This document shows, in pieces, positions 1 to 64,000 of a stretch of DNA of 64,000 nt (positions within the stretch are counted from its first letter, which is position 1; every line of letters starts with the position of its first letter). The DNA is from Candidatus Marinarcus sp. Lineage in GTDB: Bacteria > Campylobacterota > Campylobacteria > Campylobacterales > Arcobacteraceae. Location of the stretch: contig NZ_CP182357.1 in NCBI RefSeq assembly GCF_048571275.1, forward strand, positions 1,142,125 to 1,206,124, written 5' to 3'. A model generated the notes under the pieces. That model did not search any database and had not been told where the DNA came from. It saw only the letters and a list, made by a program, of their open reading frames with translations. The position numbers and the translations under genes are program-made.

Positions 1-1
1 C

Positions 2-661
2 AATGAAGGTGGAGTAAAAGTTATTCCTGCGTCGAATATCCCTTTAGTAACATTAGGTGCTTTTTTGCTTTGGATTGGTTGGTTTGGATTTAATGGGGGA
101 TCGGTTGGCTCAATTGCTTCAAAAGAGAGTGCCAATGCCGTTGCTCTTACTATTATGAATACAAATACAGCAGGGCTTTCTGGAGCAATTGTCGTAGGCG
201 CTTTTATGTACTTTATGTATAAAAAACTCGATATTACTATGATTCTTAATGGGGCACTGGGTGGTTTGGTGGCTATTACCGCAGGACCAGATTTATACAC
301 GATTTATCAACCCATATTAATTGGTGGGATTGGCGGTATTTTAGTGGTATTTGCCGTACCATTTTTTGATAAACTTAAACTTGATGATCCTGTTGGAGCA
401 CTCTCTGTTCACTTAGTTAATGGTATTTGGGGAACATTGGCTGTTGGAATTTTCGCAAGCAATGGAGAAGAGATTACTTTTTTAGGACAGTTAAAAGGTG
501 TCATTGAAATTGGTCTGTTTTCATTTAGCAGTTCATTGATTATTTTAATGATTATTAATAAAATATTTGCATTAAGAGCTTCAAAAGATGAAGAGATGCA
601 AGGATTAGATGTTGAAGAGTGTGGTGTTGAAGCTTATCCTGAGTTTAAGCGGGCATTTTAA
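2..661 (+). CDS. amtB: Ammonium transporter, 5'-truncated by window edge
   Basis: Frame is open from position 2 (NEGGVKVIPASNIPLVTLGAFLLWIGWFGFNGGS); Amt motifs WFGFNGGS and DDPVGALSVH; adjacent to a PII gene. Confidence 0.95.
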   Translation, partial: NEGGVKVIPASNIPLVTLGAFLLWIGWFGFNGGSVGSIASKESANAVALTIMNTNTAGLSGAIVVGAFMYFMYKKLDITMILNGALGGLVAITAGPDLYTIYQPILIGGIGGILVVFAVPFFDKLKLDDPVGALSVHLVNGIWGTLAVGIFASNGEEITFLGQLKGVIEIGLFSFSSSLIILMIINKIFALRASKDEEMQGLDVEECGVEAYPEFKRAF

Positions 662-739
662 ATAGAGGTTTTAGTCAAAGGATTATTGGCAATTTAATTA
701 AATTTAGATAAAATGAAAAAAATCAAAAAAGGATTCGCA

Positions 740-1078
740 TTGAAAAAAATAGAAGCAATTATTAAACCATTTAAATTAGAAGATGTAAAAAATGCATTAA
801 CCGAAGCTGGCGTTACAGGAATGACAGTTTCAGATGTTAAAGGATATGGAAGACAACAAGGTCACTCAGAGCTTTATAGAGGTGCTGAATATGTGGTTGA
901 CTTTTTACCAAAAATTAAATTAGAGTTAATTGTTGATGAAAGAAGTGTAGATGAAACGATTCGAATTATTACAGAATCGGCACGAACTGGAAAAATTGGT
1001 GACGGTAAAATTTTCGTTACACCAATTCAAAAAATCATAAGAATCAGAACAGGTGAGGAAGACGAGGAAGCAATTTAG
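740..1078 (+). CDS. glnK: PII nitrogen regulatory protein (GlnB/GlnK)
   Basis: [13 protein letters not shown]-terminus, T-loop [16 protein letters not shown]; probable TTG start at 740 after AAGGA (ORF track starts at 713); named glnK from linkage to amtB. Confidence 0.9.
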
Positions 1079-2097
1079 TGGCTAAAACAGTTACTCTAAA
1101 TACGCCTTTAGATATGCATCTGCATTTAAGAGATGCCTCCATGTTAGAACTTGTTGCACCCCTAACGGCACAGACGTTTAGTGGGGCACTGGTTATGCCG
1201 AATCTTGTTCCTCCTGTTACTACCAGAGAAGATTTAATTGCGTATAAGCAAAGAATTATTAAAGCTTCAAAAAATGATGCTTTTGAACCATATATGACCC
1301 TTTTCTTTCAACAGTACAGTAAAGCTTTTTTAGAAGAAGTTCAAGATGAAATCATTGGTATTAAATTGTATCCTGCAGGGATTACCACCAATTCAGAGAC
1401 TGGGGTTTCATCCATTGATAGTCAAACCCTTCGTCCTACTCTTGAAGCCATGAGTGATTTGGGTATTCCTTTGTGTATTCATGGAGAAACCAATGGTTTT
1501 GTCATGGACAGAGAGAAAGAGTTTATGCCCATTTATGAAAGTTTGGCAAAAGATTTTCCCAAATTAAAAATTATCATGGAGCACATTACTACCAAAGAGG
1601 CAGTTGATTTACTTGCAAAATATGAAAATTTATATGCCACAATTACGGTACAGCATCTTTTGATTACCTTAGATGATGTTGCGGGAGGAATGCTTAAACC
1701 CCATCTTTTTTGTAAACCTATTGCCAAAAGATATGAAGACAGAGAAGCTTTGTTACAAGTGGCGTTAAGTGCAAATCCGAAGGTGATGTTTGGAAGTGAT
1801 TCTGCTCCTCATCCCAAACATAAAAAAGAGTCTTGTGGGTGTGCTGCAGGAGTTTTTACAGCTCCCATTGCGCTACAAGTTTTAACTGAACTTTTTGATA
1901 AACATGACTGTTTAGAAAATCTCAATGCCTTTGTGAGCGAAAATGCTTTGAAAATTTATGACATTACCCCACCAAAAAAAGAGATTGTATTAGAAAAAAA
2001 AGCATTTCAAGTGCCTGAGAATTATTCGAATGACACAGAAGTAGTTGTGCCTATGTATGCGGGTGAGACGATTGCTTGGAGTCTTGTAAGTTTATAG
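1078..2097 (+). CDS. pyrC: Dihydroorotase (type II)
   Basis: [33 protein letters not shown] motifs. Confidence 0.95.
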
Positions 2098-2132
2098 TTT
2101 TTTAACTATAAACTTCATTTTTATTAATAAGT

Positions 2133-3230
2133 CTAATATTTGTTTCTTTCGTCAAGAAGTTTTTTAACCGATTCATTTTGTTGTTTTTGATACTCAATTC
2201 TCTCTTCTCTCATGATTCTAAGCGTCTCTAATGTCTCTTGTTTTTCATGATCAATATTGGCTTTAATTTGCACGGCTTTTCTGTTATTTGAAATTCCACT
2301 GACCGATAAAAACTTCTCTTTTTTATTGATATAGAGTTTTGCCATTGATGAGGTGGCATTTTTATTAAAGACTATGACATCATTTTTCTTTAAATTTAAA
2401 ATATCAAATACATTGAGTTCTGTTTCAGCCATTACTGCATCAATATGCATTTTTGCCCCTGAAATCAAAGTTGTGATATCTCTTCTTTTACTGAGTTTTT
2501 TATTTCGTCCTTCCGCAAATATCTTCTCAACAATTTTATTTAAAAGCATTTCTATATATGAAATAGGGTAACAAATAGATAAAAATCCAGAATCATCGTC
2601 AATGGTAATTTCAAGAACGACCAAGAGAACAATTTCGTGGTCAGAGATGACTTGAATGGCATTTGCATTGGTATCTCGAGATTCAATTTTAAAGTGAATT
2701 TTTGTAATTTCATTCCAGGCATGTTGCATGTGAGAGACCAATACTTTATAAAAGTGTTCAAAAATTTCAACTTCAATTTCTGTAAGCTCTCTGTCTAAGT
2801 TATCACTGGCGGCAATGGCACCACTTCCCAAAAGTTCGGCAATAATTTTATGGGAAATACCAGGGTTACACTCCACAACAATTCTTCCATCCAATGGTTT
2901 CATTGAGAGTGTGTTCAGTGAAGTCAGTTGAGGAATCGATAGAATAAACTCTCCATAGGTCATTTGTTCAATAGAATAGAGTTTGATGTCCACAATTTTT
3001 CTGAGCATTGCGGAGAGATCGGTAATAAGGTCTCGAAGCATTTTGTCATGCAGTGTTGAGAAGGCTTTGAACTGTTCATTAGAGATTCGATTGGGCTTTT
3101 TAAAATCGTAAATAGAGTAGTTTTTCTCTTTTGAAACAATTTTCTCTTCTTGTTCACCATCAATATCTTCACCTTGCTCTGCTATGTCTAAAAGAGCATC
3201 AATTTCATCTTGACTTAAAAATTCAGCCAT
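2133..3230 (-). CDS. fliM: Flagellar motor switch protein FliM
   Basis: N-terminal LSQDEIDALL CheY-binding peptide; YDFKKPNRIS; EQMTYGEF. Confidence 0.95.
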   Translation of the reverse strand: MAEFLSQDEIDALLDIAEQGEDIDGEQEEKIVSKEKNYSIYDFKKPNRISNEQFKAFSTLHDKMLRDLITDLSAMLRKIVDIKLYSIEQMTYGEFILSIPQLTSLNTLSMKPLDGRIVVECNPGISHKIIAELLGSGAIAASDNLDRELTEIEVEIFEHFYKVLVSHMQHAWNEITKIHFKIESRDTNANAIQVISDHEIVLLVVLEITIDDDSGFLSICYPISYIEMLLNKIVEKIFAEGRNKKLSKRRDITTLISGAKMHIDAVMAETELNVFDILNLKKNDVIVFNKNATSSMAKLYINKKEKFLSVSGISNNRKAVQIKANIDHEKQETLETLRIMREERIEYQKQQNESVKKLLDERNKY

Positions 3231-3231
3231 A

Positions 3232-4284
3232 TTAACCTCTGATTTCCATCTCTACATCAATTGCACCTAAATCTTTAATCATTTTAAGTGTCTCAATTAT
3301 ATCTGCTATGGGTAGTTTCATCACTTTCATTGCTCTCATTAAATCGGATACCGTTGGCAAATTTTTGGTGTTGACCAAGGCGTTGTCTAAGTTGATTATA
3401 GTAGGTTTTTGATCAATTTTTACACTGTCCCCAATATCTTGTCCCATGTTTTTTGCAGGGTCATTCCAATCATTGTTGGTAAGATCTGTTTTTTTAATTC
3501 TTAAAGTAAAAGTATCTCGCGTAATGGTAACGGGTTGGATGACAATATCTGCACCTGCAATAATGGTTTCTCGTTGCATATCTATAATAATTTTCTTTTT
3601 AAAATCAGAATCAATTTGAATATTTTGAATAATGGATAAAAATTTTACAATTGACATATCGGCAGGTTTTTTTGCAGTAATGGTTCGCGTATCTGTAGCG
3701 ATTGCAAGTTTTGATCCAAATCTGTCATTGATTTTGGTTTCAATTAAATCGGCATATTTTGCAGATGCTTTAAATAAACTCAGTGTTATATCATTCTCAT
3801 CTTGTAACGAGTAATCCAGTTCATTTTCAATAATTGCGCCATTAAAAATATCCCCAGTAGTTTTATTCGTAGGAGTTGATAAAATGGTACCTTGTGCCAA
3901 AGCATAAACGGTGCCATCGACCCCTTTTAATTGAGTTAAAAGAAGTTCCCCTTGATCAATGGATTTGGCATCACCAATGGCAGAGACTTTCACCGAAATA
4001 CTGTCACCTTGTCTGGCAAAAGCAGGCAATTCTGCGGTGACCATAACCGCTGCAATATTTTTTGAATTGATTGAAGAAGTGGGAATTTTTATATAGGAAT
4101 TTCTTAAAAGATTTTGTAAACTTTGCATTGTAAATTTACTTTTATCTCCAGTGCCAGCAAGCCCTACAACCAAGCCATAGCCGATGAGTTGATTCTGTCT
4201 GATACCTACGACGGATGATATATCTTTTATTGTTTGTGAATAAACAGATGTAATAATAAATAATATACCAATGAAATATTTCAA
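3232..4284 (-). CDS. flgI: Flagellar P-ring protein FlgI
   Basis: Signal peptide; NQLIGYGLVVGLAGTGD; KNIAAVMVTAELPAFARQGD. Confidence 0.93.
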   Translation of the reverse strand: MKYFIGILFIITSVYSQTIKDISSVVGIRQNQLIGYGLVVGLAGTGDKSKFTMQSLQNLLRNSYIKIPTSSINSKNIAAVMVTAELPAFARQGDSISVKVSAIGDAKSIDQGELLLTQLKGVDGTVYALAQGTILSTPTNKTTGDIFNGAIIENELDYSLQDENDITLSLFKASAKYADLIETKINDRFGSKLAIATDTRTITAKKPADMSIVKFLSIIQNIQIDSDFKKKIIIDMQRETIIAGADIVIQPVTITRDTFTLRIKKTDLTNNDWNDPAKNMGQDIGDSVKIDQKPTIINLDNALVNTKNLPTVSDLMRAMKVMKLPIADIIETLKMIKDLGAIDVEMEIRG

Positions 4285-4374
4285 TATATGAACCTTTTAG
4301 TTGAGTGTTTCAATTTTATCTAAAATTTTATAAAATGTAGGTATAATTATTGAAAAAATAATTTAAGGTTACGT

Positions 4375-5319
4375 GTGACTATATATATTTACGGAAGTAA
4401 AAGTTTTAAAAATAGTATCCATGAAGTTTTAGACCATGCAAATATCAAGTTCAGATTAGGAGAAGGTGACGAGATACGAGATGTCACCTCTTTAACCGAA
4501 CTCATGGATGCAGTTGAAGATAATCCGAAAAATATATTTTTGATAGATGATGAAAAAATAATTCGAAAAAACTCCTTAAATGATAAAATAAAGTTTTTAA
4601 AACCTAAAGGTGGGATAGAAGAAGAGTTTTTAAAAGAGCATGGTATTGGGGATATGAGCGTTGACTCCATTGAAGATATTCCTTCCCAAGTGATTAAAAG
4701 AATTGAGTTGATGCATAAAGACGATTCAGAATATGGAACGAACTCTTTAGAGTATTATGAAGATACCAATCGCTCTGAAGAATCAACAAGCGAACACGAT
4801 CTTGAGTTTGCCCAGCAAACTCAAGAGGAGAGTATCTCCGTAGAATCGCCTGCAGAGATATCTTCGGAAGATGCGGGAGATTTTGATTACGATGATGTTC
4901 TCTCATTTTTAAGTGAAGATGAAGAAGAAAAAGAAGAAGATATCAAAGAAGATAAGATGGAGAGTCAACCATCGGAAAAGATTGAAACTAACGATGAAGT
5001 TAGCTTAGAAGAGCAAAATTCTTCTGGTATTGAAAATGACGATTTTGGGTTAACCGTAGAGAAAATTGAACAAAAAGGAGCAGAAGATATGTCAGATGAA
5101 TTTTCTGAGTTGGACAGCTTAAGTGAAGATGAACTTTTAGCTGCTTTAAATGGCATAGATGGTGAACCAAATGAGAGTACAAAAAGTGTCTCTAAAACTG
5201 AGAAAACAGTAAGTAATGAAGTTGAATTAAATAGTAACAGTGTCAATGATATCGCTTCATTGATTACGCAGTTGCTCAATAATAAAACTTTGGAGATTAC
5301 AATTAAAATTAAAGAGTAG
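4375..5319 (+). CDS. Highly acidic hypothetical protein in flagellar cluster
   Basis: 314-aa ORF with GTG start; long E/D/S-rich central region; stop directly abuts fliQ. Confidence 0.75.
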   Translation: MTIYIYGSKSFKNSIHEVLDHANIKFRLGEGDEIRDVTSLTELMDAVEDNPKNIFLIDDEKIIRKNSLNDKIKFLKPKGGIEEEFLKEHGIGDMSVDSIEDIPSQVIKRIELMHKDDSEYGTNSLEYYEDTNRSEESTSEHDLEFAQQTQEESISVESPAEISSEDAGDFDYDDVLSFLSEDEEEKEEDIKEDKMESQPSEKIETNDEVSLEEQNSSGIENDDFGLTVEKIEQKGAEDMSDEFSELDSLSEDELLAALNGIDGEPNESTKSVSKTEKTVSNEVELNSNSVNDIASLITQLLNNKTLEITIKIKE

Positions 5320-5589
5320 TTGTTCATGGATTTACTTGGAATTGCTGAAAATACGGTTAAAATTATTTTAATTTTAGGTCTTCCCTCTTTATTAGTGAGT
5401 ATGGTGATTGGACTTATTATCAGTATTTTTCAAGCGGTAACTCAAGTCAGTGATGCTTCGTTGACGTTTGTACCTAAAATGATTTTGGTTTCAGCATTTA
5501 TCCTTATTTCACTTCCTTGGATTGGCGAAAATGTCCAATCATACACAAAAGATTTGTGGGATTTGATTCTTATTTTTGGAAAACAGTAA
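5320..5589 (+). CDS. fliQ: Flagellar export protein FliQ
   Basis: 89-aa hydrophobic protein; GLIISIFQAVTQV..SLTFVPK motif. Confidence 0.93.
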   Translation: MFMDLLGIAENTVKIILILGLPSLLVSMVIGLIISIFQAVTQVSDASLTFVPKMILVSAFILISLPWIGENVQSYTKDLWDLILIFGKQ

Positions 5590-5993
5590 TGGTAACTAAA
5601 CTTTATAACTTAAAAAGAATGCAAACCGATCAAAAAGTACTTGAAAAAGCTCAAATTGCAATGAGAATAGAAGCATTTGATGCCGAAATACTTATGACCG
5701 AAACACAAAGAATAACAACCAGTGTTAATAGAACAGGGGCAATTTCAGATTTTGCCATACTGCAAATCCACAAAGATACTATGAGTGCACACATTGTTAA
5801 ACTTCAAACGGTAAAAAAAGCGTTAAATAAAAAAATAGATAAATTAAACGAAGAGATCATTGAACTTTTAAAAGAGACTGAACAGTATAAATATTTGGTT
5901 GAAGAAGAGAAAAAATTAAAAGTAATAGAACAACTTAAAAAAGAAGAAGAAGCAACAAATGAGTATATGCAAAGTAAATACTTTGCAAGTTAG
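5589..5993 (+). CDS. FliJ-like coiled-coil flagellar export protein
   Basis: ATG overlaps the fliQ stop (TAATG); ~134-aa charged coiled coil ending ETEQYKYL..E; size and context fit FliJ. Confidence 0.6.
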   Translation: MVTKLYNLKRMQTDQKVLEKAQIAMRIEAFDAEILMTETQRITTSVNRTGAISDFAILQIHKDTMSAHIVKLQTVKKALNKKIDKLNEEIIELLKETEQYKYLVEEEKKLKVIEQLKKEEEATNEYMQSKYFAS

Positions 5994-6001
5994 GGGAAAT
6001 T

Positions 6002-6478
6002 TTGTATAAAATATTTATTATTTTGATGACCAGTGTTTATTTGATGAATGCCGCACCCAATGAACTCTCTCCCATACAAGAGAAAAACGAGGTCATTGAG
6101 TTAAAAAAAGAGTTAACCAATTTTTATAATAAAAAAGAAGCAGAGTATGTTAAACGAAAAAAAGAGTTGGATACCATAGCGAAAAATATTGCCAATGAGA
6201 AAAAACAGATTTCTGATTTGTATGAAAAAAATCAAGAGATTTTAAAAGATATACAGGGGCAAGTTGCAAGTAAAACAGCAAAAATTTATAATAAAATGAA
6301 AGCAAAAGATTTGGCTCCTATTTTTAATCAAATGATTAATGAGGGAAAAATTGAAGATGTTTTTGATATAATCTTAAAACTCAAGGAGAGTAACGTTACT
6401 TCACTGCTTAAATTTTTAAGTGTTGAGAACGCCTCGTTGATTACCGAAAAATTGAAAAATTATAATAGTACAAAGTAA
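6002..6478 (+). CDS. MotE-like periplasmic flagellar motor-associated protein
   Basis: Signal peptide, coiled coil, KIYNKMKAK..A motif typical of MotE/MgtE_N-like proteins; upstream of fliL. Confidence 0.55.
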   Translation: MYKIFIILMTSVYLMNAAPNELSPIQEKNEVIELKKELTNFYNKKEAEYVKRKKELDTIAKNIANEKKQISDLYEKNQEILKDIQGQVASKTAKIYNKMKAKDLAPIFNQMINEGKIEDVFDIILKLKESNVTSLLKFLSVENASLITEKLKNYNSTK

Positions 6479-6492
6479 GAAAGGGTTTATTT

Positions 6493-7038
6493 ATGGCTGA
6501 TGAAGAAGTAGTTGCAGTACAAGAGAAACAATCAAGTGGTAAGGGAGTTATGATGCTTCTTATTGCTTTGATTGTGATATTAATATTGGTTGTTGCAGGT
6601 GGCGGATATATGTTGTATTCTAAAGGTGTTTTCTCAGATGCACAAGCTCAACCAGCGGCTCAAGAAGCAGCAGCACCGAGTAAGTCGGAGAGCAGTTCAG
6701 GAGAGTTTTTTAAAGTTGATATCAATGATATGGTTTTAAATATTACGAATGCAAAAGGAAGAGAAAAGTTAATGAAACTCTCTTTTTCCATCAAAAGTAC
6801 CGAAGAGGGTATTGAGCAACTGGTTGAACAAAATAAACCTGAAATTATTGATGTTGTTATCTCTCAAATCAGTTCAAGAAATTCAGAAGAACTTTTAACT
6901 GTAGGTGGGAAAGAGCTTTTAAAAGAGGAACTTATTCAAGATATTAATACCGTTTTAGATGAAGCAATTGGAGACAGTGGTGATTTTAAAAAAGACAGTG
7001 TTAAGAAAATTTATTTTACAGCTTTTGTAATTAAGTAA
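6493..7038 (+). CDS. fliL: Flagellar basal body-associated protein FliL
   Basis: Single N-terminal TM; EELLTVGGKELLKEELIQDIN and C-terminal KIYFTAFVIK. Confidence 0.9.
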   Translation: MADEEVVAVQEKQSSGKGVMMLLIALIVILILVVAGGGYMLYSKGVFSDAQAQPAAQEAAAPSKSESSSGEFFKVDINDMVLNITNAKGREKLMKLSFSIKSTEEGIEQLVEQNKPEIIDVVISQISSRNSEELLTVGGKELLKEELIQDINTVLDEAIGDSGDFKKDSVKKIYFTAFVIK

Positions 7039-7047
7039 GGTAACGCA

Positions 7048-7476
7048 ATGATAGTAGCAGTAAAAAGACAAAGTTTTAAAAAGTTAGCCATTAAAGTGCT
7101 TTCAATTGCAGCGTTAATTGGGATGTTTACTGCCTATTATTTTCACATGAGTGGTAAGTTTCAAGAAGATAAAATTGAACAACCCACATCTTTGAGTGTT
7201 GAACAAGCTAAACATGAAAAAAGAGCCAAAGAAATAGAGCGTATTATTTATAAAGAAGCAGAGGTTGCTGTTGATTTGATTGATCAAGAGCATATTCAAA
7301 ACATCAGAGTTGTCGCAAATAAACTCTATATTGTATGTGATGTGAACACCAATTTAGATGCGTTAATGGTCAGATATGGTGTCATGGCATTGGTCAAAAA
7401 TTCAGTTTCAGATATTAAAATTGCAATCGATTTAAAACAAATTGTAGAGAGTAAGTATAAAAATGAAGATAATTAA
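7048..7476 (+). CDS. Hypothetical single-TM protein between fliL and flgH
   Basis: 142-aa ORF with one N-terminal hydrophobic helix; overlaps the flgH start. Confidence 0.7.
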   Translation: MIVAVKRQSFKKLAIKVLSIAALIGMFTAYYFHMSGKFQEDKIEQPTSLSVEQAKHEKRAKEIERIIYKEAEVAVDLIDQEHIQNIRVVANKLYIVCDVNTNLDALMVRYGVMALVKNSVSDIKIAIDLKQIVESKYKNEDN

Positions 7477-8170
7477 TGCGGCTCTGATTTGTATCGTAGC
7501 ATTTGGTTTTACAGCATGCAGTACAAAAGAGCTTGATTTTAAACAACCAGAGATTCAAATACCCAAAGATATAGAGAAACCAAAAGCCAATAAGGGTTCG
7601 TTATATTCAAGAAAAGGGGCTTCACTGTTTGCTGATAAAAAAGATTTGCAAATTGGTGATATTATTCAAGTAATTATCAATGAAGCGTTAACACAAGACA
7701 GTAAGAATTCGAGAAAATTAACCAGCGACAGTACGAATACATTAGCGGGAATAACCGTTGGCGCTAATGCTGGGAATACTTCCCCTTCTAGTACTGTTAA
7801 TAAAGCGGCAAATAAGTTAAGAAGTGGATTGGGATTTGATGTTTCAACGAATTCTTCGTCATCGTTTTCAGGGAAAAATACGACGGCCATTGATGAGGCA
7901 TTTGCTACAACGATTTCTGTTATAATTGAACAAACGTATCAAAATGGGAACTACTTTATAAAAGGTTCTAAAGAGATGTTAATTGATGGGCAAAGTCAAG
8001 AAATTATCATAAGTGGTGTGATTCGTCCTTATGATATTTCACCTGACAATAGTATCCTTTCATCACAAGTCGCAAATTTAAAGATTTTATATGAAAAAGA
8101 TGGTGAAGAAAATGATACTTTACACACACCTTGGGGTATGAAAATCTTAAGAGCATTGTGGCCATTTTAA
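7463..8170 (+). CDS. flgH: Flagellar L-ring lipoprotein FlgH
   Basis: Lipobox FTAC; SLFADKK..IGDII; NGNYFIKGSK; SGVIRPYDI. Confidence 0.92.
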   Translation: MKIINAALICIVAFGFTACSTKELDFKQPEIQIPKDIEKPKANKGSLYSRKGASLFADKKDLQIGDIIQVIINEALTQDSKNSRKLTSDSTNTLAGITVGANAGNTSPSSTVNKAANKLRSGLGFDVSTNSSSSFSGKNTTAIDEAFATTISVIIEQTYQNGNYFIKGSKEMLIDGQSQEIIISGVIRPYDISPDNSILSSQVANLKILYEKDGEENDTLHTPWGMKILRALWPF

Positions 8171-8276
8171 ACGCAAAATTTGCAAAAAACTCTAAAAGAG
8201 AGTAGAATTTAGAAAAAAATAATAAAAATAGTATAAAAATAACAAAAAGTATTATATAATACTTGAAAGAGTTAAA

Positions 8277-8295
8277 TTAATCTACTTTTTAGAAA
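8277..8295 (+). promoter_or_regulatory. 19-bp motif upstream of flgK copy 1 (TTAATCTACTTTTTAGAAA)
   Basis: 18/19 identical to the motif at 10271-10289 upstream of flgK copy 2. Confidence 0.45.
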
Positions 8296-8306
8296 AGGAG
8301 TATGAT

Positions 8307-10220
8307 ATGTTTGGTACATTAAATGTTATTAATTCTGGGTTAACAACTGCTCAAAGAGCTGCACAAGCTGCAACCGATAATATTGCCAACCAAAATACAG
8401 AGGGGTATGTTAGAAGAACGACCCAAACACGTGAAGCTGAGCAACTGGGTGGTAATGGAACAGGTCGTGGTGTCACCCTTGGCGAAACCATAAGAAACAC
8501 CAATGATTTTATCTATAAGAATTTTGTTGGCGAATCGACTTCGCTTTCATACTATGAAGAACTTTCAGGAATGCTTTCAAATATAGAAAAAATTTTTACA
8601 GAATCAGAAGAGAGTGGATTTTCAAAAGATCTTGATGCCTTTTTTCAAAAAATCGAAGATTTAAAAAGCAATCCGCAAGATTCAACCTATCAAGAGAATT
8701 TAAAAACGCAAGCAAAAATTGTTGTGGATGATCTTCAAACACTTTATGGACAATTGGACCAACAAGAGACGATAATAAAATCTGAATTGAAAACAGATGT
8801 CAGAGATATTAATAAAATTGTACAAAATATAGGAAGCATTAACAGTTTAATTGCCTCAGCAGCTATTCCTCAAGAGACTCTTTTAGACAGAAGAGATATG
8901 TTGGAAAAAGAGTTGGCACAGATGGTAAATATAAAAGTTACAAAAGACAATGGAGATTATCTTTTAGAAGTTGGCAGTGTAACGGCTGTACGAAACAGTA
9001 ATGTCAGACCATTCAGTTATGGAGAAGAGAGTGTTACTCAAATAGACAGATATGCTCAATATAATGCAGGAACAGGGCTTAATGAGAGTACATTAGGTAC
9101 CGTTATGACCAATCCAACAGATAAGATGATATATGAATTGAATGATTCTGTAAGCATTGAATTGACAGTAGGCCAAGCATTATATGATCAAAGTGGGAGT
9201 CAATTAGATATTGATGGGAATGGTACCATTGATGCTTCAGATGTGGTTTCAAGTAGCAATATCATTCGTTCATTGACGTTGGCCATTAACAATGACCCTG
9301 AAATAAGTAAATATGTTACGGCGTATAATGGAAACTATACCAAAGACAGTGACGGAAATATTATTCCCGACAGTGATAATACCGTAGACAGATATTTGGT
9401 CATTCAATCAAATAAAAGTGACTTGGAAGGAAAATTTCAAGGAGACTTAAAATATTTAACTGACAGCGATGCTAATAGCTTATATGAAGTGAACATTAAG
9501 ACAAAAAATGAGACGCAAAGTGTTGAAGCAGGCCACTCCAGTTTTATCAACAGTTATGATGCAAAAATTACTGTTAGTGATGGTTCTGTCAAAGCAAAAA
9601 TTGATAATTTGACGACAAACTCACCTTTAAATGTGATACAACAATTTAAGGATAAGTTAGATGCCTTTGCTGCAACATTAAGTGATATGAGCGATAAATA
9701 TGTCAAAAACAGTGATGGGACATATATTTATGGTGAAACGGCAATTGAAAGCAGTGGAGAAGCACATCATAACAGTTACCACATAGGACTTTTTAGTGGT
9801 TCAAGTGTCAGTACTTTATCTTTTAATGATGCTTCTGTGAATACGTTAGAGCAAAAAGATTATGATTATCTTGCAACATTTCAAAATAAAAGTGATATTT
9901 TATTTAATAATGTGGGGCAAGAAGATGCGAGTCATAATTATCAAACATTAACCAGTGATGGCACAATTGGAACAACGTTTTCAAAATATTTTCAATCGTT
10001 TCAAATTGATGTTTCAACTCAAAATGCCAACATCAGCTTTTTAAGAGATACGCAACAAATTGTGACGAGATCATTGCAAAATTCATATGAAAAAATGGTC
10101 AAAGTTGATCCTGACCAAGAGATGTTAGATTTAATGAAGTTTCAAGCAGCTTATGAAGCCAATGCAAAAATGGCAACGGTCATACAAGATATGATTCGAA
10201 CCACGTTAAATATGATTTAA
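8307..10220 (+). CDS. flgK: Flagellar hook-associated protein FlgK, copy 1
   Basis: N-terminal NIANQNTEGY; LLDRRDML; C-terminal VDPDQEMLDLMKFQAAYEANAK. Confidence 0.85.
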   Translation: MFGTLNVINSGLTTAQRAAQAATDNIANQNTEGYVRRTTQTREAEQLGGNGTGRGVTLGETIRNTNDFIYKNFVGESTSLSYYEELSGMLSNIEKIFTESEESGFSKDLDAFFQKIEDLKSNPQDSTYQENLKTQAKIVVDDLQTLYGQLDQQETIIKSELKTDVRDINKIVQNIGSINSLIASAAIPQETLLDRRDMLEKELAQMVNIKVTKDNGDYLLEVGSVTAVRNSNVRPFSYGEESVTQIDRYAQYNAGTGLNESTLGTVMTNPTDKMIYELNDSVSIELTVGQALYDQSGSQLDIDGNGTIDASDVVSSSNIIRSLTLAINNDPEISKYVTAYNGNYTKDSDGNIIPDSDNTVDRYLVIQSNKSDLEGKFQGDLKYLTDSDANSLYEVNIKTKNETQSVEAGHSSFINSYDAKITVSDGSVKAKIDNLTTNSPLNVIQQFKDKLDAFAATLSDMSDKYVKNSDGTYIYGETAIESSGEAHHNSYHIGLFSGSSVSTLSFNDASVNTLEQKDYDYLATFQNKSDILFNNVGQEDASHNYQTLTSDGTIGTTFSKYFQSFQIDVSTQNANISFLRDTQQIVTRSLQNSYEKMVKVDPDQEMLDLMKFQAAYEANAKMATVIQDMIRTTLNMI

Positions 10221-10270
10221 CAAAATTGTTAAACAGAAAAAGAAGTTTAGACATATACAAAAGAGAATAT

Positions 10271-10289
10271 TTAATCTACTTTTAAGAAA
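10271..10289 (+). promoter_or_regulatory. 19-bp motif upstream of flgK copy 2 (TTAATCTACTTTTAAGAAA)
   Basis: 18/19 identical to the motif at 8277-8295. Confidence 0.45.
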
Positions 10290-10333
10290 TGTAATGTAAT
10301 AATAGCATGATAGCTTAGGTAAAAGGAGTAAAA

Positions 10334-12202
10334 ATGCTAAACAGTTTATATATAGCTCAAAGCGGACTTTTAAGTTCAAGAGTCTCTATAGATAATATAA
10401 GTAATAATGTTGCAAATGAAAATACTCCTGGATACAAAAAAAGAGTTGTCAACGTATCTGAAGCAGATCATCTTTCAAGAAACTCTACAGGGCGTGGAAC
10501 GATTGTTGGAAATGTTGAACGTATAACAAGTGATTATTTATATACTAATTTGGTGGATGAAAGTACAAAAGAGGCTTACTTTAAAGAGCTCTCATCTATG
10601 CTATCTGACATTGAATCTGTGTTTAAAGAGACAGATACCGCGGGTTTATCCAAAGATATAGATGGGTATTTTCAAGCATTAGAAGATTTGAAAGCAAACA
10701 GAAATGATGCCGTTTTTATCAATAATTATAAAACCAAAGCAAATGCGTTGGTTCAAGACATTAAAACACTTTATGATGGTGTAGAGGCGAAAGAAGCTTC
10801 TACTTTGGAGAGTGTAAAATTAGATACAGTACAAGTCAATTCAATCTTAGAAGAGATTGGTTCAATTAATAGAAAATTGGGCAACAAATCAGAACCAACA
10901 AATGATTTATTAGACAGAAGAGATTATCTTGAAAAACAATTGGCGACCTATGTGAATATTGAAGTCAATAAAGTTGATGAACCTTATGAATTAACCATTA
11001 ATGGACAAAGAGCTGTTTGGGCTGACAACGTTCGAAGTTATTCTGTAGCGGAAGAGTATGTAACACAACAAGATAAGTATGTTGCTGCCGATGGTGTTAC
11101 AAGTTCTTTAGCAGCCGCAGTAGGTACGTTTGATAATAATGATAAAATTGTATATACGTTAAACAATGTGGGGTCAGTTGAAGTAGTATTTGGCACATAT
11201 GTTAAAGATTCTCAAGGAAATAATTTAGATTTAGATGGTGATTCCATCCCCGATTTGGTAGATGGCAGCAATTACATCAGAGCATTGGCTGAGACCATCA
11301 ATAATGATCCGTATATGAATAAAATCGTGACGGTTTATAATGGAGATTACACCAAAGATGAAGCGGGCAATATTATAGCTCCAGATATGAGTGTCGACAG
11401 ACATTTGCTTATTGAAGCAAAAAATGGGGGTACGGCTGGGAATTTTGAAAGTACCTTGGAGTTTAAAAGAATAGAGGGTGGACCTCTGTTAGAAAATGTT
11501 GCTATTGCAAAAAATACAGAGTTCAGTAGAGATGGTACAAACAACATATATTTACAATCTGGTGAAAAAATGGTTGAAATTGAAAGTGGTTCCATCAAAG
11601 CAAAATTGGATAATTTAACAACACTTTCAGGAAATAATAAATTTCAAAGCTATAAAGATGCATTAAATAAGTTTGCATTTACGTTAAGTGATATTCATTC
11701 AGAGTATGCCGTTTCTACAACGGATGGTTCGTTTATTTACGGACAAGACGCTTTTGATAATATGGGTACGGATATTCAAAATGTGAAATCATTAGGCTTG
11801 TTCTCAGGAAGTGATGTGAAAACTTTAACGTTTCATGAAAATGCAGTCAACAATTTGACACAACAAGATTTAGATTATTTGGGAACGATTCACTGGAAAA
11901 GTGATTTCTCTTTTGAAAACGGTGCGCAAAATCCAGACTCAGCTGATGCAACATCATTTTCAAAATTTTTCCAACAATTACATGTAAATGTGGCAGAAGA
12001 TAAAGCGAATACTGACTTTATGTTGGAATCACAAGAGAGTGTTACAGCCTCTTTGGGCAGTGCTTATGATCAGATTGTTAAAGTTGATAAAGACGAAGAG
12101 ATGTTAAGTTTGGTGAAGTTTCAAGCTGCATATGAGGCAAATGCAAAAGTCATATCAATTGTGGATGAAATGTTACAGACCCTATTGGGTATTAAAAGAT
12201 AA
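10334..12202 (+). CDS. flgK: Flagellar hook-associated protein FlgK, copy 2
   Basis: NVANENTPGYKKR; LLDRRDYL; C-terminal VDKDEEMLSLVKFQAAYEANAK. Confidence 0.88.
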   Translation: MLNSLYIAQSGLLSSRVSIDNISNNVANENTPGYKKRVVNVSEADHLSRNSTGRGTIVGNVERITSDYLYTNLVDESTKEAYFKELSSMLSDIESVFKETDTAGLSKDIDGYFQALEDLKANRNDAVFINNYKTKANALVQDIKTLYDGVEAKEASTLESVKLDTVQVNSILEEIGSINRKLGNKSEPTNDLLDRRDYLEKQLATYVNIEVNKVDEPYELTINGQRAVWADNVRSYSVAEEYVTQQDKYVAADGVTSSLAAAVGTFDNNDKIVYTLNNVGSVEVVFGTYVKDSQGNNLDLDGDSIPDLVDGSNYIRALAETINNDPYMNKIVTVYNGDYTKDEAGNIIAPDMSVDRHLLIEAKNGGTAGNFESTLEFKRIEGGPLLENVAIAKNTEFSRDGTNNIYLQSGEKMVEIESGSIKAKLDNLTTLSGNNKFQSYKDALNKFAFTLSDIHSEYAVSTTDGSFIYGQDAFDNMGTDIQNVKSLGLFSGSDVKTLTFHENAVNNLTQQDLDYLGTIHWKSDFSFENGAQNPDSADATSFSKFFQQLHVNVAEDKANTDFMLESQESVTASLGSAYDQIVKVDKDEEMLSLVKFQAAYEANAKVISIVDEMLQTLLGIKR

Positions 12203-12214
12203 TAGGAGGCTATT

Positions 12215-13798
12215 ATGGCAGATGGAGTTTTAGGACTAGGAAGTTCAGGATCGACTGGTTTAAGTCAAGATGTTATCGATAAATTAAAAGCAGCAGAACG
12301 AAAAGCTAAAGTTGAACCCATTGAAAAAAGATTGGAAGATTGGGATGCAGAAGTTGACCAATTTGGTACGATTGAATCAAAAGTTACCGAATTGTTTAAT
12401 GCTTCAAAAGAGTTTGATCTTTTTAAAAGTGGGGCAAATGCCTTCGAAAAAGTTATTGCATCAACCAGTGGAACATCGGTGGTTTTTGACGCTACGGATA
12501 CCAGTAATTTAAAACCGGGAAGTATTTCTGTTAATGTTTCACAATTGGCTCAAAAAGATGTTTACCAATCGGCTCTTATAACAGATAAAACAGCTACGTT
12601 AGGTGCAGGAACAATTACTATTGGGGTAGGAGGTTCATCGTATGATTTCTCTACTGATGGTAAAACATATGATCAATTAATTATTGAGATGAATGGACAC
12701 CCTGAATTGGATGTGGCATTAGAACAAGTCAGCGATAGCGAATACAGAATGATCATTAAAAGTTCAGACAGTGGTATGGCGAATGCTTTGAGTATTTCAC
12801 AAACGGGAATTGATTTAGGTTTAAATGATTCCTTTACAAGTGAATCTGCATTTACACCAGGAGATACAGTTGCAGGAAGTATCACAATTAATGGCATAAC
12901 TTTTACAAATGATGGCGTAAGCTCTGGTCAAACAACATATCAAGATTTGGCTGATCAAATCAATGCGGAAGGAACATTTAGTGCCTCATTTGACGCGAAT
13001 GGAAAACTGACAATTGCCAGTGCTGATGGAATGACTTCCATGAGTGTGACCGATGATACAATGAATTTAGGTTTAGTCAGCAACAGTCAAACCTTGAAAG
13101 CTCAAAACTTTCAAGCAACCATTGATGGAATCAGTTATGATACCTCATTAAGTACCATTACGCTTCAAGGTGGATTAACGGTTACTGGCGTTGAGTTGGG
13201 AACATCAACAATCTCTCTTCAACGAGACACCAGTAATATTCAAACCAGCCTTGAGGATTTAATTACCAAATATAATGAATTATCTGACTTGATTTATGAT
13301 GGAACAACAAATGCAGATTCTAAATTGGAAGATAAATCGGCATTAAGATCCATGTTATCTGGAATAAAAGATATTATTTTTGGAACGGATTATGGTACAG
13401 ATAATGATAAAAGTTTATTTAATTATGGTCTTAATTTAGATAAAACAGGTCATCTTTCACTTGACAGTGCTGTTTTTGGAGATGCAGTTACGAACGATTT
13501 AGATAATTTGAAAGCATTATTTATTGGTGTAGCTGAAGACAAAGGGTTAGGAACTAAGTTAAAAGAGTATTTAGATGATTTGGATTCTTTTGATGGGTTA
13601 TTGACTTCTTATGGAGACTCTATGAGTAAAAGAGAAGTTAATTTGGAAGAAGAAAAACTTAAAGCGATAACAGCATTAGACAGTAAATACAGTCAATTGG
13701 CTGCTCAATTTGCATCTTATACTGCTATTATCAGTAAGTTCGAAGCCTCATTTAGTGGATTGAAACAGATGATTGCTGAGACCAATGCTGGGAATTAA
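12215..13798 (+). CDS. fliD: Flagellar filament cap protein FliD
   Basis: LGLGSSG..IDKLKAAE N-terminus; VSQLAQKDV; C-terminal coiled coil YSQLAAQFASY. Confidence 0.9.
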   Translation: MADGVLGLGSSGSTGLSQDVIDKLKAAERKAKVEPIEKRLEDWDAEVDQFGTIESKVTELFNASKEFDLFKSGANAFEKVIASTSGTSVVFDATDTSNLKPGSISVNVSQLAQKDVYQSALITDKTATLGAGTITIGVGGSSYDFSTDGKTYDQLIIEMNGHPELDVALEQVSDSEYRMIIKSSDSGMANALSISQTGIDLGLNDSFTSESAFTPGDTVAGSITINGITFTNDGVSSGQTTYQDLADQINAEGTFSASFDANGKLTIASADGMTSMSVTDDTMNLGLVSNSQTLKAQNFQATIDGISYDTSLSTITLQGGLTVTGVELGTSTISLQRDTSNIQTSLEDLITKYNELSDLIYDGTTNADSKLEDKSALRSMLSGIKDIIFGTDYGTDNDKSLFNYGLNLDKTGHLSLDSAVFGDAVTNDLDNLKALFIGVAEDKGLGTKLKEYLDDLDSFDGLLTSYGDSMSKREVNLEEEKLKAITALDSKYSQLAAQFASYTAIISKFEASFSGLKQMIAETNAGN

Positions 13799-13819
13799 TA
13801 TATACATTTAAGCTTTTAT

Positions 13820-13858
13820 ATAATATACTTATTGTTAACTTAACAATAAGTATATTAT
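13820..13858. repeat. Perfect 19-bp inverted repeat with 1-nt spacer between fliD and fliS
   Basis: ATAATATACTTATTGTTAA-C-TTAACAATAAGTATATTAT; ends immediately before the GGAG RBS of fliS. Confidence 0.9.
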
Positions 13859-13870
13859 GGAGAAGATTTA

Positions 13871-14227
13871 ATGGGTCTTGATGTATATAATCAACAGAAT
13901 GCTGTAAGTGATGATCCTTATGTTCTGATTTTAAAGCTGTATGAAGGACTGCTGAAGTTTCTTTCTATGGTCAGAGCAGCAATGCAAGAAAATGATATTG
14001 AGGCAAAATTCACCTATATTAATAAATCAATTGCTATTTTCGATGAATTAAGAAATGTTCTTGACTTTGATGGTGGTGATGTATCTTATTATTTGGATGG
14101 CTTGTATTTATACCAAATAGAGACACTTTTTTCTGCAGGAATTGATAACAACGTTAACTCTGTTAATCAAGTAATTAAAGTAGTTCAAGGATTAATAGAA
14201 GCATGGAAAGACGAGACTGGTCTTTAG
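13871..14227 (+). CDS. fliS: Flagellin chaperone FliS
   Basis: LILKLYEG; INKSIAIFDELRNVLD; LDGLY; follows fliD. Confidence 0.9.
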   Translation: MGLDVYNQQNAVSDDPYVLILKLYEGLLKFLSMVRAAMQENDIEAKFTYINKSIAIFDELRNVLDFDGGDVSYYLDGLYLYQIETLFSAGIDNNVNSVNQVIKVVQGLIEAWKDETGL

Positions 14228-14475
14228 AAGCAATGAAAGAGTTGATATTTATTGACTCTTTAGATGAACAGCAAAAAGCAGCTGGACTCCTACGATGGGC
14301 AGAAAAATATATAGCTGAAGATGGTATTTTTAATTTTGATTTAGAGTTAAAAGATTTACAAAGACTGTCTGAACTTTTCTACAAAAACATAAAATTCTTA
14401 CAAGCGTACAACCAAGAAATCCAAACCAACATGGTACAAAACAAAAATCTTAAAGCATTTTTAGAAAACAGCTGA
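14203..14475 (+). CDS. Small helical protein after fliS, possibly FliT-like
   Basis: 90-aa ORF overlapping the fliS end; position in fliD-fliS-X order only. Confidence 0.5.
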   Translation: MERRDWSLEAMKELIFIDSLDEQQKAAGLLRWAEKYIAEDGIFNFDLELKDLQRLSELFYKNIKFLQAYNQEIQTNMVQNKNLKAFLENS

Positions 14476-14494
14476 TTTAGAAACCATTTAAAAT

Positions 14495-15472
14495 CTATTT
14501 TTTTAACTGCGTTTGCATAAAAGTAATATCAATACTCTTTTCAAATAAATAAGCCCGTATTTTTTTAGGAACTTTTTGAGTTCGACACAACTCTTTAAAT
14601 TTTTTAGGCATTAAGCTTTGAGAGTGTGGACAAATATAGATAAAATTTGGTGTAATACAAATGGCAAACAGATCAATGAGACACTCTTTTTGTCTTAATA
14701 TCTCTTCTCTTTGTGCGTGGCTTAACAGATAACCTCTTTGTTTCAGTGAAGCATCAATGGTTCTGATATTTAAGTTGTTATCGTTTGAATTTTGAAAAAT
14801 CTCCAAATCATTGATACGCAATAAGGGAGTATTTTTAATATTTAACGAGTTTAAATCTTGATGTAAATACTCAAATGATTTTGAAACGCCTCCTTTAAAT
14901 TCGTCTAAAAACTTGTTTGAAAATTCGTGTCGAAAGTAATTGCGTTTATATTTTAAATCAGTGTTTGTTTGGTCATAGAAATATTTGATATTATTTGAAA
15001 TGAGATAATTCTCCAACTCCTCTTTTGAAAAATTAAGTAAGGGCCTTAAGAGTGTGTAGCTCTCTTTTTGGATTTTCTCATTGAGTCCAAGCAACTCTTT
15101 AAGTCCTGCTCCTCGACTCAATTGCATCAAAAACCATTCCAGTTTATCGTTGAGTTGATGTGCTGTTAATAACGCTTCATAACCATACTCTTCAATGAGT
15201 TCTTCAAAGAAAGTGTATCGAGCATCTCGTGCATTTTTTTCAAAATTTGAAGTATCCAACATAATATCTTTTACAAAACACTGTTTGTTGTATTGTAAAG
15301 CAAGTGCAAGTGCATAGGCAACTTCTTGTTTTGATTGTTCGCGGATATTGTAATTTATAATGGCAATATCAAAAGGAATATTTTGTTCTAAAAGAAGAAA
15401 AAAGAGTGCCGTAGAGTCAACCCCTGCTGAGAAGGCCAAAAGGTTTTTGTTTGTCTCTACGGTGATTTTCAT
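14495..15472 (-). CDS. tilS: tRNA(Ile)-lysidine synthetase
   Basis: PP-loop LAFSAGVDS; EKNARDARY; TAHQLND. Confidence 0.93.
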   Translation of the reverse strand: MKITVETNKNLLAFSAGVDSTALFFLLLEQNIPFDIAIINYNIREQSKQEVAYALALALQYNKQCFVKDIMLDTSNFEKNARDARYTFFEELIEEYGYEALLTAHQLNDKLEWFLMQLSRGAGLKELLGLNEKIQKESYTLLRPLLNFSKEELENYLISNNIKYFYDQTNTDLKYKRNYFRHEFSNKFLDEFKGGVSKSFEYLHQDLNSLNIKNTPLLRINDLEIFQNSNDNNLNIRTIDASLKQRGYLLSHAQREEILRQKECLIDLFAICITPNFIYICPHSQSLMPKKFKELCRTQKVPKKIRAYLFEKSIDITFMQTQLKK

Positions 15473-16803
15473 GATACAATAGTCGCTAAAAGCTTATCTC
15501 CAGCAATTTCAGTAATTCTGGCGTGGTATTGCTGTCCAAAGGTAATTTCGCCGTTGAGTTCATTGTCATTGATGTAAATTTCACCATCAATTTCAGGTGC
15601 CCAAAGAGTATTTCTGGCGCTTAAAAGATACTCATGTTCTTCACTTTCTCCATCCACAAAAACGTTAACCATTTTCCCCAGCTCTTTGTTTAAAGAGTTT
15701 TGAGTCACCTGATTAATAATATCACCCAAAATTTCGGCTCTTTTATTGATGGTTTTTTCGTCAATTTTATCTTCTCGTAAAAAGGCATCTGTCCCCTCTT
15801 CATCTGAGTAAGCAAACACATTTGCACGATCAAAACCATACTCTTTGACATATGTGCAAAGCTCTTCAAAATCTTTTTGTGTTTCTCCAGGGTGTCCTAC
15901 AATAAACGTGGTACGCACAAAAGAGTTAGGCACGTTTCTCATGTGTTGCATCAGTTCTCTGAGTTTCTCACTCCCTTTCCCTCTTTTCATGATTTTGAGC
16001 ATATTTTGAGAAATATGTTGTAGTGGCATATCAAAGTAGTTTTGGAAAATAGGTGAAGCTGTAACTTTATCAATCAGTTTAATTGTTGTAGTTGAAGGGT
16101 AAAGGTATAAAATCCGTGCAGTTTTAACTCCAGAGATTGCTTCAATGTTTTCAATGAGTTGTTCAAGCCCATCATTAATGCCATGATCTCTTAAGTATGA
16201 TGAAGAGTCTTGAGAGACAAAAGAGAAATCAAAATACCCTTTTGCTACAAGATTTCTGACCTCTTTAACCAAAGAGTCCAAAGTTCTTGAAAAAAGTTTG
16301 CCTTTAAACGATGGAATAGCACAAAAAGAGCATGTTTGGTTGCACCCTTCAGAGAGTTTAATATACGCATGATAACTTGACCCCGTAATGACCCTTTCAT
16401 TTTCATCGGTTTGCAAAAAGACTTCGTTAGCAAAATGGCTTCTTTTTTCATGGACAAGTTCATCGATTTTATCATAATCACCCACTCCTGTAAAAATATC
16501 TACTTCTACGAGTTCTTTTTGAAGTTCCTCTTTGTATCTCTCACTTAAACAGCCTGCCATCACTAAAACAGACTCTTCTTTTCTTTGCGTATCTAAATCA
16601 AGTACGGTGTTGATACTCTCTTGTTTTGCACTGTCAATAAACCCACACGTATTTACAATAATGACATCAGCTGTTTCGGGGTCATTGGTCAGTTTGTATT
16701 CGCTGAGTTTTGAAAGCATAACTTCTGAATCCACAAGATTTTTAGTACATCCCAATGAAACAAGATGCAATGTTTTTTGTGGGTTTTGAGTTGTAAATTT
16801 CAT
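15469..16803 (-). CDS. rimO: Ribosomal protein S12 methylthiotransferase RimO
   Basis: SLGCTKNLVDSE; radical SAM CNQTCSFC; APEIDG. Confidence 0.93.
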   Translation of the reverse strand: MKFTTQNPQKTLHLVSLGCTKNLVDSEVMLSKLSEYKLTNDPETADVIIVNTCGFIDSAKQESINTVLDLDTQRKEESVLVMAGCLSERYKEELQKELVEVDIFTGVGDYDKIDELVHEKRSHFANEVFLQTDENERVITGSSYHAYIKLSEGCNQTCSFCAIPSFKGKLFSRTLDSLVKEVRNLVAKGYFDFSFVSQDSSSYLRDHGINDGLEQLIENIEAISGVKTARILYLYPSTTTIKLIDKVTASPIFQNYFDMPLQHISQNMLKIMKRGKGSEKLRELMQHMRNVPNSFVRTTFIVGHPGETQKDFEELCTYVKEYGFDRANVFAYSDEEGTDAFLREDKIDEKTINKRAEILGDIINQVTQNSLNKELGKMVNVFVDGESEEHEYLLSARNTLWAPEIDGEIYINDNELNGEITFGQQYHARITEIAGDKLLATIVS

Positions 16804-16841
16804 ATATTTTTTGTCGTCCTATTTTTCTGATTTTTGATATA

Positions 16842-17663
16842 TTATATCCAAATATTATCGATTAATCTCGTTGAGCCTATTTTGACAGCAATGAGAATAA
16901 TGGTGTTGCCTAAAATAATCTTATCTATTTTATTGAAAGCTCTGTCTACAAAAGCGATGTATTCAATCTCCAAATCTGCCATAATATTTTGCATGCTTTC
17001 TTGGATGAGATCACACTCTAAGATGCCGCGACCAATAAGTTTTCCTGCACTGTTCAGTGATTTTGAAATTGCAAGCGCTTGTGTTCTTTGTTCATCACTT
17101 AAATAGACATTCCGACTGCTTAGGGCTAACCCATCAGATTCACGAATAATTTCACAAGGAACAATGGTAATACCTAAAAATAAGTTTTCATTCATTTGCA
17201 TAATCAGTGAGAGTTGTTGGGCATCTTTTTTCCCAAAATAGGCATGGGTAGGTTTAACCAAACCAAAAAGTTTTAAAACCACTTGTAAAACACCATCGAA
17301 GTGTCCAGGGCGACGTTCACCCTCTAAGGTATAACTTCTTAAAAGGGGTGCTTTAATTAAGACTTCATCTTGCGTATACATAGTTGTTGCCAGAGGCATA
17401 AAAAGATAATCAACTTTGCACAGTTGGCAAATCTTGATGTCGGCTTCTGTTTTTTTAGGATATTTTTCTAAATCTTCACCGGCTAAAAATTGTGTGGGAT
17501 TGACAAAAACAGAGACAATCACAATTTCATTGGCTTCTCTGGCTTTTTTTATAAGGGAGATATGCCCGTTATGAAGTGCGCCCATTGTTGGAACAAAGCC
17601 AACAGTAGCATTGATATTTTTTCTGATATTTTGCAGTTGTTCAATGGTATGAATGATTTCCAA
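16842..17663 (-). CDS. panC: Pantoate--beta-alanine ligase
   Basis: [11 protein letters not shown]; RPGHFDGV; FGKKDAQQ; GLALSSRN. Confidence 0.96.
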
Positions 17664-17726
17664 AAGGTATCCTTAACGCGTCTAAAATTGGTTTTTTTTA
17701 AAGGTGTGATTATAACGATATTTTGA

Positions 17727-18686
17727 TTAATTGTTATCGTAATTTGGATTTAATTTTAACAAAATAACATCGGCCAAAATATTTCCTAAAAGGGTTAAAA
17801 AAGCACCAATAATCAGTATACCCATAATTACTGGATAATCGTGACTTAAGGCACTTTGATAAAACAAAAGTCCCATGCCATCAATGGAAAAAATTGATTC
17901 TAAAATCACACTTCCTCCAATGATTCCAGGCAGTGATAATCCAAGAAGTGTAATAACAGGTGGGTAAAGATTGGGCAAGATATAAAATCTTAACATCTCT
18001 TTTTTACTCAATCCTCTGGCTTTGGCAAAAAAGATGTAATCACTTTTTAAAATTTCAATGGTTAAAGAGCGAATATAAAGCGTCAGGCTGCCAATGCCCC
18101 CAAAGGTGATAATTGATATTGGTAAAACCAAATGCCACGCTGTATCCAAATAGTAGGTCAAGCCTGTGGCATTGGAGAGTGAATGAAGTCCCGCAATGGG
18201 AAGAATCTCCAACCAAATTGAAAAAACCAAAACACCCAACAGTGCCAAATAAAAAGAAGGCATTGAAAAACTCAAAAGGGAGAGTTGTCCTGCAAATTTA
18301 TCAAACAAGCTGTTTTTATTTAAAGCGGCTTTTATTCCCAAATACAAAGATACAATAAAAACCAAAAACATGCTGATAAGATTGATGGTTAAAGTAATAG
18401 GAACCCGCGATAAAATCTCATTTTTAACCAGTTCTCCACTGGCAAATGATATGCCAAAATCCAGATGTAAAAGAGCAATAATCCAAGCATAAAACTGCAC
18501 ATATAAAGGTTTGTCTAAACCATAAATGGCTTTTAAATGAGCAATGGCTTCTTCTGTGATATTGGGGTTAAGATCACCACTGGCAAAAAAAGAGTTTGGG
18601 GCAGCATTTATGGCAATAAATGAAATAAGGCTAATGATAAAAAGCATAATGATAAGGTATAATATTTTTTTCAAAAAAAGTTTCAT
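17727..18686 (-). CDS. Peptide/nickel ABC transporter permease (DppB/OppB family)
   Basis: YGLDKPL..Q; EAA-like loop SDYIFFAKARGLS; SRDY-like SHDYPVIMG. Confidence 0.85.
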   Translation of the reverse strand: MKLFLKKILYLIIMLFIISLISFIAINAAPNSFFASGDLNPNITEEAIAHLKAIYGLDKPLYVQFYAWIIALLHLDFGISFASGELVKNEILSRVPITLTINLISMFLVFIVSLYLGIKAALNKNSLFDKFAGQLSLLSFSMPSFYLALLGVLVFSIWLEILPIAGLHSLSNATGLTYYLDTAWHLVLPISIITFGGIGSLTLYIRSLTIEILKSDYIFFAKARGLSKKEMLRFYILPNLYPPVITLLGLSLPGIIGGSVILESIFSIDGMGLLFYQSALSHDYPVIMGILIIGAFLTLLGNILADVILLKLNPNYDNN

Positions 18687-18724
18687 AAAGATATTATAAT
18701 CAATAATTATTAATAGGAGTTTTA

Positions 18725-19075
18725 ATGATAGGAATTGACATTACTTCCATTGCTCGCATTGAAAAGATGATGGACAAATTTGAAAGAAAAGCCTTAGAAA
18801 GGTTTTTAAGTGAAGATGAGATATTACTTGTCCGAAGCCCATCAACAGCAGCGGGCTTTTGGGCAGCAAAAGAGGCTACCAGCAAAGCCTTGGGCTGTGG
18901 TATTGGAAAAACATGCGGTTTTCATGATATTATAATTTCTAAAACCAAAAAAAATGCACCTAAAATAAAACTCTCAAAAAAAGTGATGAAAAAATTTGAT
19001 ATTAAAGCCATCAGTGTGAGCATTACGCATGATGGTGGATTTGCAGCTTCTGTGGTGCACATAGAAAAAAATTAG
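18725..19075 (+). CDS. acpS: Holo-ACP synthase
   Basis: IGIDITSIARI; WAAKEATSKALG; VSITHDGG. Confidence 0.93.
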   Translation: MIGIDITSIARIEKMMDKFERKALERFLSEDEILLVRSPSTAAGFWAAKEATSKALGCGIGKTCGFHDIIISKTKKNAPKIKLSKKVMKKFDIKAISVSITHDGGFAASVVHIEKN

Positions 19076-19461
19076 TTTTTATGTGTGCGTAAATAGCGTT
19101 CTAAAATAATTTTAGCCGCCAGTGAGTCGACTCTTCCGTCTCGTTTGTATTTAATTTCACCTTTCATTAAGTCTTCTGCTTCAACTGAACTCATATTCTC
19201 TTCTTGAAATTCATACGGAATTTGAAGTTCCAGTAATGCTACAAAGTGTTTGATGCGTTTTTGCATATCTTCACTTGCACTGGGAAAGCCCACAATGAGT
19301 CTATCAATGCTCCACTCTTTTAAAAAAGCATTGACATCATTGGCCGCTTGATTTCGGTTTTTCCGTAATATGGCATTTTGAGGGGTGACGATATCTGAAG
19401 TCATACAAATAGCGACCCCAATTCTTTTAAGCCCTATATCAATGGCAGCTAATTTGCTCAT
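19072..19461 (-). CDS. ruvX: YqgF/RuvX family RNase H-like protein
   Basis: AIDIGLKRIGVA; QEENMSSVEA; VDSLAAKIILE. Confidence 0.9.
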   Translation of the reverse strand: MSKLAAIDIGLKRIGVAICMTSDIVTPQNAILRKNRNQAANDVNAFLKEWSIDRLIVGFPSASEDMQKRIKHFVALLELQIPYEFQEENMSSVEAEDLMKGEIKYKRDGRVDSLAAKIILERYLRTHKN

Positions 19462-20372
19462 TGGGTGATTAACTCATTGGCCAATTCAAAGTTATTGGCA
19501 GTCATGAGATGAATTTTTGGGTGAAATGCTTTTAAGTCTTGGAAAAGTTTATGGTTTAACTCTAAGCCTACTTTTCGCTCTTCCTCTTCTGAAATGTTAT
19601 TGGCTTTTTCTAAAGCATCAATCCAACTTTGTGGCACATGAATACCTGGCACTTGTGCCGATAAAAACAGAGCCGTTCGCAGTTTTATAATAGGAAAAAT
19701 TCCAAAAATAAGTTGCGTATCTTGTTTGTGTTCGCTGACGTTTTCTTTCGCATTTTGAAAACTTTCCAGTAACATTTTGGCATTTTCAAGGTCATACAGA
19801 GGTTGGGAAATAATTCCCACAGCCCCTTCTTGAATCTTTTTATGCATTTTGTTCTCTAATGTTTTGAAATTTCTTGCATATGAGTTGGTGACGGCAAAGG
19901 GGTAAATCTCTTTGGGTTGTTTTTTAAACGGTCGCCCTGCAAAATCCATGCCATGATTAAATGAACGTATGATTTGTAACAGCATGGTTGAGTTACCTTC
20001 AAATACCCCTTTGGTGTTGGGTTGATCACTCATTTTAGCAGGATCTCCTGTCAGACATAAAAAGGTACGTATATCAAAATCATTGGCACCTAAAATATCT
20101 GATTGCAACGCAATTTTATTTCGATCTCTCATGGTTAAAGTTGTTACGACTGGTTTTTTAAACTCATTTTGAAGTTTCATTGCTGCAAAAAGTGAATTGT
20201 ATTTTAATTTTGCCAATGGGCTATCCGTGGTTGAAAAACCATCAATTTTAGATGCCAAATCAAACTCTTTGATTTTTTCAATGATATTCTCCATGGTTGG
20301 TTCATGCTGAGGTGTTGTTTCAAGTGTTAAATAGTTACCGTGTTTCAGTTTGCTAATGAGTTCATCAAACAT
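19458..20372 (-). CDS. metF: Methylenetetrahydrofolate reductase
   Basis: TLTMRDRNKIALQS; LCLTGDP; GIISQPLYD. Confidence 0.85.
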   Translation of the reverse strand: MFDELISKLKHGNYLTLETTPQHEPTMENIIEKIKEFDLASKIDGFSTTDSPLAKLKYNSLFAAMKLQNEFKKPVVTTLTMRDRNKIALQSDILGANDFDIRTFLCLTGDPAKMSDQPNTKGVFEGNSTMLLQIIRSFNHGMDFAGRPFKKQPKEIYPFAVTNSYARNFKTLENKMHKKIQEGAVGIISQPLYDLENAKMLLESFQNAKENVSEHKQDTQLIFGIFPIIKLRTALFLSAQVPGIHVPQSWIDALEKANNISEEEERKVGLELNHKLFQDLKAFHPKIHLMTANNFELANELITQ

Positions 20373-20440
20373 TACAATAGAATCCTTAATGTAATTTAGC
20401 TATAATTATACCCTTTAAATATTAAACTTAGGAATTTATA

Positions 20441-21061
20441 ATGAAATTAGCCGTGTTTGATTTTGATTCAACATTAATGGATGGCGAAACAATTGATTTT
20501 TTAGCGCAAGAGTTAGGAATTAAAGAGAAAGTGGTCAAAATAACGCAAGAAGCGATGTCAGGACGATTGGATTTTTTTGAGAGTTTGACAACACGCGTAG
20601 GGCTTTTAAAAGGCCTAGATTATCAACGTGCTGTTGATATTTGTGCCAATCTTCCTGTAATGCCAGGTGCTTTTGAAACCGTTAAAGCGTTAAAAGAGAT
20701 GGGGTATAAAGTGGTTTGTTTCTCAGGTGGATTCAGAATTGGTACGACACCATTTAAGGAAAAACTCGGACTTGATGCTGATTTCTCTAATGTATTGCAT
20801 CACAAAGAGGGGAAACTTACAGGACTTATTGGTGGAGAGATGATGTTTGGTTTTTCTAAAGGTGAAATGTTAGAAAGAATGCAAGCGGTTATGGGCATTA
20901 CTGCCAAAGATACATTGGTTGTAGGTGATGGTGCCAACGACGTTTCCATGTTCCATTATGCCGATAAAAGAGTGGCATTTTGTGCTCATGATATTTTAAA
21001 AAAAGAGGCCAATATCATTATTGATAACAAAGATTTAAGAGAAATTTTGGCACATATGTAA
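20441..21061 (+). CDS. serB: Phosphoserine phosphatase
   Basis: HAD motif DFDSTL; SGGF; GDGANDVSM. Confidence 0.93.
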   Translation: MKLAVFDFDSTLMDGETIDFLAQELGIKEKVVKITQEAMSGRLDFFESLTTRVGLLKGLDYQRAVDICANLPVMPGAFETVKALKEMGYKVVCFSGGFRIGTTPFKEKLGLDADFSNVLHHKEGKLTGLIGGEMMFGFSKGEMLERMQAVMGITAKDTLVVGDGANDVSMFHYADKRVAFCAHDILKKEANIIIDNKDLREILAHM

Positions 21062-21128
21062 CCCGCTTCTAAAAAGAAAAGATATAAGAAAAAAATCCTA
21101 TACATAGGGACAATTAAAAGGAATTAAG

Positions 21129-22121
21129 ATGGCTTTAAAAGAAGATATTAACTTTTCACTTTGGTGTGATTTTATAGAGAGAGATTTTTTAGAAAACCAA
21201 TTTAAAAGTTTAATAAAAGATAAAATAATTCAAGGAGCAACGAGTAATCCTGCTATTTTTGAATCGGCAATTTCAAACTCAGTTGCATATCGACAACAAC
21301 TGGACATGCTTCAAGCCAACAGTGAAAAAAAGATTTATGAAGAGTTGGCCATTACTGATATTACAAGAGCTTCAGAGATTTTAGCCGATTTGCATAACAA
21401 TGATGCCGATGATGGATTTATCTCTATTGAAGTCGATCCTACTTTATGTGATGATGAAGAGGGAACGATTGAAGAGGGTGAGAGATTGTATAAAACCATT
21501 GGCAATGAGAATGTCATGATTAAAGTTCCTGCAACCAAAGCTGGCTATAAAGCCATGAAAGCGTTGACTGCCCAAGGGATTAATGTCAATGCGACATTGG
21601 TTTTTTCACCTGAACAAGCCATTGAGTGTACGAAAGCGTTGGATGCAGGAATTAAAGAGAGTAAGAAAGATATTAAAGCCGTGGTTTCTGTTTTTGTCAG
21701 TCGGTTAGATCGAATGTGTGATGCAGAATTTGAGTATAAAAAATTGCCAGTGACGCAATTGGGGATTATCAATGCTACAAAGTGTTATTATGAAGTCAAT
21801 AAATTTAAAAATAAAAATATCCGAACACTTTTTGCAAGTACGGGAGTTAAATCACCTGAATTGTCGCCAAGTTATTACGTGGATACCTTGATTTATCCAA
21901 ACTCAATTAACACAGCACCACTTGCAACAATTGAAAACTGGGTCAAAGATGGTTCTAAAAAACCAACTAAAATGATGAGTGAAGAGGAGTGTGATCTGTT
22001 TTTTGCAAAAGTTGCATCTGCAGGGGTAAATATTCAAAAAGTGTATGATGATTTATTAAATGATGGATTGGTGGCTTTTAAAGATTCATTTAAAGATTTA
22101 TTGTCAAAATTGGTATCGTAA
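21129..22121 (+). CDS. tal: Transaldolase
   Basis: GATSNPAIF; ISIEVDP; MIKVPAT; VNATLVFS; LFASTGVK. Confidence 0.93.
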   Translation: MALKEDINFSLWCDFIERDFLENQFKSLIKDKIIQGATSNPAIFESAISNSVAYRQQLDMLQANSEKKIYEELAITDITRASEILADLHNNDADDGFISIEVDPTLCDDEEGTIEEGERLYKTIGNENVMIKVPATKAGYKAMKALTAQGINVNATLVFSPEQAIECTKALDAGIKESKKDIKAVVSVFVSRLDRMCDAEFEYKKLPVTQLGIINATKCYYEVNKFKNKNIRTLFASTGVKSPELSPSYYVDTLIYPNSINTAPLATIENWVKDGSKKPTKMMSEEECDLFFAKVASAGVNIQKVYDDLLNDGLVAFKDSFKDLLSKLVS

Positions 22122-22207
22122 TTAAATCGTAACCAAGCCAACAGAATTAAGTAATAATCCGTTAGAATAGTTGCTTAAATGATTAAAATATATAAAAGGT
22201 ATTAAAA

Positions 22208-23560
22208 ATGAATAATTGGAATCCAAAAAGCTGGAGAGATTTTCCAATCAAACAACAACCAACTTATACAGATTTAGAAAAATTGGCCAAAGTGGAAGCC
22301 GAACTAAAATCATATCCACCGCTTATTTTTGCAGGAGAAGCCAGAAACTTAAAGCGTAAATTGGCCGATGCCGTTGCAGGGAAAGCATTTTTACTTCAAG
22401 GGGGAGATTGCGCGGAGTCATTTGATGCATTTAATGCCAATAATATTAAAAATCTTTTTAAAGTTATGATGCAAATGGCCGTTATTTTGACTTTTTCAGG
22501 CGGTTGTCCTGTAGTTAAAGTTGGACGAATTGCAGGACAATTTGCCAAACCAAGAAGTGATGATTTTGAAAACATTAATGGCATTGCGCTTCCTTCGTAT
22601 CGTGGTGACATTGTCAATTCGGTAAACTTTGATGAGAAATCACGCGCACCAAAAGCTAAAAAATTGTTAAAAGCATACAATCAAAGTGCTTCAACCTTAA
22701 ACCTTCTAAGAGCATTTTCAAGAGGAGGAATGGCAGATTTACACCAAGTACACTCTTGGAATTTGGATTTTATTCAAGATCATGCCTTGGGTGTAAAGTA
22801 TGATGAATTGGCGAATAAAATTTCAGAGACATTGGCATTTATGAAAGCGTGTGGAATCACCTCTGAAAATACTGCTCAACTCAAAGAGACTACACTTTAT
22901 ACCTCACATGAAGCATTGTTACTGAACTATGAAGAAGCATTAACAAGACAAGACTCTTTGACAGGAGATTGGTATGACTGTTCTGCCCATATGTTATGGA
23001 TTGGGGACAGAACAAGAGAACTTAATGGTGCACATGTTGAGTACTTTAAAGGGATTAAAAACCCAATTGGTTGTAAAGTAGGCCCTTCTATGAAAGAGGA
23101 TGAACTCTTAAAACTCATTGATACTTTAAACCCAGAAAATGAAGCGGGAAGATTAAACTTAATTGTACGAATGGGGGCAAATAAAGTGGGAGATATTTTC
23201 CCAAATCTTTTACGTAAAGTCAAAGCTGAAGGAAAAAATATATTGTGGTCGTGTGATCCAATGCATGGAAATACCATCAAAACAGACAACGGCTATAAAA
23301 CAAGAGATTTTGAATCAATTTTAGATGAAGTGAAACAATTTTTCCAAATTCACAATGCCGAAGGTACTGTTGCAGGTGGAATTCATCTTGAAATGACGGG
23401 ACAAAATGTAACTGAGTGTACAGGAAGTGCAAGTTCTGCTATTACGCAAGAAGGGCTTGCCAGCAGATACCATACTCAATGTGACCCAAGATTAAATGCC
23501 GACCAAGCGTTAGAGTTATCGTTTATGATTGCTGAAACGTTAAAAGAAGCCAGAAAATAA
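22208..23560 (+). CDS. Class II DAHP synthase
   Basis: LQGGDCAE; [11 protein letters not shown]; WIGDRTR; CDPMHGNT; CDPRLN. Confidence 0.93.
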
Positions 23561-23568
23561 GAGTTAAA

Positions 23569-23602
23569 AAAAGGAAGAGAGTTCTTTTACTCTCTTCCTT
23601 TT
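23569..23602. terminator. Bidirectional intrinsic terminator
   Basis: AAAAGGAAGAGAGT-TCTTTT-ACTCTCTTCCTTTT between convergent genes. Confidence 0.85.
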
Positions 23603-23621
23603 AAGCTTCTTACTCAAGATG

Positions 23622-23963
23622 TTATAAAAAAGTTTTTTTATAAAGTGCTTCATCAAAAGCAACAATGAGTTTATCGTCAAACTCAATAACAGGTCGTTTA
23701 AATAACATCGGCTCTTTACATAACCATTCAAACTTTCCATCTTCATCTAAGTTTAACTCTTTGAGTTGAAGGGTTTTATATTTAGTACCTTTTGAATTAA
23801 AAAGCACATTGATATCAGATTTTTCAACCCAAGATTTTACCACCTCAGAAGAGGGTGTCTCTTTTTTAAAATCAAAAAAATTCACATCTATATTATGGTC
23901 TTTAAAAAATTTTAGCGCTTTTTGAACACTGCCGCATGTTTTGATTCCATAAACTGTTATCAT
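23622..23963 (-). CDS. ArsC/Spx/YffB family protein
   Basis: YGIKTCGSVQKAL; LFKRPVIE. Confidence 0.85.
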   Translation of the reverse strand: MITVYGIKTCGSVQKALKFFKDHNIDVNFFDFKKETPSSEVVKSWVEKSDINVLFNSKGTKYKTLQLKELNLDEDGKFEWLCKEPMLFKRPVIEFDDKLIVAFDEALYKKTFL

Positions 23964-23972
23964 AATAAAGCC

Positions 23973-24263
23973 TTACTCGATAATTTTTGGAACGATGAAA
24001 AAGCCATCTTCACTTTTTGGCGCATGGTTAACAATATGGCTTGAGACATCTAAATCTTGAATGGCAACATCTTCTCTTAAAGGTGTTCCCCCTTCAACGG
24101 TCGTAAATGTTGCTTCAATGTGGCTGACATCAATTTCATTGAGATTTTCTACGAAGTTAATAATATCTCCCAGTTCACTTTTTAGACTCTCTTTTTTAGA
24201 ATCATCTATGTGTAAACTGGAGAGTTTTGCTAATTTATCAATTGTTTTATCATCTATTGTCAT
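23973..24263 (-). CDS. gatC: Asp/Glu-tRNA amidotransferase subunit C
   Basis: KLAKLSSL; TPLRED; FIVPKIIE. Confidence 0.92.
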   Translation of the reverse strand: MTIDDKTIDKLAKLSSLHIDDSKKESLKSELGDIINFVENLNEIDVSHIEATFTTVEGGTPLREDVAIQDLDVSSHIVNHAPKSEDGFFIVPKIIE

Positions 24264-24324
24264 TTTTTTCCTTTATACGTTTCGTATAATTATTGAGATT
24301 CGATTATATCAAAAGTGAGTTTCG

Positions 24325-25455
24325 TTAATCTTTAACCACACTTCGTTTGGCATAGAACTCTTTTTTAAATTCTGGCCATCTTTGCTCCAAAATAGCAGCA
24401 CGCGCCTCTTTCATCAGATTTAAATAGTAGTAAATATTGTGAATTGAACCCAATCTGAAATAGGTGATTTCTCCTGCTCGAAAGAGATGATTTAAGTAGG
24501 CTTTGGTGAAATTTTGGCACGTATAACATCCACACGCTTCATCTATGGGTGTCTCATCTTCCTTGAAGTGGGCATTTTTAATATTGACTCGTCCAAAGGT
24601 GGTAAAAAGTGTTCCATTTCGGGCATTTCTTGTGGGCATAACACAATCAAACATATCCACACCTCGGTCAATATTTTCAATCAAATCTTCAGGTGTTCCC
24701 ACCCCCATAAGGTATCGCGGTTTATCTTGAGGCATAAATTGTGTTGTCCACTCAACGGTGTCATACATATCATGATTGGTCTCTCCTACACTCAATCCTC
24801 CAATGGCAAAACCATCGTAATCGGTAAGAGCACAAAGCTGCTCGGCACTGAGTTTTCTGAACTCTTTGTCGGTTCCTCCTTGAATGATGGCAAAAATGTT
24901 TTGATTGACTCCTATGCCTTTTTCTTGTTGGCTTTTGTGATACGTAATTGCCTCTTTTGCCCAAGCTGTCGTTCTTTCGATGGAGAGTTTAATTCGCTCT
25001 TTCGTATTTGGTAAGGCAACTAAATCATCTAAAATCATCATAATATCACTGCCTAAGTCATATTGCGTATCCAAAACACTTTGTGGAGTAAAGTAGTGTT
25101 TGCTTCCATCAATGTGTGATTTAAACATGATGCCGTTTTCATCTGGTTTTGAGTTATCACTCAATGAAAATGCTTGGAATCCACCTGAGTCTGTTAAAAA
25201 TGAGTTGGGAAATTTTGAAAAGCCATGCAGACCTCCAAATTTTTTCACTGTTTTGCTTCCTGGGCGTAAATAGAGGTGATAGGTGTTTCCTAAAATGATT
25301 TGAGCGCCAAGGCTGAGCATATCATTGGCATCAAGCGCTTTGACCGTTCCTTGAGTTCCTACGGGCATAAAAACAGGGGTTTGTATGGTACTGTGTGCAG
25401 TAACAATGGTACATGCTCTGGCTTTGTTTTGTGTTGCATCGATTTTGAATTGCAT
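24325..25455 (-). CDS. tgt: Queuine tRNA-ribosyltransferase
   Basis: TPVFMPVGT; [10 protein letters not shown]; TDSGGFQ; [15 protein letters not shown]; zinc CGCYTC. Confidence 0.97.
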
Positions 25456-25595
25456 TGAAAAAAATATCCTTTGATTAACTAAAATGCAATTGTATCAAAA
25501 AGTTCATGTGTAATAAATTTAGTCGTTAAGACTATATTTTTAAAATATAGATTCTTTTCAAAGAGTTATCATCTTATTTGGCTATAATATCCGTC

Positions 25596-27020
25596 ATGAA
25601 AAAAATATTAGTTATATTAGATGGCATTGTTGCTAAGAAATTATTACATAGAATTGTTGAAGCCAATACAGGAGAAAATTACTACGATGTAATATACATC
25701 AATGATTTAATTATGCCTGCAAAAAAACCTTCCAATTTTACCTTTTACAAGTTTGATCCCACCTCTTTTTCAAAGTTAGGTATGGTCTTAGATAAAAATG
25801 TACACACCGAAGCATTGATTGCGTTAAATTCAAAAGATGAAATGCTGAATGTCATTGATAATATCAAACGAAAAAAAGCCAATATGCAGATGAATATATT
25901 GGATTATTGGGGCATTGAACTTAAAGACCCTAAAGTCAATATTTATAAAGGCATAGATGTTTTAGCCAATGGTATGATTGAAAGATTACCTAATATTCCG
26001 GTTGTTGCACAAAATATTGGATTGCGACAGGGTGAAATTATGGAGATAAGAATTCCTTTTGGAAGCTCTTATGCTTATAGATACATAGGATCAATTGAAC
26101 AAGTTGAGTGGAAAATTTTTGGACTTTATCGCAATGACCGATTGATCAGTGTAAAACCTTCATTGATTTTAAAACCCAATGATGTGATTTTAATTATTGG
26201 GAAACCCAAAGTTCTCATGCAAGTCTATAATGCTATTTCAAAAAATGAGGGACAATTCCCTATGCCATTTGGGCACAACATTTATCTCTATTTGGATCTG
26301 TATTTACAAAAAGAGTCAGAAGTCATTAAGGCCGTTAAAGAGGCAAAGTTTTTGCACGAAAGATTAAAAAACAGATCATTAATCGTAAAAGTTACGCGAC
26401 CAACGAATGCTTTGATTATGAATGAAATTAAAGAAGAACTCATGGGAGATGGCAGTATCATTTTAGATATAGATTATCAAAATGTAGGGTTTAAAAAAAT
26501 CATCACAACCGATATTAAGCGGCATGACGTAGGGGTGTTTATGCTCTCTTATGAACTGTTCTCCAATAAAAAAGAGTTAAAAGATTTAATCAATTTACGA
26601 ATTCCTATTTTAAAACTGGGATTGGATAAAATTGAGACCATTAAAGAGACCGTTGTTCTTTTAGATGATAAAAAATCGTATGAACAAATTTCGCCTTTAG
26701 TGTTCGATATTTCTGCTCAGTTAAAAACAAAAACAAAGATTTTTAACCTTGATCCCATCGGGGATGATAACAACAGTGATATTTTAAACCACTTTGAAAA
26801 CTTGGCTAAAATCTTTAATCAAAAAATTGAAATCATCAATGATGAGAAAAACCCCATCCGTGTCTTAAAAGAGCAACGCAATGTGTTACAAATCATGCCT
26901 TTGAAACAAGCCATGTTTAAAAACAGATATTTTTATGAATTTTTCTATACCAACTCTGATTTGGTTGCTTTTGATTTAACACGCTTCAACCAACTGCTTA
27001 TACCTATTGTTGAAGAATAA
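25596..27020 (+). CDS. COG3400-like protein with RCK_C/TrkA-C domain
   Basis: GEIMEIRIPFGSSYAYR and LILKPNDVILIIG resemble TrkA-C; probable ATG at 25596 (track gives 25578). Confidence 0.6.
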   Translation: MKKILVILDGIVAKKLLHRIVEANTGENYYDVIYINDLIMPAKKPSNFTFYKFDPTSFSKLGMVLDKNVHTEALIALNSKDEMLNVIDNIKRKKANMQMNILDYWGIELKDPKVNIYKGIDVLANGMIERLPNIPVVAQNIGLRQGEIMEIRIPFGSSYAYRYIGSIEQVEWKIFGLYRNDRLISVKPSLILKPNDVILIIGKPKVLMQVYNAISKNEGQFPMPFGHNIYLYLDLYLQKESEVIKAVKEAKFLHERLKNRSLIVKVTRPTNALIMNEIKEELMGDGSIILDIDYQNVGFKKIITTDIKRHDVGVFMLSYELFSNKKELKDLINLRIPILKLGLDKIETIKETVVLLDDKKSYEQISPLVFDISAQLKTKTKIFNLDPIGDDNNSDILNHFENLAKIFNQKIEIINDEKNPIRVLKEQRNVLQIMPLKQAMFKNRYFYEFFYTNSDLVAFDLTRFNQLLIPIVEE

Positions 27021-27047
27021 AATATTTATACCCTATAAAGGAAACAG

Positions 27048-28178
27048 ATGAATTTTGAAACGTATCCGTTTGAAAAATTGAATGAATTGTTGGAGAATAT
27101 TGTTCCCAACAATCAATATACATTGAGTTCACTTACCATTGGAGAACCGCAATTTAACACACCTTTGTTTATACAAAAAAGTTTACAAGAGAGCAGTTCG
27201 TTATTAAACAAATATCCAAAAACAATTGGTGAAGAGTATTTAAAAGAGTCTATGCTCAATTTTGTTACAACACGATTTGGCGTTCAATTGAACAAAGAGC
27301 AACTCATTCCTACGTTTGGTACAAGAGAAGTGCTTTTTAACTTTCCCCAATTTTATCTCTTTGATACAAAAAATCCTGTTATGGCATTTACCAACCCTTT
27401 TTATCAAATTTATGAAGGGGCAGCCATTGCGAGCCGAGCAGAGATTATTCATATTAATTTAACCAAAGAGAACAATTTTCAACCCATTTTAAGTGATGAA
27501 GAGTTGAAAAAATGTGATTTAGTGATTTTAAACTATCCCAATAATCCAACGTCGGCAAATATTGGTTTAGATGATTTGGTGTTGTGGGTGAAAAAAGCGT
27601 TAGAGTTTGATTTTGTATTGATCAACGATGAGTGTTACAGTGAAATCTATTTTGATGAAAATAAAAAACCACACTCACTTTTAGAAGCCTCTATAAAAGC
27701 CGGCAACAGTGAGTTTAAAAATGTATTGGTCATGAACTCTATTTCAAAACGAAGCAGTGCCCCAGGATTGAGAAGTGGCTTTATTGCAGGTGATGCAAAA
27801 ATCTTAGAAGAGTATTTAAAATACAGAACCTATGTGGGGTGTGCCTCTCCTGTGCCATTACAACGAGCCAGTGCAGATGCGTGGAACGATGAAGCTCATG
27901 TAAAAGAGTTCAGAAAAACCTATAAAAAGAATTTTGAAATAGCCAAAGAGCTTTTGGGGGTAGAAATTCCCGATGCTACTTTTTATATTTGGCTTGAAGT
28001 TGAAGATGAGTTGGCTTTTACAAAAGCGTTATACCAAGAAAAAAATATCAAAGTTTTGCCAGGAAGTTTTTTAGGACGAAATGGAATGGGAAGAGGGTAT
28101 GTCCGAATTGCATTGGTTGAAAATGAAGAAAAAACAAGAGAAGTATTAACACGATTGAAGGATTTTATTCATGGATAA
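27048..28178 (+). CDS. dapC: PLP class I/II aminotransferase, succinyldiaminopimelate type
   Basis: LTIGEPQF; NYPNNPT; DECYSEIY; NSISKRSSAPGLRSG. Confidence 0.8.
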   Translation: MNFETYPFEKLNELLENIVPNNQYTLSSLTIGEPQFNTPLFIQKSLQESSSLLNKYPKTIGEEYLKESMLNFVTTRFGVQLNKEQLIPTFGTREVLFNFPQFYLFDTKNPVMAFTNPFYQIYEGAAIASRAEIIHINLTKENNFQPILSDEELKKCDLVILNYPNNPTSANIGLDDLVLWVKKALEFDFVLINDECYSEIYFDENKKPHSLLEASIKAGNSEFKNVLVMNSISKRSSAPGLRSGFIAGDAKILEEYLKYRTYVGCASPVPLQRASADAWNDEAHVKEFRKTYKKNFEIAKELLGVEIPDATFYIWLEVEDELAFTKALYQEKNIKVLPGSFLGRNGMGRGYVRIALVENEEKTREVLTRLKDFIHG

Positions 28179-28749
28179 AGCTGAATTACACGAAGCTCGA
28201 ACCAACCCAGAATTTTTAAACTATTTAGAACAAACACGAGTTGATGCGATCAAAAGTGAGAATATTTCAGCACTGTATGAAGTTCTTGATTCCATGCTAA
28301 TATTGGATTTAGATGAAGAGAAAATCAACAATGTTTATGAGAATATTTTAAAAATATCGTTTGAACGCATTGAAACCATTGTGAATGGTGGGAAAAAACT
28401 GAAACTGGAAAAAGATGAGCTTTTATATATTCGGTCATTCTATGAACATGCCATTGAAAAATGGAGTTATAATGATTTTTCAGGTGCAAAAGAGTTCTTT
28501 TTTCTTTTAAGCAATATTGTTGAAGATGAACATCTCGTTGGGGCAATCAATGTACATCTGGTTGCTTGTTCAAAAGAGATGGACATGGAGAGCTTTTATG
28601 AAAACAGTGTAGATGTTAATGTGATGGATTTAGAAGAGAGATATGGCTATTTTATCGTGAATTTTACGTTTGATATTCAAACATTTTTAGCGCAAAATGA
28701 TGCGATATTAAAGCGTGAATTTGAAAATTTAAAACACTTATTGGATTAA
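28171..28749 (+). CDS. Hypothetical protein
   Basis: 192-aa ORF coupled between dapC and murC. Confidence 0.75.
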   Translation: MDKAELHEARTNPEFLNYLEQTRVDAIKSENISALYEVLDSMLILDLDEEKINNVYENILKISFERIETIVNGGKKLKLEKDELLYIRSFYEHAIEKWSYNDFSGAKEFFFLLSNIVEDEHLVGAINVHLVACSKEMDMESFYENSVDVNVMDLEERYGYFIVNFTFDIQTFLAQNDAILKREFENLKHLLD

Positions 28750-28751
28750 TA

Positions 28752-30050
28752 ATGAAAGTACATTTTATTGGAATTGGTGGTATAGGTCTTTCGGCACTGG
28801 CACGTTTTTTAAAATATGACGGACACAGCGTTACGGGTTCAGATATTAAAGAGTCACCTTTAATCCAAGAGTTAAGAGGTGAGGGCATTGAAATTACGAT
28901 TCCTCATAGTGCCAGTGCCATAAACAGTCAAGATATGGTGATTTATTCTGCTGCTGTTAAACAATGCAATGTGGAAATCATTGAAGCAGCAAGACACAAC
29001 ATTCAATCCAAATCAAGAAAAGAGGCATTGCCTTTTATTTTGGGCAACAAAAAGAACTATTGTGTAGCTGGTGCACATGGAAAAAGTACCACTACTGCAA
29101 TTTTAGCTTCGATTTTACAATCCTCAGCACTCATTGGTGCAATTTCAAAGGAGTTTGACTCAAATTTTAGGTATCAAAATGATTTGGTTGCCTTTGAAGC
29201 CGATGAGAGTGATGCGAGTTTTCTCCTTTCCAACCCGTATTGTGCCATTGTTACGAATGCAGAACCTGAACATATGGAATATTACAATCATGATTTAAAA
29301 CGGTTCTATGGAGCATATGAGCAGTTTTTAAAAATGGCTAAGGTAAGAGTCATTAACGCTGAAGATGAGTTTTTAAACACCTTAGAGGACTTAGAAGCCA
29401 TTCGTTTATATCCTACAACGGACATTAAAGATATCTCTTTTACCCTTAAAAACGGTGAACCTTATACCACATTTGATTTAAAAGATTTGGGTACTTTTGA
29501 AGTGTGGGGATTTGGACATCATATTGCGCTTGATGCCTCTTTGGCTATTCTTGCCGCACTCAATGAAATTGGTTTGGATGAAATTAAAGAGAATTTGACA
29601 AAATACAAAGGAATTAAAAAACGATTTGATATTGTGCAAAAAACCAATGGTTTGGTGGTGATTGATGATTATGCGCATCATCCAACAGAGATCAAAGCCA
29701 CCATTAAATCGGTCAGTTTGTACAGCAATTTAAAAGACATGAATAACACCGTGGTCATTTGGCAACCCCATAAATATTCGCGTACCATTGATAACTTAGC
29801 AGAGTTTAAAGAGTGTTTTAAAGGGTGCGATGAGTTGATTATTCTTCCTGTATACAGTGCAGGTGAAGAGCTCATTGAGATTGATTTTGCCAAAGAGTTT
29901 GAAAAATATAATCCCGTTTTTGCACAAAAGATAATCTCAAAAAAAGGGATGGTGCAAATTATTAAAGATGATAAAATTCTAAAAACCTATCAGCATGGTT
30001 TGATTGTTGGTGTGGGAGCGGGAGATATTACCTATCAATTAAGACCTTAG
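28752..30050 (+). CDS. murC: UDP-N-acetylmuramate--L-alanine ligase
   Basis: HFIGIGGIGLS; AGAHGKSTTT; EADESD; DDYAHHPTE; WQPHKYSRT. Confidence 0.96.
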   Translation: MKVHFIGIGGIGLSALARFLKYDGHSVTGSDIKESPLIQELRGEGIEITIPHSASAINSQDMVIYSAAVKQCNVEIIEAARHNIQSKSRKEALPFILGNKKNYCVAGAHGKSTTTAILASILQSSALIGAISKEFDSNFRYQNDLVAFEADESDASFLLSNPYCAIVTNAEPEHMEYYNHDLKRFYGAYEQFLKMAKVRVINAEDEFLNTLEDLEAIRLYPTTDIKDISFTLKNGEPYTTFDLKDLGTFEVWGFGHHIALDASLAILAALNEIGLDEIKENLTKYKGIKKRFDIVQKTNGLVVIDDYAHHPTEIKATIKSVSLYSNLKDMNNTVVIWQPHKYSRTIDNLAEFKECFKGCDELIILPVYSAGEELIEIDFAKEFEKYNPVFAQKIISKKGMVQIIKDDKILKTYQHGLIVGVGAGDITYQLRP

Positions 30051-30105
30051 TTGAAATAAATTCAAAATCGTTGTAAGATAAAGAAGCTATTTTAAAAGGA
30101 TTAAT

Positions 30106-31293
30106 GTGCGAATTTTGGTCAGAGAGTTTATCAAAAAAGAGTCATCGGCGGGGCTTATCCTTATTGGTGTTACGCTCCTTGCCTTAATTTTTAAAAACTC
30201 TTTTTTGTCTGAATACTACAATAACATTTTACAAACGAATGTGACCATAAGCGTGGGTGAAATGCTTGAACTGAATAAGCCCATTTTTTTATGGATCAAT
30301 GATGGGTTAATGGCTCTGTTTTTTCTTTTAATTGGACTTGAAATTAAAAGAGAACTGCTTACGGGACATCTGTCAAGTTTTAAACAGATTGCTTTGCCGG
30401 GTTTTGCCGCTTTAGGTGGTATGCTTTTCCCTGCACTGATTTTTATATTTTTTAATTATGATAACAACTTTGCCTTGCGTGGTTGGGCGATTCCAACGGC
30501 TACGGATATTGCTTTTGCTTTGGGAATTTTGTCTTTGTTGGGTAAGCGAATTCCTGTCTCATTGAAAGTGTTTTTAATGGCATTGGCCATCATTGATGAC
30601 ATTGGTGCTATTGTGATTATATCTATTTTTTACACCTCAGAGTTGTCATATCTCTCTCTTTTATTGGCAGGTGTTTTTTTTGCCATTTTATTGCTGATGA
30701 ATAAAATCAATATTGTACGCATTACAGCATATATTATTATTGGAATATTTCTCTGGATTGCCGTTTTAAAATCGGGAGTTCATGCGACACTTGCTGGAAT
30801 TATTTTGGCATTTACCATCCCTTTAAATGTTAAAATTGAAGAACAAAAACATATCTCTCCCGCAAGAATATTGGAAAAAAATCTGCATTTTTGGGTGGCG
30901 TATTATATTTTGCCCATTTTTGCATTTATGAATGCCGGTGTGGATTTAATGAATATTGATTTTAATGATGTCATAAACCCTGTTTCAATGGGTATTATTA
31001 TGGGATTGTTTTTGGGTAAACAAATGGGGGTAATGTTGTTTGTTTTTCTGGCAGTTAAATTCAACATTGCACAGCTTCCAAAGTGTGCTACTTGGACTCA
31101 AATGTATGGCATTGCAGTATTAACAGGGATTGGATTTACCATGAGTTTTTTTATTGACTCTTTGGCGTATGATGATTCAAATATGTTTTTGCATACGGAT
31201 AAATTGGCTATTTTAGTAGGCTCAATTCTCTCTGGAATAGTAGGTTATACGATTTTACGATATGCAAAAAAGAGAAAGTTGTGTGCCATTTAA
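30106..31293 (+). CDS. nhaA: Na+/H+ antiporter NhaA
   Basis: WINDGLMALFF; GWAIPTATDIAF; AIIDD; SGVHAT; GIGFTMS. Confidence 0.96.
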   Translation: MRILVREFIKKESSAGLILIGVTLLALIFKNSFLSEYYNNILQTNVTISVGEMLELNKPIFLWINDGLMALFFLLIGLEIKRELLTGHLSSFKQIALPGFAALGGMLFPALIFIFFNYDNNFALRGWAIPTATDIAFALGILSLLGKRIPVSLKVFLMALAIIDDIGAIVIISIFYTSELSYLSLLLAGVFFAILLLMNKINIVRITAYIIIGIFLWIAVLKSGVHATLAGIILAFTIPLNVKIEEQKHISPARILEKNLHFWVAYYILPIFAFMNAGVDLMNIDFNDVINPVSMGIIMGLFLGKQMGVMLFVFLAVKFNIAQLPKCATWTQMYGIAVLTGIGFTMSFFIDSLAYDDSNMFLHTDKLAILVGSILSGIVGYTILRYAKKRKLCAI

Positions 31294-31797
31294 GGCAGAT
31301 AAATTTTCCCATTTAAGATTTTTATTTTTCCCTCTAATTCATAAACAAATGTTTTTTCAGCATAATTTTTGATGGCCTCGTCGTAGTTGGGATTGTTTTT
31401 ACAATACTCTAAAAACGCATCTTTTTCTTGGCAAAGGGTATGTCCTGATAGTTCCATAACAAACTCATCTATATCATAAATGGCTTGGGCTAAACCCTCT
31501 TTTAAAAGCTGGTTGGTTCCTGCACTTTGATTAATTTGGTGAGGCAAAACATAAATTTTTTTGTTCATATTTAAAGCAAACTCTACGCTTCTCATGCTGC
31601 CACTGTTTAAATCGGCTTGCGTTACAATTAAAATATCTCCTAAAGCTACAACGATTTCATTGCGTGCTACAAAACTCCATGGAGTTGCAAGAAAATCTGC
31701 ATCATACGCACTTAAAATCAACCCCTCTTGTTCAATGGCTGCAATGAGTTTTTTATTTGTAGCAGGGTACTTTGTATGTAAACCACAGGGACTGACC
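31290..31797 (-). pseudogene. dprA: dprA 3' fragment, separated from its 5' part by the transposon
   Basis: Reads (V)SPCGLHTKYPATNKKLIAAIEQEGLILSAY..WSFVARNEIVVALG..ADLNSGSM; joins in frame with the 50267-50537 fragment. Confidence 0.93.
31793..31797 (+). repeat. 5-bp target-site duplication TGACC (left copy)
   Basis: Identical TGACC at 50267-50271, each directly flanking the terminal TGT/ACA. Confidence 0.95.
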
Positions 31798-31843
31798 TGT
31801 CATATACAAAAACAAACTTAACTCTAAATCACAATATTTAGCC
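31798..31843 (+). repeat. tnsA-proximal transposon end with putative TnsB sites
   Basis: TGTCATAT, then ACAAAAACAAACTTAACT (31806-31823), then a degenerate copy 20 bp on (31826-31843, 11/18 match to the right-end site). Confidence 0.85.
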
Positions 31844-31942
31844 AGTCTTGAAAGATTTCCAACATTAATTAAGTTAAATAGATTATATTAAAAAGGTTAA
31901 ATAAATTGAAAAATATACAAAATAAATTAAACATCCTATCTA

Positions 31943-31971
31943 TTGTAAATCTTGACGAGATTTTATATAAT
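31943..31971 (+). promoter_or_regulatory. Putative sigma70 promoter for a leaderless tnsA transcript
   Basis: TTGTAA-17 nt-TATAAT ending 6 nt before ATG 31978; no Shine-Dalgarno in between. Confidence 0.55.
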
Positions 31972-31977
31972 TTAGAT

Positions 31978-32637
31978 ATGAGTGTAAGACAAATTAAAAA
32001 AAGCTATATATCCTGCACAGGATACTTTTCAAGTTATAAGAATAAAAAACAAGTTACTTTTGAATCAGTATTAGAAAGGGATATGTTTATGTTATTGGAG
32101 TTTGATCCAAGAGTTGTTTCATATATAGAACAACCTTTTACACTTCATTATACTTATTATGATGTAAAACCTAGAAAATATACTCCTGATTTACTGATTA
32201 CATATAAAGATAAGACTCAAACAGTAGTTGAAATAAAGTATAAAGATGAACTGCTTTCAAATCAAGAGCTTGTTCAAAAACTATCTTTAGTTCAAAATGA
32301 AATAAAATTACAAAAGCATTTATCTTTTGAAATATATACTGATGAAATGATAAATAAACAATATATGCTAAATCTAAAACATATTTATAACTTTGTAAAT
32401 ATTAAAGAAGATATAGAAAAAACAAAATTGATTGAAAAAATATTAGATAATACTGGTGCCATTACAATACAAGAAGTACTTAATCAATATGATTCAAATA
32501 AAATGAAACAAACTTTTTTTCTACCCTATATTTGGAACTACGTATTTCATAATATGGGAACACTTGTAAATCAATATGAAAAGTTAACAATGAACTCGGT
32601 TCTAAGGAAAGGATACAGACTCAATGGGAATTATTGA
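31978..32637 (+). CDS. tnsA: TnsA-like endonuclease
   Basis: MSVRQIKKSY..TG N-terminus; FESVLERD; YIEQPF; YTPDLL; VEIKY (PD-(D/E)xK). Confidence 0.88.
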   Translation: MSVRQIKKSYISCTGYFSSYKNKKQVTFESVLERDMFMLLEFDPRVVSYIEQPFTLHYTYYDVKPRKYTPDLLITYKDKTQTVVEIKYKDELLSNQELVQKLSLVQNEIKLQKHLSFEIYTDEMINKQYMLNLKHIYNFVNIKEDIEKTKLIEKILDNTGAITIQEVLNQYDSNKMKQTFFLPYIWNYVFHNMGTLVNQYEKLTMNSVLRKGYRLNGNY

Positions 32638-34480
32638 TCTTAAAATTGGCTCAAAAGTTTTTTTTAACAATGAACTGTGTGAAATAATACGTATAGTTGG
32701 TTTTAATAAAGTAACTATAGTTAAAGATAATAATGGAGATATTCTTGACGTTCCACTAACAGAGCTATCTTCAAAAAAATATCTTGAAAAACCTAAGAAC
32801 TTTATTGAACATTATTCTGAGAAAGAATGGAATATTGCTAAAGAGAGATATGAGATTATAAAAAAGATTGTCTTTACTTCAAGAACAAAAGATGAAGTTA
32901 AATCTATCGCAAAAAAAGCAGGATATAGCTCTGTAACAGTATATAAATGGATAAATCTTTATGAACAAACCATGGAAATAAGCTCTTTAGTGCCACAAAC
33001 CTCATTAAGAGGGAAAAAAGGTAGTAGATTAGATGATAAGATAGAACATATTATTAATCAAATACTTGAAGATTTATATTTAAATAAACAAAGATATGGA
33101 TTTAAAAAAATCTATAATAAAATTTATCTTGAATGTAAAAAGTTAAGCCTTACTCCTCCACATGAAAATACAATTAGAAATAGAATTGAAAAAATTGATC
33201 CCAAAAAAGCAATTAAAAAAAGATATGGACATAAAGCTTCGCAACAATTCCAAAACTATGAAGGAGAATTTCCTGAAGGTAATTATCCTTTAGAGTTTAT
33301 TCAAATAGACCATACTCCTTTAGATATTATTGTTGTAGATAAACTTCATAGAAAACCATTGAAAAGACCATATCTTACATTAGCTATTGATGTATACTCA
33401 AGAATGATTACAGGCATATATGTATCACTTCAAGAACCTGCATATTATAATGTGAGCCAATGTTTATTTAATACATTTACACCTAAAGATAAGCTGCTTA
33501 GACAATATAACGTAGAAGGAGAATGGAATATTTTTGGAGTGCCGCGTATTATTGGTGTGGACAATGGTTCTGATTTAGTTTCCTCTGATATGCAAATGGT
33601 TTGTGATGAATATGGCATTACATTGATGAAAAGACCTGTAGCTCGTCCTCAATTTGGTGCACATGTTGAAAGAGTACTTGGAACAATTAATAAAGAAATA
33701 CATAACTTAGCAGGCACTACCTTTTCAAACATAAATGAGAAAGGTGTATATGATTCAGCAAAAGAGGCTATGTTTACAGTTGAAGAACTAACACAATGGA
33801 TTATTCATTATATTGTGAATGTATATCATAAAAAATATCATCATGGGATTCAAACGACACCCGAAGAAAAATATTTTAAAGGTATATTCGGTGATGAAGA
33901 AACAGCAGGTACTGGAATTTTACCACCAATAACAGATGATATGGAAGAGTTAAGGGTATCCTTACTCCCAACAGAATTTAGAACCGTTCAAAAGGATGGT
34001 ATTACTCTTGATGGCATATCTTATTACTCTGATGTGCTGAGACATTGGATTGGTAAAAAAGATAGTAAGAAATCTAAAATTAAACACAAAATAAAACGTG
34101 ATCCACTCAATATTCAAAAAATATATTTTTATGATCCTGACTTAAAAGAATATTTTGAAGTACCTTATAGAAAAATATCTGCTCCCGTTATGACACTTTG
34201 GGACTTATATGCTTCAAAAAAATATCTTAAAGATGAAAAGATTACAGATTACAATGAAGATGATATTTTTTATGCTTACGAACAATTAGAAGAAATTTCT
34301 AAAAATATAGAGCATAAACATAAAGACCATAAACAAAGAGTTAGAAGAGAACAAAAAGGAATTATAGAAAATCAAAAAGAGCCTAAAACAGAGACTAATA
34401 CCTCTGATAATCAGTATGAAGATTTATTTACAAATATTCAACTATTCCAAGTAAATGAAAAGAGTACTCTAAATGAATAA
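32624..34480 (+). CDS. tnsB: TnsB-like DDE transposase (Mu/Tn7 type)
   Basis: N-terminal HTH (TVYKWINLY); DDE motifs IQIDHT, GVDNGSD, HVERVLGT; RTVQKDGITLDGISY. Confidence 0.92.
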   Translation: MGIIDLKIGSKVFFNNELCEIIRIVGFNKVTIVKDNNGDILDVPLTELSSKKYLEKPKNFIEHYSEKEWNIAKERYEIIKKIVFTSRTKDEVKSIAKKAGYSSVTVYKWINLYEQTMEISSLVPQTSLRGKKGSRLDDKIEHIINQILEDLYLNKQRYGFKKIYNKIYLECKKLSLTPPHENTIRNRIEKIDPKKAIKKRYGHKASQQFQNYEGEFPEGNYPLEFIQIDHTPLDIIVVDKLHRKPLKRPYLTLAIDVYSRMITGIYVSLQEPAYYNVSQCLFNTFTPKDKLLRQYNVEGEWNIFGVPRIIGVDNGSDLVSSDMQMVCDEYGITLMKRPVARPQFGAHVERVLGTINKEIHNLAGTTFSNINEKGVYDSAKEAMFTVEELTQWIIHYIVNVYHKKYHHGIQTTPEEKYFKGIFGDEETAGTGILPPITDDMEELRVSLLPTEFRTVQKDGITLDGISYYSDVLRHWIGKKDSKKSKIKHKIKRDPLNIQKIYFYDPDLKEYFEVPYRKISAPVMTLWDLYASKKYLKDEKITDYNEDDIFYAYEQLEEISKNIEHKHKDHKQRVRREQKGIIENQKEPKTETNTSDNQYEDLFTNIQLFQVNEKSTLNE

Positions 34481-35414
34481 TATTAAACTTACTAAAAAAG
34501 CACAAGAATTACTACTGCAAAGTGATGAAGAAAGAATTAAATATATTCTAGAAGATAGATGGATAAACTATCCAATAGCGCAAAATATACTTGACAAACT
34601 AGAAGATATTTTTAAGTATCAAAAAAATAAAACTAGAGTTACCAGTATGCTTGTGGTTGGATCATCAAATAATGGTAAAACTTCATTACTTGAAGAGTTT
34701 AAAAGAAGGCACTTAAATTATGAGATATTTAATGAAAAAAATGAAGATGAAACAACTAATGATTTTACCGAATTATATGATGCGACAGGAATACCAGTAC
34801 TCTATCTTCAAGCTCCAACAGAACCCAGTGAATCAAGATTATATGACAATATATTTTCATCCATTGATACGACGGTAAAGAAAAGTGAAAATATATCAAG
34901 AAAACAATATCTGGTTGAATACTATATGAAGCTATTAAATGTTGAAATGATTATAATTGATGAAATTCATAATATACTTAGTGGATCAATCGCAAAACAA
35001 AAACAAACGATGAATGCAATTAAAAATCTAAGTAATCAATTAAAGATACCAATTGTTTTAGCTGGTATAAAAGACTCATTAAGAGCGATAAGTACAGATA
35101 CTCAAATAAGTAGTAGATTTAGACCTGTATATTTAACAAAGTGGCGATTAGATAAAGAGTACATCTCTTTATTGGCAACATTTCTATCTACCTTACCACT
35201 AAAGAAAGAATCAAATATTTTAAATCCTGATGTTGCGCTAAAGATACTTGATATATCCGAAGGATACATTGGAGATATTATAGGAATTTTAAAACAATCA
35301 GCTGTTTATGCGATAAATACTCAAAGTGAAAGAATCACTATTAACGAAATAAGAGAGTGTGGATATATTTCTATGTCACAAGTACATAAAGAGAGTATTC
35401 TAAAAGATGTATGA
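34473..35414 (+). CDS. tnsC: TnsC/TniB AAA+ ATPase
   Basis: RWINYP; Walker A GSSNNGKT; Walker B IIIDEIHN; QISSRF. Confidence 0.9.
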   Translation: MNNIKLTKKAQELLLQSDEERIKYILEDRWINYPIAQNILDKLEDIFKYQKNKTRVTSMLVVGSSNNGKTSLLEEFKRRHLNYEIFNEKNEDETTNDFTELYDATGIPVLYLQAPTEPSESRLYDNIFSSIDTTVKKSENISRKQYLVEYYMKLLNVEMIIIDEIHNILSGSIAKQKQTMNAIKNLSNQLKIPIVLAGIKDSLRAISTDTQISSRFRPVYLTKWRLDKEYISLLATFLSTLPLKKESNILNPDVALKILDISEGYIGDIIGILKQSAVYAINTQSERITINEIRECGYISMSQVHKESILKDV

Positions 35415-36538
35415 TAAGACACATTGGTTTAGCAGAATTCATAGATAAAAATTTTTTAATTATTCCAAAACCATATGATAATGAATTATTAAGTTCTTGG
35501 TTTGTAAGAACGGCTTATATGCATTATATGAAGCCACAATCTTTTTTTAATATGCATTTTGGATTAAAAAATAGAGGTTATTTCATAAGTGATATCGATA
35601 CAAAATTGAGTAATGAAATTTATTCTAAAATGCAAGATAAATGTAAAAATAAAATTGATATTAACAAATTAACATTAAAATATTATGCAAAAAACATCCT
35701 AGAAGAAGGCATAAAAGATTCTACAAATCATTTTATCTCAAATATGAAGTTTTGCCCTAAATGTATAAAATTAACAAATAAAAAGTTCTATTTTAGAAAA
35801 GAATGGAAACTTGTATTTTATACTGCTTGTTTAAAACATAAATGTTATTTATACGATTCTTGTCCTCATTGCTTGAGCAAAATCTTAATTACTAAAATGT
35901 ATAAAGATAAATTACCATTTACATATTGTTATAAATGTGGTTTTGATTTAAAACAATCAAAAGTAATCCCTATAAAAAAAAGACATTTATATGGACTTGA
36001 GGCAATAAAAAAACTTTTATTTATGCTTGAGAATGGTTATATCCAGTTAAAAAATACAACAGCATATTCTTTTCATTTTTTTATTGTTTTAACTCAATTG
36101 ACTAAATTAATAATGAATAAAAGAAACTTTGTATTTTTACATACTCATCCACTATTTGAAATCATTGAACTAATAAGAAATAAAGAGTTAATAACAAACA
36201 AATCTATATATCTTCAATTAGCTATAAATGAAAAGTATGCCTTATTCGGCTTACTTATGAATATATTTGAAAACTATCCTAATAACTTATCTAAGTTTAT
36301 TTTATCAAATAAACTAACCCATTGGGATATGGTGAGAGAGATTAAGTATTTACCATTTTGGTACAATGAAATAGTAAATGACATTATTCCTAGATATATG
36401 GCGTTTGGAGATATGGTTACTGAAATTGAAATTGAGAATGCAAAAAAGTATTTATTATCTCAAAATTTAGAAATCACTAAAGCCAATTTATCAAGGTTAT
36501 TTGGGCGTACGAATTATTTTAATAAGTACATTTTGTAA
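35411..36538 (+). CDS. tniQ: TniQ/TnsD-family target selector with C-terminal extension
   Basis: PKPYDNELLSSWFVR; zinc motifs FCPKC, RKEW..ACLKH..DSCPHC, YCYKCGFDL; ~190-aa C-terminal tail. Confidence 0.88.
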   Translation: MIRHIGLAEFIDKNFLIIPKPYDNELLSSWFVRTAYMHYMKPQSFFNMHFGLKNRGYFISDIDTKLSNEIYSKMQDKCKNKIDINKLTLKYYAKNILEEGIKDSTNHFISNMKFCPKCIKLTNKKFYFRKEWKLVFYTACLKHKCYLYDSCPHCLSKILITKMYKDKLPFTYCYKCGFDLKQSKVIPIKKRHLYGLEAIKKLLFMLENGYIQLKNTTAYSFHFFIVLTQLTKLIMNKRNFVFLHTHPLFEIIELIRNKELITNKSIYLQLAINEKYALFGLLMNIFENYPNNLSKFILSNKLTHWDMVREIKYLPFWYNEIVNDIIPRYMAFGDMVTEIEIENAKKYLLSQNLEITKANLSRLFGRTNYFNKYIL

Positions 36539-36664
36539 TCTTAAAATTGTTTTCTAAAAATTTTATATATGCTATTTATAGGAATCTCCTTTTAATAAAA
36601 AAACAACATTATTTAACATATAATACATTTTAGTGATTTTTCAATTCCAAGGCAAAGGCAATTT

Positions 36665-36946
36665 ATGTTAAATAAAGACACCTTAATTAGTTTAACTACT
36701 AAGCACAACTTGAATATTATTTTTAAAAACACTTCTTTTGAAATTATTACTCCTGTTAATTATCTTTTTTATGATGGGAAAAAAAGTAAAGAATATGTCT
36801 ATGAAAACTTTTTAGTTAATACCTTAAAAGATGGAAAGCAAAATGCTATTATATATGCCTATTTTGAGATAAAGAATAATGCAACTATCAATTTAAAGGA
36901 TAAAAAGTTTGAAGCTCCTCAGTGTAATTCTACTATTAATTGTTAA
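36665..36946 (+). CDS. Small hypothetical protein
   Basis: 93-aa ORF with AAGG upstream; 3' end overlaps the DNase start by 38 nt. Confidence 0.45.
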   Translation: MLNKDTLISLTTKHNLNIIFKNTSFEIITPVNYLFYDGKKSKEYVYENFLVNTLKDGKQNAIIYAYFEIKNNATINLKDKKFEAPQCNSTINC

Positions 36947-37652
36947 TCTTTCATTTGCCAATGAAACTATTGATTCTTTCTCTCAGTCCAAAAAACTATT
37001 AAGAAATATTTATAAAGACCATCAAGTTACTTTTTATGCCAATTGTAAATATAACTACAAAGATAAAAACAATATGATTGATAAAAGTTCATGTGGATAT
37101 GTTCCTCGAAATACTTATACTAAATCAGGGAAAAAAAATATAAGAGCCAATCGAATTGAATGGGAACATATCATTCCTGCAGAAAACTTTGGAAGACAAT
37201 TTGTTTGTTGGAGAGAAGGAGATGAACAATGTATTGATTCTAAAGGCAAAGCCTACAAAGGACGAAAGTGTTGTTCTAAGGTAAATCAACAGTTTAAATA
37301 TATGGAAGCTGATATGCATAACCTGGTACCTGCTATTGGTGAATTAAATGCTGATAGGTCAAACTTTAAATATGGGATGATTGAAGGTGAAGATAGAGCT
37401 TATGGTAAAGATGTAGATTTTGAAGTAGATTTTAAAAATAAACGAGCTGAACCAAAAGAAGACATCAGAGGGAATATTGCACGAACTTACTTTTACTTTG
37501 AAGGGAGGTATGGAATGAAAATATCCAAAAAAGAGAAACAACTGTTTGAAGCTTGGAATAAACTTGACCCTGTTGATGATTGGGAGATTGAGAGAAATAA
37601 GAGGATTGAAAAGCTTCAAGGGAATGGAAATAATTTTATAAAGGAAAGTTAA
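36909..37652 (+). CDS. Exported endonuclease I (EndA/Dns family DNase)
   Basis: AAGGA RBS plus TTG start; signal peptide MKLLSVILLLIVNLSFA; RIEWEHIIPAENFG; MEADMHNLVPAIGELNADRSN; conserved Cys pattern. Confidence 0.92.
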   Translation: MKLLSVILLLIVNLSFANETIDSFSQSKKLLRNIYKDHQVTFYANCKYNYKDKNNMIDKSSCGYVPRNTYTKSGKKNIRANRIEWEHIIPAENFGRQFVCWREGDEQCIDSKGKAYKGRKCCSKVNQQFKYMEADMHNLVPAIGELNADRSNFKYGMIEGEDRAYGKDVDFEVDFKNKRAEPKEDIRGNIARTYFYFEGRYGMKISKKEKQLFEAWNKLDPVDDWEIERNKRIEKLQGNGNNFIKES

Positions 37653-38305
37653 TGTTTTGGAAAAAATATAAATATGATGATATTAAGTCTGTTGAATTCA
37701 ATGAATTAAAAAAGAGAATTAAAATTGTAGTTATTGATGATGAAGAAGATAGTTTCCCAATTAAACACATGCAATCACTTGGGTTTACAATTGAATATTG
37801 GAAAGAAATTGACATCAATAACATTAAAAGATTAGAAGATGGGAATTTTGATCTTATTATTCTTGATATATATGGGGTAGTTAATCCTCAATTAGGTCAG
37901 GATTTAACAGGTTTGGATATCTTAAAATCATTGAAGCATAGAAATCCTAAACAACTCATAATCGCTTTTTCTGGTAGTAGCTACGAAATAGATAAGGGAG
38001 AATTTTGGAAATTAGCTGATGATTTCTTGAAAAAACCTTCAACAACTTTTGAGACTAAGGAAAGATTAGAAAATATTATAAATCAAAATTATTCTATAAA
38101 TACTCTTATCAATAATCTAAAAATGGTTATTTCGAGACAAATACAAGATTCTAATAAGGAAAGTGATATAGAAAAAATTATTTCAAAGGCAATTATTACT
38201 AAAAATGGAAATATAGATTTTGTCAAACTTGTAAGGCTTGGTGTTCAAGATACAGCTGCAATTACAACAATTGTTACAACAATAATCAATATTATGAAAG
38301 AATAG
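37652..38305 (+). CDS. Receiver-domain protein without a recognisable DNA-binding output
   Basis: VVIDDE; LIILDIYG (phospho-Asp); IAFSG; FLKKP. Confidence 0.75.
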   Translation: MFWKKYKYDDIKSVEFNELKKRIKIVVIDDEEDSFPIKHMQSLGFTIEYWKEIDINNIKRLEDGNFDLIILDIYGVVNPQLGQDLTGLDILKSLKHRNPKQLIIAFSGSSYEIDKGEFWKLADDFLKKPSTTFETKERLENIINQNYSINTLINNLKMVISRQIQDSNKESDIEKIISKAIITKNGNIDFVKLVRLGVQDTAAITTIVTTIINIMKE

Positions 38306-38315
38306 GTTTAAAAAA

Positions 38316-39401
38316 ATGGATACAAATAATTTTAAAATATTACTTGAAACAACATTATTCCCTTTGATGGATTTTAAAAAAAATCAGTACGATGGATTAA
38401 TGCTTAACATACACCCTTATTGCAAATCTTGCGATAAAGAATGTTTAATAAAAGGGCAAGGAAAAGATTATAAAGTTTCACTTTGTTCTGACAATATATT
38501 ATTTTTTAAAATTTCTATTAACAATAGAAGTTTTATAATTCATAGTCTTCGAAATGATTATTCAATACTTAATAGACAAGATAAAAAAAAATATCCCAAT
38601 AAGATTTTTTTTAAGCATATTGAAAAAGTTAAAAAATGGGTTGATAAAATTGAAGAAATAATTCAGTTAGATACAAAAAAGAAAAATATTATAAACTTAA
38701 ATAATTCTGTCTTTATTCATGATATGAAAAAAGTTTATTCAACAATTCTGAGAAGAATGGAAGATTATATAAGTGAAAATTCTACTTCCTCTTATCATTA
38801 TGATGAAAATTTAAGATTTCTTGATACAAATTTATTATGTATATATAAAGCAATTAATTTGCTTGATTATCAATTTAATAATGTAAACTATATTTCAAAT
38901 CCAAATGCCGTACAATATGGACAATTACGTGAAACTCATATATATAAAGCAATTGATAAACTTAACAGAATTTTGAGAACTAATTCTAAAATTAAAATTG
39001 AATTAAAAGGTACTTCCCATAATCAATTATTTTTATATGAGAGTTTTATAAGTTTGCCCTTTATTTTAATTGATAATGCTCTTAAATATTCATTAAAAGA
39101 TCAAAGTATCGAAATTCATATCAATGACTTAGATGATAAAGTATTAATAGAAATTATTTCTTTTAGCCCAAAAATAAATAGTGAAGACAAAAAACATATT
39201 TTTGAAAAATTTCAAAGAGGAGATAATGTTTGTACTCTTGTTCCAGAGGGGCAAGGTATCGGATTATATTTAGCAAAAGTTATTGCTGATGCTCATAATA
39301 TTGAAATTAAATTGGAAGAAAAAAATGGTACAACAACAACGATAGATGACGTTTTATATTGTGAAAATATTTTTAAATTTATCGTACAATCTCTCCAATA
39401 A
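38316..39401 (+). CDS. Soluble histidine kinase / HATPase_c protein
   Basis: FIHD (candidate H-box); LIDNALKYS (N); FQRG (F); GQGIGLYLAK (G2); no TM segment; Cys-rich N-terminus CKSCDKEC. Confidence 0.78.
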   Translation: MDTNNFKILLETTLFPLMDFKKNQYDGLMLNIHPYCKSCDKECLIKGQGKDYKVSLCSDNILFFKISINNRSFIIHSLRNDYSILNRQDKKKYPNKIFFKHIEKVKKWVDKIEEIIQLDTKKKNIINLNNSVFIHDMKKVYSTILRRMEDYISENSTSSYHYDENLRFLDTNLLCIYKAINLLDYQFNNVNYISNPNAVQYGQLRETHIYKAIDKLNRILRTNSKIKIELKGTSHNQLFLYESFISLPFILIDNALKYSLKDQSIEIHINDLDDKVLIEIISFSPKINSEDKKHIFEKFQRGDNVCTLVPEGQGIGLYLAKVIADAHNIEIKLEEKNGTTTTIDDVLYCENIFKFIVQSLQ

Positions 39402-39538
39402 TATTGACTATAAAAAGAGTTGATGGAATATAAATAAAGCAAATTATTAGGAGAGTTATAAATTTAAATGTCTTCTAAAAAGTAGACACAAATTCATTTA
39501 GTTTACCTTATATCAATAGATGATATTTAGATATAATT

Positions 39539-39580
39539 GGCATTATCTATTAAATATTTGCATCTTTTATTGAGAATTAC
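39539..39580 (+). repeat. Internal 42-bp repeat, copy A
   Basis: GGCATTATCTATTAAATATTTGCATCTTTTATTGAGAATTAC; 35/42 identical to copy B. Confidence 0.8.
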
Positions 39581-39652
39581 AGTAGTGACGACAACCTCTC
39601 CAGCAAATTTAGAGAATTTTTTATTTTTTTATCCATAACATTTCCTATGAGT

Positions 39653-39679
39653 AAAAAAGCAGAGGATATTTCCTCCTCT
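39653..39679 (-). terminator. Possible intrinsic terminator after the small Cys/His protein
   Basis: Minus strand AGAGGA-GGAAATA-TCCTCT-GC-TTTTTT. Confidence 0.45.
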
Positions 39680-39693
39680 ACTTAAATTTATCA

Positions 39694-39912
39694 TTAACTT
39701 GTATGACATGATGGACAACAATAGTAACAACCATTGATTCTGTTGTTAGGCCATCTTCTCTTAGCCTCATTGATTGCATCATGGCAGCTATTATGGTAAC
39801 CTAAATCAACTTGATTTTCTGGATTTGGCATGTAGCTACAACCTGTTGTTGCATTATGAACTTCATGATCACCATTGTTTTGTTGGTTTTTATTAATTAC
39901 AAACTTTGCCAT
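39694..39912 (-). CDS. Small Cys/His-rich, probably metal-binding, protein
   Basis: 72 aa: NKNQQNNGDHEVH..GC..P..N..LG..SC..A..NGCYYCCPSCHT, a pattern I recognise from mobile-element hypothetical proteins. Confidence 0.75.
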   Translation of the reverse strand: MAKFVINKNQQNNGDHEVHNATTGCSYMPNPENQVDLGYHNSCHDAINEAKRRWPNNRINGCYYCCPSCHTS

Positions 39913-39915
39913 TTA

Positions 39916-40134
39916 TTAGCCTTTCACATTTCTTGGGTCATTGCCATAAGAATTTTTCTCACGAATTTGACCATTTTGACCATGAAGTGTAAATTCAGCA
40001 TTTAACTTTTTTGCTAAACTAATCCCATATTCTCTACATTCAACTTGTGTCGAACATACTTTACTAGCTCTTTCATTGCCAGCAACTTTTGCTTTCCATC
40101 CATCAGGATGCTTTGAAACAGATACTCTGTTCAT
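39916..40134 (-). CDS. DUF2188-family protein
   Basis: HPDGWKAKVAGNERAS..TQ; LHGQNGQIREKNSYGNDP. Confidence 0.8.
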   Translation of the reverse strand: MNRVSVSKHPDGWKAKVAGNERASKVCSTQVECREYGISLAKKLNAEFTLHGQNGQIREKNSYGNDPRNVKG

Positions 40135-40290
40135 ATTAGTTCCTTATATTTAATAAATGTAACTAATCGAAACAAAATCACTTACTTTATTAAGAGTTAT
40201 GTATTGATTTTAATAATAACTTAATAGATTTAGTATAATTCTGTGTAACTTTCTAATAGCACATTAATCGTAACACAATGTGTCAACAAT

Positions 40291-40371
40291 CTTAAATTTT
40301 ATATATTTTAAGCGGCAACTTTTATATATAAAATTTAAGTAACTTATAATTGGCACTCAATTGTGCCAATT
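40291..40371. repeat. Cluster of inverted repeats downstream of jetD
   Basis: 16-bp perfect IR CTTAAATTTTATATAT (40291-40306 / 40324-40339, 17-nt spacer) and AATTGGCAC-N6-GTGCCAATT (40348-40371). Confidence 0.8.
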
Positions 40372-40490
40372 GCCAGAGTAATTATATAACTTTAGTCAGG
40401 CTTTGTCAAGTGAATTATGCTAAAAATGTAAAAATTATGTAAATAGGAAAATAATGATTTTCTGGGCTTAGTCTAAAACAAAATTACTTT

Positions 40491-40532
40491 AGCATTATTT
40501 ATTGCATATTTGTATCTTTTATTGAAAATGAC
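40491..40532 (+). repeat. Internal 42-bp repeat, copy B
   Basis: AGCATTATTTATTGCATATTTGTATCTTTTATTGAAAATGAC; 7 nt from the jetD stop. Confidence 0.8.
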
Positions 40533-40539
40533 ATTTATT

Positions 40540-50220: not shown

Positions 50221-50266
50221 AGTTAAGTTTTTTGTTGTTGAGTTAAGTTTTTTGTTGTATATGACA
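50221..50266 (-). repeat. tnsE-proximal transposon end with two tandem TnsB sites
   Basis: AGTTAAGTTTTTTGTTGT at 50221-50238 and 50241-50258 (20-bp period), then ATATGACA. Confidence 0.92.
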
Positions 50267-50271
50267 TGACC
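50267..50271 (+). repeat. 5-bp target-site duplication TGACC (right copy)
   Basis: Matches 31793-31797. Confidence 0.95.
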
Positions 50272-50537
50272 ATAATGGTGTTGTTTGCACCTGCTGCTTG
50301 ATGTGCAATGGCATCCACGCCAAGTGCTCCCCCACTTACAATGCAAAAACCTGCAGAGGACAATTTGTTTGCGATGGTATGGGTGAAAATTTTTGTACTG
50401 GGAAAAGGATGTCTGGTGCCCACAATGGAGACTTTGGGTTTTTCTAAAAGTTGCGTATTTCCAATATAAAAGAGTTTTTCGGGATATTTTTGCATCACAT
50501 CAAGTGCATTTACATGAAAATCTAAACTCTGAATCAT
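50267..50537 (-). pseudogene. dprA: dprA 5' fragment
   Basis: YPEKLFYIGN; KVSIVGTR; IVSGGALGVDAIAHQAA; NTIMV; after the junction the frame continues into the transposon end and stops at 50223. Confidence 0.93.
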
Positions 50538-50555
50538 TGTCATCCTTTGGTAACA

Positions 50556-50564
50556 ATTATAACA
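50556..50564 (-). promoter_or_regulatory. Extended -10 promoter of dprA (TGTTATAAT)
   Basis: Perfect TGnTATAAT on the minus strand, 18 nt upstream of the probable ATG 50537. Confidence 0.65.
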
Positions 50565-50665
50565 CAGAAGTAAAAAATTATCAAAAAAAATATATTACAG
50601 GAAAATAATTATTCTTTAATAAAAATTATCCTATAATTCTTTTACTTCAATTTAAAGGAGAAGAA

Positions 50666-51688
50666 ATGAAAATTGAAAGAATATTAGGAATGTTTGCAAT
50701 AGTAGTCTCTATTGCAATGGGGAGTTCATTGGTTGAAAAAGTTAAAGGAAGTGGTTTAAAAGCGATTCCTTCAAGTAATTATGAGTTGTTGCAACTCATT
50801 GATGATCCCAAAGATCCTATCACAGATGCAAAAGTGGAATTGGGTAAAAAGTTATATTTTGATCCAAGATTGTCTCGAAGCAATTTAATCAGCTGTAATA
50901 CCTGCCATAATCTTGCTTTGGGTGGGGTAGATGGTGTGAGTGCTGCTGTTGGGCATAAGTGGACTGCCAATCCACATCATTTGAATTCACCTACAGTGTA
51001 TAACTCGGTGTTTTTTGATGCTCAATTTTGGGATGGAAGAAGTGCTCATTTAGCTGATCAAGCTCAAGGTCCAGTACAAGCTGGTCCTGAAATGGCTTCA
51101 CCAAAAGCATTGGTTGAAAAACGAATTAACTCAATACCCGAATATGTCAATGAGTTTAAAGTGGCATATGGAGATCATGTAAAAGTTGATTTTGAACGAA
51201 TAACATCAACCATCGCATTGTTTGAAAAAACATTGGTGACCCCTTCTCGATTTGATTTGTTTTTAAATGGGAATGAAAATGCCTTAAGCAAAGAGGAGAA
51301 AAAAGGGTTGAATACCTTTATAGACAAAGGGTGTGCTTCTTGTCACAATGGGATTGCTTTAGGAGGAACACTGCAACCTTTTGAAGTAGCGGCCAAATAT
51401 AAATTTTCTGAAATTGGTGATTTTAAAGGCAATAAAGATGGTATGGTTAAAACACCAACATTAAGAAACATAACACAAACCGCACCATATTTTCATAATG
51501 GAGCCATTTGGAGTTTACCTGATGCCATTAAAGAGATGGGTTCAGTTCAATTAGGAATTAAAATCAGCGACAATGAAGCAAAAGAAATTTTGACTTTTTT
51601 CAAAGCATTAGAGGGCAAAAAACCTGTTATTGTTTATCCTGAACTTCCTAAGAGCAGTGAAACGACACCTAAACCAACGTTTAATTAA
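50666..51688 (+). CDS. Di-heme cytochrome c peroxidase
   Basis: Signal peptide; LYFDPRLS; CNTCH and CASCH heme motifs; QFWDGR; KTPTLRNI..TAPYFHNG. Confidence 0.92.
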   Translation: MKIERILGMFAIVVSIAMGSSLVEKVKGSGLKAIPSSNYELLQLIDDPKDPITDAKVELGKKLYFDPRLSRSNLISCNTCHNLALGGVDGVSAAVGHKWTANPHHLNSPTVYNSVFFDAQFWDGRSAHLADQAQGPVQAGPEMASPKALVEKRINSIPEYVNEFKVAYGDHVKVDFERITSTIALFEKTLVTPSRFDLFLNGNENALSKEEKKGLNTFIDKGCASCHNGIALGGTLQPFEVAAKYKFSEIGDFKGNKDGMVKTPTLRNITQTAPYFHNGAIWSLPDAIKEMGSVQLGIKISDNEAKEILTFFKALEGKKPVIVYPELPKSSETTPKPTFN

Positions 51689-51711
51689 GAGTAACGTTTT
51701 TTATAGGTGGT

Positions 51712-51742
51712 GTGCCAATCATTTTATGGTTGGCACTTTTTT
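51712..51742 (+). terminator. Intrinsic terminator after the peroxidase gene
   Basis: GTGCCAATCA-TTTTA-TGGTTGGCAC followed by T6. Confidence 0.75.
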
Positions 51743-52787
51743 ATTGAACGGGTAACTCATTGATATAGACAATATTTAAGTCTTTGAGCAGTGGTTTGGA
51801 CTCTTTTAATACTTTTATTGTCATGTTATGTGGATGGCCAATGGCAATGGCATAACCGCTTTTTTTAGCACTTTCAATCGCTTTTTTCAATTGCTTTTGT
51901 ATGTAGTCATACTCAAGATTATTGTCCAAAAAGATATTTCTTGCCAAATAAGGCACACCATATTTTTGTGCATATTTTTTTGCCACTGTTTGTGCCGTGG
52001 TTCTGCTGTCTACAAATGAAAAGTTATATTTTTTCAAGGCTCTAAAAAGTTTATCCATTGAGGCATCATCTGCTGTGAATTTACTTCCTGTATGGTTATT
52101 GGTAAAGTGTGCATTCGGATAGAGTTCATGAATTTTTTTGACTCTGTTTTCAATCTTTTCATAGCTGTCACCTATATGCAACGTGTTTGCTTCTTCATAC
52201 TTAAATGAATTCGCTTGCATAGGGAAATGAATCATATGAAAGGGGATATTCTGTGCAATTTTTGCAGAGTTTTTATGATGAGGTGTGGGAGGCATAAAAG
52301 ACATATTAATTTTGTAATCAATGGTATTTAAGTTGTTGACTTGAGACTGCATAGTAACATCATCAATGATAATGGCGAGTTTTGGTCTTTTATCTTGTGG
52401 TGTTTCACCCACTACTACAGGTTTTTTTTCTGCAGGAGTGACCTCTGTTGCAGGTTCGTGTGTGTACTCTTTTTCCAGCTCTTCTGTGTACTCTTCAAAA
52501 GCTTTTTCTAAAGGGGTGAGATTCTCTTCTTTATCGATGGTTGGCATATAGGTTGTGAGTTTTTCATCTTTAAAAATATCAAATGTTTTATCCTGTTCTT
52601 TGACTTGTTTTTGACTCTTTTTAGCAGGTGCTTTGACCTCTTTGGTATCTAAAAAGTAATAGCCCACAATAGTTGAAGTAAGGGTTATAATCAGTATCAA
52701 TAAAATATAGTTGATTAATTTCAGTCTGTTATAGTTGTTATTATTTTTTTTAGGTTTTCGTGTTGTTTTTGGTCTTTTTTTAGTCAT
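51741..52787 (-). CDS. Divergent polysaccharide deacetylase family protein
   Basis: N-terminal TM; LAIIIDD; NNHTGS; FVDSRT; RNIFLDN; AIGHP. Confidence 0.88.
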   Translation of the reverse strand: MTKKRPKTTRKPKKNNNNYNRLKLINYILLILIITLTSTIVGYYFLDTKEVKAPAKKSQKQVKEQDKTFDIFKDEKLTTYMPTIDKEENLTPLEKAFEEYTEELEKEYTHEPATEVTPAEKKPVVVGETPQDKRPKLAIIIDDVTMQSQVNNLNTIDYKINMSFMPPTPHHKNSAKIAQNIPFHMIHFPMQANSFKYEEANTLHIGDSYEKIENRVKKIHELYPNAHFTNNHTGSKFTADDASMDKLFRALKKYNFSFVDSRTTAQTVAKKYAQKYGVPYLARNIFLDNNLEYDYIQKQLKKAIESAKKSGYAIAIGHPHNMTIKVLKESKPLLKDLNIVYINELPVQ

Positions 52788-52802
52788 TCAGTGTAAAGGA
52801 TT

Positions 52803-52823
52803 AAAAAACAGGGGAGCCCTGTT
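52803..52823 (-). terminator. Intrinsic terminator after ilvC
   Basis: Minus strand AACAGGG-CTC-CCCTGTT running into a T tract. Confidence 0.7.
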
Positions 52824-52847
52824 CTTTACCTTTTAATCCTTTAGAAA

Positions 52848-53918
<1,071 letters not shown>

Positions 53919-55976
53919 CTAAATCTTAGGTAATTGTATTTTAAAACAAGCACCTTTGAATTTTTTATTTTTGAGTTCAAATTCCTCATTAGAAGCCCTA
54001 ATAAAGCCTTTCAAATGTTTCTCAATAATATCTTTGCTGATATATAATCCAATTCCAGTACCTTGACTTTGGTGTTTGGTGGTAAAATAAGGATCAAATA
54101 TTTTGTCCATGAGTTCCTCTTTGATTCCGCCTGCATTATCACAAATTTCTATAACATTATCTGTTTGTGTTGAGTAAGCTTTAATTTTAAGGTATTTTTT
54201 CTCAATTTTATTTTCACAGAGCGCATCTTTTGCATTGGTTAAAATATTGAGAAAAACTTGAGACAGTTCATTGGGAAGGCCAAAAGAGAGTAACGGACTC
54301 TCTTCATACTCTTGGAAAATTTCAATGTGTTGATTTTTATAAGAAGCATCTGTAATGTGAATGGCTTTTTGCATTATCTCTAAAATATCAATTTGAACTA
54401 AGGTTTTGTTTTGTGTAAAGAAATTTCTAAAATCTTCAATGGTATGACTTAAAAAGTCCACATATTTTATAATATCAATATAGGATTTATCAATGTCTTC
54501 ATTGCTGGCAAGATTGAGTTTTCTTTGCAGTTGCATACTTGAAACCGTTGAAGAGATGGCACTTAAGGGTTGTCTCCATTGGTGGGCAATATTTCCAATC
54601 ATCTCCCCCATTGAAGCAAAACGTGATTGTTGAATAAGTTGTTTATCTCGTTGTCTGTTTATTTCAACCTCTTTTTTTATTTTTTGTTCAAGGTTTTCAT
54701 TTAATTTTATTAACTCATTGGTTTTTTCATGCACCATATTTTCTAAGTTATCATTTAACAGTGTCAATTTTGTTTGTGCATAGATTAAATCCGTAATATC
54801 ATTTAGGGAAACCACCACAATAAAAGTATCTGAATCAATATAGTTTTTCTTTGCTGTAATGGTAAAATAGTGCAGTTCATCTTTATGGTACATCGCAACT
54901 TTGTGAATTTTATCTGTTTCTCCAATAATATAGTCATACCATCTTTTTTCATCGCCATAATCCATATCGGTGATATATTCATCATCATTTAAATCGACAA
55001 AAAAATTACAGATGCAGGCATGTTCTTTATTAAAATCTTCAAAGTTGTTATAGCCATCAAAGAACTCAATGAGGGCTTCATTTGAGTCAATCATCTTCTC
55101 TCCATCACTGACTACAACGATATTGAGTTGGGCATCTAAAATTCCTCGAATAAATTTTTCTTGACGTTTTAAGTCATCCATACTGTTTGCTAGGTCATTG
55201 TTTAAATTGGCAAGTTTTTTATTGTTTCTGTGAATTTGTTGGGTGATGATATAACCAAAAAAACTCACCAAGATAACAATAAGTGCAACCGTAAAGATTT
55301 CAAGATTGACGTAATGATCTTTTTGTTTTTGAATGGTTTTTTCCAAGTTGTACAAGTCGATTTCGCCTTCAAACAGGAGTCGATTTGCATTCTCCCCCAT
55401 TCGTGTGAAATAAGATGGCATGGTTTTATAAAATCGTTTGATTTTTGTAGCGTATTGAAAATATTGCTCTTTATCCTCTTGAGCGGCATCGCGTTGTTCT
55501 ATGAGGGTAACTATTTGCTGGGTCATTTCAGTTAATTCATTGAGCTTTGGAACAATATCAATCGCTTCAAGTGAGACGTTTTCTTTACTGTTGCTATACT
55601 GAACAGTTTTTATCGTGTTCAAATGACCCTCTATATTCAGTCGAATATAGTGCTGATATGTTCCGCCCTTGTTCAGAACAGTTAAAATATCTTTAATGGT
55701 GGTAATTCTTTGATTGATTTTCGCAGTAATGAATTCACGACCTTTTTTATTGGTTGTAATGGTTGCCAATTCATAAAAATCGGCTCTGATTTCATAAAGA
55801 TCAGTAACGATATACTCACCCAGTTGGATTTTTGCTTTTAAATTGAGTGTTTTTTTATCCAATTTCTCAATTAAATTCATGAAAAACAGATGAATAGTTA
55901 TCAAAGAGATGATGCCCAGAAAAAAAACAAGAATGAGTAAAATGAGTTTTTTGAGTGTAATTGGAATGGTATTCAT
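53919..55976 (-). CDS. Membrane sensor histidine kinase (periplasmic domain, PAS-like, HisKA, HATPase_c)
   Basis: Two TM helices; GEMIGNIAHQWRQPL; NAKDA; DNAGGI; GTGIGLY; probable ATG 55976. Confidence 0.9.
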   Translation of the reverse strand: MNTIPITLKKLILLILVFFLGIISLITIHLFFMNLIEKLDKKTLNLKAKIQLGEYIVTDLYEIRADFYELATITTNKKGREFITAKINQRITTIKDILTVLNKGGTYQHYIRLNIEGHLNTIKTVQYSNSKENVSLEAIDIVPKLNELTEMTQQIVTLIEQRDAAQEDKEQYFQYATKIKRFYKTMPSYFTRMGENANRLLFEGEIDLYNLEKTIQKQKDHYVNLEIFTVALIVILVSFFGYIITQQIHRNNKKLANLNNDLANSMDDLKRQEKFIRGILDAQLNIVVVSDGEKMIDSNEALIEFFDGYNNFEDFNKEHACICNFFVDLNDDEYITDMDYGDEKRWYDYIIGETDKIHKVAMYHKDELHYFTITAKKNYIDSDTFIVVVSLNDITDLIYAQTKLTLLNDNLENMVHEKTNELIKLNENLEQKIKKEVEINRQRDKQLIQQSRFASMGEMIGNIAHQWRQPLSAISSTVSSMQLQRKLNLASNEDIDKSYIDIIKYVDFLSHTIEDFRNFFTQNKTLVQIDILEIMQKAIHITDASYKNQHIEIFQEYEESPLLSFGLPNELSQVFLNILTNAKDALCENKIEKKYLKIKAYSTQTDNVIEICDNAGGIKEELMDKIFDPYFTTKHQSQGTGIGLYISKDIIEKHLKGFIRASNEEFELKNKKFKGACFKIQLPKI

Positions 55977-55986
55977 ATGATCACTT

Positions 55987-56742
55987 TTATAAAAAACCAT
56001 ATTTTTTCATAATGGCTTTCCCCTCTTGTGACGCTGCAAATTGCATAAAATCTTTTGCAATATCTTTGTGTTGTGAAAAACTTAACAGATTAATGACCAA
56101 ATTTTTTTTAGGAGCCAAACTTTCATTCAAATCAATCGTATCAATGTAATTCGCATTTTCACTCCAAGAAGCTGATGCTCTCCAATTGATGGAAACATCA
56201 ATTTTTTTTTCAATAAAAGCTTTGTTGATATTTCTGGAATCTGTACCTATTTGTGAAGCATTGTCGTAGACTTTAAAGAAAAAATCTTCTCCTTTATATT
56301 TTGTTAAAATAAGTTTTGTCACTCTTCCAATGCTTCCACTGTTTGGGTCACAAAGCATGACAGAATTGTTTTTATTGGTTAAGTCATCAAGCGATTTAAT
56401 CTGTTTAGGATTGCCTTTTTGAACAAAAATAACGGCTTGGTTATAGCCAATGTATTGGGCATCTAAAAGAAAGCCATCTTTTAAATTGTTTTTTCTATAA
56501 GAGTCGCTTCCCGGAAGATATAAATCCCCTTTTTGACTGTATTTCAGTGAGTCATACAAATCTTCAGAACCACCTTGTGAAATTTGAATGATACAATTGT
56601 GTTTTTTTTCTATGATTTTTGCCATCTCTTTAATGGGTTTAACCATCGTTATTCCACAATAAAAGAGCAAAGTGGGTTTTTCTTGGGCGAAAGAAGTTAA
56701 TGCATATAAAAGAGTCAGTAGGGTGAATAAGATTTTCTTCAT
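55987..56742 (-). CDS. ModA-like periplasmic substrate-binding protein
   Basis: Signal peptide; YCGITMVKP; QGGSEDL; GDLYLPGS; VQKGNPK; no permease nearby. Confidence 0.75.
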   Translation of the reverse strand: MKKILFTLLTLLYALTSFAQEKPTLLFYCGITMVKPIKEMAKIIEKKHNCIIQISQGGSEDLYDSLKYSQKGDLYLPGSDSYRKNNLKDGFLLDAQYIGYNQAVIFVQKGNPKQIKSLDDLTNKNNSVMLCDPNSGSIGRVTKLILTKYKGEDFFFKVYDNASQIGTDSRNINKAFIEKKIDVSINWRASASWSENANYIDTIDLNESLAPKKNLVINLLSFSQHKDIAKDFMQFAASQEGKAIMKKYGFL

Positions 56743-56840
56743 GTTAATTACACCTCTTAAATGAGTTTATGATAAGATAAGTAAAATCAAATTTATTATA
56801 ATATAAAGTAATTAAGAAATATATTTTTAAAGGAACTTAT

Positions 56841-58703
56841 TTGGAAAAAGAGATTTTTCTAAGACTTTATGAAGGTGTGACAACCACCCATGAAGATGAA
56901 ATTAAATATTTAAATAATCTTGTAGATGCGGGCATTTTAAAAATTGTAGAGAATCAATATTTTTTGGATACCAAATATAAAATTGGTATCATAGAACTTC
57001 AAAGAAAATTTGCCATTTTAAAAGATTTGTCCAATGAACATCGAAACATTAAATTGGAGTTTGAAAATTTAGGTGGGGCACTGGATGGTGACTTGGTGAT
57101 TGTGAAACGTTCATTTAATCCCAGAAGTCAAAGCAAATCAAAAGTGATTAAAATCATCAATTCAAAAAACAACGCCGTTTTGGTTTTTGTTAAAGATAAA
57201 AAACTTTATACGGTTAAAGAGTCTATTTTATTAAAAAATGAAGAGTTTAAAGATCTTCAAGAGGGCGATGTTCTGATTTTCAATAACAAAGAGAGCGAAA
57301 TTATTGAGAATATTGGAAATTTGAATGATGCCAGTGTAGATGAAAAAATTTCACTTTTTTTATATGCAGAGAGTTATCGTTTAACCAATAAAATCGATGT
57401 TGATCCTAATGAGTTTGATCTGGAAAATTTTGGTTCACGCGTTGATTTAACGCAACTTCCTTTTTGTACGATTGATCCAGCTACGGCCAAAGATCATGAT
57501 GATGCCATCTATTATGATGCCAAAGCTTCTGTTCTTTATGTGGCCATTGCTGATGTCTCATATTTTGTTGAAGAGAATTCACCTTTGGATCAATTGGCAT
57601 TTCAAAAATCGACTTCCATTTATCTTCCCCACAAAGTTTTGCCGATGTTGCCAGCAAGTTTGAGTGAAGAGTTGTGTTCACTCAAAGAAGATGTCAACCG
57701 ATTTGCTTATGTTTTTAAAATTTACTTGGACAAAAACAATCACAGCGTAGTAAAATCTGAATACTTTGAAGCGGTGATTAAATCGCATAAAAAGTTTTCG
57801 TATGGAAGAATCGACAGAGTCTTAGAGGGGCATTTAGACCAATATTCACAAACAGAAAAAGAGATATTTGATTATATTTTGCCTCTGTACGAAGTGACCA
57901 AAGCCATAAGGCAAGAGCGACTTAAAACAGGATATGATTTCAGAACCTTAGAGTACCGACAACGTTTGAACAACAACTATGAAGTAGAATCTATCAGCAC
58001 AGAAGAGTCAACGGCTTCACACCAGTTAGTTGAAGAGTGTATGCTCTTAGCCAATATTGAAGCGAGTAAAAAAGTCAATACAGTGGGCATTTACAGAGTC
58101 CATGAAGAGCCTTCATTTGAAGCCATATCAAAACTGGTGGATTTGGTCAATACTTTGGGAATCAGTGTTAAAATGCAAGCGAATGTACATGAAACCATTT
58201 TGGCCATTCAAAAAAAGGCACGAAGTTCATATTATGCCGATGAAATTGATGAGTTAATCATTCAATCACAAGTGCAAGCGCACTACAGTTCGACCAATTT
58301 AGGGCATTTTGGTTTAGGGTTTAAGTCCTATTCTCACTTTACTTCACCCATCCGTCGATACTCCGATTTGGTCTTACATCGAATGTTAAAAACCAAAGAA
58401 ACACCTGAAAATATTGATGATGTGTGTGCGCATATTTCCAACCAACAACGAAAAGTTGACCAATTGGTGTGGGACTTTGAAGACAGAAAATATGCTCGAT
58501 GGGCAAGCAAACATATCGGGGAAGAGTTTAAAGCCAGAATAGTAGATGCAGAAAAAGGAATTGCAAAATTTTATAAAGAGATGCCAGGCTTGAGAGTTTT
58601 TTTAGATAACTTCAAAGCTCAATTGTTGTTTACTAAACTCAAAGTGGTCATCAAAGAGGTCGATATTGTTTCAAAAACAATCATTGCCAGTATTAAATAT
58701 TAA
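56841..58703 (+). CDS. rnr: RNase R / RNB-domain exoribonuclease
   Basis: TIDPATAKDHDDAI; VAIADVS; EECMLLAN; YSHFTSPIRRYSDL. Confidence 0.9.
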   Translation: MEKEIFLRLYEGVTTTHEDEIKYLNNLVDAGILKIVENQYFLDTKYKIGIIELQRKFAILKDLSNEHRNIKLEFENLGGALDGDLVIVKRSFNPRSQSKSKVIKIINSKNNAVLVFVKDKKLYTVKESILLKNEEFKDLQEGDVLIFNNKESEIIENIGNLNDASVDEKISLFLYAESYRLTNKIDVDPNEFDLENFGSRVDLTQLPFCTIDPATAKDHDDAIYYDAKASVLYVAIADVSYFVEENSPLDQLAFQKSTSIYLPHKVLPMLPASLSEELCSLKEDVNRFAYVFKIYLDKNNHSVVKSEYFEAVIKSHKKFSYGRIDRVLEGHLDQYSQTEKEIFDYILPLYEVTKAIRQERLKTGYDFRTLEYRQRLNNNYEVESISTEESTASHQLVEECMLLANIEASKKVNTVGIYRVHEEPSFEAISKLVDLVNTLGISVKMQANVHETILAIQKKARSSYYADEIDELIIQSQVQAHYSSTNLGHFGLGFKSYSHFTSPIRRYSDLVLHRMLKTKETPENIDDVCAHISNQQRKVDQLVWDFEDRKYARWASKHIGEEFKARIVDAEKGIAKFYKEMPGLRVFLDNFKAQLLFTKLKVVIKEVDIVSKTIIASIKY

Positions 58704-58722
58704 GTGTGGGAAAATATAACGA

Positions 58723-59703
58723 ATGTACAAAAATGAATTTGATAATTTACTCAGACAAAATAAAACGTTCAGTGCCTATATGTTTTATGGACAATCTCAT
58801 TTTTTAGTGGAACACTATGCGTTAACGGTGGCTGAAAAATTGGTTCCATCAGAAGATATTGAAAAAATCTATTACGATGAGTATGATTTTAAATATTGCA
58901 AAAATAAATTGTTGCAATCTTCCTTGTTTGCTTCTCGAAATGTTTTGATTATAAAAGTGGAGAAAAAACTGCCTAAAGCTGAGGTGGTTGAACTCATTCA
59001 AGCGTGTAACACCAATCCAGACAGTACCGTAATTTTTGCATGTTTGGGTGACGCTGATTTTAAAACGATGGAGAGCAATTTCAGCGCAAAAACCAATTCC
59101 GTGTGTGTGCGTATGTTTGCCCCTTTTGACAGTGAAGCCATGAGAATCATTGAAGATGAAGCCAAAAAGATAGGCTTAAAATATGAAGTTTCCGCGTTGA
59201 GCCATCTTTATTTTATGCACAGAAATGATTTGTCTTTAACCATAAATGATTTAAAAAAACTCGCCATATCCGATGAAGTTGTCTGTGCCAAAGTGGTTGA
59301 ACAACAGTGTTTTGGTTTTGGCGCCGTTTCATTGGAAGATTTCTTACACAATTTGGTTTCGGGACAAAAAATTGAGAGAGATTTGTATGCAATTTTAGAA
59401 GAGGGGATGAATGAAATTTATCTCTTAACTCAAATTACCGCTTTTGTGCAACAACTTTTTATGATAAGTGCGTATGCCAGAACGGTAGGCATTCCTAATG
59501 CAAAAGAGATTTTAGGGTTTGTGCCCCCTAAAAATGTGTGGGAAAAGAAGAGTAAATTGGCCATTTCAATTAAACCTCAAAAGTTCCAAGAGATGTTGGA
59601 ATTCTTGAATAATTTGGAATTAGAGCTTAAAACGGTTAAAATTAATGACCAAAATATATATATTCAAGCTTGTCTTAGAAAATTTTCAGTTTTATTTAGA
59701 TAA
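58723..59703 (+). CDS. holA: DNA polymerase III delta subunit
   Basis: MYKNEFDN; SSLFASRNVL; Campylobacterota rnr-holA-rpsF synteny. Confidence 0.75.
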   Translation: MYKNEFDNLLRQNKTFSAYMFYGQSHFLVEHYALTVAEKLVPSEDIEKIYYDEYDFKYCKNKLLQSSLFASRNVLIIKVEKKLPKAEVVELIQACNTNPDSTVIFACLGDADFKTMESNFSAKTNSVCVRMFAPFDSEAMRIIEDEAKKIGLKYEVSALSHLYFMHRNDLSLTINDLKKLAISDEVVCAKVVEQQCFGFGAVSLEDFLHNLVSGQKIERDLYAILEEGMNEIYLLTQITAFVQQLFMISAYARTVGIPNAKEILGFVPPKNVWEKKSKLAISIKPQKFQEMLEFLNNLELELKTVKINDQNIYIQACLRKFSVLFR

Positions 59704-59770
59704 AATCACAGACTTTACAAAAACCTTGCTGATATTTTTTAAATACCGGCGAAAACTACAAGGAGAATGA

Positions 59771-60124
59771 ATGTCAAAAGTTAAACATTATGAAACAATG
59801 TTTATTTTAAAGCCGACTCTTACAGAAGAAGAGACAGCTGCACAAATAGATTTAGTGAAAGCTAACATCGAGAAAAATGGTGGAGAAGTGGTATCTTGTG
59901 ATAACATGGGTACGAAACAATTAGCGTATGAAATTGAAAAAAATAAAAGAGGTTACTACTACGTAATCTATTTTAGAGCTCCAACAAATTCTATTTTAGA
60001 ACTTGAAAGAAATTATAGAATCAACGAAAACTTGATGAGATTTATCTTCATTAAGTATGAAAGTAAAAAAGAGATCGCTGCATGGACTAAAATGAGCGAT
60101 GAGGCTGCAAAAAAAGCAAACTAA
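59771..60124 (+). CDS. rpsF: 30S ribosomal protein S6
   Basis: HYETMFILKP; LAYEIEK; LERNYRINE. Confidence 0.95.
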   Translation: MSKVKHYETMFILKPTLTEEETAAQIDLVKANIEKNGGEVVSCDNMGTKQLAYEIEKNKRGYYYVIYFRAPTNSILELERNYRINENLMRFIFIKYESKKEIAAWTKMSDEAAKKAN

Positions 60125-60148
60125 TTTTTAAAAAAGTAGGGACCTGTC

Positions 60149-60658
60149 ATGTATAACAAAGTAGTAATGCTAGGAAATTTAACTCGAGATATTGAACTAA
60201 GATATTTGCCAACTGGTGCAGCAATTTCAAAATCAGCAATTGCGTCATCGTACAAATACAAAACTTCAACTGGTGAACAAAAAGAGGAAGTGTGTTTTTT
60301 AGATTTTAATATTTTTGGGAGAAGTGCCGAAGTTGCTAACCAATATTTACGAAAAGGTTCTAAAGTTTTATTAGAAGGGCGACTTGTATTAGAGCAATGG
60401 ACTGCACAAGATGGTTCTAGCAGAAGTAAACACTCATTAAGAGTAGATACCATGAAAATGCTAGACTCAAAATCAGAGGGGCAAAACACTTCATCTGATT
60501 ACCAACCAAACAGTCAAGATTATGGACAACATAATGCAACTCAATACAATCAACCTGCTGCAAAGCAACCGACTAATAACTATGCAAATGGTGGTATGAA
60601 TGTTCAAGAACACAGAATACCTGAAATTGATATTGACGAAGACGAAATACCGTTTTAG
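60149..60658 (+). CDS. ssb: Single-stranded DNA-binding protein
   Basis: [16 protein letters not shown]; [14 protein letters not shown]; acidic tip DEIPF. Confidence 0.96.
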
Positions 60659-60672
60659 AAAAAGGAAATACA

Positions 60673-60930
60673 ATGGCTGAGAGAAGAAAATACGGAAAAA
60701 AATTTTGTAAATATACTGAGATGAAAGTAGATTTCATTGATTATAAACATGTTGACATTTTAAAATTGTCTATGAGTGAAAGAGGTAAAATCATGCCTAG
60801 AAGACTTACAGGGAATTCTAAAAGATCTCAAGAGATGGTAGAGACTGCTATTAAAAGAGCAAGACATATGGCATTGGTACCATATATTGTTAACACTAAA
60901 AACGTTACAGACGCGGCATTCGTAAGATAA
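60673..60930 (+). CDS. rpsR: 30S ribosomal protein S18
   Basis: IDYK; [12 protein letters not shown]; IKRARHMAL. Confidence 0.96.
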
Positions 60931-60946
60931 TCGTAACTGTTGATAT

Positions 60947-64000: not shown

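Follow-up and report, generated by a model that had tools for sequence, protein, structure and literature searches.

A Tn7-like element within dprA

The window, i.e. the whole stretch of 64,000 nucleotides that was analysed, carries a Tn7-like element of 18,469 bp (31798-50266) with the termini TGT...ACA and with the 5-bp duplication TGACC on either side. The element interrupts dprA, whose halves rejoined to a gene of ∼260 codons when the element was excised in silico, and no intact or second dprA was found elsewhere in the genome. The tniQ gene adjoins tnsC in the operon tnsA-tnsB-tnsC-tniQ (31906-36538), and a tnsE homologue is located at the opposite end of the element (Table 1). This tnsE-proximal end has two abutting TnsB-type sites, as does the right end of Tn7 (PMC11406308), and the sites of the tnsA end are spaced apart.

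Table 1. Features of the element, of its tniQ gene and of the interrupted dprA gene (positions in the window)
Feature	Position	Strand	Description or basis
dprA 3' fragment	31290..31797	-	PF02481 profile positions 130-210
Target-site duplication, copy 1	31793..31797		TGACC
tnsA-proximal (conventional right) terminus	31798..31823	+	Terminal TnsB-type site, 1 mismatch to motif
tnsA	31906..32637	+	PF08722, E 3.5e-13
tnsB	32624..34480	+	Mu-transpos_C and rve domains
tnsC	34473..35414	+	TniB-type AAA+ ATPase; PF05621, E 2.2e-59
tniQ	35411..36538	+	375 aa; candidate chromosomal target selector; PF06527, AF2 model, whole-length alignment to TniQ/TnsD structures
Two zinc-ribbon quartets of TniQ (C115 to C176)	35753..35938	+	Ligands invariant in homologues
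TniQ residues ∼186-320	35966..36370	+	Helical linker and second helical domain (Hel2); common TniQ/TnsD core
TniQ C-terminal module, ∼55 residues	36371..36535	+	HTH-like; candidate specificity element; helices 338-350, 357-364 and 369-372
tnsE homologue, 549-550 aa	48560..50212	-	Model match to TnsE C-terminal domain; left-end conservation in relatives
tnsE-proximal (conventional left) terminus	50221..50266	-	Two abutting 20-bp TnsB-type sites
Target-site duplication, copy 2	50267..50271		TGACC
dprA 5' fragment, codons 1-92	50267..50543	-	PF02481 profile positions 20-111
Predicted TniQ recognition DNA	50290..50330		Codons of GGAxGVDAIAH motif in the dprA 5' fragment; predicted from sister clades and Tn7 TnsD spacing

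The tniQ reading frame is open throughout, and ITKANLSRLFGR represents residues 355-366 of its product, near the C-terminal end. The 375-aa protein belongs to the TniQ/TnsD family and matched PF06527 (TniQ) over residues 17-147 with an E of 4.3e-19 and 70 bits (Pfam cut-off 27), and all eight zinc ligands (C115, C118, C140 and H143 of one ribbon, C151, C154, C173 and C176 of the other) were invariant in an alignment of 42 family members; ∼200 residues follow the last zinc-ribbon cysteine. No match to PF15978 (TnsD) was obtained with the whole protein at E 0.01 or with its tail at E 10, and in a phmmer search against solved structures the match was confined to the zinc-ribbon region. Searching the whole 2.58-Mb genome revealed this one TniQ gene, confirming the original observation of a single TniQ. 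The accompanying claim that the element encodes no Cas protein, CRISPR array or tyrosine-recombinase-like TnsF was likewise upheld: none of the element ORFs of at least 80 aa matched a Cas or tyrosine-recombinase family, and neither a repeat array nor an Rfam match was detected within the element. About 40 homologues of TniQ were collected, all of 370-386 aa and with conservation spanning the full length, and relatives were present in 43 of the 401 genomes of the order Campylobacterales. The description of the protein as having a ‘long C-terminal tail’ was overstated, 375 aa being a normal length for a core-only TniQ.

The ORF at 48560-50212 starts 55 bp inside the left end, is co-directional with the dprA 5' fragment and, as judged by structural modelling, encodes a TnsE homologue. 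In the AF2 model of this protein (pLDDT 71), residues 391-546 matched the C-terminal domain of TnsE. Comparison with 9d5l_A gave a Z of 12.8 with 146/157 residues aligned, model residues 391-544 pairing with 385-537 of the chain and thus occupying the same place in the residue numbering; 5d16 followed with a Z of 11.8, and the next fold dropped to a Z of 6. Pfam TnsE_C (PF18623) did not match the window's protein and reached E 0.036 in one of 14 homologues, and an ESM Atlas feature search with the same protein (ORF550) gave no usable match. A tnsE homologue convergent with tniQ and 8-30 kb away from it was observed in 25 of the 401 genomes, and its place at the left end is kept in relatives. 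The truncated dprA frame (50209-50543) continues across the end of the element to a stop at 50223. The ATG of tnsE follows after ∼11 nt and has GGAG ahead of it, so that transcription of tnsE could start from the dprA promoter.

The cargo of the element consists of an endonuclease I gene, a response-regulator and kinase pair and a ParB-JetABCD Wadjet operon. The endonuclease I (36909-37652) is of the secreted type, and the response-regulator/histidine-kinase pair (37652-39401) resembles the PADLOC candidate defence system PDC-M43 (E 1.8e-10 and 8.5e-21). In the relative from genome G003, the cargo contains a non-specific endonuclease and a CoiA-like gene (L004:11669-14348). Considering the nucleases and Wadjet along with the disruption of dprA, the cargo seems to be directed against incoming DNA. 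Several relatives (L004:3283-6546; G173 contig 16, 4714-7680; L060) carry 1.6-3.3 kb of extra genes (DUF2971, NERD-like and unknowns) between the terminus and tnsA.

Insertion sites and TniQ clades of related elements

In order to compare insertion sites, relatives were taken from species-representative genomes. Ten related elements from several families of the order were inserted in dprA, all in a single orientation and with the tnsE-proximal end facing the dprA 5' part in 10/10 cases. Both junctions together with matching 5-bp duplications were obtained for eight of these (the window element and those of G001, G256, G202, G002, G003, G173 and G270), and for the elements of G034 and G337 the dprA junction was seen on the tnsA side only. 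The insertions occupy two sites that are 105 bp apart. Site A, located between the codons of GGAxGxDxxAH and those of YPxxN, is used by six elements (window, G001, G034, G337, G202 and G256), all of them within 3 bp, and site B, between the codons of IVGxR and SGGAxGxD, is used at exactly the same nucleotide by the remaining four (G002, G003, G173 and G270). The hosts of the window element and of the G173 element are congeneric, and the two elements occupy different dprA sites (A and B, respectively). Insertion is thus recurrent across hosts, specific in site and orientation, and adjacent to a conserved gene motif at two dprA positions. The proposal that dprA is a programmed target was therefore borne out by comparison, and the insertions support such a role of dprA for this family of Tn7-like elements. 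We found no published report of dprA as a Tn7-like attachment site; it is absent from the main text of Faure et al. (2023; PMC10293859) and of Benler (2021).

The G202 element has TCT instead of TGT at its tnsE-proximal terminus (L090, around 4300) along with an intact duplication, GTTTC, and this copy may now be immobile. Three relatives (G001, L015:1220-3651; G002, L017:7749-10248; G300, L093:84-2467) carry, inside the element and directly after the left-end tnsE homologue, a full-length dprA that is co-directional with the broken host gene. The element-borne dprA of G001 shows 50% identity to the host dprA and has DTISH replacing DAIAH in the GxDxxAH motif; such a gene is absent from the window element and from those of G256 and G202. 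The element-borne dprA has the appearance of a replacement gene of foreign origin, lying where transcription from the host dprA promoter enters the element.

Sister elements were mapped in other genes. Those associated with argJ (L087-L088 and L092) are inserted one base past the argJ stop codon, and those in mnmG (L098-L102) four codons before the stop, at the same codon in five genomes; it is the tnsE-proximal end that abuts in both cases. The argJ element of G292 was left out, as its tnsA-side junction showed no matching duplication, probably owing to a rearrangement or to tandem elements. Among the top-ranked results of a literature search, none paired Tn7-like elements with mnmG, argJ or gidA. 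TniQ and TnsB trees were computed by quick IQ-TREE searches, with SH-aLRT as the only support measure. In the TniQ tree, the site-A elements formed one clade (SH-aLRT 97), and the elements of site A, site B and argJ together formed another (99); the mnmG elements, at ∼30% identity, were a separate clade (100), and the comM elements fell outside. The insertion site thus tracks the TniQ clade, and neither the host taxonomy nor the TnsB/TnsC backbone.

The TniQ of the G270 element (L056 and L094) groups with site B, where the element is inserted, and is among the most distant of the clade from the window's TniQ, with only 38% identity; the TnsB and TnsC of this element are the closest of all to those of the window (67% and 63%), and in the TnsB tree it nests among site-A backbones (supports of 99 and 95). 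As compared at the sequence level, G270 is a natural swap in which TniQ and the site have been exchanged together on a site-A-type TnsB/TnsC backbone. Since the G270 TnsB nests in site A, and TniQ and the insertion site are both of type B, the site followed TniQ and not the transposase. A mosaic breakpoint within the swapped TniQ was sought by sliding-window comparison and none was detected, so that the whole tniQ gene was exchanged. Furthermore, the genes common to the elements are tnsA, tnsB, tnsC, tniQ and the left-end tnsE homologue only, and the gene 3' of tniQ is a different cargo gene in every relative.

Fold of TniQ and its C-terminal module

An AF2 model of TniQ built on the family alignment (pLDDT 86.8, pTM 0.82) revealed the common core fold of a helical domain, zinc finger, linker and second helical domain. 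Over the whole length, the structures that matched best were the CRISPR-associated TniQs 9gs9_J, 6v9p and 8fcu_P (Z 13-14.5). Model residues 13-375 matched residues 1-380 of the full-length I-F3 TniQ 6v9p with a Z of 13.0 over 281 aligned residues, and the I-F3 TniQ 9gs9_J with a Z of 14.0 and an rmsd of 3.8. TnsD in the TnsD-TnsC-DNA complex (8v32_J) gave a Z of 13.7, and residues 15-320 of the model corresponded to residues 1-310 of the E. coli TnsD(1-318) chain 8glu_X (Z 9.6). The common core of TniQ and TnsD comprises roughly 300 residues (Faure et al., 2023; PMC10293859). As the model aligns with TnsD(1-318) and its fold is the core described by these authors, most of the presumed tail is ordinary core. 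On the basis of the model, residues 13-320 are the ordinary TniQ/TnsD core, with ∼55 residues (321-375) beyond it. The reading of ∼190 residues as an extra tail was not supported, because residues 186-320 align to the standard core (Hel2), that of CRISPR-associated TniQs included. CRISPR-associated TniQs with the same core fold bind proteins and not DNA. Possession of the core fold does not by itself indicate a DNA reader, for this reason.

Residues 321-375 form three short helices, for which the match to sigma region 4 was weak (Z 3.3). Short matches to Atlas structures pointed to the HTH_11, HTH_8, KfrA_N and FluMu_N families, and an Atlas lead to the TnsD family scored 0.83, which is under the level that counts. 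The Pfam HTH search of the tail gave HTH_18 as its best result, with an E of 0.062 that is far below the cut-off, and the same search with three relatives gave nothing. From the model, we infer a three-helix, HTH-like module with a candidate role in specificity. The ratio of between-clade to within-clade divergence in TniQ peaks at residues 241-375.

Selection of the target within dprA

As the site tracks the TniQ clade even against the backbone, and as there is no other conserved candidate gene, TniQ is the best candidate for the selector. Comparison of the sequences makes it probable that a conserved part of dprA is selected, in a sequence-specific manner, by the 375-aa TniQ that the element itself encodes. 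Of the original proposal of a compact TnsD-like selector, the selector role is thus favoured by comparison, and the ∼190-residue tail as reader domain was not supported, as it is mostly ordinary core. According to the model that we propose, TniQ would be composed of the core (first helical domain, two zinc ribbons, linker and second helical domain, ∼320 residues) and of the ∼55-residue three-helix module. Direct DNA binding by TniQ is suggested by analogy with TnsD of Tn7, and TniQ would accordingly contact a conserved part of the dprA coding sequence that is separated from the insertion point by a few helical turns. The core of TniQ would recruit the TnsC ATPase, upon which TnsA and TnsB would carry out the insertion in a single orientation and at a constant distance. 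The TnsE homologue would serve a separate, sequence-independent route and would be dispensable for homing to dprA.

In the argJ and mnmG clades, conserved coding DNA is present only in the flank adjoining the tnsE-proximal end, and the mnmG flanks of two genomes beyond the tnsA-proximal end had nothing in common after the last four codons. By homology with these clades, the recognition DNA would lie in the dprA 5' fragment. If the spacing resembles that of Tn7 TnsD, which recognizes positions +23 to +58 (PMC12372198), the recognition site of the window TniQ would be located on the tnsE-proximal side, at about 50290-50330. Per-nucleotide conservation of dprA, determined for both flanks of sites A and B with cross-controls, tracked the protein conservation and did not separate the flanks.

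With regard to the part of TniQ that makes the contact, the N-terminal helical domain and the zinc ribbons might read dprA, leaving the C-terminal module for TnsC contact or dimerisation. We consider this rather unlikely, even though TniQ residues 79-136 also discriminate the clades, separating site A from site B as well as residues 336-375 do, and the equivalent C-terminal part of the I-F3 TniQ contacts Cascade proteins. Residues 1-318 of TnsD do bind DNA, though without specificity; the specificity of Tn7 TnsD resides in its C-terminal region and is abolished by the loss of ten C-terminal residues (PMC12372198). In the present family, the last TniQ helix differs by target clade, which likewise speaks against an N-terminal reader.

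Alternatively, TniQ could be an adaptor only, connecting TnsC to a separate reader of dprA, either a host protein or the product of a poorly conserved element gene acting in trans. Short partnerless TniQs of similar size have been regarded as too short to select targets, with selectors suggested to act in trans, and the 369-aa TniQ of Tn6022 depends on TnsF (Faure et al., 2023; PMC10293859). Even the TnsD of Tn7 uses the host factors ACP and uL29 (PMC12372198), and the TniQ described here has just ∼55 residues beyond its core, with an HTH assignment that is weak by structure and by profile. A host reader, however, fails to explain why congeneric hosts have different dprA sites, each matching the TniQ clade, and why the site changed with TniQ on the site-A-like backbone of G270. 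The elements also have no further gene in common. An adaptor role alone is therefore improbable, and selection by TniQ itself accounts better for the distribution of the sites. It is very improbable that insertion is directed by the TnsE homologue, acting by itself or through TniQ as adaptor, and that dprA was chosen for structural or replication-related reasons: the homologue, which many relatives have conserved, sits at the end abutting the dprA 5' fragment, but known TnsE targeting is sequence-independent (PMC11406308), in contrast to the use of the same nucleotide in unrelated hosts; the G034 and G337 elements are in dprA site A and yet have no TnsE-like gene at E 1e-10 or better; and among the relatives that bear TnsE, four other targets are in use, in keeping with the TniQ clade. 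The TnsE homologue is thus not the dprA selector, since it is missing in G034 and G337 and present with all the other targets, and the contrary expectation of a TniQ that merely adapts to TnsE, with untargeted insertion, was at variance with the same-nucleotide insertions and with these two elements.

The TniQ selector proposed here shares with Tn7 TnsD the family, the core fold, the gene position after tnsC and the presence of the second-pathway gene tnsE, as well as insertion that is orientation-specific, keeps a constant distance to a conserved coding motif and generates a 5-bp duplication. TnsD of Tn7 differs in its size of 508 aa and in its C-terminal region of ∼190 aa with several HTH domains, whereas the protein of 375 aa has one small helical module and no PF15978. 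Furthermore, unlike in Tn7, the target lies inside a gene, dprA being inactivated, and in the argJ and mnmG sister clades the recognized gene body adjoins the end remote from tnsA, opposite to the arrangement in Tn7. Tn6022/AbaR elements (TniQ of 369 aa plus TnsF; PMC10293859) are similar in TniQ size, in the inactivation of a natural-transformation gene (sister clades of the present family being located in comM) and in the layout described for Tn6022, with a remote tnsE near the left end on the opposite strand (PMC10293859). In Tn6022, TnsF is the reader of comM (PMC10293859); here, in contrast, the target is dprA and selection seems to rest on TniQ itself. No TnsF (∼500 aa, with zinc fingers and XerH-like domains) was found in the element or in the sequenced parts of the dprA, argJ and mnmG relatives. 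The CRISPR-associated TniQs (I-F3 and I-B) are of similar length and include the best whole-length structural matches, but the present element has neither cas genes nor a CRISPR array, and its target is set by the protein clade and not by a guide RNA.

According to surveys, a TniQ without a long C-terminal region needs a partner, such as a Cas effector or TnsF, and elements with a short TniQ and no partner have been left unexplained. The link between clade and site, the congeneric pair and the natural swap, all read from genome comparison, argue that the short TniQ itself decides the site here. More tentatively, and with somewhat more doubt than confidence, the core-only TniQ of ∼375 aa may be viewed as a self-sufficient, retargetable DNA reader, which would have been directed to the two dprA sites and argJ (38-50% identity) and to mnmG and comM (26-34%), would be exchangeable between backbones and would read the side far from tnsA, the reverse of Tn7, and some elements would make up for the damage by carrying a foreign dprA after tnsE, where transcription enters from the host dprA promoter. 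With small related proteins, at least five exactly mapped targets and one natural backbone swap, the family is a tractable case. The DNA-reading residues are directly testable by chimeras, since close relatives have distinct mapped targets, and the family offers a compact module for protein-guided insertion. Along with comM, dprA would be a transformation gene that is inactivated on purpose by Tn7-like elements.

In one comM-inserted relative (L005:6593-10096), tniQ is immediately followed by a SinI restriction-modification pair, and the 3 kb available contain no TnsF-like gene. Close relatives were also sought on plasmids, and none was present there at 38% identity or more. A comM-clade element (L077, G087 contig 2) exists in nearly identical copies on the chromosome, where it is inserted in comM, and on a 102-kb plasmid, and these two copies fit a plasmid route of spread.

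What the first reader, a model, noticed from the sequence alone, without database searches (positions are those of the whole stretch)
36909..37652. Exported EndA/Dns DNase as cargo: a second anti-transformation layer
The protein has a signal peptide and an intact EWEH/HNL/NxxRSN nuclease core. Element-borne exported DNases are known to suppress natural transformation (Dns of C. jejuni CJIE1, IdeA of Vibrio ICEs). Together with the dprA disruption and Wadjet, one transposon would block DNA outside the cell, at RecA loading and as plasmids, which looks like a dedicated anti-horizontal-transfer element (inference).
Basis: partly seen in the sequence, partly recalled or inferred. Interest (0 to 1): 0.72.

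Follow-up and report, generated by a model that had tools for sequence, protein, structure and literature searches.

The report
Exported DNase carried by a transposon
An intact, secreted DNA-cutting enzyme of the well-known EndA/Dns family sits as cargo on a Tn7-like transposon that has split the competence gene dprA. Close relatives of this enzyme repeatedly ride on mobile elements that break DNA-uptake genes, which fits, but does not prove, a role in blocking natural transformation.

Summary
Window 36909-37652 (+) encodes a 247-aa Endonuclease I (PF04231, E 5.6e-37). It has a Sec-type signal peptide, all catalytic residues and six invariant cysteines. The AlphaFold model (pLDDT 93) superposes on Vibrio cholerae extracellular endonuclease I (TM 0.91).

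The gene is true cargo. It lies 370 bp after tniQ inside an 18,469-bp Tn7-like transposon (31798-50266) with TGT/ACA ends and a 5-bp duplication, TGACC. Removing the element in silico restores dprA.

Dns-family DNases on mobile elements are known to block transformation (CJIE1 Dns, IdeA/SxnA). The window's enzyme belongs to a mobile EndA clade (bootstrap 79%). Wherever an element-borne Campylobacterota EndA had an identifiable insertion site, that site was a transformation-type gene: dprA twice, comM seven times, a secretin once.

Three results count against a "dedicated" design. None of about 13 other dprA-targeting relatives has EndA within 10 kb. Three sister elements carry an intact replacement dprA. 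Wadjet and PDC-M43 are ordinary Tn7 defence cargo.

No function was tested. This is a new member of a known kind, of moderate interest.

The parts
36909..37652 (+). endA/dns-like gene: exported Endonuclease I, 247 aa, TTG start
   Evidence: Pfam PF04231 E 5.6e-37. PDB relatives at E about 1e-56. AlphaFold pLDDT 93.3 and Foldseek 2G7E TM 0.91.
36909..36959 (+). Sec-type signal peptide (residues 1-17, MKLLSVILLLIVNLSFA, predicted cleavage before NE)
   Evidence: Read from the sequence. Solved mature domains align from residue 22. No dedicated predictor was run.
37158..37169 (+). EWEH codons (E84, W85, E86, H87): general base His and metal-site Glu of the beta-beta-alpha-metal site
   Evidence: Invariant in 42 homologues.
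37317..37364 (+). HNL...NADRSN segment (H137-N152), including the metal ligand N147 (37347-37349)
36896..36900 (+). AAGGA ribosome-binding site, 8 nt before the TTG start
   Evidence: Sequence.
36665..36946 (+). orf93: orphan 93-aa gene whose last 38 nt overlap the endA start. It travels with endA only in the innermost clade.
   Evidence: 58-63% identical copies in L002/L059, L023 and L053. Codon-position differences 23/12/34. Only one other cluster among 1.8 billion representatives.
37652..38305 (+). Receiver-domain protein whose start overlaps the endA stop (TAATG). Matches the PDC-M43A candidate defence protein.
   Evidence: Pfam Response_reg, weak. PADLOC PDC-M43A E 1.8e-10.
38316..39401 (+). 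HATPase_c protein. Matches the PDC-M43B candidate defence protein.
   Evidence: Pfam HATPase_c E 1e-13. PADLOC PDC-M43B E 8.5e-21.
31798..50266 (.). Tn7-like transposon, 18,469 bp. Ends are TGTCATATAC... and ...GTATATGACA, with repeated GAGTTAAGTTTTTTGTTGT motifs at the right end.
   Evidence: 43-nt terminal inverted repeat, 81% complementary. Sequences. GC about 27% against about 34% in the flanks.
31793..31797 (.). Target-site duplication TGACC, left copy
50267..50271 (.). Target-site duplication TGACC, right copy
31906..36538 (+). tnsA (31906-32637), tnsB (32624-34480), tnsC/tniB (34473-35414), tniQ (35411-36538)
   Evidence: Pfam Tn7_TnsA-like_N, rve plus Mu-transpos_C, TniB, TniQ.
31290..31797 (-). 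dprA 3' fragment (from about codon 92)
   Evidence: Pfam DNA_processg_A profile positions 130-210. In-silico excision restores a 258-aa ORF.
50267..50543 (-). dprA 5' fragment (codons 1 to about 92)
   Evidence: Pfam DNA_processg_A profile positions 20-111..
40540..48079 (-). Type I Wadjet: jetD (40540-41706), jetC (41666-45277), jetB (45237-45881), jetA (45881-47278), plus an adjacent ParB-like gene (47279-48079)
   Evidence: Pfam JetD_C, SbcC_Walker_B/AAA_29, DUF4194, JetA, ParB_N. PADLOC JetD1 E 2.7e-79 and JetA1 E 4.7e-59.
48560..50212 (-). 550-aa protein with no family match, conserved at the right end of related elements. Possibly TnsE-like.
   Evidence: No Pfam hit. 26% identical homologues in L002 and L036. 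Weak match (E 4e-5) to a TnsE_C-bearing protein of L050.

Best explanation
The gene encodes a functional, Sec-exported, Mg-dependent non-specific endonuclease of the Endonuclease I (EndA/Vvn/Dns) family. It is carried as cargo by a Tn7-like transposon.

Proposed mechanism:
1. The 17-residue signal peptide is removed on export.
2. The six conserved cysteines form disulfides in the periplasm.
3. The beta-beta-alpha-metal site (His87 as general base; Glu86 and Asn147 at the metal; Arg119) cuts double-stranded DNA in the periplasm and probably outside the cell.
4. This destroys incoming DNA before it reaches the inner-membrane uptake channel.

For the element, the likely benefit is to lower transformation in its carrier and in neighbouring cells. 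That would make replacement of the interrupted dprA by an uninterrupted allele, which would delete the element, even rarer than dprA loss alone makes it.

Shown here: family, intact active site, export signal, purifying selection, cargo status, membership of a mobile EndA clade, and recurrent location of EndA in elements that break dprA, comM or a secretin.

Inferred: DNase activity, cellular location, the effect on transformation, and that this effect is what selection acts on.
For: Enzyme identity and integrity:
- Family and catalytic residues.
- Fold: pLDDT 93.3, and Foldseek to 2G7E at TM 0.91 and rmsd 1.9.
- Purifying selection.

Cargo status:
- Terminal repeats and the 5-bp duplication.
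- dprA is restored by in-silico excision.
- The element has the same depth as its flanks in the source metagenome.

Mobile clade:
- NJ bootstrap is 79% for the clade and 99% for the inner clade.
- Its members are: the window; UBA4036 L002/L059, a Tn7-like element in dprA; L025 Marinarcus and L050/L069 Arcobacter BM504, Tn7-like elements abutting comM cut at profile positions 350 and 285 of 499; and L024 Arcobacter F2176, a tyrosine-recombinase element abutting a 3'-truncated GspD/PilQ/HofQ-class secretin.

Further EndA genes on the element side of a truncated comM: L081, L084, L097, L101 and L112. EndA also lies among Tn7 cargo in L075 and L087.

Control: outside Campylobacterota, only 2 doubtful comM hits among about 50 EndA loci.

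Precedent in the same protein family:
- V. cholerae Dns blocks transformation, and the ICE-borne Dns homologues IdeA and SxnA do so too (PMC7693049; PMC12378983).
- C. jejuni prophage dns correlates with non-transformability and extracellular DNase activity (PMC10893306).
- The anti-loss rationale is stated in PMC4372405.
- Aliarcobacter butzleri, a relative of the host, is naturally transformable according to the title and abstract of PMC8308473. I did not read the full paper.
Against: - No experiment was possible and no RNA data exist. The window comes from a sediment metagenome.
- dprA is already broken, so an extra block is largely redundant in the carrier cell.
- EndA is not a regular feature of this transposon family. 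None of about 13 other dprA-targeting loci has it within 10 kb of tniQ.
- Three sister elements carry an intact dprA. This argues that loss of competence is not what the family is selected for.
- Arcobacteraceae also have chromosomal EndA in conserved SecA-LolA synteny. The cargo copy could therefore keep a housekeeping role.
- I did not measure how often mobile elements in these genomes use competence genes as insertion sites. The association may only reflect comM and dprA being the main landing sites.
- About half of the Campylobacterota EndA loci could not be classified, because contigs were short or nothing in my panel matched.
Confidence: 0.5

Rival explanations
1. Hitch-hiking housekeeping or nutritional nuclease. 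The cargo copy does what chromosomal EndA or Dns does in many bacteria: it degrades environmental DNA for phosphate and nucleotides. This helps a sediment host and so helps the element persist. Any effect on transformation is a by-product.
For: - Chromosomal orthologues at 67-71% identity lie in conserved SecA-LolA or ordinary metabolic neighbourhoods in Halarcobacter, Malaciobacter and others.
- The mobile clade nests within the Arcobacteraceae EndA radiation.
- Endonuclease I genes sit on 123 plasmids of many genera with no known link to competence.
- Nutritional roles of extracellular DNases are summarised in PMC4372405.
- The source is a sediment metagenome.
Against: - It does not explain why every identifiable insertion site of an EndA-carrying element is a transformation-type gene.
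- It does not explain why the neighbours are almost always defence genes rather than metabolic ones.
Confidence: 0.25
2. Remodelling of biofilm or extracellular DNA, or interference with neighbours. The secreted DNase alters the DNA matrix of biofilms or removes DNA that competitors could use.
For: C. jejuni element-borne extracellular DNases prevent and dissolve biofilms (PMC4372405). The signal peptide and the family's known extracellular members support export.
Against: Nothing in the locus points to biofilm functions. This reading also leaves the link with competence-gene insertion unexplained.
Confidence: 0.1
3. Part of a defence operon. EndA works together with the PDC-M43-like pair encoded immediately downstream, for example as an effector against incoming phage or plasmid DNA crossing the periplasm.
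For: - The endA stop overlaps the start of the receiver-domain gene (TAATG), so they are probably co-translated.
- The pair matches PADLOC PDC-M43A and PDC-M43B.
- L050 also has a receiver/HATPase gene next to EndA.
- The whole cargo is defence-rich.
Against: - EndA has no PADLOC match.
- In L002, L023, L025, L097 and others, EndA occurs without this pair.
- The L050 neighbour is not detectably homologous to the window's pair and lies on the opposite strand.
- A periplasmic enzyme does not normally meet injected phage DNA (general knowledge).
Confidence: 0.08

Closest known systems
Vibrio cholerae Dns / extracellular endonuclease I (PDB 2G7E, 2G7F) and V. vulnificus Vvn (1OUO)
   Same: Same Pfam family, same fold (TM 0.89-0.92) and identical catalytic residues. 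Both are exported. Dns degrades transforming DNA and blocks natural transformation (PMC7693049).
   Different: - The Vibrio enzymes are chromosomal. Dns is repressed by HapR/QstR during competence.
- Identity is only 43-46%.
- The window protein has two insertions (about residues 68-74 and 105-117).
- It has a six-cysteine pattern, including an extra pair at C108 and C121, rather than the Vibrio pattern.
IdeA (ICE VchInd5) and SxnA (SXT) of Vibrio cholerae
   Same: Both are Dns homologues carried by a mobile element. Neither is switched off in competent cells, and both abolish transformation (PMC12378983; PMC7693049).
   Different: The vehicle is a conjugative element, not a transposon, and the host is a gammaproteobacterium. 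Those elements are not reported to interrupt a competence gene as well. I did not have their sequences, so I did not measure identity to the window protein.
Dns (CJE0256) of the Campylobacter jejuni Mu-like prophage CJIE1
   Same: Same phylum. It is an exported DNase on an integrated element, and its loss restores transformation (PMC12378983, PMC10893306). A Campylobacter phage (CAM-P21) and four Helicobacter prophage records carry Endonuclease I genes 40-42% identical to the window protein.
   Different: The vehicle is a prophage, not a Tn7-like transposon. The sequence is only distantly related, at about 40%. The window protein's nearest relatives are Arcobacteraceae EndA, not the prophage genes.
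Tn6022/AbaR-type and Tsy elements that insert into comM
   Same: These are Tn7-like or related elements with a competence gene as their dedicated insertion site (PMC10293859). Several EndA-carrying relatives found here also sit in comM.
   Different: The window's element uses a TniQ-family selector and targets dprA. dprA does not appear in the main text of the Tn7 target surveys or of the 2025 review that I searched. EndA cargo is not mentioned there.
E. coli EndA (deoxyribonuclease I)
   Same: Same family. It is a periplasmic non-specific endonuclease.
   Different: The NCBIfam equivalog model NF011716 scores 222 bits against a cut-off of 372. The window protein is therefore a family member but not an EndA equivalog. 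E. coli EndA is chromosomal.

Membership tests
Endonuclease I (Pfam PF04231; EndA/Vvn/Dns) | Sequence match above the family's gathering score over the whole domain | tested here: met
   128.2 bits against a cut-off of 25, profile positions 20-233 of 235.
Endonuclease I (Pfam PF04231; EndA/Vvn/Dns) | Beta-beta-alpha-metal active site: Glu-His (EWEH), the Asn metal ligand, and Arg/Glu second-shell residues | tested here: met
   E84, E86, H87, R119, E133 and N147 align with Vvn E77, E79, H80, R99, E113 and N127 (Vvn residue roles from my own knowledge). All are invariant in 42 homologues.
Endonuclease I (Pfam PF04231; EndA/Vvn/Dns) | Fold of the solved family members | tested here: met
   AlphaFold pLDDT 93.3. 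Foldseek hits 2G7E, 2PU3 and 1OUO at E about 1e-20 and TM (by target) 0.89-0.92.
Endonuclease I (Pfam PF04231; EndA/Vvn/Dns) | N-terminal signal peptide and disulfide-forming cysteines (export to an oxidising compartment) | tested here: met
   The signal peptide was read by eye, with an n-region, h-region and SFA|N cleavage motif. Six invariant cysteines. No signal-peptide predictor was available, and the disulfide pairs were not determined.
Endonuclease I (Pfam PF04231; EndA/Vvn/Dns) | Mg-dependent non-specific DNase activity | not testable with these tools
   Needs an enzyme assay.
E. coli-type EndA equivalog (NCBIfam NF011716) | Score above the curated equivalog cut-off | tested here: not met
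   222 bits against a cut-off of 372.
Mobile-element-encoded transformation-blocking DNases (Dns of CJIE1, IdeA, SxnA) | Gene lies inside a delimited mobile element | tested here: met
   It lies inside a transposon bounded by terminal repeats and a 5-bp duplication. Excision restores dprA.
Mobile-element-encoded transformation-blocking DNases (Dns of CJIE1, IdeA, SxnA) | Homology to Dns-type exported nucleases | tested here: met
   43% identity to V. cholerae endonuclease I over the whole domain. IdeA and SxnA are Dns homologues according to PMC7693049.
Mobile-element-encoded transformation-blocking DNases (Dns of CJIE1, IdeA, SxnA) | Expressed in competent cells, and lowers transformation frequency | not testable with these tools
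   No RNA runs hold the sequence. A transformation assay is needed.
Tn7-like transposon (as the vehicle) | tnsA-tnsB-tnsC-tniQ operon, TGT...ACA ends with repeated TnsB-type sites, and a 5-bp target duplication | tested here: met
Tn7-like transposon (as the vehicle) | Site-specific insertion shared by relatives with a related target selector | tested here: met
   Relatives with TniQ 33-53% identical have the TnsA-proximal end next to dprA cut at residues 89-92 (L026-L029, L031) or 52-61 (L032-L034, L036, L043).

The most novel reading that the evidence does not exclude
In Campylobacterota, at least three unrelated kinds of mobile element have each combined two hits on natural transformation. 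The elements are TniQ-directed Tn7-like transposons in dprA, Tn7-like transposons in comM, and a tyrosine-recombinase element in a secretin gene. The two hits are insertion into a DNA-uptake or recombination gene and an exported Dns-type DNase drawn from one shared mobile EndA clade. Some sister transposons take the opposite route and carry a replacement dprA. This would be comparative evidence that escape from transformation-mediated deletion is a selected, modular trait of these elements.
Probability: 0.35. Interest if true: 0.7.

Novelty: new member of a known kind. Interest (0 to 1): 0.5.

Why it matters
Exported DNases on prophages and conjugative elements are among the few proven ways in which mobile DNA shuts down natural transformation. 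This finding extends that picture to Tn7-like transposons and to environmental Campylobacterota.

It also gives a concrete, testable pattern. The same nuclease clade travels with elements that also break dprA, comM or a secretin. If that pattern survives a proper census and a transformation assay, it supports the idea that transformation acts as a genome-cleaning mechanism that mobile elements are selected to disable.

If the pattern does not survive, the gene is simply one more accessory nuclease in a defence-rich transposon.

Tried and rejected
- **Close TniQ relatives in species-representative genomes.** A search with the single protein found none. A profile of database hits was needed.
- **orf93.** No Pfam or PADLOC match. 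Only one other cluster among 1.8 billion representatives. It is not related to the small ORFs beside chromosomal EndA. The AlphaFold model is unusable (pLDDT 40.6). I therefore cannot support the idea that it is a nuclease inhibitor.
- **Promoter and terminator scan of 36400-40600.** It gave no more promoter-like sites than shuffled sequence (33 against 30.4 ± 5.6). The only terminator-like sites lie after the HATPase gene.
- **Expression.** No RNA runs hold the sequence.
- **Empty dprA site in the source population.** Contigs from the source runs cover the element and its flanks at equal depth. No credible joint skips the element; the listed joints rest on 21-23 letters.
- **EndA as part of a known defence system.** No PADLOC hit.
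- **P0047 context.** Not on record.
- **Original papers.** The IdeA and CJIE1 papers (PMC4547284, PMC2655492) are not held. I relied on later open papers that describe them.
- **comM 3' fragments.** I looked for them inside the EndA loci to delimit those elements. None lies within the 10-kb flanks, so element lengths and left ends remain unknown for L081, L084, L097, L101 and L112.

Full report
**The gene**

Window 36909-37652 (+) is a 247-aa ORF with a TTG start, preceded by AAGGA 8 nt upstream. It matches Pfam Endonuclease_1 across the whole domain (E 5.6e-37). It matches the solved Vibrio enzymes Vvn, V. cholerae endonuclease I and V. salmonicida endonuclease I at E about 1e-55.

In the HMMER alignment they line up with Vvn Glu77, Glu79, His80 and Asn127. 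Arg119 lines up with Arg99 and Glu133 with Glu113. The roles of those Vvn residues are from my own knowledge of the Vvn structure paper.

The N-terminus, MKLLSVILLLIVNLSFA|NE, has the shape of a Sec signal peptide, and the solved mature domains begin aligning at residue 22. I had no signal-peptide predictor, so this point rests on inspection.

Compared with the Vibrio enzymes, the protein has two insertions (about residues 68-74 and 105-117) and a different cysteine pattern. All six cysteines and all catalytic residues are invariant in 42 Campylobacterota homologues.

An AlphaFold model built on that alignment is confident (pLDDT 93.3). It superposes on V. cholerae extracellular endonuclease I at TM 0.91 and rmsd 1.9 Å.

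Substitutions relative to the closest homologues fall mainly on third codon positions. In detail: this is an intact gene under purifying selection for an exported nuclease.

**The vehicle**

Upstream lie tnsA, tnsB, tnsC/tniB and tniQ. The region 31798-50266 begins TGTCATATAC and ends GTATATGACA, with a 43-nt imperfect terminal inverted repeat. It is flanked by a direct 5-bp repeat, TGACC. Its GC content is about 27%, against about 34% outside.

The flanks are the 3' and 5' parts of dprA. Deleting the element and one copy of the repeat in silico restores a 258-aa DprA reading frame.

The endA gene therefore lies inside an 18.5-kb Tn7-like transposon, 370 bp after tniQ. The other cargo is:
- a receiver/HATPase pair that matches the PADLOC candidate system PDC-M43, whose first gene overlaps the endA stop codon;
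- a DUF2188 gene;
- a type I Wadjet system with a ParB-like neighbour;
- a 550-aa protein with no family match at the right end.

The window comes from a sediment metagenome. The element has the same depth as its flanks there. No RNA data exist.

**Where the relatives of the nuclease sit**

The nearest homologues are from Arcobacteraceae, followed by Sulfurimonas. A neighbour-joining tree places the window protein in a clade with 79% bootstrap support, and 99% for the inner group. Every member of that clade with a readable context is on a mobile element or island:
- **UBA4036 L002/L059.** The orf93-endA module is 81% identical in DNA to the window's. It lies in a Tn7-like element with a related end (...GTAAATGACA), inserted in dprA about 30 codons from the window's site, next to a host gene 83% identical to the window's.
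- **L023.** The same module lies beside a tyrosine recombinase, a RelA/SpoT gene and a CBASS system.
- **L001.** EndA lies next to SbcCD-like and ABC-3C genes.
- **L024, Arcobacter sp. F2176.** A three-recombinase element starts right after a secretin gene that covers only PilQ profile positions 2-306 of 428.
- **L025 (Marinarcus aquaticus) and L050/L069 (Arcobacter sp. BM504).** These are Tn7-like elements whose far end abuts comM cut at profile positions 350 and 285 of 499.

By contrast, homologues at 67-71% identity in Halarcobacter, Malaciobacter and others lie in ordinary chromosomal neighbourhoods. These include a conserved SecA-LolA-EndA arrangement. The cargo gene therefore looks like a captured Arcobacteraceae endA that now moves between elements.

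**A wider look**

I ran a profile search over species-representative genomes and then a tblastn panel. This found further Campylobacterota EndA genes on the element side of a 3'-truncated comM:
- Sulfurimonas (L081, L084);
- Arcobacter caeni (L097);
- two Aliarcobacter chromosomes (L101, L112).

L025 and L097 share the same junction...TTAGAAATGACA|CAAGGACAAGG, in the NPCPCG codons of comM. In L075 and L087, EndA lies among defence cargo a few kb from tniQ-tnsC-tnsB.

Counting unique Campylobacterota loci gives:
- ten beside a broken transformation-type gene (dprA 2, comM 7, secretin 1);
- two more in Tn7 cargo with the target out of view;
- three in other islands (L001, L023, L067);
- four in conserved chromosomal settings;
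- about twenty that could not be classified, mostly on short contigs.

Among about 50 EndA loci from other phyla, only two doubtful comM-like hits appeared.

**What this does and does not show**

- V. cholerae Dns blocks transformation.
- The ICE-borne Dns homologues IdeA and SxnA make strains non-transformable (PMC7693049; PMC12378983).
- C. jejuni prophage dns goes with extracellular DNase activity and non-transformability (PMC10893306).
- One paper already proposed that such DNases protect the element from being lost by allelic exchange (PMC4372405).

Endonuclease I genes also occur on Helicobacter and Campylobacter prophage records and on 123 plasmids. A Dns-type gene on a mobile element is therefore a known kind of thing.

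The new part is the vehicle, a Tn7-like transposon, and the recurrent pairing with insertion into competence genes.

That pairing is suggestive. comM loss only weakly lowers transformation (PMC7693049), so a DNase would add a real second block in those elements. However, I could not measure how often mobile elements in these genomes use comM or dprA regardless of cargo. The association may therefore be a by-product of landing-site preference.

**Evidence against a dedicated design**

The window's TniQ has relatives at 33-53% identity in Aliarcobacter lanthieri, Sulfurovaceae, Sulfurimonadaceae and Sulfuricurvum. In these the TnsA-proximal end abuts dprA cut at residues 89-92 or 52-61. None has an EndA within 10 kb of tniQ. 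Their cargo is restriction-modification, radical-SAM/HxsD, NACHT, GGDEF and similar genes.

Three Sulfuricurvum members carry a complete dprA inside the element. These cargo copies are 91% identical to each other but only about 58% identical to the host copy they interrupt. Those elements give back what they break.

dprA is therefore best seen as a conserved landing site. Loss of competence is a cost that some elements compensate, and this one may exploit it. Wadjet and the PDC-M43-like pair fit the general finding that Tn7-like cargo is rich in defence systems (PMC8649781).

**Verdict**

- Observation: confirmed.
- Interpretation: partly supported.

I put about 0.9 on "active exported DNase carried as transposon cargo". 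I put about 0.5 on the full explanation, in which blocking transformation is the selected role.

The main rival is a hitch-hiking nutritional nuclease (0.25). Biofilm remodelling (0.1) and coupling to the downstream defence pair (0.08) trail behind.

This is a new member of a known kind, of moderate interest. It comes with a testable comparative pattern and straightforward experiments.

Noticed in passing
window 31290-31797 and 50267-50543; loci L026-L036, L043: The transposon belongs to a family of Tn7-like elements whose TniQ-type selector directs insertion into the dprA coding sequence. There are two sites, at about codons 89-92 and 52-61. dprA does not occur in the main text of the Tn7 target surveys or of the 2025 review on mobile elements versus competence that I searched.
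   Followed up: partly
L036 16768-17538, L043 17928-18698, L035 7457-8230: Three Sulfuricurvum members of the dprA-targeting family carry a full-length dprA as cargo. The cargo copies are 91% identical between elements but about 58% identical to the interrupted host gene. This looks like a replacement for the gene they destroy.
   Followed up: yes
window 36665-36946: orf93 is an orphan gene whose 3' end overlaps the endA start. It is found only with the innermost EndA clade (L002/L059, L023, L053), shows a coding-like substitution pattern, and has one other cluster among 1.8 billion representatives. No usable structure model was obtained.
   Followed up: partly
window 37652-39401: A receiver-domain protein and a HATPase_c protein with a Cys-rich N-terminus match the PADLOC candidate defence pair PDC-M43A/B. 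The first gene's ATG overlaps the endA stop codon, so the three genes probably form one operon.
   Followed up: partly
window 48560-50212; L002 6499-8145; L036 18914-20551: A protein of about 550 aa with no Pfam match is conserved as the last gene at the right end of these elements. It shows a weak pairwise match (E 4e-5, shared IP.Y.VA.R.YF.S motif) to a TnsE_C-bearing protein of L050. It may be a TnsE-like second target selector.
   Followed up: partly
L024 1469-8450 and 19808-19992: In Arcobacter sp. F2176, a GspD/PilQ/HofQ-class secretin gene stops at about 70% of its length, directly before an element with three tyrosine-recombinase-like genes. That element carries EndA and, 9 kb further on, a second, fragmentary Endonuclease I gene. 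I could not tell whether this secretin is the one used for transformation.
   Followed up: partly
L037 2328-2981; L045 5649-6341: More distant TniQ relatives (25-30% identity), one of them in a Peptococcaceae MAG, have the TnsA-proximal end next to the 3' part of comM (from about residue 290). The dprA-targeting selectors are thus related to comM-targeting ones.
   Followed up: partly
L002 83-1021, L023 1-900, L059 3955-4893, L026 20414-21134: A XerC/D-like tyrosine recombinase gene lies just upstream of the orf93-endA module in several elements and recurs in the cargo of a relative. It might move cargo modules between elements.
   Followed up: no
window 39694-40134; L002 3477-3916: Two adjacent 72-aa genes on the minus strand, one Cys-rich and one DUF2188, are shared at 77% DNA identity with the UBA4036 element. 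They form a second small conserved cargo module.
   Followed up: no
window 47279-48079: A ParB-like gene (ParB_N plus HTH_ParB) sits directly upstream of jetA in the same orientation, as an extra member of the Wadjet cluster.
   Followed up: no
L001 and L002 (UBA4036); L003 and L074; L006 and L078: Several Campylobacterota genomes hold two EndA genes. In UBA4036 both copies belong to the mobile clade, and no SecA-LolA-type chromosomal copy was found.
   Followed up: no
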